Positions 1 to 32,000 of a stretch of DNA of 32,000 nucleotides are shown here, in pieces. The DNA comes from Halomicrobium mukohataei DSM 12286. Its GTDB lineage: Archaea > Halobacteriota > Halobacteria > Halobacteriales > Haloarculaceae. The stretch lies in NCBI RefSeq assembly GCF_000023965.1, contig NC_013202.1, positions 1,200,001 to 1,232,000 of the forward strand, given 5' to 3'. Made by a program: the position numbers and the translations under genes. Each line of letters begins with the position of its first letter. The stretch's first letter is position 1. The notes beneath the pieces are model-generated. The model did not search any database. It was not told where the DNA came from and saw only the letters and a list, made by a program, of their open reading frames with translations.

Positions 1-6
1 GGACCG

Positions 7-798
7 TCATTGGCCCACCCCCCGTTCGGCGAGCAGGCCAGCCAGCTCACCGGCCGTCTCCTCTGGCGTGCCTTCGTACAGCGTCGCGTCACCCTCGGAT
101 TCTGGCTCGTACAGGGCGGTCTGTTCGATCGGGCTGTCCAGCGCCGTCGCGTCGAGCCCGATATCGTCGAGCGTCTTCTCGGCCAGCTCCTTGCTCTGGG
201 CCTGTCGAATCCCGCGGAGGCTGGCGTAGCGGGGGTCGTTGATCCCGGTCTGGATCGTCAACACGGCGGGCAGCTCCACGTCGGTCAGCTCTTCGACGCC
301 GCCTTCGAGTTCGCGGTGGACGTGTGCGACGCCCGCTTGGGCGTCGAGATCGAGCGCGTTGACGACGGCCGCCCACTCGGTCCCGAGCTGGTCGGCAAGC
401 GTCACGCCGGTCGCGCCGAGGCTGTCGTCGGCCGACTGGACGCCCGTGAGTATCAGGTCGGGGTCTTCCTGTTCGGCAACGGCCGCAAGCAGGCGCGCTT
501 TCGTCGCGGGATCGAGCATCGCGTCGTCGTCGAGGGCGTCGTCCCAGACACGAATCGCGCGATCGGCACCCTTCGCCAGTGCCTGTCGGATCGTCTCCTC
601 GGCGTCACTGGGGCCGATCGTCACCGTCACGACCTCGACGTCGTCGAGGGATTCGGAGAGCTGGACGGCTTCCTCGACGGCGTACTCGTCCCACTCGTTG
701 AGGTCGGCCGTGACGTACCGATCGTCGATGTCGAGTCCGTCGATCTCGAACTCGTCGTCGACTGCGGTCACCTCCTTTACCGTGACAAGGACTTTCAT
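7..798 (-). CDS. etfB: Electron transfer flavoprotein beta subunit (EtfB/FixA family)
   Basis: Track ORF 7..879. The ATG at 796-798 gives MKVLVTVKEV. ETF-beta-like blocks are NEWDEYAVEEA, LILTGVQSADD and PRYASLRGIRQA. The 27 upstream codons are Arg/Ser-rich and probably untranslated. Confidence 0.85.
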   Translation of the reverse strand: MKVLVTVKEVTAVDDEFEIDGLDIDDRYVTADLNEWDEYAVEEAVQLSESLDDVEVVTVTIGPSDAEETIRQALAKGADRAIRVWDDALDDDAMLDPATKARLLAAVAEQEDPDLILTGVQSADDSLGATGVTLADQLGTEWAAVVNALDLDAQAGVAHVHRELEGGVEELTDVELPAVLTIQTGINDPRYASLRGIRQAQSKELAEKTLDDIGLDATALDSPIEQTALYEPESEGDATLYEGTPEETAGELAGLLAERGVGQ

Positions 799-913
799 AC
801 CACGCAGTGGGGCCGGCCGCCCGATAAACGTTTCCGAACCACTGGCCACGCGACGAGAGTTTTTTCGGAGGGCCGGCACTCCCCGCGGTGTTCTCCTGGG
901 GTTCGCGACGGTC

Positions 914-2056
914 TCAGTTCTCGATGTCCGTGACGTCCTCGTCCGGGAACGAAATCAGGTTCTCGCGTCCGATCCTGAGCTTGTCGATCTGGCCGTCCTC
1001 TTCCATCGAAGAGAGCAGCTGTGAGACTTTCGCGTTCGACCAGCCGGTCTCTTTGACGATGTTCGCCTGCTTCATTCGTCCGCCGTTGCGCTCCAGCAGC
1101 AGTTCGACGCGTTCCTCGTCGCTGAGCAGCTCTTCGTCGATTTCCTGGTCGGGCGCTTCGTCGGTCTCTGCCGGGGCCGCCGTCGGCACGGTCGCAGGCG
1201 GCTCGTCCCCGTCGTCCTCGGACTCGGTCGCGAGGGGACCGGCGTCGAACGCGTCGCGGTCGATGACGCTGTCGTCCCGAAGCAACAGCACGTAGACGCC
1301 GGAGGCGGCGACCACGGCACCCAACAGGGCGAGCCCGCCCCAGAGCAGCGACGACCCGCCGTCGGGGTCCCCATCGGGGCCTCCACCGGGGGACGACGGC
1401 GAGTTAGAGGGTCCCTCCGCTCCGGGAGTGTAGGCGAGTTCGAGTTCGGACTCCGTGAACGTCGTCGGACCCTCCCAGACGATCTGGCCGTCCCGCACCT
1501 GTTTCGGGACTGTCCGGATCCCGGCTCCCGGCGGCAACTCGAGGACGAGCGTCTGGTCCGCTTCCAGGCCGGTCAGCCAGGGATCCGTGGTGTTGTACAC
1601 GTCGTCGACGTACCGGGTCTCACCCTCCGAGCGCGCGAAGTTGGTCCAGGTAAAGGACAGCGTCAGCGTCCCGTTGGTGAGATTGCTGCTTCGTCGTACG
1701 TCGCGCAGTTCCATCGGGCGGCCGGTCGCTTCGCTCGCGGCCGCGTTCGCCCGCCGGAACGCCGACAGCCCGAGCGTGTCCGCTTCGCCCTCGGTGAACC
1801 GCTCTGCCGTCGTTTTGAAACTGTTTCGCTCCTGCTCGTTCGCGACGTCGAAGCCACTGGCGGTGACAGAAAACGTGGCGTTACCGTCAGACCGAAGCTG
1901 TATCAGGATCGTCGTGTGGCTGGCGGTCGACGACGCTGTCGGCGGGGGCGTTTGCTGGGCGTCGACACCGCCGACCACGCCACTGGTGGCCGCAACTGGT
2001 GCCGAGAGCACCACCAGCAGGAGGGCGAAGTGGGCGGCTCGTAACCGGTGTGACAT
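914..2056 (-). CDS. Membrane-anchored winged-helix (MarR/TrmB-like) protein with N-terminal signal/anchor and extracytoplasmic domain
   Basis: Lower part of track ORF 914..3268, with ATG at 2054-2056 (MSHRLRAAHFALLLVVLSAPVAA). Domain order: about 200 aa non-cytoplasmic domain, Pro/Gly/Ser/Asp linker, TM helix LLWGGLALLGAVVAASGVYVLLL, acidic linker, C-terminal wHTH (LSDEERVELLLERNGGRMKQANIVKETGWSNAKVSQLLSSMEEDGQI). The upstream part of the track ORF overlaps the opposite-strand gene and is Arg/Gly/Pro shadow sequence. Confidence 0.7.
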   Translation of the reverse strand: MSHRLRAAHFALLLVVLSAPVAATSGVVGGVDAQQTPPPTASSTASHTTILIQLRSDGNATFSVTASGFDVANEQERNSFKTTAERFTEGEADTLGLSAFRRANAAASEATGRPMELRDVRRSSNLTNGTLTLSFTWTNFARSEGETRYVDDVYNTTDPWLTGLEADQTLVLELPPGAGIRTVPKQVRDGQIVWEGPTTFTESELELAYTPGAEGPSNSPSSPGGGPDGDPDGGSSLLWGGLALLGAVVAASGVYVLLLRDDSVIDRDAFDAGPLATESEDDGDEPPATVPTAAPAETDEAPDQEIDEELLSDEERVELLLERNGGRMKQANIVKETGWSNAKVSQLLSSMEEDGQIDKLRIGRENLISFPDEDVTDIEN

Positions 2057-2212
2057 CTTCACCCCGTGACTGTGCTGCCCGAGAGGAAAACGCTTTCCAT
2101 CACGGGATAAAACGTCAGCGTCGTCGTTGAAACGTCTCGCGGACTCTCGTCGGAGAACACCGATCCCACGGAAGAGAGGGATTTTTGTGGGACGGGGGAG
2201 AAGGGCGTAACA

Positions 2213-3448
2213 ATGCGTCCCGCCACCGTCTCGATCCTCGCCCTCCTCTTCGTCGTGCTGTCGCTGCCCGCCGTAGTTGCGGGTCCTGTCCCCGCTGAAC
2301 AGGGGACGGCGGCGCAGTTCGACGATCCGTCTCCGGTGATCGTCCCGATCCAAGAGTTCGCCAACTACCTGACGATTCCGCCTGGCAACGTGACGGTCTC
2401 CGACCACGGAGCCGTCAACGTCAACACCGGGACGGCAGTCGCGACCGACGCCGCGTCCCTCCGCGGACAGCATCGGACGACCGCCTTCGAAAACGAGTTC
2501 TACGACACCTCCTCGACCAGCGAGCGGTCCGAGATCATCCGCTCGGAAGTGAGCTGGGCAGAGACCAGGTCCGACGAGTTGCGCGTCCGACGCGCCGGTG
2601 CCATCGAGGCGTACGCCTCCGGGACGATATCCACCACGAAGTTCGTTCGGACGATGGCACTGATCGACACCGAAGCACGGCAGATCTCGGCGACGATCGG
2701 TCGGGTCAAAGACGTCGCCAGACGGTCGAGTTACTCGCTTCCGAGGCGACTCGACACGCGTATCGAGAATCTCAGAGGCGAGGTCGAGGTGCTCCGCGGG
2801 CCGGTCGCCCGACGTGCCAGCGAGGCCGTCACCGGTGACCGGCGGATCGAATCGGTCTACGTCGAAAGTTCGGACTCGGGGTACACGCTCGCGATGGTCG
2901 ACGGCGACTCGTACTACCGCGAGACGTATCTCGCCGACGAGCGTCGGCCCGAGGCCACCGATCAGTTCCGGGAGAGCGACCTCTATCTGGTCAACGCGGC
3001 CAACCGTCGTGGCATCGAGCTGTACCCCTGGGTGACAAACGACACCTCGCCGTCCGGCCAGGCGCTCGGCGAGACCGGCATCTACCGGTTCCGGGCCGAG
3101 TACACCAGCGGCGACCTCACGGCGTATCTCGACGGCGGGACCACCAACGTCTTCCGGGAACACCAGCGCCAGTCGCTGGCGGCGATTCCGGTTACCGACA
3201 CGGTGACCGAACAGGACGACTCGCTCCGGCTCCGGATCAATCGGACGTACGAAACCGGGCCGATGCACGTCCGGCTGGTCGACAGTGTGACCGGCGAGCC
3301 GGTGTCCGGAACCGTCCGGATCGACGGCGAGTACGTCGGGACGACCGGTGCGGACGGGGCCCTCTGGACCGTCGAGCCACGCCCCGGTGTTCCGCTGACG
3401 GTCCGCACCGACGACGGCACCGTCTTCGACGCCCGGCTCCCACCCTGA
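2213..3448 (+). CDS. Secreted/surface protein of unknown function (signal peptide, helical middle region, C-terminal carboxypeptidase-regulatory-like beta domain)
   Basis: ATG at 2213. N-terminus is MRPATVSILALLFVVLSLPAVVAG. Composition is acidic. The C-terminus VRLVDSVTGEPVSGTVRIDGEYVGTTGADGALWTV resembles CarboxypepD_reg-type folds. Divergent from the wHTH gene. Confidence 0.7.
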   Translation: MRPATVSILALLFVVLSLPAVVAGPVPAEQGTAAQFDDPSPVIVPIQEFANYLTIPPGNVTVSDHGAVNVNTGTAVATDAASLRGQHRTTAFENEFYDTSSTSERSEIIRSEVSWAETRSDELRVRRAGAIEAYASGTISTTKFVRTMALIDTEARQISATIGRVKDVARRSSYSLPRRLDTRIENLRGEVEVLRGPVARRASEAVTGDRRIESVYVESSDSGYTLAMVDGDSYYRETYLADERRPEATDQFRESDLYLVNAANRRGIELYPWVTNDTSPSGQALGETGIYRFRAEYTSGDLTAYLDGGTTNVFREHQRQSLAAIPVTDTVTEQDDSLRLRINRTYETGPMHVRLVDSVTGEPVSGTVRIDGEYVGTTGADGALWTVEPRPGVPLTVRTDDGTVFDARLPP

Positions 3449-3479
3449 CGTTCAAACCGGAACGGGCCACACCGGCCGT

Positions 3480-3941
3480 ATGGACCGGGCCACCTCGCCG
3501 GTCGTCGGTGTCGCGCTACTGCTCGCGCTGACGGTGCTGGCCGCGACCGCGGTCGGCACCGCCGCTGTCGCTCTCGATACCCCGACCCCGGCACCGACGG
3601 CGTCGTTCTCGCTGACGGCCGACGCCGCAACCGACACGCTGGTCCTGACACACCGAGGCGGCGACACCGTCTCAGTCGAGCGACTGCGGCTGGTCGTCAC
3701 GGTCGGCGGGGACGAACTCGACTCCCAGCCGCCGGTGCCGTTCTTCGCCGCCGAGGGGTTTCGAGGCGGCCCCACCGGCCCGTTCAACAGCGCCGACGAC
3801 GGCACCTGGAGTGGCGGCGAACGGGGATCGTTTCGAATCGCGTCGACGAACGCACCGCTGCCGGCAGCTGGGGATACCGTCGTGGTCCGGCTCCTCGCCG
3901 GTGACACGATCGTCGGGACCGTCCGCGCGACTGCGAGCTGA
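3480..3941 (+). CDS. Archaeal type IV pilin-like protein (class III signal peptide, DUF1628-type N-terminus)
   Basis: MDRATSPVVGVALLLALTVLAATAVG matches the archaeal pilin/DUF1628 N-terminal pattern (R-A-x-S-P-V-I/V-G-V then a hydrophobic helix). Lies 31 nt downstream of the secreted-protein gene. Confidence 0.75.
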   Translation: MDRATSPVVGVALLLALTVLAATAVGTAAVALDTPTPAPTASFSLTADAATDTLVLTHRGGDTVSVERLRLVVTVGGDELDSQPPVPFFAAEGFRGGPTGPFNSADDGTWSGGERGSFRIASTNAPLPAAGDTVVVRLLAGDTIVGTVRATAS

Positions 3942-4039
3942 CGGCCTGTACGAGCGTCACCACACCGACGCGGCGAGTCGTTTCTCGGCGGCCGCCTCGA
4001 CCGTCTCGTACGGCCTATTGTAGATCGGTCCCGAAGATC

Positions 4040-4660
4040 TTACTCGGGGACGCGTGCGATCGTGGTGATGGCCTTCGGACTTCCCGGTCTGTTCTGCTGA
4101 ATGAAGTGCTCGAAGTCGGTGAAGCCAGCGTCTTCGAACATCCGGTCGGCCTCGTCCTCGTCGTAGAACAGCATGATCGCGTCCGCGAGCTTCTGGAAGA
4201 CACTCTGGCTCGGGTAGTCCGGACCGACGATCAGCACCCGTCCGCCGGGCTTGGTGATCCGCCGGCACTCTTCGAGCGCGTCGACGGGGTTGGGCCAGTA
4301 CTCGATCGATCCCGACGACCAGACCACGTCGAACGTGTCGTCTTGGAAGGGGAGTCGTTCCGCGTCGCCGCGGTGGAACGCGACCGGACCGCGCTTGCCG
4401 AACTTCGCGTACGCCTTCTCCAGTTGGTGGGCGCTCTGGTCGAGCCCGTAGACGTGTTCGGTCGCTTCGAGCAGTCCCTCCGTGGCGAAGCCGGTGCCAC
4501 ATCCCACGTCGAGGACGTGATCGTCCGGTTCGATGTCGAGCTTCGCGATCGCCTCGTCGCGCATCTCCTCGTTCCAGATGAATGGGTTGACACGGTCGTA
4601 CACCTTCGAGAGGTACTTGTAGAACGTCCGCGCACGCGACTTGTTTTCGAGGACTCCCAT
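4040..4660 (-). CDS. Class I SAM-dependent methyltransferase (UbiE/MPBQ-MSBQ methyltransferase-like)
   Basis: SAM motif I VLDVGCGTGF and post-I/II blocks RLPFQDDTFDVVWSSGSIEYWPNP and KPGGRVLIVGP. ATG at 4658-4660. Confidence 0.85.
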   Translation of the reverse strand: MGVLENKSRARTFYKYLSKVYDRVNPFIWNEEMRDEAIAKLDIEPDDHVLDVGCGTGFATEGLLEATEHVYGLDQSAHQLEKAYAKFGKRGPVAFHRGDAERLPFQDDTFDVVWSSGSIEYWPNPVDALEECRRITKPGGRVLIVGPDYPSQSVFQKLADAIMLFYDEDEADRMFEDAGFTDFEHFIQQNRPGSPKAITTIARVPE

Positions 4661-4838
4661 TGCTCAGGGTTTGGGCTTGGCAAGCATAATTGCCCCGGAT
4701 CGTCGTCGCGGTGACACGCCCACTCCGCACCGGTGGCGGTCGACCGGTCGTTTTTTCACGGCTCCTCGCACCCCACAGAACCGGGCCAACTTCGCAACTA
4801 CCAAATAGCCGCTACAGCAACGTCAGGGTGATTAGAGA

Positions 4839-5171
4839 ATGCCACGGCCAGAAGTTCTCGACCGTATCAAAGCGGCCGAACAGGACGCCGACGACATTGT
4901 CGACGAGGCCGAACAGGACCGTGAGCAACGACTCGAAGACGCTCGCGAGGAAGCCGAGCAGATCCGCGAGACGGCCCGAGAGGAGGCCCAATCGGCAGCC
5001 CAGGAGCGTCTCGAAGAGGCTCGTGCCGAAATCGAGGCCGATCGCAAGGAACTGCTCGAAGAGGGCGAGCAGGCCCGCGACGATCTCGAATCGCGCGCCC
5101 AAGAGCGCACCGAGGACGTGATCGAACACGTCACAGAACTGTTCGAGGAGGCGGTACATGCTCAGACCTGA
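4839..5171 (+). CDS. atpH: A-type ATP synthase subunit H
   Basis: 110 aa, highly charged coiled-coil protein (EAEQDREQRLEDAREEAEQIRE). It directly precedes atpI and overlaps it by 14 nt. Position and composition are typical of haloarchaeal AtpH. Confidence 0.8.
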   Translation: MPRPEVLDRIKAAEQDADDIVDEAEQDREQRLEDAREEAEQIRETAREEAQSAAQERLEEARAEIEADRKELLEEGEQARDDLESRAQERTEDVIEHVTELFEEAVHAQT

Positions 5172-7398
5172 GCGAATGAGCCGCGTCTCGGTGACCGGCT
5201 CGAAACGCGTCATGGACGACGTCATCGAGACCGTCCACGACCTGGGTCTGTTGCACGTCACCGAGTACGACGGCTCGTGGGACTACTTCGAACCCGGCGA
5301 CCCGGCCGAAGGAGCCGAAGACGGCTCTGAGAAGCTCGTCACCGTCCGCTCGCTCAAGTCGATCCTCGATGTCGACGAGGCCGACGCCGGCCCGACGCGG
5401 CTGGTGACCGACGAGGCACTCGACGAGGAACTCGAAGAGATCCGTCAGACGGTCAACGAACTCGACGACCGACGCGACGAACTCACGGACGAACTCCGAA
5501 CGATCGAAGACGAGATCCAGACGATCGACCCGTTCGTCACGCTGGGGATCGATCTGGACCTCCTTCAGGGGTACGAGAACCTGTCCGTGGTCGTCGGCGA
5601 AGGCGACATCGAGACCGTCCGGGACGCACTCGCACACAGCGACGTCGACCTCTACCAGTTCTTCCAGGAAGACGACGTCATCGCGGTGGCCGCACGCACG
5701 GACGAGGACACGCTGCAGGATGCTCTCGTCAGCGCGACGTTCACGGAGCTGACGGTACCCGACAGCGAGGCCGATCCCGAGTCCCACCGCGAGGAACTTC
5801 AGCACCGCAAACAGCAACTCGAATCGAAGCTCACGACCGTCGAGGACGAACTCGAAGACCTTCGCCTCGACGTCGCCGGTTTCCTGCTCGCGGCCGAGGA
5901 GAAGCTGGCGATCGACGTGCAAAAGAGCGAGGCCCCGCTGACGTTCGCGACGACGGAACACGCCTTCGTCGCCGAGGGGTGGATCCCCTCGGATCGGTAC
6001 GCGGACCTCGCGGAAGCGCTGACCGACGCCGTCGGCGAGGCGATCGAGGTCGACGAACTCGAACGAGCAGACTACAGCGACGAGGGCCACCCGGAGTCCA
6101 CCGAGACGGTCGAGACCGACGACTCCGGCGGCTCGGGCGGCGCGTCGACCGGCGAGACCGTCGAGGCGTCCGCCAGCGACGAGACCGAGAGTCAGGAGGT
6201 CGCCGCCGACGGCGGACTCGTGACGATGGGCGACAGCCGCCCGCCGGTCATCCAGGACAACCCCGGCGTCGTCAAGCCGTTCGAGGCGCTCGTCGAGATC
6301 ATCAACCGACCCCAGTACGACGAACTCGACCCGACGGTCGTCTTCTTCCTCACGTTCCCGGCGTTCTTCGGGTTCATGATCGGTGACCTCGGCTACGGGA
6401 TCCTCTACATGGGACTTGGCTACTGGCTGTTGAAGTCCTTCGACAACGACGTGGTCAAGAGCCTGGGCGGTGTCGGCCTGCTGTCTGGCCTGTTTACCGC
6501 CATCTTCGGCGTGTTGTACGGTGAACTGTTCGGTCTCCACCAGCTCGGAGATATCCTCTGGAACGGTCATCCGCCGATCCACAAGGGGCTCCAGCCACAC
6601 TACCTGGCGTACGGACAGGCCTGGCTCCTCGTCAGCGTCATCGCTGGCGTGCTTCACCTCGTCGTCGGCCGGATCTTCGACTTCTACAACAACCTCGATC
6701 ACGGCCTCGGTGAGGCGATCATGGAGAGTGGCTCGTGGATCCTCTTCACCGTCGGCCTCTGGCTGTGGGTGTTCACCCGGACCGCCATGGGACCGAAGCC
6801 CTCGTTCATGTTCGAGGTGTTCGGCAGCGGTGAGGGCGCGGCGCTGCCGATCGGCTTCACCGGCTTCCCCGTGCTGGAGCTGTTCCGGGTCCCGCTTGGC
6901 GGGTTCGACCTCGTGGTCGGCGTCGCGCTGGCCATGACGATCGTCGGACTGATCATGGTCATCGCCGCCGAGGGCGGGATCGGTCTCATCGAGTCGATCA
7001 CTCAGGGCTTCGGGCACGTCGTCTCCTACACCCGGATCGCTGCGGTGCTGCTGGCCAAGGCCGGGATGGCACTCGCCGTCAACCTGCTCGTGTTCGGTGC
7101 GACCCTCCACGGTGGAGAGTTCCACCTGATCTGGTTCATGTCCGAGGAGCCAGTCGCCGACGACGTCGTCTTCCAGGGGCTGCTGAACCTCGACGGGTCG
7201 ATGGCGATCGTCGGCCTCCTGTTCGGGCTCGTCCTCCTGGTGCTCGGGCACCTGCTGGTGCTCGTGCTCGGGATCACCTCTGCCGGCCTCCAGGCCGTCC
7301 GTCTCGAATACGTCGAGTTCTTCGGCAAGTTCTTCGAGGGCGGCGGCAAGGCCTACGAGCCGTTCGGGTACGATCGCGAGTTCACGACCGAGGAGTAA
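5158..7398 (+). CDS. atpI: A-type ATP synthase subunit I (a-subunit homologue)
   Basis: 746 aa. Starts MLRPERMSRVSVTGSK, has a coiled-coil cytoplasmic half and a multi-TM C-terminal half with RIAAVLLAKAGMA and the conserved Arg region YTRI. An acidic Ser/Thr/Glu-rich linker separates the halves. Confidence 0.9.
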   Translation: MLRPERMSRVSVTGSKRVMDDVIETVHDLGLLHVTEYDGSWDYFEPGDPAEGAEDGSEKLVTVRSLKSILDVDEADAGPTRLVTDEALDEELEEIRQTVNELDDRRDELTDELRTIEDEIQTIDPFVTLGIDLDLLQGYENLSVVVGEGDIETVRDALAHSDVDLYQFFQEDDVIAVAARTDEDTLQDALVSATFTELTVPDSEADPESHREELQHRKQQLESKLTTVEDELEDLRLDVAGFLLAAEEKLAIDVQKSEAPLTFATTEHAFVAEGWIPSDRYADLAEALTDAVGEAIEVDELERADYSDEGHPESTETVETDDSGGSGGASTGETVEASASDETESQEVAADGGLVTMGDSRPPVIQDNPGVVKPFEALVEIINRPQYDELDPTVVFFLTFPAFFGFMIGDLGYGILYMGLGYWLLKSFDNDVVKSLGGVGLLSGLFTAIFGVLYGELFGLHQLGDILWNGHPPIHKGLQPHYLAYGQAWLLVSVIAGVLHLVVGRIFDFYNNLDHGLGEAIMESGSWILFTVGLWLWVFTRTAMGPKPSFMFEVFGSGEGAALPIGFTGFPVLELFRVPLGGFDLVVGVALAMTIVGLIMVIAAEGGIGLIESITQGFGHVVSYTRIAAVLLAKAGMALAVNLLVFGATLHGGEFHLIWFMSEEPVADDVVFQGLLNLDGSMAIVGLLFGLVLLVLGHLLVLVLGITSAGLQAVRLEYVEFFGKFFEGGGKAYEPFGYDREFTTEE

Positions 7399-7827
7399 CC
7401 GACGGCCAACAGCGTTTTCTCGGCGCGTCGTCCGTTCTTCGAGAGACAGTATCGAACGGTGTCCCGTTTCTGGCGAACTCGACAGCGACCGGTACTGTGT
7501 CGTCGTCTGACACGCTGTGGCGGCGACAATCGGGAGTGCGCGCCGTCGGACCTCGGCGACGTTCCGGGAATGTCGCTTGGCCAACGAGTCTCCGGCGGTG
7601 CTTACAAAACGGACAGATATCTCACGTTCTGTGGATGATCGTTTGTTTAAGATCTGGTCTGCAATTCATATCGCCATTTCTTCGCACAGCGTCGCCTCGC
7701 GGGTCGTTCGTACGAACTAATTTCACCCGGTCCGTGGCCGAGTACTTGCTAGGCGTTCACGTCCCAAGGACCCAGCCGAGACGGCCTAAACCAGCCGAGC
7801 AGGGCCGTGACCATCTGTTTTGGGAAG

Positions 7828-7835
7828 CTTTATGA
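7828..7835 (+). promoter_or_regulatory. TATA-like box (CTTTATGA) upstream of atpK
   Basis: About 55 nt upstream of the ATG at 7887, inside the long atpI-atpK spacer. Confidence 0.35.
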
Positions 7836-7886
7836 CTCCGGTATGGCCATATGCGCTTGTCCGGAACCAACTACAGGATTCCAACA

Positions 7887-8144
7887 ATGTCATCCGCACT
7901 ACTCCAAGCGTTTGTCGGTAGTACCGCTGCTGCACCTGCAATCCCACCGCTGGCCGCCGCCGCGCTGGCCGTCGGACTCGCCGCAATCGGTGCAGGCTAC
8001 GCGGAACGTGGAATCGGTGCCGCCGCAGTCGGTGCGATCGCGGAGGACGACTCCATGTTCGGTCGTGGCCTGATTCTGACAGTGCTCCCGGAGACCATCG
8101 TCATTCTGGCACTGGTCGTCGTGTTCCTCACGCTGGGACAGTAG
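7887..8144 (+). CDS. atpK: A-type ATP synthase subunit K (proteolipid c subunit)
   Basis: Track ORF 7851..8144; I prefer the ATG at 7887 (MSSALLQAFV). Two-helix proteolipid with GLAAIGAGYAERGIGAAAVGA and the ion-binding Glu in LPETIVILALVVVF. Confidence 0.85.
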   Translation: MSSALLQAFVGSTAAAPAIPPLAAAALAVGLAAIGAGYAERGIGAAAVGAIAEDDSMFGRGLILTVLPETIVILALVVVFLTLGQ

Positions 8145-8168
8145 ACTCCACCCCTTTCAAACCCATTT

Positions 8169-8753
8169 ATGAGTCTTGAAACAGTCGCAGAGGACATCCG
8201 AGACGAGGCCCGCGCGCGTGCAGAGGAGATTCGTATCGACGCCGACGAGCGCGCCGAAGAGATCATCGAGGCGGCCGAGGCCGACGCCGAAGAGATCCGC
8301 GAACAGCGACAGGCCGAGGTCGAACGCGAAATCGAGCAGGAGCGAGAGCAGAAACTCTCCAGCGCGAAACTGGAGGCAAAGCAGGAGCGACTCGAGGCTC
8401 GCCGCGACGTACTCCAATCGGTCCGCGACAGCGTCGAAGCGGAGATCGCCTCCCTCGAGGGCGATCGTCGAGAAGAGCTGACGCGGACGCTGCTCGACGC
8501 TGCCACGGCGGAGTTCGACGACGACGCCGGTGTGCAAGTGTACGGGCGAGCCGACGACGCCGACCTGCTGGAGTCGATCCTCGCCGACTACGACGGCTAC
8601 GAGCTGGCCGGCGAGTACGACTGTCTGGGCGGCGTCGTCGTCGAGAGCGAGAGTTCGCGTATCAGCGTGAACAACACGTTCGACTCCGTTCTCGACGACG
8701 TCTGGGAGAACAACCTGCGAGACATCAGTTCACGGCTCTTCGAGGAGCAATGA
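8169..8753 (+). CDS. atpE: A-type ATP synthase subunit E
   Basis: 194 aa. Charged N-terminal helix, globular C-terminus (GGVVVESESSRISVNNTFDSVL). ATGA overlap with atpC. Confidence 0.85.
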   Translation: MSLETVAEDIRDEARARAEEIRIDADERAEEIIEAAEADAEEIREQRQAEVEREIEQEREQKLSSAKLEAKQERLEARRDVLQSVRDSVEAEIASLEGDRREELTRTLLDAATAEFDDDAGVQVYGRADDADLLESILADYDGYELAGEYDCLGGVVVESESSRISVNNTFDSVLDDVWENNLRDISSRLFEEQ

Positions 8754-9826
8754 CCGTACGCTTCGAAGAACAGAACTGGGAAAGCGCAAACTACGAGTAC
8801 GTCATCACGCGTGTCCGCTCTCGTCGGGCGAAGCTGTTCGACGACGACGACTACCGGAAGCTCGTCCGTATGGGTCCCTCCGAGATCTCCCGGTTCATGG
8901 AGGAGACGGAGTACGAGACCGAGATGAACGCCCTGGGAGCGCGATACAGTGGCGTCGACCTCGTCGAGTACGCGCTAAACCGGAACCTCGCCAAGCACTT
9001 CGAGGACCTGCTGCGCTGGTCGGACGGGCGACTGTACGACTACGTCGCCCGCTACCTCCGGAAGTTCGACGTGTGGAACGTCAAGACGATCGTCCGGGGG
9101 ATCTACTCCGAGGCCGACGCCAAGGAGGTCGAAGACGACCTGATTCGTGCCGGCGAACTGTCCGAGCAGCTGCTCGACCAGCTCGTCGCCGCCGGTTCGA
9201 TCGAGGAGGTCGTCGAACTCCTCGACGGCACGATCTTCGGCGACGACCTCGCCGAGGCGTACCAGGACTACGAGGACAGCGGCGTACTCGTCCCGCTGGA
9301 GAACGCGCTCGACCGGGCGTTCTACGACGTGTTGCTCTCGGGGCTGCCCACGCAGCCGGAAGTCGACTCTCCGACTGGCCTGTACGTCTCCTTTCTCACG
9401 GCCGAGATCGACTTCCGGAACCTCCGGAACGCCCTTCGACTCGCTCGCAGCGGGGCGGAGATCGATCCGGCCGAGTACCACATCGAGGGCGGTCGCCTGT
9501 TCGACGCCGACGAGATCGGCGCACTCGCAACGAGCACCGACCAGCTCGTCCAGCGGGTTCGTGAGAGCACGTACGGCGACGACCTTGACGCGGCACTCGA
9601 CACCCTCGAAGCGGCCGACAGCCTCATCGAGTTCGAGTACGCCCTCGACGCGGCACTGCTCGAGTACTCCGATCAGCTGTCGAACCGCTACCCGCTGTCG
9701 GTCTGTCCGGTCTTATCCTACATCCTCGCCAAGGAGCGCGAGGTCGACAACATCCGAGCGATCGCTCGGGGCCGCGAGGCCGGACTCGACAGCGACGAGA
9801 TCGAACAGGAGCTGGTGATACTATGA
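8750..9826 (+). CDS. atpC: A-type ATP synthase subunit C
   Basis: 358 aa, with NYEYVITRVRSRRAKL and YILAKEREVDNIRAIARG typical of the V/A-type C (d) subunit. ATGA overlap with atpF. Confidence 0.85.
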   Translation: MTVRFEEQNWESANYEYVITRVRSRRAKLFDDDDYRKLVRMGPSEISRFMEETEYETEMNALGARYSGVDLVEYALNRNLAKHFEDLLRWSDGRLYDYVARYLRKFDVWNVKTIVRGIYSEADAKEVEDDLIRAGELSEQLLDQLVAAGSIEEVVELLDGTIFGDDLAEAYQDYEDSGVLVPLENALDRAFYDVLLSGLPTQPEVDSPTGLYVSFLTAEIDFRNLRNALRLARSGAEIDPAEYHIEGGRLFDADEIGALATSTDQLVQRVRESTYGDDLDAALDTLEAADSLIEFEYALDAALLEYSDQLSNRYPLSVCPVLSYILAKEREVDNIRAIARGREAGLDSDEIEQELVIL

Positions 9827-10146
9827 GTCAGGAGATCGGTGTCATCGGCAGTCCCGACTTCACGACGGGGTTCCGGCTGGCCGGCGTACGGAAGTTCGCC
9901 GACGTGCCGGACGCCGACAAAGACGAGGAACTCGACGCTGCCGTCGAGGAGATGCTCGACGACGAGGAGATCGGTATCATCGTGATGCACGACGACGACC
10001 TTGAGCACCTCTCGCGCGGGGTGCGCAAGGACGCCGAGACGAGCGTCGAACCGGTGATGGTGACACTCGGCGGCGGCACCGGCAGTGGTGGCCTGCGCGA
10101 CCAGATCAAACGCGCGATCGGAATCGACCTGATGGAGGAAGACTAA
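9823..10146 (+). CDS. atpF: A-type ATP synthase subunit F
   Basis: 107 aa, [18 protein letters not shown]. Position between atpC and atpA. Confidence 0.85.
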
Positions 10147-10147
10147 T

Positions 10148-11908
10148 ATGAGTCAAGCGACAGAATCCGACGTCCGTGAAGACGGCGTCATCGACAGCGT
10201 CTCGGGGCCAGTCGTCACGGCGACCGGCCTCGACGCCCGGATGAACGACGTGGTGTACGTCGGTTCGGAAGGGCTGATGGGCGAAGTGATCGAGATCGAA
10301 GGCGACATCACCACGATCCAGGTGTACGAAGAGACCTCCGACGTCTCTCCGGGCGAACCGGTCGAAGGGACCGGTTCCCCACTGTCCGTCGACCTGGGTC
10401 CAGGGATGCTGGACGCGATCTACGACGGCGTCCAGCGCCCGCTGGACGTTCTCGAAGAGAAGATGGGATCGCCCTACCTCGACCGCGGCGTCGACGCTCC
10501 CGGGATCGACTTAGAGAAGACCTGGGAGTTCGAGCCCGAAGTCGAGGCCGGCGACGAGGTTTCCAGCGGCGACATCGTCGGGACCGTCCCCGAGACGCCC
10601 AGTATCGACCACAAAGTGATGGTGCCTCCCGACTCCGACGGCGGCGAAGTCGTCGCCGCCGAGTCGGGTAACTTCACCGTCGAGGAGCCGGTCGTCGAAC
10701 TCGACACCGGCGAAGAGATCCAGATGCGCCAGGAGTGGCCGGTGCGCCAGCAGCGTCCCTCCGAGGAGAAGCAGACGCCGACCACGCCACTGATCTCCGG
10801 CCAGCGAGTGCTCGACGGTCTGTTCCCCATCGCGAAGGGCGGGACGGCCGCGATTCCCGGTCCTTTCGGGTCCGGGAAGACGGTCACCCAGCACCAGCTC
10901 GCCAAGTGGGCCGACGCGGACATCGTCGTCTACGTCGGCTGTGGCGAGCGTGGCAACGAGATGACCGAAGTGATCGAGGACTTCCCCGAGCTGGAGGATC
11001 CGACCACCGGCAACGCGCTGATGGACCGGACCTGCCTCATCGCGAACACCTCGAACATGCCCGTCGCAGCGCGTGAATCCTGTGTCTACACCGGAATCAC
11101 GATCGCGGAGTACTTCCGTGACATGGGCTACGACGTGGCACTGATGGCCGACTCCACCTCCCGGTGGGCCGAGGCCATGCGGGAGATTTCCTCCCGCCTC
11201 GAAGAGATGCCCGGCGAAGAGGGGTACCCGGCCTATCTCGCCGCGCGCCTCTCGGAGTTCTACGAGCGGGCCGGCTACTTCCAGAACATCAACGGCTCCG
11301 AAGGGTCGGTCTCCGTCATCGGGGCGGTCTCGCCGCCGGGCGGGGACTTCTCCGAACCGGTCACCCAGAACACGCTGCGTATCGTCAAGACGTTCTGGGC
11401 GCTGGACGCGGACCTGGCGGAACGCCGCCACTTCCCGTCGATCAACTGGAACGAGTCGTACTCCCTGTATCGCGACCAGCTCGACCCGTGGTTCGTCGAG
11501 AACGTCCGCGACGACTGGCCCGAGAAGCGCCAGTGGGGCATCGACACCCTCGACGAGGAAGCGGAACTTCAGGAGATCGTCCAGCTCGTCGGGAAGGACG
11601 CGCTGCCGGAAGACCAGCAGCTCACGCTGGAAGTCGCACGCTACCTGCGTGAGGCGTGGCTCCAGCAGAACGCGTTCCACCCGACGGACACCTACTGTGA
11701 GCCCGAGAAGACCTACCGTATCCTCGACGCCATCAAGACCTACAACGACGAGGCGTTCGACGCGCTCGACGCCGGGGTCCCGGTCGAGGAGCTGACGGAT
11801 CTCGAGACCGTCCCGCGGCTCAACCGGATCGGTGTCCAGGAGGAGTACAACGAGTACATCGACGAACTCGAAGCGGACATCGAGAGCGAAATTCAGGAGC
11901 TGTACTAA
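10148..11908 (+). CDS. atpA: A-type ATP synthase catalytic subunit A
   Basis: 586 aa with Walker [24 protein letters not shown] and the non-homologous region typical of A subunits. No intein-sized insertion. Confidence 0.97.
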
Positions 11909-11910
11909 CG

Positions 11911-13326
11911 ATGAAGAAAGAATACGAGACAATCACGGAGATCAGCGGCCCGCTGGTGTTCGCGGAAGTCGACGAGCCGGTCGGCTACGACGAGATCGTC
12001 GAGATCGACACCGGCGACGGCGACGTTCGCCGCGGCCAGGTGCTGGAATCGACGAGCGACTACGTCGCGATCCAGGTCTTCGAGGGAACGACGGGGATCG
12101 ACCGCAACTCCTCCGTTCGCTTCCTCGGCGAGACGATGAAGATGAAGCTCACCGAGGACCTGCTGGGGCGTGTCCTCAGCGGTTCCGGTGACCCGATCGA
12201 CGGTGGTCCCGAGATCGAACCGGACGAGCGTCGTGACATCGTCGGCAAGGCGATCAACCCCTACTCCCGGGAGTACCCCGAGGAGTTCATCCAGACCGGC
12301 GTCTCCGGTATCGACGGGATGAACACCCTCGTGCGCGGACAGAAACTGCCGATCTTCTCGGCGTCGGGGCTGCCCCACAACGATCTGGCACTCCAGATCG
12401 CCCGTCAGGCCAGCGTCCCGGAAGAGGAGGAAGGCGACGACGACGAGGGGTCGGAGTTCGCAGTGATCTTCGGGGCGATGGGGATCACCCAGGAAGAGGC
12501 AAACGAGTTCATGGACGACTTCGAGCGCACCGGCGCACTCGAACGCTCCGTCGTCTTCATGAACCTCGCAGACGACCCGGCCGTCGAGCGAACGCTCACC
12601 CCGCGGCTGGCACTGACGACCGCGGAGTACCTCGCCTTCGACAAGGGGTATCACGTGCTCGTGATCCTCACGGACATGACCAACTACTGTGAGGCACTGC
12701 GCGAGATCGGTGCCGCACGAGAAGAGGTCCCGGGTCGCCGTGGCTACCCCGGATACATGTACACCGACCTGGCACAGCTCTACGAGCGTGCGGGTCGAAT
12801 CGAGGGTCGCGAGGGCTCTGTCACCCAGATCCCGATCCTCACGATGCCGGGCGACGACGACACGCACCCGATCCCGGACCTGACCGGCTACATCACGGAG
12901 GGCCAGATCTACATCGATCGGGACCTCAACAGCCAGGGGATCGAACCGCCGATCAACGTCCTGCCGAGCCTCTCGCGGCTGATGGACGACGGGATCGGCG
13001 AGGGACTGACCCGTGTCGACCACGCGGACGTGAAAGACCAGATCTTCGCCGCCTACGCGGAAGGTGAGGACCTGCGCGACCTCGTCAACATCGTCGGCCG
13101 CGAGGCGCTGTCGGACCTGGACAACAAGTACCTCGACTTCGCCGACCGGTTCGAGACGGAGTTCGTCGACCAGGGGATCGACACCGATCGCTCCATCGAC
13201 GAGACGCTCGAACTCGGCTGGGACCTCCTCTCGATGCTCCCAAAGGACGCACTCAACCGTATCGACGAGGAGCTGATCGAGGAACACTACCGCGAAGACG
13301 AGACCCAGGAAGTCACCGCGGACTGA
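11911..13326 (+). CDS. atpB: A-type ATP synthase subunit B
   Basis: 471 aa: [60 protein letters not shown]. Confidence 0.97.
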
Positions 13327-13343
13327 CGCTCCGTTTCCGTCTA

Positions 13344-13349
13344 TTTTTT
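13344..13349 (+). terminator. Oligo-T tract (T6) downstream of atpB
   Basis: CTATTTTTTGCC lies 18 nt after the atpB stop. Archaeal RNA polymerase terminates at oligo-T runs. Confidence 0.5.
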
Positions 13350-13383
13350 GCCAGTCGTGATCTGGTCGCCAGCGGCCGCACTT

Positions 13384-13409
13384 TCTCGGTGCGACAGTCT
13401 CGGTGCGAC
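13384..13409 (+). repeat. Tandem direct repeat 2 x TCTCGGTGCGAC (2-nt spacer) upstream of bop
   Basis: Identical 12-mers at 13384-13395 and 13398-13409, read directly from the sequence. Confidence 0.8.
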
Positions 13410-13587
13410 CCGTTCGAGCGCCGAGTGGTCGTCTTCGGAGAGGACGGCGAGTCCCACCGCCGTGCTGTGGTTTCCCTTTCGGCAGATTTTGCCGCACGGA
13501 CGAAGCCGCTCTCCCCGGTGTCTGTGTTTGATTCGCGTCTCCTCGCCGGGCTCGGGAAGGCGTACCAATCCCTGTTGGCATGGGCTG

Positions 13588-13593
13588 TTTAAG
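13588..13593 (+). promoter_or_regulatory. TATA-like box (TTTAAG) upstream of bop
   Basis: Centred about 30 nt upstream of the ATG at 13621, consistent with a leaderless or short-leader haloarchaeal transcript. Confidence 0.4.
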
Positions 13594-13620
13594 TGTCGGG
13601 CCGTTATTACAACATGAACC

Positions 13621-14388
13621 ATGTTACAGTCTGGCATGAGCACGTACGTACCGGGCGGCGAAAGCATATTCCTGTGGGTCGGGACGGCAGGAATGTTCCT
13701 GGGGATGTTGTACTTCATCGCCCGGGGCTGGAGTGTCTCCGACCAGCGTCGCCAGAAGTTCTACATCGCGACGATCATGATCGCCGCGATCGCCTTCGTG
13801 AACTACCTCTCGATGGCACTGGGTTTCGGTGTCACGACCATCGAACTCGGCGGCGAGGAACGGGCGATCTACTGGGCGAGATACACCGACTGGCTGTTCA
13901 CGACGCCGTTGCTGCTGTACGACCTCGCCCTGCTGGCGGGGGCCGACCGGAACACGATCTACTCGCTGGTCGGTCTGGACGTGCTGATGATCGGTACCGG
14001 CGCGCTCGCGACGCTGTCGGCGGGTTCGGGCGTCCTCCCGGCGGGTGCCGAACGCCTCGTCTGGTGGGGTATCAGCACCGGCTTCCTGCTGGTCCTGCTG
14101 TACTTCCTGTTCAGCAACCTCACCGACCGAGCGAGCGAGCTCTCGGGTGACTTGCAGTCGAAGTTCTCGACGCTGCGCAACCTGGTGCTGGTCCTGTGGC
14201 TCGTGTACCCCGTCCTGTGGTTGGTCGGGACCGAGGGCCTCGGACTCGTCGGCCTCCCGATCGAGACGGCCGCGTTCATGGTGCTCGACCTGACCGCCAA
14301 GATCGGCTTCGGTATCATCCTGCTCCAGAGTCACGCGGTCCTCGACGAGGGCCAGACCGCGTCGGAAGGCGCAGCCGTCGCCGACTGA
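13621..14388 (+). CDS. bop: Bacteriorhodopsin (light-driven outward proton pump, cruxrhodopsin-like)
   Basis: Seven-TM opsin. [19 protein letters not shown] carries the R82/D85/T89/D96 equivalents (DTD motif). [14 protein letters not shown] and IETAAF carry the W182/Y185/W189 and E194/E204 equivalents. [11 protein letters not shown] carries D212 and the Schiff-base Lys. Start may be 13621 (MLQSGM) or 13636 (MSTYV). Confidence 0.93.
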
Positions 14389-14537
14389 TCGCGGCTCCCC
14401 TCTCGCCACTCCAGTCGAAACACTCAGGGCGATCTGCCCGATAGTGTGACCGAGCGGACCGTGGTCGCCACGGCGGTCCGCCCGACGCACCGTCCGCACA
14501 GCGCCGTCTCAGTACATCCGCGTTTCAGTACGTCACA

Positions 14538-15272
14538 ATGGCCGCTTTCACATACGTCCAATTTCACGCGCTGTTCGTCCTCCCGGCGCTTGCGGTGCTC
14601 GTGGGGGTAGCGGGAATGCGCTCGCGCGCGACACGAAGCGAGGTCCGCCCCCTCGCCGTCGCCGTCATCATCGCAGTAGCGATGCTGTACACCGTGCCCT
14701 GGGACAACTACCTCATCTTGCGGGGCGTCTGGTCCTACGGCACCGACAGCGTCGCGGCCGTCATCTGGCACGCGCCCATCGAGGAGTACCTGTTTATCCT
14801 CTTGCAGCCACTGGTCGCCGCGCTGTGGCTGCACGTGATCTCGCCGGGGATGCCGGCGAACGACGAGACGACGGTCTCCGCTCGTGATCGGGTGGTCGGG
14901 GCTGCGGCGGGAGCGCTCGTCGGTCTCGTCGGCGTGGCTCTCCTCACGAGCGACGCGACCTTCTACCTCGGTGCGATCGTCGCCTGGAGCGGCCCGGTGC
15001 TCGCGCTCCAGTGGGCCGTCGGATGGCCGTACCTCCTCGCTCGGGGACAGACGCTCGTCGTAGCCGTCTTCGCGCCGACGGCGTACCTCTGGATCGCGGA
15101 TCGCGTCGCCCTGGAGTCGGGCATCTGGATCCTCTCGGAGCAGTACACGACGGGGCTGGCCGTCCTCGGCCTGCCACTCGAAGAGGCCGCGTTCTTCCTC
15201 GTGACAAACGTCTTCGTCGTACAGGGGTTGCTGTTGTACCCGTGGGTGATCGACCGATGGCGGTCGAGGTAA
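14538..15272 (+). CDS. crtY: Lycopene beta-cyclase (fused CrtYc/CrtYd-type lycopene cyclase domain protein)
   Basis: 244 aa polytopic protein with duplicated lycopene-cyclase-domain blocks ([26 protein letters not shown], then [19 protein letters not shown]). Adjacent to bop and blh. Confidence 0.85.
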
Positions 15273-16306
15273 CCGCCGATCGGGGCCGACGGCTGCGGTC
15301 GGGCCGTCGACGCCTCGCTCGCTGGACCTTTCTGCCGGCCTGGCTGGTGCTCGGTGCTGTCACGGTCGCCCACATCCTGGGCGTGTCGACCGCCGTTCCG
15401 GTTCGCTACGGCGTCTTGCTGGTGACGCTGCTCTGTTTCGGACTGCCACACGGCGCTGCCGACCACCACTCGGTCGCACGAACGCTCGGCGTCGACCTCA
15501 CGCCTCGGTTCCTCGCGGCGTTCTGTGCGGGGTATCTCGGACTCGCAGTGCTGTACACCGCCGTCTGGTTCCTCGCACCGGCCCTCGCGTTCGTCGCCTT
15601 CGTCGCACTGACGTGGTTTCACTGGGGACAGGGCGACGTGTATCCGCTGGCGACACTCGCCGACGGTCGCCACCTCGACAATCGAGCCGTCGCAGCGCTG
15701 ACGGTAGTCGTCCGCGGCGGCCTCCCGATGTTGGTCCCGCTCGTCTTCTTTCCGGATCGATACGCCGCTGTCGCCCGGACGGTCGTCTCGCTGTTCGACC
15801 CCGGTCGGACCGGGTCGCTCGCGCCGCTGTTCACCCAGGAGGCGGGCATCGTCGCCGGGGTCGGATTCGCCGCCATCACGGTGGTGACGCTGGCAGCCGG
15901 GCTCGCAGTGGCCGGTCCGAGACGCGCCTGGCTCCTCGACGCCGCCGAGACGGCGCTGCTGTGGGGCTTTTTCGCGGTCGTTCCGCCGGTCCTCGCGATC
16001 GGGGTCTACTTCGCCCTGTGGCACTCGGTACGCCACATCGCCCGGCTGACCGAACTCGACGGGGTCGCGCTGGCGGCACTGGACCGCGGTGCCGTCGCCC
16101 GTGTGGTCGGTCGCTTCACGCGAGACGCGCTTCCGGCGACGGTCGGCGCAGTCGTCCTGTTTGGCGGCCTCGCACTGGCCGTTCCGACGACGGTGGCCGG
16201 CGTCTCCGAGGTCGGCGGGCTGTATCTCGTCTTGCTCGCGGTGCTGACCCTGCCCCACGTCGTCGTCGTCACCTGGCTCGACGTGCGACAGGGAATTTGG
16301 GGGTAA
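15257..16306 (+). CDS. blh: Brp/Blh family beta-carotene 15,15'-dioxygenase (retinal synthesis)
   Basis: In-frame ATG at 15257 within track ORF 15011..16306 ([10 protein letters not shown]). Membrane protein with the four conserved His blocks [26 protein letters not shown] and LTLPHVVVV. Overlaps the crtY 3' end by 16 nt. Confidence 0.85.
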
Positions 16307-16350
16307 CGACCGCGTCAGTCGGTGATCGGCCCCGTCCCGGCCGTGGGAAC

Positions 16351-16364
16351 TGTAAAAGGTTATC
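16351..16364 (+). promoter_or_regulatory. TATA-like box (TGTAAAAGGTTATC) upstream of atpD
   Basis: Lies 29-35 nt upstream of the atpD ATG at 16390 and implies an atpD-specific promoter. Confidence 0.45.
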
Positions 16365-16389
16365 CGACTGGGCCCGTAACGCCCCGATA

Positions 16390-17085
16390 ATGGCCAAGGA
16401 CGTCAAACCCACCCGGAAAGAGCTGATGCGAATCGAGGATCGCATCGACCTCTCGGAACGGGGCCACGACACGCTGGAGAAGAAACGCGACGGCCTCATC
16501 ATGGAGTTCATGGACATCCTCGACCAGGCACAGGACGTTCGATCCGACCTCGACGACTCCTACGGTCGCGCCCAACACGCGATCAACATGGCTCGGGCGA
16601 TGGACGGCGACGTGGCCGTCCGCGGTGCCGCGGCCGCACTGAAGGAGCATCCTGAGCTGACGACCCAGTCCAAGAACATCATGGGCGTCGTCGTCCCCCA
16701 GATCGAGTCCAGCAAGGTCCGTAAGTCCCTCGACGAGCGTGGATACGGCGTCATGGGTACGTCGGCCCGGATCGACGAGGCCGCCGACGCCTACGAGGAA
16801 CTCATCGAGAACATCATCCTCGCGGCCGAGGTCGAGACCGCGATGAAGAAGATGCTCGAGGAGATCGAGACCACCAAACGCCGCGTCAACGCGCTGGAGT
16901 TCAAGCTGCTGCCCGATCTGTACGACAACAAGGAGTACATCGAGCAGAAGCTCGAAGAACAGGAGCGCGAAGAGATCTTCCGCATGAAGAAGATCAAGAA
17001 CAAGAAAGAGGAAGAGGAGGCTGCAGCCCGCGAGGAAGAGAACGCGGAGGCCGAAGAGGCCGCCGCCGTCGCCGCCGACGACTGA
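16390..17085 (+). CDS. atpD: A-type ATP synthase subunit D (central stalk)
   Basis: ATG at 16390 within track ORF 15613..17085. [40 protein letters not shown] and [14 protein letters not shown] are canonical V/A-type D subunit blocks. Acidic/lysine-rich tail. Confidence 0.9.
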
Positions 17086-17087
17086 CC

Positions 17088-17105
17088 GGCGTCGACGCCC
17101 CTTTT
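17088..17105 (+). terminator. Palindrome GGCGTCGACGCC followed by CCTTTT downstream of atpD
   Basis: Perfect 12-nt palindrome 2 nt after the atpD stop, followed by a T4 run. Confidence 0.4.
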
Positions 17106-17145
17106 CGCCGCCGAGCTTTTGCCAGTGCCACGCCCACGTCAGTAC

Positions 17146-17535
17146 ATGGACTGTCCCGAGTGTGGCCACGAGACCGTCGTCTTCGCCGTCGATCCCGAAC
17201 TCCGGGAGTACCTCCCCGGCGATGATCCGGGCGCGTCGCTGTGCCCGCGGTGTCTGTCCGTCCGTCCCGCCGTGGAGCCGCCAGCCAGCGAACCGGACTT
17301 TTCGCCCCTCGGCGACGCGTTTCCCGATGGCGGGGCCGCCGTCCCGATGGCGCTGTTGCTCGGCCTGCTCTCCTCGCTGGCGCTGTATCGCGACGAGATC
17401 GCCGCGCTGCTGGAGCGTGTCGAGCGTGCCGGCACCGATCCACTGCTGGTGATCGATAGACTCGACGCCGATCCCGGGATCGAGAGCGAGGTCGACCTCG
17501 GCCGTCGTCGCCACCAGCTCGAACAACTGCTGTGA
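17146..17535 (+). CDS. Small zinc-ribbon protein of unknown function (conserved haloarchaeal type)
   Basis: MDCPECGHETVVF...CPRCLS forms a CxxC-x(n)-CxxC ribbon followed by a hydrophobic/helical C-terminal half. The track ORF starts at a TTG at 17119; I prefer the ATG at 17146. Confidence 0.6.
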   Translation: MDCPECGHETVVFAVDPELREYLPGDDPGASLCPRCLSVRPAVEPPASEPDFSPLGDAFPDGGAAVPMALLLGLLSSLALYRDEIAALLERVERAGTDPLLVIDRLDADPGIESEVDLGRRRHQLEQLL

Positions 17536-17817
17536 CGATCTCGCGGGGATCGTCGGCGGAACCAAACTAGTAAGGTATCGGTTATTTATATGTATGGGCT
17601 ATACAACCATGTGCGGCATCAGGACGTGGACGTTCCAGTCCACGACGCCACAGCGGTGTTGTGCCCACTCACCATCCCCACCCCACCACAACATCATCCT
17701 TCCCATGCCACCTTGGACGTGCCGCACCCGGTCGCCCTGTCCCGGGCGACCGTGCCTCTGACTTTCGGACGGTTCACACGAAGCGCCAGCCATCGCTTCC
17801 CGTCCGTCTTTGCACCG

Positions 17818-17822
17818 AAAAA
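17818..17822 (-). terminator. Oligo-T (T5 on minus strand) downstream of prf1
   Basis: The minus strand reads TAACGGACGCGTTTTTCGG. The T5 run begins 9 nt after the aRF1 stop codon. Confidence 0.45.
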
Positions 17823-17830
17823 CGCGTCCG

Positions 17831-19084
17831 TTAGACGCCGGTCGAGTAGCGCAGGAGTCCGGCGACGCCGCCGAAGGCCGACAGGAGCTGTTCGCCCTTC
17901 TCGAAGTCCGTCGAGATGAACAGCGTCTCGGTGCCGCGCTGCTGGGCGATCTCCATGAGGTGGTCGATCGCGTCCTCGCGTTCGGCCTCCTCGGCGGGGA
18001 CGGTCTCGCTACACCGCGAGCAGTCGTGGTCGTCGATCGACGCCGACCGGTCGACCATCTCGTACTCGTCGTGGCCGTTCTCACAGGTGTAGGTGAGCAC
18101 GTCCTTCCGGAGGTCCTCGGAGATGAGCAGGCGGTCGACCGACCCCATGATGAGGTTCTCGCGGGTCGGCCCGAAGCCGTAGGTCGCCAGATCGCCGTCG
18201 TGGAGCTCCTTGAAGAACTCCTCCATGGCCTCCTTGTCCTGGAGGATCTCGTGTTCGGCCAGCACCTCGCTCGCGGCGTCGACGAGATCGTACAGTCCGG
18301 ACTCGTCGGTGTAGGCCACGTCGAACTTCCCGAGGACGTTGTCGCCGAGTTCGTGGTGGAGGTAGTCGCCGTCGAGGAACTCGTCTTTGGTCGGGGAGGG
18401 ACCGCCCACGAGGATGCCGTTCATCTCGTGGCGACGCGAGACGAACAGGTCGTTGGCCATCTCGGCGACCTCCTGATAGAAGTTGTCGATGGCCTCCAGG
18501 CGCAGCCGTGCGAACCGCTGTGCGGACTGACCACCTTTCCGCTGCTTGCCCGGGACCAGCGACGAGGCGGACTTGACGGGTTCGACGCGCTTGCCCTTGA
18601 GCCAGCCGACGTTTGCCTCGCGCCGGTCGAGGACGATCAGGCCGAACAGTCCCTTGTCGGCCAACATCTCGTCCAGTGGCTCGGTCAGGAAATCCGAATC
18701 ACAGTGGTAGCGAAACGACTCGATGGGGTCGGGCGGACTCTCTAGGACCTCCGTGACCATCTCGGTGCGTCCACCACTGGAGTCGACCGCACCGGAGAAC
18801 AGGACCATCCCGTTCTCGGGCGGTGCGTTCCCGTAGTAGCGAAGCCGGTCTTTGATGCTGGTCAGGGCGTCCTGGACGTTGGTCCGGGTCTGCTTTGACT
18901 TGATGTTGGACGCTTCGGAGTGTTCCTGTGTGACGTGGGCGACGACGTCGCTGATCTGCTTGTCCTCTGGTACGTAGATCGTCACCAGTTGCGTCCCGGA
19001 TCCGTCGTACCCCTTGAGCTTCTCGATGACTTTCTTGAACTCGTATTTTTGTTTGTCGGATTGCTCCTGCTCGGACTCGCTCAT
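17831..19084 (-). CDS. prf1: Peptide chain release factor aRF1
   Basis: 417 aa with the NIKS motif (EASNIKSKQTR) and GGQ motif (RKGGQSAQRFARLR). C-terminal Zn-knuckle region CENGHDEY...CSRC. Confidence 0.95.
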   Translation of the reverse strand: MSESEQEQSDKQKYEFKKVIEKLKGYDGSGTQLVTIYVPEDKQISDVVAHVTQEHSEASNIKSKQTRTNVQDALTSIKDRLRYYGNAPPENGMVLFSGAVDSSGGRTEMVTEVLESPPDPIESFRYHCDSDFLTEPLDEMLADKGLFGLIVLDRREANVGWLKGKRVEPVKSASSLVPGKQRKGGQSAQRFARLRLEAIDNFYQEVAEMANDLFVSRRHEMNGILVGGPSPTKDEFLDGDYLHHELGDNVLGKFDVAYTDESGLYDLVDAASEVLAEHEILQDKEAMEEFFKELHDGDLATYGFGPTRENLIMGSVDRLLISEDLRKDVLTYTCENGHDEYEMVDRSASIDDHDCSRCSETVPAEEAEREDAIDHLMEIAQQRGTETLFISTDFEKGEQLLSAFGGVAGLLRYSTGV

Positions 19085-19157
19085 TGGGTCAACGTTGGCT
19101 GAGCGCGGGTAAGTAACTGTTGACAGCGAGAGCCGTCGATCACGTGTGACGGGCGGC

Positions 19158-19164
19158 TTTATAT
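19158..19164 (+). promoter_or_regulatory. TATA box (TTTATAT) upstream of the minD-like gene
   Basis: About 35 nt upstream of the ATG at 19196, in the divergent prf1/minD spacer. Confidence 0.4.
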
Positions 19165-19195
19165 GATAGCCAACCTTGGGCTACGGTATCTAACT

Positions 19196-20005
19196 ATGGC
19201 GGGCTACGTGTGTACCATCGCGGGTGGCAAAGGCGGGGTCGGCAAGACCACGACGGCGGTCAACGTCGGAGCCGCCCTCCAGGAGGCGGGCCACGACGTC
19301 GTCGTGGTCGACGCGGACCTCGGGATGGCGAACCTCGGATCGATGCTCGGCATCGAGCATCGCGCTTCTCTCCACGAAATCCTCGCCGGGGACGCGGCGG
19401 TCAGTGACGCCCTGACCGACGCACCGGGCGGACTGACGATCATCCCCGGCGAGCAGTCCCTGGAGGCGTTCGCGGACGCCGATCCGGCGAAGCTGCGCAA
19501 GGTGATCAAGACGCTGCGCAACGCCTACGACGTGGTCCTGATCGACACCGGTGCGGGCCTGAGCCACGAGGTCGCCGTTCCGCTCGGCCTGGCCGACGGC
19601 ATCCTGCTCGTGACGACACCGGACGACGTGGCCGTCGGTGACACGGTGAAGACGGCCCAGCTGGCCGACCGCATCGACGGGGACGTGGTCGGCGTGGTCG
19701 TCAACCGCGTCACCAGACACACCGACATCGCCGAGATCTCCGAACGGCTCGGCTTCGAGTTGCTGGCGGTCATCCCCGACGATCAGGAGGCCACCGCCGT
19801 CGAGCCCCTCGTGCTCAACGCGCCCGACAGTCGCGCTGCGAGCGCGTTCGACCAGCTGTCCGAGTCGATGGCGGCGATGTTCTTCCGGGGCGAGCGGGCG
19901 GCCGACCTCGAGACCGTTCTCGAAGAGACGTGGTTCGTCGACGAGACCGACGACGACGAGGAAGAGGAAGACGAATCCGGCGGCGTCTTCGGTCTGTTCA
20001 GCTGA
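19196..20005 (+). CDS. minD: MinD/ParA-family P-loop ATPase (archaeal MinD-like) with acidic C-terminal tail
   Basis: ATG at 19196 (MAGYVCTIAGGKGGVGKTT, deviant Walker A), VVVVDADLGMANL, VLIDTGAG. Tail is DETDDDEEEEDESGGVFGLFS. The track ORF start at 19163 lies inside the TATA-like box. Confidence 0.85.
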   Translation: MAGYVCTIAGGKGGVGKTTTAVNVGAALQEAGHDVVVVDADLGMANLGSMLGIEHRASLHEILAGDAAVSDALTDAPGGLTIIPGEQSLEAFADADPAKLRKVIKTLRNAYDVVLIDTGAGLSHEVAVPLGLADGILLVTTPDDVAVGDTVKTAQLADRIDGDVVGVVVNRVTRHTDIAEISERLGFELLAVIPDDQEATAVEPLVLNAPDSRAASAFDQLSESMAAMFFRGERAADLETVLEETWFVDETDDDEEEEDESGGVFGLFS

Positions 20006-20023
20006 TTTTCCGGCCGCTCGCGC

Positions 20024-21799
20024 TCACATCGAACGGGGAGCCGCGATGCCGATGGCGTCTAACGCGTTCGCAATCGCGTGTCTGGCCGCATCGACGAGCG
20101 CGAGGCGCGCCCGCTTGGTGTCCGGATCGGCGTCCAGTACCGGACACTCTCGGTAGAAAGTGTTGAACTGCTCGGCGAGCGTGCGTGTGTAGGTCGCGAC
20201 GACGTGGGGGCGGTGTTCGTCGGCGGCCTGCTCGATCACGGCGGGGAACCGCGCGATCTCTCGCAGGAGGTCCCGTTCGGCGTCGGTCGCCAGCGGGGCC
20301 GCGTCGAGATCTGCGGCCGTCGATTCGGGCTCTCGCTCTTTGCCCTCCTCCACAGCGTGTTCCGCCTCGCTGCGGATGCCACAGCACCGCGCGTGGACGT
20401 ACTGGACGTACGGTGCCGACTGCGCCTCGAAGTCGAGCGCGCGGTCCCACTCGAAGGTGATCCCCTTCGTCGGCTGTTTGGAGACGATGTCGTACCGGAC
20501 CGCGCCGATGCCGACCTGGTGGGCGATCCGCTCGACGTCCGTCTCGTCGAGGTCGTCGTCGCGGCTGCGGGTGTCGATTCGGCTCTCGACTTCCTCGCGC
20601 GCACGGTCGATCGCTTCGTCCAGCAGGTCGTCGAGGTCGATCCCGGTTCCCTCGCGGGTACTCATGCCGCCCTCGGGGAGGTTCACCCACGAGTAGAACA
20701 CCTGGCTGAGCTGGTCGGTGTCGTGGCCGAGCAGGTCCAGCGTGGTGTCGAGCTGGTCGGCCTGGAGCTTGTGGTCTTCCCCGAGCACCGTCACGGCCCG
20801 GTCGTAGGTGTCGAACTTCCACTCGTGGTGGGCAAGGTCCCGCGTGGTGTACAGCGAGGTCCCGTCCGAGCGCAGGAAGACGAGGTTCTTCTCGAAGCCG
20901 GGCAGATCGAGCTGCCAGGCGTCTTCCTCGTACACCGCCTGGTCGAGGGCTTTGAGCCGGTCGACGAGGTCCTCGGTCGCGTCGTTGCGCATGAACCGCG
21001 TCTCTTTGACGAACTCGTCGAACTCGGCCGGGAGCCGACCGAGCGTCTCGCTCATCCCCCCCAGCACGGTGTCGACGACCTCGCCGACCCGTTCGTAGGC
21101 GTCTTCGTCGCCCGCTTCGAGGCCCTGCAGGATCGCTTGGATCTCGCTTTCGGCGTCCTCGACGCGGTCGGCGTCGGCCTCTTCGAGGAAGCTGTTGCCC
21201 TTCCGGTAGTACCGGACCATCTCGTACTCCGGCGAGTCCCGTTCGGGCTCCGGGAGGTCGTCCTCGTCGAAGGTCTCGTAGGCCCAGGTGAACACCGCCA
21301 TCTGGCGGCCGGCGTCGTTGACGTAGTAGTGGCGGTCCACGTCGTAGCCGGCGTAGTCGAGCACGCGAGCCAGCGCGTCGCCGATGATCGGATTGCGGGC
21401 CCGGCCCACGTGGACCGGCCCCGTCGGGTTCGCGGACGTGTGCTCGACCACGACGCTCGTGTCGCGATCCGGGAGCTGCCCGTAGTCCTCGGCCTGTGCG
21501 GCCGCCAGCGTCTCGCTGAAGTAGGCGTCGCTGGGCAGGAAGTTGACGTACGGGCCTCGCTGTTCGACGCTGTCGACGTACGTCAGGTCGCTGGGGTCGA
21601 TCGCTGCGGCGATGTCGGCGGCGACTGCCGGCGGTGGCGCACCGACCTCGCCCGCGAGCCGAAACGCCGTGCTGGACGCGAGCACGGCCGCCACGTCTTC
21701 GGGCGGTTCCTCGATACCGAGGTCCTCACTGGGGAGATCGAGCGCCTCCAGCGCGGCTTCGAGCGCCGTCTCGACCTCCGAGCGGGTCTGGCGGAACAT
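20024..21799 (-). CDS. argS: Arginine--tRNA ligase
   Basis: 591 aa: [20 protein letters not shown] (HIGH-region variant), [21 protein letters not shown]-terminal DALR anticodon-binding-like region. Confidence 0.95.
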
Positions 21800-21884
21800 A
21801 CCGGGCCTTTCCCAGCGGTCCGTTTAGCATTGACGAAGTGTCCCGATCGCCGGGCCGAGCGAACTCGACCCGCCGACGGGCGGG

Positions 21885-23648
21885 CTACCCGAGCAGCTGC
21901 GGGACCGCGATGATGAAGACGAAACTCCCGATCATCGTCAGCGAGACGCCGTAGGTGATCGCTTTCACGAGCCCTTCACGACGCTCGATCGGGAGGCGAG
22001 CGGCGATCGACTCCGAACACACGCGCAGGATGTGGCCGCCGTCGAGGGGGTAGGTCGGGACGAGGTTGAACTGGCCGACGACGAGGTTGAGCCACCCGGT
22101 CCAGAACAGGAGGTTCGCGACGACGAAGGCCCCGTCGGTCCCCAGTGCGCTCAGCGGCCCCGAGACCGTGTAGAAGTTCGCGGCGATCCCGGTGAAGCCG
22201 GGGAAGTTGTAGCTGAGTCCCTCGACGATCGACGCGAAGGGCAGCGCCAGCGCCAGTCCGATCCGCTGGAGGAACGGGGTCGACTCGAAGGGCTGCTGGC
22301 CGGGCACGTCACCGCCCAGCATCGCGAGGAACCGCTCGGCCGGGTACGTCTCGATGCCGAAGTCGCCCACCGAGATCCCGCTGGTCCCGCGTGCGACGTA
22401 GTCGACGCCGATCCCCGGATCGCTCTGGCTCGCTTCCGCGAGCGTGATCTCGTAGGTCTCACGCTGACCGTCGACGTAGCCCGCGAGCCGGATCGTCTCG
22501 CCGGGTTCGCGCTCGCCGATAGCACTCACCAGATCGGCTGCCGTCGCGGTCCGCTGGCCGTCGACGGCCGTCACGACGAACGACTCGCCTGCGGGTGCGC
22601 CCTCGGCTTCGAGCGGGCCGTCTTCGGCGACGACGGTGTAGCCGCCGATCGCCGTCTCGACGGTTTCACCGTTGTCCAGCGTGAGCCGTGCGATCGGTTT
22701 GTCTTCGACGGCGTCGTTGAACGCGGTCGTCGTGTTCACCGCGGTCCCGTTGACCGCGACGATGGTGCGGTTGGTCCGGACCGGTGCGCCGGACACCGCT
22801 CCGACGACGACCACCGCGCGGTCGACGGTCGTGACCGTTCCGTTCTGGAGCGTGACCTCGACCGTGCCACCGGCCTCGTCGAGGCGCTGTTGCATCTCCG
22901 TGGCGTTTGCGACCGACTGACCGTCGATTCCGGTGATGACAGACCCGCTCTCGATGCCGGCCTGGTCCGCCGGCACGCCGGGGAGCGTCCCGCCGACGTG
23001 GACGCCGTCGACGACGCCGAAGCCGGCGATCACCGGCCCGAACAGGAGCGCCAGACAGAGCAGGCTCACCGCGAAGTTGTTCGTCACGCCCGCGACGTAC
23101 ATCCGTATCTGCTTGCCTCGGTCCGAGAGGCTGACGCCCTCTTCGTTCGGTTCGACGAACGCGCCCAGCGGCACGATCGTGAGGAGCGCCAGCCCCATCG
23201 ACTCGATCTCGATGTCGCCGACCCGACACAGCAGCGCGTGCCCGCCCTCGTGGACGACCAGCGCCACCACGAGACCGGCGACGATCTCGCCGGCCACCGA
23301 CAGCGGGAGGAAGTCGTTGACGCCCGGAATGACGAGGACGTTTCGCGGTTCGGTGACGGCACTCGGTGCGGGGTCTCGCACTGCGAGGACGGCGGCCAAC
23401 ACGACGTAGAAGAACGAACCGACCATGACGACCAGTCCGACGCCGACGCCGACGTTGCCCCACGCTCGCCACGCCCGTTTCGGCGTCGCGAGCCAGTCGA
23501 CGAACTGCCGGCCACGCTTCGTGTGGAGGGTCGTGATCGGGCCCGAGAGGTGGACGTACTCCGGGAGCACCCCCCAGGTTCGCAGGAGCATCCCGAGAAT
23601 AGAGTAGGCGACCACTCCGACGAGGACCCACGTGAACGTACTGACCAT
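21885..23648 (-). CDS. Site-2 protease family (M50) membrane metalloprotease with PDZ-like domains
   Basis: HEGGHALLCR (HExxH), NLVPTYPLDGGH (LDG motif), and an internal soluble region with PDZ-like repeats (GIESGSVITGIDGQSV). ATG at 23646-23648 (MVSTFTW) is preferred over the GTG at 23669. Confidence 0.85.
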   Translation of the reverse strand: MVSTFTWVLVGVVAYSILGMLLRTWGVLPEYVHLSGPITTLHTKRGRQFVDWLATPKRAWRAWGNVGVGVGLVVMVGSFFYVVLAAVLAVRDPAPSAVTEPRNVLVIPGVNDFLPLSVAGEIVAGLVVALVVHEGGHALLCRVGDIEIESMGLALLTIVPLGAFVEPNEEGVSLSDRGKQIRMYVAGVTNNFAVSLLCLALLFGPVIAGFGVVDGVHVGGTLPGVPADQAGIESGSVITGIDGQSVANATEMQQRLDEAGGTVEVTLQNGTVTTVDRAVVVVGAVSGAPVRTNRTIVAVNGTAVNTTTAFNDAVEDKPIARLTLDNGETVETAIGGYTVVAEDGPLEAEGAPAGESFVVTAVDGQRTATAADLVSAIGEREPGETIRLAGYVDGQRETYEITLAEASQSDPGIGVDYVARGTSGISVGDFGIETYPAERFLAMLGGDVPGQQPFESTPFLQRIGLALALPFASIVEGLSYNFPGFTGIAANFYTVSGPLSALGTDGAFVVANLLFWTGWLNLVVGQFNLVPTYPLDGGHILRVCSESIAARLPIERREGLVKAITYGVSLTMIGSFVFIIAVPQLLG

Positions 23649-23688
23649 TCGAGCGGATACAGGAACCACCCGGCAAAGAGCGTTTGGT

Positions 23689-25491
23689 CTACCGATTCCG
23701 ACGGAACCGCTCGACGACGAACTCCCGATCGAGCTTCGCGACGAAGGGACCGAGCTGTGGCCCCTCAGTTTCGTCGAAGAGGAGCCGGTAGCCGGCGCTG
23801 AAGAAGTCGCCGATAGGCACGTCGTGGCGCTTTGCGGTCTCGTAGATCTCGCCCTGGATCGTCTCGCCGTCGTGGCCCTCGGCGACGAAGTCTGCCAGCT
23901 CGTCCAGTGCGGCCTCGGTGGCCTCGTCGAAGTCGGCCTCGGGCAGTGTGGCGCGTTCGAGTTCGTAGTTGAACTCGTTGTCCGTCCGGCGGGCCCACTC
24001 GCTGGCCAGATCGACCCGCTCCATCGCCGTCTCGACGGCCCACTCGGGGGTGTCGTCGGCGAGATGGCCCTCCTTGCGGGCCACGTCCGTTCGCAATTCG
24101 GGATCGTCGAACATCCCGAGCACCGCGGCGAAGGTGTAGGGGATGCGGACCCGATCGGCGTACGTGTCTTCGAGGAGTTCGTCGACGGTCTCGCGGGCCG
24201 TCCGGTCGTTTGCGACCGACCGCCACGATCCCTCGCCGAACTCGTCGTCGAAGCGGTCGGCGACCGTCGGCCTGACCGACGGGGGATAGGCCCGCTCGCC
24301 GAGCGCTTCCTCGCGCTCGGTCCCGCTCTCTTCCCCGAAGTAGAGCCGTTCGGTTCGGTCGAAGTCGTCGACCAGCTGGTCGAGGCGCTCGATGCTGAAG
24401 TCCCGTGCCTTGCTGGGATCTTTCGAGAAGAAGTAGCGGACGACCGCCGGCTCCAGCAGCTCCAGTACGTCGTGGACCATCACCACGTGGCCCTCGGAGG
24501 AGGAGAACGGCTCGCCGTCGAGCGTGAACCACTCGTAGACCATCGGGACGGGGGGATCGATCTCGAAGACGTTCTCCGCGATGTCGACGCCGGAGGGCCA
24601 GGACCCCTCGGCGTGGTCCTTCCCGAACGGCTCGAAGTCGACGCCCAGCACGTCCCAGCCCGCCGGCCACTCGAAGCGCCAGGGCAGTTTCCCCTCGCGT
24701 AGCGTCGCGGTCCCCTCGTGCCCACACCCATCGATGACCTGATCGCCCGCCTCCATGTCCGTACAGCGGTACTCGACGGTGCCGGCGTCCGTATCGACGG
24801 CCGTGACGGTCTCGGTGACCTTGCCACACTCGCCACAGATCGGATTGAACGGCACGTAGTCCGCGTCGACCTTGTCCTGGTACTCGCCGAGCACGTCCCG
24901 CGCCCGGTCCTGATTGTCGAGGACGTGGCGGGTCAGTTCCTCGAAGGAACCGTCTTCGTAGAGCTCCGTCGTCGAGACGATCTCGATGTCGACGCCGAGC
25001 AGCTCCGCACAGTCGGCGATCAGGTTCGAGAAGTGCTCCCCGTAGGAGTCACAGCAGCCGAAGGGGTCCGGTACGTCCGTGTAGGGACGCCCGAGGTTCT
25101 GTCCGAGCGCACCGGCGTTGACCGCGCCGAGATCGACGATGTTGCCGTCGAGGTCCGCGAGCTTACGGGGGAGCTTCCGGAGCGGGTCCCGGTCGTCGGT
25201 GGTGAACACCTGCTGGACCTCGTACCCGCGCTCTCGCAGGGATTCGGCGACGAAGTAGCCCCGCATGATCTCGTTGACGTTGCCCAGGTGGGGCACGCCG
25301 GAGGGCGAGATCGCGCCCTTGATGACGACTGGCTCGGAGGGCTCTCGGGCCTCGATCTCGTCGGCGACGGCGTCCGCCCAGAACACCGCCCGGTCGTCGG
25401 GGCCCCCTTCGCCGTCGTGATCGCCCAGCGCGTAGGGGTCTCTGGGTGTCGTCTGCTGTGTGCTGTCGTCCCCCGGATCGCTCTCGCTCAT
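23689..25491 (-). CDS. lysS: Lysine--tRNA ligase, class I
   Basis: ATG at 25489-25491 (MSESDPGDD) within track ORF 23689..26259. Blocks: SPSGVPHLGNVNE (HIGH-like), Zn-binding insertion CGECGK...CTD..., FSSSEGH (KMSKS-region variant). Typical archaeal class I LysRS layout. Confidence 0.9.
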   Translation of the reverse strand: MSESDPGDDSTQQTTPRDPYALGDHDGEGGPDDRAVFWADAVADEIEAREPSEPVVIKGAISPSGVPHLGNVNEIMRGYFVAESLRERGYEVQQVFTTDDRDPLRKLPRKLADLDGNIVDLGAVNAGALGQNLGRPYTDVPDPFGCCDSYGEHFSNLIADCAELLGVDIEIVSTTELYEDGSFEELTRHVLDNQDRARDVLGEYQDKVDADYVPFNPICGECGKVTETVTAVDTDAGTVEYRCTDMEAGDQVIDGCGHEGTATLREGKLPWRFEWPAGWDVLGVDFEPFGKDHAEGSWPSGVDIAENVFEIDPPVPMVYEWFTLDGEPFSSSEGHVVMVHDVLELLEPAVVRYFFSKDPSKARDFSIERLDQLVDDFDRTERLYFGEESGTEREEALGERAYPPSVRPTVADRFDDEFGEGSWRSVANDRTARETVDELLEDTYADRVRIPYTFAAVLGMFDDPELRTDVARKEGHLADDTPEWAVETAMERVDLASEWARRTDNEFNYELERATLPEADFDEATEAALDELADFVAEGHDGETIQGEIYETAKRHDVPIGDFFSAGYRLLFDETEGPQLGPFVAKLDREFVVERFRRNR

Positions 25492-26207
25492 GCTCGATCC
25501 CACGCCGTCGGAGCGGCACCGAGATTCTCGGGCACTACGTCGGTGCCGTCGTGTTCGCCCGTCTCGACGGCGCGTCGAACCGCCGTCGGGTCGGTGCCGT
25601 CGAGGACGATCGACCGGAGCCCGGCCCGCTCGATGATCTTCGCCGCCAGCAGGTCGACCGGCGCGTTGCTCCCGGCGTTCATCTCGATGCCGGCGATCAG
25701 GTCGACGAGTTCGCCGGCAGCGATCTCCTCGTAGCGCTCGGCGTCGTCGTCCTCGTTGGGGTCGGCACTGAACACGCCCGGAACGCTGGTCGCGTACACG
25801 AGCAGATCCGCGCCGACGTGTTCCGCGAGTGCGGCGCTGACGGCGTCGGTGGTCTGGCCGGCGACGGTCCCACCCATGACGGGAACGTCGCCCCGTCTGA
25901 GAGCCGCCCGTCCCTCGTCGTAGCTCTCGACCGGTGCCGGCGCGGCCGCCTCGCCCAGCGCGGCGATCAGGAGCCGGCTGTTGAGCCGCGTGACGGCGAT
26001 CCCGAGCTGGTCGAGCTCGATCTCGTTGGCCCCGAGGTCCCGTGCCGTCGTGATGTACTCCCGCGCCGTGGGGCCGCCACCGACGACGATCCCGATCTCG
26101 TGTCCCGCTTCGTCGAGTGTCTCGATGACGCGAGCGTACTCGCCGATCCGATCCGGTTCCAGATTGGGGGCGAGGACGCTCCCGCCGACGGAGACAACTA
26201 CTTTCAT
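25488..26207 (-). CDS. pyrH: Uridylate (UMP) kinase, archaeal type
   Basis: MKVVVSVGGSVL, IVVGGGPTAREY, TTDAVSAALAE, VPGVFSADP. The stop overlaps the lysS start (ATGA). Confidence 0.9.
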   Translation of the reverse strand: MKVVVSVGGSVLAPNLEPDRIGEYARVIETLDEAGHEIGIVVGGGPTAREYITTARDLGANEIELDQLGIAVTRLNSRLLIAALGEAAAPAPVESYDEGRAALRRGDVPVMGGTVAGQTTDAVSAALAEHVGADLLVYATSVPGVFSADPNEDDDAERYEEIAAGELVDLIAGIEMNAGSNAPVDLLAAKIIERAGLRSIVLDGTDPTAVRRAVETGEHDGTDVVPENLGAAPTAWDRA

Positions 26208-26312
26208 TGTGCCTGCGTAACCCCGATGCAGGCTTAAGGGTTGTCAAGACGCCTGACACCGTCGGCGTCCATCTGTGAACGATTTCGCTACTCCAGTAGG
26301 GCGAACCTCTTC

Positions 26313-26392
26313 ATACTGCCGGCTGTACGTCTGTACAGAATTTCGCGACCCCGTAGTCGCGAATATCTTGAAACAGTTACGGCCGGCAGTAT
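26313..26392. other. 80-nt structured element closed by a 15-bp stem in an AT-rich spacer (candidate ncRNA or MITE-like palindrome)
   Basis: ATACTGCCGGC (26313-26323) is the perfect reverse complement of GCCGGCAGTAT (26382-26392) and extends 4 more pairs. The interior holds hairpin TTCGCGAC-CCCGTA-GTCGCGAA (26342-26363) and the palindrome CTGTACAG. Confidence 0.5.
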
Positions 26393-26643
26393 CACGAAGT
26401 TCCAGCCAGCGGTCAGACGCGTGTCAGACACGCTCCCGAAATGCGGCAAGAAGCTCTTATTTTTGAGCGGGAACGACTGGCTGAACGCATATTGTTTCAT
26501 TTTCTATGTCTTGGATATTATATTGGGCGAAACGCGCTCAGAACCGTCCGTAAAATGTCTCGAAGGATCTGGGGCGCTCGTAAAAGGTCTGTTTTTCGGC
26601 GCTTCACGCTGAAAGTGGTCGAATCGTCCCGAAGCTTCCCGCC

Positions 26644-26651
26644 TTTATATA
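26644..26651 (+). promoter_or_regulatory. TATA box (TTTATATA) upstream of the small wHTH-like gene
   Basis: Consensus-like haloarchaeal TATA about 40 nt upstream of the ATG at 26688. Confidence 0.45.
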
Positions 26652-26687
26652 CTCCTACGGGGGGTACAACCGAGTGAGGTTACAAAG

Positions 26688-26933
26688 ATGAGCACAACTG
26701 TGCAGCCCTCCACGGACGAGCCGAGCAAGGAAGAGCGTCTGGCTGCCTTCCTCAAAGAGAAGGCCAACAACGGTGAACTCTACTTCAAGAGCAAGTTCAT
26801 CGCAGACGAAGTCGGTCTCTCGCCCAAAGAGATCGGCGCGCTCATGGTCAAGCTGAAGGAGTCGGCGTCCGAGATCGAGGTCGAGAAGTGGTCGTACACG
26901 AGCGCGACGACGTGGCGAGTCGAGCCCGCCTAG
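26688..26933 (+). CDS. Small conserved haloarchaeal protein, probable winged-helix fold (unknown function)
   Basis: 81 aa, acidic: ERLAAFLKEKANNGELYFKSKFIADEVGLSPKEIGALMVKLKE. A strong TTTATATA box lies about 40 nt upstream. Codon usage looks gene-like. Confidence 0.7.
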   Translation: MSTTVQPSTDEPSKEERLAAFLKEKANNGELYFKSKFIADEVGLSPKEIGALMVKLKESASEIEVEKWSYTSATTWRVEPA

Positions 26934-27048
26934 TCGGTCTCTCGGTTCCCGCAACTCGCAGGACGCTCCGAGTGCGTTCTTCTGCTCGTTCCCGACGGCG
27001 TGGTCCCCGTCCGGGGTTTTATGCTCGCGCGACGGCTAGTAGCGCGTG

Positions 27049-28194
27049 ATGAATCGGACCGACTCGCCGACGACCGCACCGTCGGTCGAGGACCTCGCGT
27101 CCGTCTTTCAGGTCTACCAGGTCCGCCGCGACGGGGATCGGCTCCTCTACGTCGGACGGCCCCGCGTCCAGCCAGACGCCGTCGAGCGACGGCTCTGGGA
27201 CCGGTTTCGCGAGTCGGGCTACGAGATCTCGCTGGAGCGAGAGTACGACACCGACGCCGACACGCCGATGCCGACCCACGGCTGGGTCCTCGTGGCCCGT
27301 CCCCACTCCGTCGGGATCGACGGGATCCCCTGGACGAACATCCTCCTGGCGCTGTTGACCACCGCGTCGACGCTGCTGGTCGGTGCCGTCCAGTGGTACC
27401 ACGTCGACCTCGGCGCGAACCCGCTCGGGGTCTTCCGCGCCTGGCCGTTCGTGGCGGCCGTCCTCGGCGTCCTCGCGGTCCACGAGCTGGGACACTACGT
27501 CGCGAGCCGGTACCACGGCGTCGACGCGAGCCTCCCCTACTTCATCCCGTTCCCGACGCTGATCGGGACGATGGGTGCGGTCATCCGCATGAAAGGACGG
27601 ATCCCCGATCGCAAGGCGCTGTTCGACATCGGAGCGTCCGGACCGCTGGCGGGCCTCGTCGCGACGGTCGTCGTCTCGGCGATCGGGCTCCAGCTCGATC
27701 CCGTCGTTACGCAGGATGCGATCGCCGCCGGCTCCGACGCGCCGGTCGTCCGCTTTCACAACCCGCTCCTGCTGGAGCTGATCGCCGCCGCCACCGGTAC
27801 ACTGGAGACGCTTCGCTCCGGGACGATCCACCCGGTCGTCTTCGGTGGGTGGGTCGGGATGTTCATCACGTTCCTGAACCTCCTGCCGGTCGGGCAACTC
27901 GACGGCGGCCACATCGTCCGGGCGCTGTACGGCGAGCGCCAGGAGACGATCGCCGCTGCCGTTCCCGCGGCGCTGTTCGGGTTGGCTGGCTACCTCTACT
28001 TCCTGCAGGACGTGACTAACGCCGTCGGCATCTGGGTCATGTGGGGGCTGCTGGCGACGGGACTCGCCTACGCCGGCCCGGCGACCCCCATCCGGGACTC
28101 GCCGCTCGACTCCAAGCGGACGCTGCTCGGCGTCTTCACGTTCGTCCTGGGGGTCCTCTGTTTCACCCCGGTGCCGTTCGAACTGGTGACGTGA
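27049..28194 (+). CDS. Site-2 protease family (M50) membrane metalloprotease
   Basis: HELGHYVASR (HExxH), NLLPVGQLDGGH, polytopic. The ATG at 27049 sits about 29 nt after a TTTTATG box. Confidence 0.85.
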   Translation: MNRTDSPTTAPSVEDLASVFQVYQVRRDGDRLLYVGRPRVQPDAVERRLWDRFRESGYEISLEREYDTDADTPMPTHGWVLVARPHSVGIDGIPWTNILLALLTTASTLLVGAVQWYHVDLGANPLGVFRAWPFVAAVLGVLAVHELGHYVASRYHGVDASLPYFIPFPTLIGTMGAVIRMKGRIPDRKALFDIGASGPLAGLVATVVVSAIGLQLDPVVTQDAIAAGSDAPVVRFHNPLLLELIAAATGTLETLRSGTIHPVVFGGWVGMFITFLNLLPVGQLDGGHIVRALYGERQETIAAAVPAALFGLAGYLYFLQDVTNAVGIWVMWGLLATGLAYAGPATPIRDSPLDSKRTLLGVFTFVLGVLCFTPVPFELVT

Positions 28195-28221
28195 CCGCCC
28201 GGAGCCGCTACGATAAATCGT

Positions 28222-28308
28222 CTCACACGGAAAGTTGTCGTTGCTTACCGGTGAGCGTCTACCCCGTGGCGACGCTCACCGGTACATTCCGACAACCGTC
28301 CGTATCAG
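28222..28308. repeat. Structured palindromic element, copy A (85-87 nt)
   Basis: Lower stem GTTGTCG/CGACAAC, upper stem TACCGGTGAGCGTC/GACGCTCACCGGTA (14 bp perfect), 11-nt loop. Shares TTGCTTACCGGTGA, CACCGGTA and CCGTATCAG with copy B. Confidence 0.8.
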
Positions 28309-29171
28309 TGGCTGTACCCCCGGTCGGGGAGCGACTCGCCGTCGAGGGTCACTCCGGCTTCGGTGACGGTGCCGATCGGCGTGAGCGGACAGGGCGTCGC
28401 GGTCCGAGCCCGTTCGACCTCGTCTTCGGGCACCGTACAAACGAGTTCGAAGTCCTCGCCGAAGAACGCTCCCAGTTCGAGGCGTTCGTCGCTCCCGTCG
28501 GCCACGTCGTCGACGCTGTCGTCGATCGGCAACGGGGTCTCGACGGCCATCCCGCAGTCCGACGCCCCGGCGAGCTGGTGGAGCGATCGGGCCAGCCCGT
28601 CGCTGGAGTCCATCATGGCCGTCGCGATACCGGACAACGCCGTTCCGGCCTCGACACGTGGCTCGAAGCGAAACAGCTCGTTGGCCCGCTCGTCGTCGCC
28701 GCGCTCGAACAGCCGGAGCCCAGCGCCACTCCGGCCGAGCGTGCCGGTGACACAGACCACGTCGCCGACGGTCGCCCCGGAGCGCAACACCGGCTCGTCC
28801 GTCCGGCCGAGCCCGGTCGTCGCGACCGTGAACTCGTCGTGGCCGTCGAGGTCGCCCCCGACGTACTCGGCTCCGACCGCCTCACACACCTCGCTGGCAC
28901 CCTCGACGAACGCGGTCAGCGCGTCGGCCTCGAACGTCGGCGCGCCGTACACCGCCACGGCCGCGGTCGCGTCGGCACCCATCGCCGCTACGTCCGACAG
29001 CGAGGCACCGACGGCGCGCCAGCCGGCGGTGTAGCGGGTCGTCCCGTCGGGAAAGTCCGTCGTCTCGTGGAGCATGTCGGTCGTCAGCACCTGGCCGTCG
29101 ACGACGGCACAGTCGTCGCCCGCCCCCGGCAACCGTGTGCCGATCATCGCGAGTGCCGCGCGTTCGTCCAT
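28305..29171 (-). CDS. thiL: Thiamine-monophosphate kinase
   Basis: ATG at 29169-29171 (MDERAALAMIG) within track ORF 28305..29648. AIR-synthase-related blocks GDDCAVV, DMLHETTDFP, GGDLDGHDE, DSSDGLARSL. Confidence 0.85.
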   Translation of the reverse strand: MDERAALAMIGTRLPGAGDDCAVVDGQVLTTDMLHETTDFPDGTTRYTAGWRAVGASLSDVAAMGADATAAVAVYGAPTFEADALTAFVEGASEVCEAVGAEYVGGDLDGHDEFTVATTGLGRTDEPVLRSGATVGDVVCVTGTLGRSGAGLRLFERGDDERANELFRFEPRVEAGTALSGIATAMMDSSDGLARSLHQLAGASDCGMAVETPLPIDDSVDDVADGSDERLELGAFFGEDFELVCTVPEDEVERARTATPCPLTPIGTVTEAGVTLDGESLPDRGYSH

Positions 29172-29267
29172 GGCTGTGTCTGGCCGGCCAGCCACAAAAA
29201 CCGTCGCGGTCCCGCCTTCGGCCACCGGTATCGGTGATTTGAAACGCGAGCCGCTTCTCGCCTCGGT

Positions 29268-30296
29268 ATGGCCGATCGCCTCCCGACGATCGTCGGGTTC
29301 GCCGGCACGCTCGTCGTCCTCGGCGCGCTCGTCTGGTTCGTCGGCGCTGGCGACATCCTCGCCGCGCTCTCGCGAGCCGACCGGTCGGTGCTTGCCGCCG
29401 TGGTCGCCGTCGCCGTCCTCTGGCTCTGTCTCTGGGGGATGGCGCTCAAGACCGTCCTCGACTCGCTTGGCGCGCCGGTGGCGTCTCACACCGCGATTCT
29501 CGTCTTCTCGGCGGCGGTGTTCTCGAACAACGTCACGCCCTTCGGGCAGGCCGGCGGCGAGCCGGTCAGTGCGCTTCTCATCTCCGAGGCCGCCGACACC
29601 GAGTACGAGACCGGGCTCGCTGCCATCGCCAGCGTCGACACGCTTCACTTCGTGCCCTCGATCGGCTTCGCCGTCGGCGCGTTCACCTTCGTCGCTGCCG
29701 GCGCGGTACAGCTTGGGCGCAATCTGCTGTTCGCCGCTGGCGCGATCGCGACGCTCGCCGTCGGGCTGCCGACTGCTGCCTATCTGGGGTGGCGCTACCG
29801 GTACGAACTCGAAGCGGCCGTCGTCCGGTCTCTCACCTCCGTCGCCCGCACGGTCGGCCGCGTCGTCCCTCGCTGGACGCCCCCGTCACCAGCGGCGCTC
29901 GAACACCGCATCGAGGGCTTCTTTACCTCGATCGACCGCATCGCTGGGGACCGACGAGCGCTCCTCGTCGCGACCGGCTTTTCCGCGGCGGGATGGCTCG
30001 CGCTCGGCGTCGCGCTGTGGCTGTCGCTGTACGCGCTCGGCGAGCCGGTCGAGTTCTCCTCGGTGATGCTGGCGATTCCGGTCGCGATGGTCGCCGGTAT
30101 CGCCCCGCTGCCCGGCGGTTCGGGCGCTATCGAGTCGGTGCTGGCGACGCTGCTGGTCGCGACGACCGGGGTTCCCTCTGCGGTCGCGCTGTCCGCCGCG
30201 CTCCTCTACCGGGGCGCGACCTACTGGCTGCCCATCCTCGTCGGCGGCGGCGTCGCCAGTTTCCTCGGTGCCGACCGGGCCGCTGGCGACGGATAG
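29268..30296 (+). CDS. Flippase-like / lysylphosphatidylglycerol-synthase TM-region family membrane protein (UPF0104)
   Basis: 342 aa polytopic protein. Contains FSNNVTPFGQAGGEP and PLPGGSGAIES, which I recall as typical of the UPF0104/LPG_synthase_TM family. Confidence 0.7.
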   Translation: MADRLPTIVGFAGTLVVLGALVWFVGAGDILAALSRADRSVLAAVVAVAVLWLCLWGMALKTVLDSLGAPVASHTAILVFSAAVFSNNVTPFGQAGGEPVSALLISEAADTEYETGLAAIASVDTLHFVPSIGFAVGAFTFVAAGAVQLGRNLLFAAGAIATLAVGLPTAAYLGWRYRYELEAAVVRSLTSVARTVGRVVPRWTPPSPAALEHRIEGFFTSIDRIAGDRRALLVATGFSAAGWLALGVALWLSLYALGEPVEFSSVMLAIPVAMVAGIAPLPGGSGAIESVLATLLVATTGVPSAVALSAALLYRGATYWLPILVGGGVASFLGADRAAGDG

Positions 30297-30405
30297 TCGA
30301 CGGCCGTCTCTCCCGTGTGCCATTGCGTGTAATTTCTCGGAGAGCGTCGCCAGACGGCGTGTGGCGACATCTCGCACGGGCCGCGGTCGGTAGTAAACGA
30401 TGGCC

Positions 30406-30411
30406 TTAAAT
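30406..30411 (+). promoter_or_regulatory. TATA-like box (TTAAAT) upstream of rps19e
   Basis: Centred about 27 nt upstream of the ATG at 30436 (leaderless geometry). Confidence 0.45.
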
Positions 30412-30435
30412 GACGCCGACGGGTACCAGAGTGCA

Positions 30436-30897
30436 ATGACGACGCTCTACGACGTGCCCGCGGACGAGCTCATCGAGGCCGCCGCGGTCGAGCTCGCCGA
30501 GGAGGACGCCATCGACGCGCCCGACTGGGCCGAGTTCACCAAGACCGGTAAGGATCGCGAACTGCCGCCCGAACAGGACGACTTCTGGCAGCGCCGCGCC
30601 GCAAGCGTCCTCCGGAAGGTCGCCACCGACGGCCCCGTCGGCGTCGGGACGCTCCGAACCGCCTACGGCACCTCGAAGAAGGGAACCAACCGCTATCAGG
30701 TCCGTCCCCACCAGAAGGCCGACGCCTCCGGCAACATCATCCGTACGATCCTCCAGCAGCTCGAAGAGGTCGGCTACGTCGAAGCCGCCGGTGGCGAGGG
30801 CCGCCGCGTCTCCGCCGACGGCCGCGCGTTCCTCGACGAACTCGCCGGTGAGGTCCTCGAAGACCTCGACCGACCGGAACTCGAACGCTACGCCTAA
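30436..30897 (+). CDS. rps19e: 30S ribosomal protein S19e
   Basis: MTTLYDVPADELIE..., PDWAEFTKTGKDRELPPEQDDFW, RRAASVLRKV, SGNIIRTILQQLE. The ATG at 30436 sits about 27 nt after a TTAAAT box. The upstream ATG at 30400 is rejected. Confidence 0.93.
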   Translation: MTTLYDVPADELIEAAAVELAEEDAIDAPDWAEFTKTGKDRELPPEQDDFWQRRAASVLRKVATDGPVGVGTLRTAYGTSKKGTNRYQVRPHQKADASGNIIRTILQQLEEVGYVEAAGGEGRRVSADGRAFLDELAGEVLEDLDRPELERYA

Positions 30898-30902
30898 CGA
30901 CC

Positions 30903-30945
30903 TTTTTCCAGCGGGGGTGCGCGAAGCGCACCCCGCTTGCAAAAA
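30903..30945. terminator. Bidirectional terminator-like hairpin flanked by T5 and A5
   Basis: T5 at 30903-30907 directly follows the rps19e stop. The stem is GCGGGGGTGCGC / GCGCACCCCGC (30911-30936, GAA loop, one bulged G). A5 lies at 30941-30945. Confidence 0.5.
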
Positions 30946-31609
30946 CGTCGATGAAAAAGCCGGAATCGCCGTGCGATTCCAGTGAATCGCGCGAACTGCC
31001 GGGTTCTTCGAACCGCTCGTTCGCGCGAATGCTCGTAGTCAATACGCACAATCCGTGAATAGATGATTCTGCCGATGTCTGCCGGAATAACTGTACTGTG
31101 AACGTTTCTACGACCTGTGTGTTACAGCCCGCGGAGTGTCCGATCGGTCAGCCGCCAGGATGCCGACGCTCGCGTCTCGTCGCGAGCGCACGGGGAGGAA
31201 GTGAGATTCCATAGGAATCTCAGCAAGACGAGCGGGGAACGCAGTGACCCGCGAGTCACGGGGACTGCGGTGGCGGTGCGGTCGGCGGCGCGCACTCGGG
31301 CGCGCCGCTACAGAGCGCCGACAGGCGACTCATACGGTTTATTGTAGTTGCTTACCGGTGATCGTCGCCACGGAGTAGACAATCACCGGTAAATCGCTAC
31401 AATAATCCGTATCAGAGGGTGCGCCAGCGTCGTTGGCGCTCCCGCAGCGGTCCTGGTGTCCTCGTGAGCGGCGGAGCCGCGAACGAGGGCTCGGGAGAGC
31501 TCGCTCTCCCGGTGGAATACTGAGGGCGAGGCAGTCGCGCCAGCGACCTGCCGAGGGCTTCGGTGGAAAGAAATTTTGGCGCGAAGCCAGTAGTGGTGGT
31601 AGAGACAGT
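30946..31609. other. Long non-coding, hairpin-dense spacer (candidate ncRNA locus)
   Basis: No ORF here has haloarchaeal (acidic, high GC3) character. Perfect stems: 30962-30980 (8 bp), 30987-31028 (10 bp), 31167-31188 (8 bp), 31202-31222 (9 bp), 31285-31308 (9 bp), plus repeat copy B and palindrome 31493-31510. Confidence 0.4.
31329..31415. repeat. Structured palindromic element, copy B (85-87 nt)
   Basis: Same segment lengths as copy A. Lower stem ATTGTAG/CTACAAT, upper stem TTACCGGTGATCGTC/GACAATCACCGGTAA (one mismatch), outer ATACGG/CCGTAT pairing. Confidence 0.8.
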
Positions 31610-31960
31610 ATGAGCGGTGAACCAGACGAGGAACGACTCAAGGAACTGCGCGAAAAGAAGATGGAGCAGCTGAAAGAACAGCAGGGCGGTGAGGGCGACG
31701 CCGAGGCTCGCGAGGAGGCCAAGCAACAGCGGGAGGCCCAGAAGAAGGCGGTCCTGCGACAGAACCTCACCGACGAGGCCCGCAAGCGGCTCAACACCCT
31801 GAAGATGTCCAAGCCACAGCGCGGCGAGCAGATCGAGCAGCAGGTCGTCTCGCTGGCCCAGAGCGGCCGGATTCAGGGCAAGATCGACGACGAGAAGATG
31901 AAGCAGTTGCTCAAAGAGCTGACCCCCGACTCGAAGAGCTTCGACATCCAGCGCAGATAG
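31610..31960 (+). CDS. PDCD5/TFAR19-family DNA-binding protein
   Basis: ATG at 31610 within track ORF 31433..31960. [24 protein letters not shown]..., [43 protein letters not shown]. Confidence 0.85.
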
Positions 31961-32000
31961 ATGCGCTGTGGGGTCCTGTACAGCGGCGGGAAGGACTCGA
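31961..32000 (+). CDS. PP-loop ATPase, diphthine--ammonia ligase-like (5' end only, truncated by window)
   Basis: The ATG immediately follows the preceding stop. MRCGVLYSGGKDS contains the SGGKDS PP-loop. Only 13 codons are visible. Confidence 0.5.
   Translation, partial: MRCGVLYSGGKDS

Follow-up and report, generated by a model that had tools for sequence, protein, structure and literature searches.

Halomicrobium mukohataei DSM 12286 carries the gene of a predicted light-driven proton pump, together with two genes for its chromophore, between atpB and atpD of its ATP synthase cluster. The locus raises the question of whether the pump is expressed as part of the ATP synthase operon, and of how such genes came to lie there. 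We analyzed a 32,000-nucleotide stretch of the genome, referred to here as the window, which reads atpH-I-K-E-C-F-A-B, bop, crtY, blh, atpD. A sequence-only reading had given this order, with all genes on the + strand, and checking each element showed it to be correct. No Rfam family or tRNA was found in the window, and a bacterial-type promoter/terminator scan was disregarded, as it is not meaningful in an archaeal host.

The same reading had allowed that the arrangement might be new, unless it proved common and annotated in relatives. It is already known on every count. The genes bop, crtY, blh and atpD are consecutive GenBank entries (ACV47404-ACV47407). In our own survey, for which the informative set was the 61 Halobacteria loci showing both atpB and atpD, 26 hold an opsin gene in between, seven of them in the order bop-crtY-blh. 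Moreover, Verma et al. 2020 (Front Microbiol 11:554927, PMC7755889) described, in Halomicrobium, a bop gene accompanied by crtY and brp/blh at the junction of the genes for subunits B and D, and reported that bop of Haloarcula (HmBRI) and Halorubrum also lies at this junction; their Halomicrobium isolate pws1 is close to H. mukohataei DSM 12286. Compared with their pws1, Haloarcula and Halorubrum loci, the window has the same genes, order and junction, and in pws1 the same genus; its gene content is no different. A literature search for HVO_0318 gave no match.

The opsin gene bop (13621-14388, +; alternative start ATG 13636) encodes a microbial rhodopsin of the seven-helix fold, matching the Bac_rhodopsin family PF01036 over profile positions 3-222 of 224 (E 8e-68, 228.7 bits). 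Its sequence is 100% identical to cruxrhodopsin-2 (Swiss-Prot Q53496, ACV47404), and this H. mukohataei protein was already named in the 1990s. The best-matching solved structures are those of HmBRI (4PXK) and cruxrhodopsin-3 (4JR8), both aligned over the full length (E 1e-117); set beside the cruxrhodopsins and HmBRI of the PDB (4JR8/4L35, 4PXK), the window opsin is cruxrhodopsin-2 itself. Alignment with bacteriorhodopsin confirmed the equivalents of R82, D85, T89, D96, D212 and K216 that had been noticed earlier (R87, D90, T94, D101, D223 and K227 in the window protein) and revealed those of E194 and E204 as well (E205 and E215), so that all pump residues are present. The window opsin is thus a predicted light-driven outward proton pump of the bacteriorhodopsin type. 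Proton pumping has been reported for the related HmBRI and pws5-BR (PMC7755889).

The two following genes were likewise borne out as retinal-synthesis genes. crtY (14538-15272, +; ACV47405) encodes a lycopene beta-cyclase, a membrane protein in which two lycopene-cyclase domains are fused, matching TIGR03462 in two stretches with 127.3 bits (cut-off 39.4); its match to Pfam PF18916 (24.5) falls under the cut-off of 27. The product of blh (15257-16306, +; ACV47406, 349 aa) is a predicted Brp/Blh-family beta-carotene 15,15'-dioxygenase, matching PF15461 (BCD) over profile positions 2-267 of 267 with 270 bits (cut-off 28) and TIGR03753 with 243 bits (cut-off 95). The first 16 nt of blh are shared with the end of crtY, and the two genes may be translationally coupled. 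CrtY would convert lycopene to beta-carotene, which Blh would then cleave to give retinal. Since haloarchaea make lycopene anyway, on the way to bacterioruberin, bop, crtY and blh should suffice to add a working pump. An opsin gene also stands beside retinal-making genes in the proteorhodopsin clusters of marine bacteria (PR-crtEIBY-blh). Unlike the window, those clusters are bacterial, encode all of carotenoid synthesis and are not known to be linked with ATP synthase genes.

Upstream of the cassette, the block atpH-I-K-E-C-F-A-B spans 4839..13326 (+). All eight ORFs have Pfam matches, and those of atpI (5158-7398), atpK (7851-8144), atpE (8169-8753), atpC (8750-9826), atpF (9823-10146), atpA (10148-11908) and atpB (11911-13326) lie above the curated cut-offs (7/8). 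atpH (4839-5171) was assigned by position and by a V-ATPase_G match just under the cut-off (28.2 vs 28.6 bits). Downstream of the cassette lies atpD, encoding subunit D of the A-type ATP synthase (16390-17085, +; PF01813; NF001542, 372 bits; ACV47407). The A-type (A1AO) set of H, I, K, E, C, F, A, B and D is therefore complete, with atpH near the threshold only. atpD is followed by its usual 3' neighbour, a DUF6276 gene (17119-17535, +; PF19792, 169 bits), which 53 of 75 loci have in the same orientation as atpD and no more than 400 nt 3' of it.

With all genes on one strand, the locus could form a single long operon, atpH...B-bop-crtY-blh-atpD, in which pump and synthase would be made together and constitutively. 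Verma et al. suggested as much for HmBRI, which, with reference to Fu et al. 2010, they describe as constitutively expressed and without a promoter of its own (PMC7755889). The signals bordering the cassette argue otherwise. A T6 run, a candidate archaeal oligo-T terminator, lies directly after atpB (13344-13349, +; 18 nt past the stop codon), where it had been noticed before. Such runs are rare here, the + strand having just three of T>=5, this one included, over 4700-17700, and T5-T6 runs follow atpB in several relatives, though not in all. The atpH-B transcripts would end at this run. A minus-strand ORF covering the same stretch (13341-13718) has no family match and was taken as a shadow ORF of high-GC DNA.

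The spacer between atpB and bop is 294 bp long, and its sole part conserved at the nucleotide level with the related locus L002 is a palindrome with a TATA-like box, which again fits poorly with read-through from atpB. The 18-bp palindrome TACCAATCCCTGTTGGCA (13563-13580, unstranded) is a candidate Bat-type activator site (UAS-like), a conserved motif near the bop start. The TATA-like box TTTAAG (13588-13593, +), predicted by the sequence-only reading, lies ~30 nt before ATG 13621, implying a leaderless or near-leaderless bop mRNA. The exact motif ACCAA-N6-TTGGCA has no second copy in the window. Of 31 opsin-bearing loci, 17 have the pattern T-N-CC-N10-K-G-Y-A close to the start of bop (expected by chance, ~0.03 per locus), and in 16 of these 17 the palindrome is upstream, beside the TATA-like box. 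Close variants are visible in the remaining opsin loci, and an equivalent TATA-like box stands 4-7 nt past the palindrome in every opsin locus. Palindrome and box upstream of bop are kept in all genera surveyed, Haloarcula included, in disagreement with a promoterless bop. The conservation of the two elements suggests that bop has its own, probably regulated, promoter.

The candidate palindrome occupies the position expected for a UAS, upstream of the bop TATA-like box. It may resemble the UAS of H. salinarum bop. A Bat-type PAS/GAF/HTH regulator probably binds it. In 11 related loci bat adjoins bop, and no bat gene was found within the window. A search of the atpB-bop spacer for relics of bat, Yip1 and DUF7504 found none, and the fold of the 294-nt spacer (z = -0.17) indicates no structured RNA in it.

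At the other end of the cassette, atpD has a BRE/TATA-like promoter box of its own, tgtaaaaggttatc (16351-16364, +), ~30 nt before its ATG, as had been proposed. In 68 of 78 loci, TTA[AT][CG] can be read between -50 and -21 of atpD, whereas a control position shows it in 1 of 78, and alignment by eye shows the box to be present whatever sits upstream. That atpD keeps its promoter box with or without an insert counts against one operon, and suggests that the atpB|atpD junction is a transcription-unit boundary class-wide.

Inside the cassette, 13491-15967 holds no run of T>=4, leaving both the bop-crtY spacer and the crtY-blh overlap free. The earlier claim that no oligo-T run of four or more separates bop, crtY and blh stands for these two places; a T5 run does occur within blh (15968-15972) and could cause partial termination. 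The absence of a T-run between blh and atpD speaks for the single operon, and some read-through from blh into atpD is possible. We nevertheless consider a single operon improbable, given the T6 run, the spacer and the promoter elements. Terminator, promoters and leaderless starts are all predictions made from sequence. bop-crtY-blh would be transcribed from its own promoter, formed by the palindrome and the TATA-like box, and atpD would have its own as well, conserved across the class despite possible read-through. The proposal that the cassette is a unit separate from atpH-B, followed by an atpD with its own promoter, is supported by the T6 run, the palindrome and TATA-like box, and the atpD box (68/78). 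In contrast, "inside the locus" of the ATP synthase needs rewording: the cassette would sit where two atp transcription units meet, putatively atpHIKECFAB and atpD(-DUF6276), and the link seen is one of proximity.

How did the cassette come to lie at this boundary? The junction has at least eight kinds of content, among them nothing, DUF7504, WS/DGAT with DUF7504, Yip1, DUF7096 surface proteins, bat alone, and opsin sets. The sequence-only reading suggested that in Haloferax atpB and atpD are split by an unrelated ORF. The split is real; the ORF is a bat-like PAS-domain regulator rather than unrelated (PMC7755889), and two surveyed loci, L054 and L073, likewise read atpB-bat-atpD. In Halobacterium salinarum, crtY-blh (blh = OE3980R) occupies the same junction as the pair in the window (PMC7755889). 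The H. salinarum bop gene is grouped with brp, bat, brz and crtB1 at a distance of ~500 kb, whereas bop of the window heads the cassette and has no adjacent bat or brz. Haloarcula differs in another way, with bop alone at the junction and crtY and blh elsewhere, while the window holds all three together; the junction opsins of Haloarcula are 72-81% identical to that of the window.

This variability could mean that the junction is a hotspot, filled by independent repeated insertions or by spread between genera through homologous recombination via the conserved atpB/atpD flanks, rather than the home of one ancestral cassette. The flanks are 84-94% identical at the protein level, presence of the phototrophy genes is patchy within Halorubrum and Haloarcula, and Verma et al. 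propose random insertion (PMC7755889). Yet the phototrophy genes at the junction lie on the + strand in the order (bat)-bop-(crtY)-(blh) with one exception (L039), and neither our survey nor Verma et al. (PMC7755889) saw transposase or repeat scars there. For one set of genes to have inserted independently and at random, each time at this site and in this order, would be unparsimonious, a point that does not count against spread by recombination. Nor does composition set the cassette apart: its GC3 (0.82-0.89) equals that of atpI, atpC, atpA, atpB and atpD (0.86-0.88), and the compositional test for recent transfer was negative. Distances between bop genes track those of the ATPase (Mantel r = 0.69, reached by 0/2000 permutations), with strong congruence within lineages. 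With one representative per lineage, the two agree weakly and not significantly across lineages (r = 0.33, p = 0.15), which favours the hotspot, and we do not claim a single ancestral origin as demonstrated.

The idea of a recurrent insertion point is right about the variable junction, but needs rewording in view of the fixed order and strand and of the tracking of bop and ATPase within lineages. Fixed order and host-like GC3 make the genes look like an old cassette lost piecemeal rather than inserted randomly time and again, and inheritance with piecemeal loss fits at least as well as repeated insertion; we regard a hotspot as a minority possibility. The location, shared by many Halobacteria, would most simply reflect an old bat-bop-crtY-blh block trimmed differently in each lineage. 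We are confident that the window holds a known chromosomal phototrophy cassette at an atp unit boundary, with a putative promoter of its own and most simply derived from such an old, trimmed block. A further-reaching version is rather speculative: an early ancestor of the Halobacteria may already have had bat-bop-crtY-blh at the atpB|atpD boundary, and its descendants may have retained the block, cut it down or swapped it by homologous recombination via the conserved atp flanks, with junction opsins such as HmBRI having their own conserved regulated promoter.

As a discovery the locus matters little, being annotated, with its opsin long named and its layout published in 2020. The additions to prior literature are modest: the atpD box, the bop palindrome and TATA-like box, which with the class-wide atpD box argue against the lack of a separate HmBRI promoter stated by Verma et al. 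(PMC7755889), and the fixed order with GC3. In Halobacteria, the atpB|atpD junction looks like a natural transcription-unit boundary at which cargo is tolerated. Junction opsins seem to bear a conserved regulatory palindrome, a testable correction to the idea of promoterless genes riding on the ATPase operon. If the further-reaching version is true, the conserved regulated promoter of HmBRI-type junction opsins would contradict the published statement, and the linkage between the generator and the consumer of proton-motive force would be old, and selectively maintained or favoured by recombination, rather than the "random insertion" of the literature.

The + strand ORFs of the window, whose DNA is high-GC and haloarchaeal, were assigned with Pfam and NCBIfam. 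The A-type ATP synthase genes run atpH (4839-5171), atpI (5158-7398), atpK (7851-8144), atpE (8169-8753), atpC (8750-9826), atpF (9823-10146), atpA (10148-11908) and atpB (11911-13326), and resume with atpD (16390-17085). Between atpB and atpD lie an opsin gene, bop (13621-14388; Bac_rhodopsin, E 8e-68), the two-domain lycopene cyclase gene crtY (14538-15272; TIGR03462, 127 bits) and the Brp/Blh beta-carotene dioxygenase gene blh (15257-16306; TIGR03753, 243 bits), the 3' end of crtY overlapping the blh ATG by 16 nt. The interval assigned to this cassette by the sequence-only reading, 13327-16389, matches exactly the gap from the atpB stop codon to the atpD start codon.

We aligned the opsin to bacteriorhodopsin, using a reference whose landmark positions were confirmed. 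The opsin keeps the bacteriorhodopsin residue at the equivalents of R82, D85, T89, D96, E194, E204, D212 and K216, among them all residues that the sequence-only reading had claimed for outward pumping. Of the solved structures, those of Haloarcula marismortui BRI (4PXK) and cruxrhodopsin-3 (4JR8) match it best, with E values of about 1e-117. Haloarchaea make lycopene as a bacterioruberin precursor, and Peck and colleagues, in 2001 and 2002, reportedly defined CrtY and Brp/Blh genetically as retinal steps in H. salinarum. The sequence shows a complete bacteriorhodopsin-type pump gene and genes for the two predicted enzymes leading from lycopene to retinal, placed between atpB and atpD.

Exact look-up identified the opsin as Swiss-Prot Q53496, cruxrhodopsin-2, which is ACV47404 of Halomicrobium mukohataei DSM 12286. 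The genes after it encode a lycopene cyclase domain protein (ACV47405), a Brp/Blh dioxygenase (ACV47406) and subunit D of the ATP synthase (ACV47407), and bop, crtY, blh and atpD are side by side in the existing annotation of the sequenced type strain. Databases differ on the opsin start, giving 255 aa (ATG 13621; Swiss-Prot and GenBank), 250 aa (ATG 13636; RefSeq) or 231 aa. Verma et al. (PMC7755889) place bop between the genes for ATP synthase subunits B and D, in Haloarcula and Halorubrum as well as in Halomicrobium. In the Halomicrobium isolate pws1, near H. mukohataei DSM 12286, crtY and brp/blh also lie at the junction; the H. salinarum junction holds crtY and blh, that of Haloferax a bat/PAS gene only, and junctions differ among Halorubrum strains (Verma et al., PMC7755889). 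OE3980R is listed as blh by Tarasov et al. The arrangement atpB-bop-crtY-blh-atpD is already known (Verma et al., PMC7755889) and common, which refutes the possible novelty raised earlier, by the standard set there of a common order already annotated or discussed in relatives. The observation itself is accurate and its functional reading sound; functional coupling of the cassette to the ATP synthase beyond proximity is unsupported by the evidence here.

One AtpD scan of species-representative genomes yielded 80 Halobacteria loci with 10-kb flanks, against which the window proteins were run by tblastn; gap ORFs were clustered and Pfam was run on cluster representatives. H. katesii is 97-99% identical to the window over the cassette. 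Of 61 loci with atpB upstream of atpD, 26 have a bop-like opsin between them: bop-crtY-blh in 7, bop-crtY in 5 and bop alone in 14, mostly Haloarcula. In 5 more, with atpB off the contig, an opsin lies immediately 5' of atpD. The Bat regulator gene (PAS, GAF, BAT and HTH_10 domains) occupies the junction in 11 loci, 5' of bop in 9 (Halorubrum, Salinigranum, Halorussus, Halobellus and one MAG) and as sole gene in 2. Phototrophy contents are bat-bop-crtY-blh, bat-bop-crtY, bat-bop, bop-crtY-blh, bop or bat alone; unrelated cargo comprises DUF7504, WS/DGAT with DUF7504, Yip1 and DUF7096 surface proteins, and empty junctions have gaps of 5-220 nt. A DUF7096/Fn3_arc protein gene lies in the junction of three Halorubrum loci (L050, L070, L074); in the window, genes for a DUF7096/DUF7094/Fn3_arc surface protein (2213-3448) and an archaeal type IV pilin (3480-3941) lie just 5' of the atp cluster. 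The genes 5' of atpD stand in a variant order, crtY-bop-blh, in one Haloarculaceae MAG (L039:3-2912). Two saltern MAGs have inteins (Intein_splicing and LAGLIDADG_3) in atpA, as in-frame insertions of 459 codons (L064:4276-5652) and 507 codons (L067:5424-6944), and atpB of MAG L043 (3236-4554) matches in two frames (3236-3538, 3535-4554), an apparent frameshift or assembly error.

GC3 of bop (0.89), crtY (0.87) and blh (0.82), compared as previously proposed with the flanking atpI, atpC, atpA, atpB and atpD (0.86-0.88), gives no hint from composition of a recent import. Across 21 loci, the distances between Bop proteins correlate pairwise with those of AtpA+AtpB+AtpD (Mantel r = 0.69; reached by 0 of 2000 permutations). 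With one representative per lineage the correlation is weak (r = 0.33, p = 0.15); it arises within lineages. The cassette may have been exchanged by homologous recombination via the conserved atp flanks. Fixed order and strand, host-like composition and co-divergence within lineages fit an old cassette, eroded differently by lineage.

Upstream of junction opsins in every genus examined lies an 18-bp palindrome, TACCnn-N6-nnGGTA, followed 4-7 nt on by a TATA-like box. Of 31 loci, 17 have the strict pattern close to the start of bop, where chance would give about 0.03 matches per locus; 16 of the 17 matches are upstream and adjoin a TATA-like box, and the remaining loci have close variants. It may resemble the bop promoter UAS on which Bat acts in H. 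salinarum. The window copy is at 13563-13580, and in the 294-bp atpB-bop spacer only the palindrome and TATA-like box can still be aligned with L002, a more distant relative. In Haloarcula and relatives (L003-L012, L014, L016, L018, L024) TACCnnATATTTTGGGTA, a conserved palindrome with TTTACC or TTTAGC behind it, stands some 40-60 nt ahead of the bop start, and T5-T7 runs often follow atpB and bop. The bop gene has its own conserved upstream element. HmBRI, the H. marismortui junction opsin, was published as having no separate promoter (Verma et al., PMC7755889), a statement with which TACCnnATATTTTGGGTA plus TTTACC/TTTAGC before Haloarcula HmBRI-type opsins conflicts; conservation of palindrome and TATA-like box argues against such genes lacking their own promoter.

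Further signals proposed from the sequence were also located. The T6 run at 13344-13349 is among just three + strand runs of at least five Ts in 4700-17700, and there are TATA-like boxes 5' of bop (TTTAAG, 13588-13593) and 5' of atpD (16351-16364). A leaderless opsin start at 13621 fits the TTTAAG position; a second AT-rich box, gttattaca (about 13602-13610), would suit the start at 13636. On the + strand, runs of at least four Ts are absent from 13491-15967, therefore none separates bop, crtY and blh, as had been stated; a T5 run does occur within blh, and the blh-atpD interval has no run of at least four. The bop-crtY spacer contains an imperfect GC-rich hairpin with no T-run behind it (GGACCGTGGTCGCCACGGCGGTCC, 14446-14480) and, 3' of it, just before the crtY ATG, a direct repeat, tcagtaca...tcagtacg. 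We propose that atpH-B transcripts would end at the T6 run and that a regulated bop-crtY-blh transcript would begin just 5' of ATG 13621, with crtY and blh translationally coupled; read-through into atpD may occur, and atpD would also fire from its own promoter.

Comparison of the 60 nt before atpD revealed a ctGAAAAgGTTAAC-type motif about 27-42 nt 5' of the ATG in nearly all loci, regardless of whether atpB (at 130 nt), blh, bop, bat or unrelated cargo stands 5' of atpD. In 68 of 78 loci a TTA[AT][CG] core falls within -50..-21; the count for a control position is 1 of 78. Two loci depart from this promoter rule: in Halorubrum sp. JWXQ-INN 858 (L061) the atpB-atpD gap is 5 nt and has no box; in a Halococcus MAG (L022) it is 26 nt and a TTTAAC box lies within the atpB 3' end. 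On the 3' side of atpD, 53 of 75 Halobacteria loci have, no more than 400 nt away and in the same orientation, a gene for DUF6276 (window copy 17119-17535), whose small product bears CPxCG-like cysteines; this gene is a conserved partner of atpD. The placement of the motif before atpD matches haloarchaeal BRE/TATA promoter geometry and predicts a leaderless mRNA, suggesting that atpD has its own promoter box class-wide. The junction therefore looks, across the class, like the border of two transcription units, which plausibly accounts for its tolerance of cargo.
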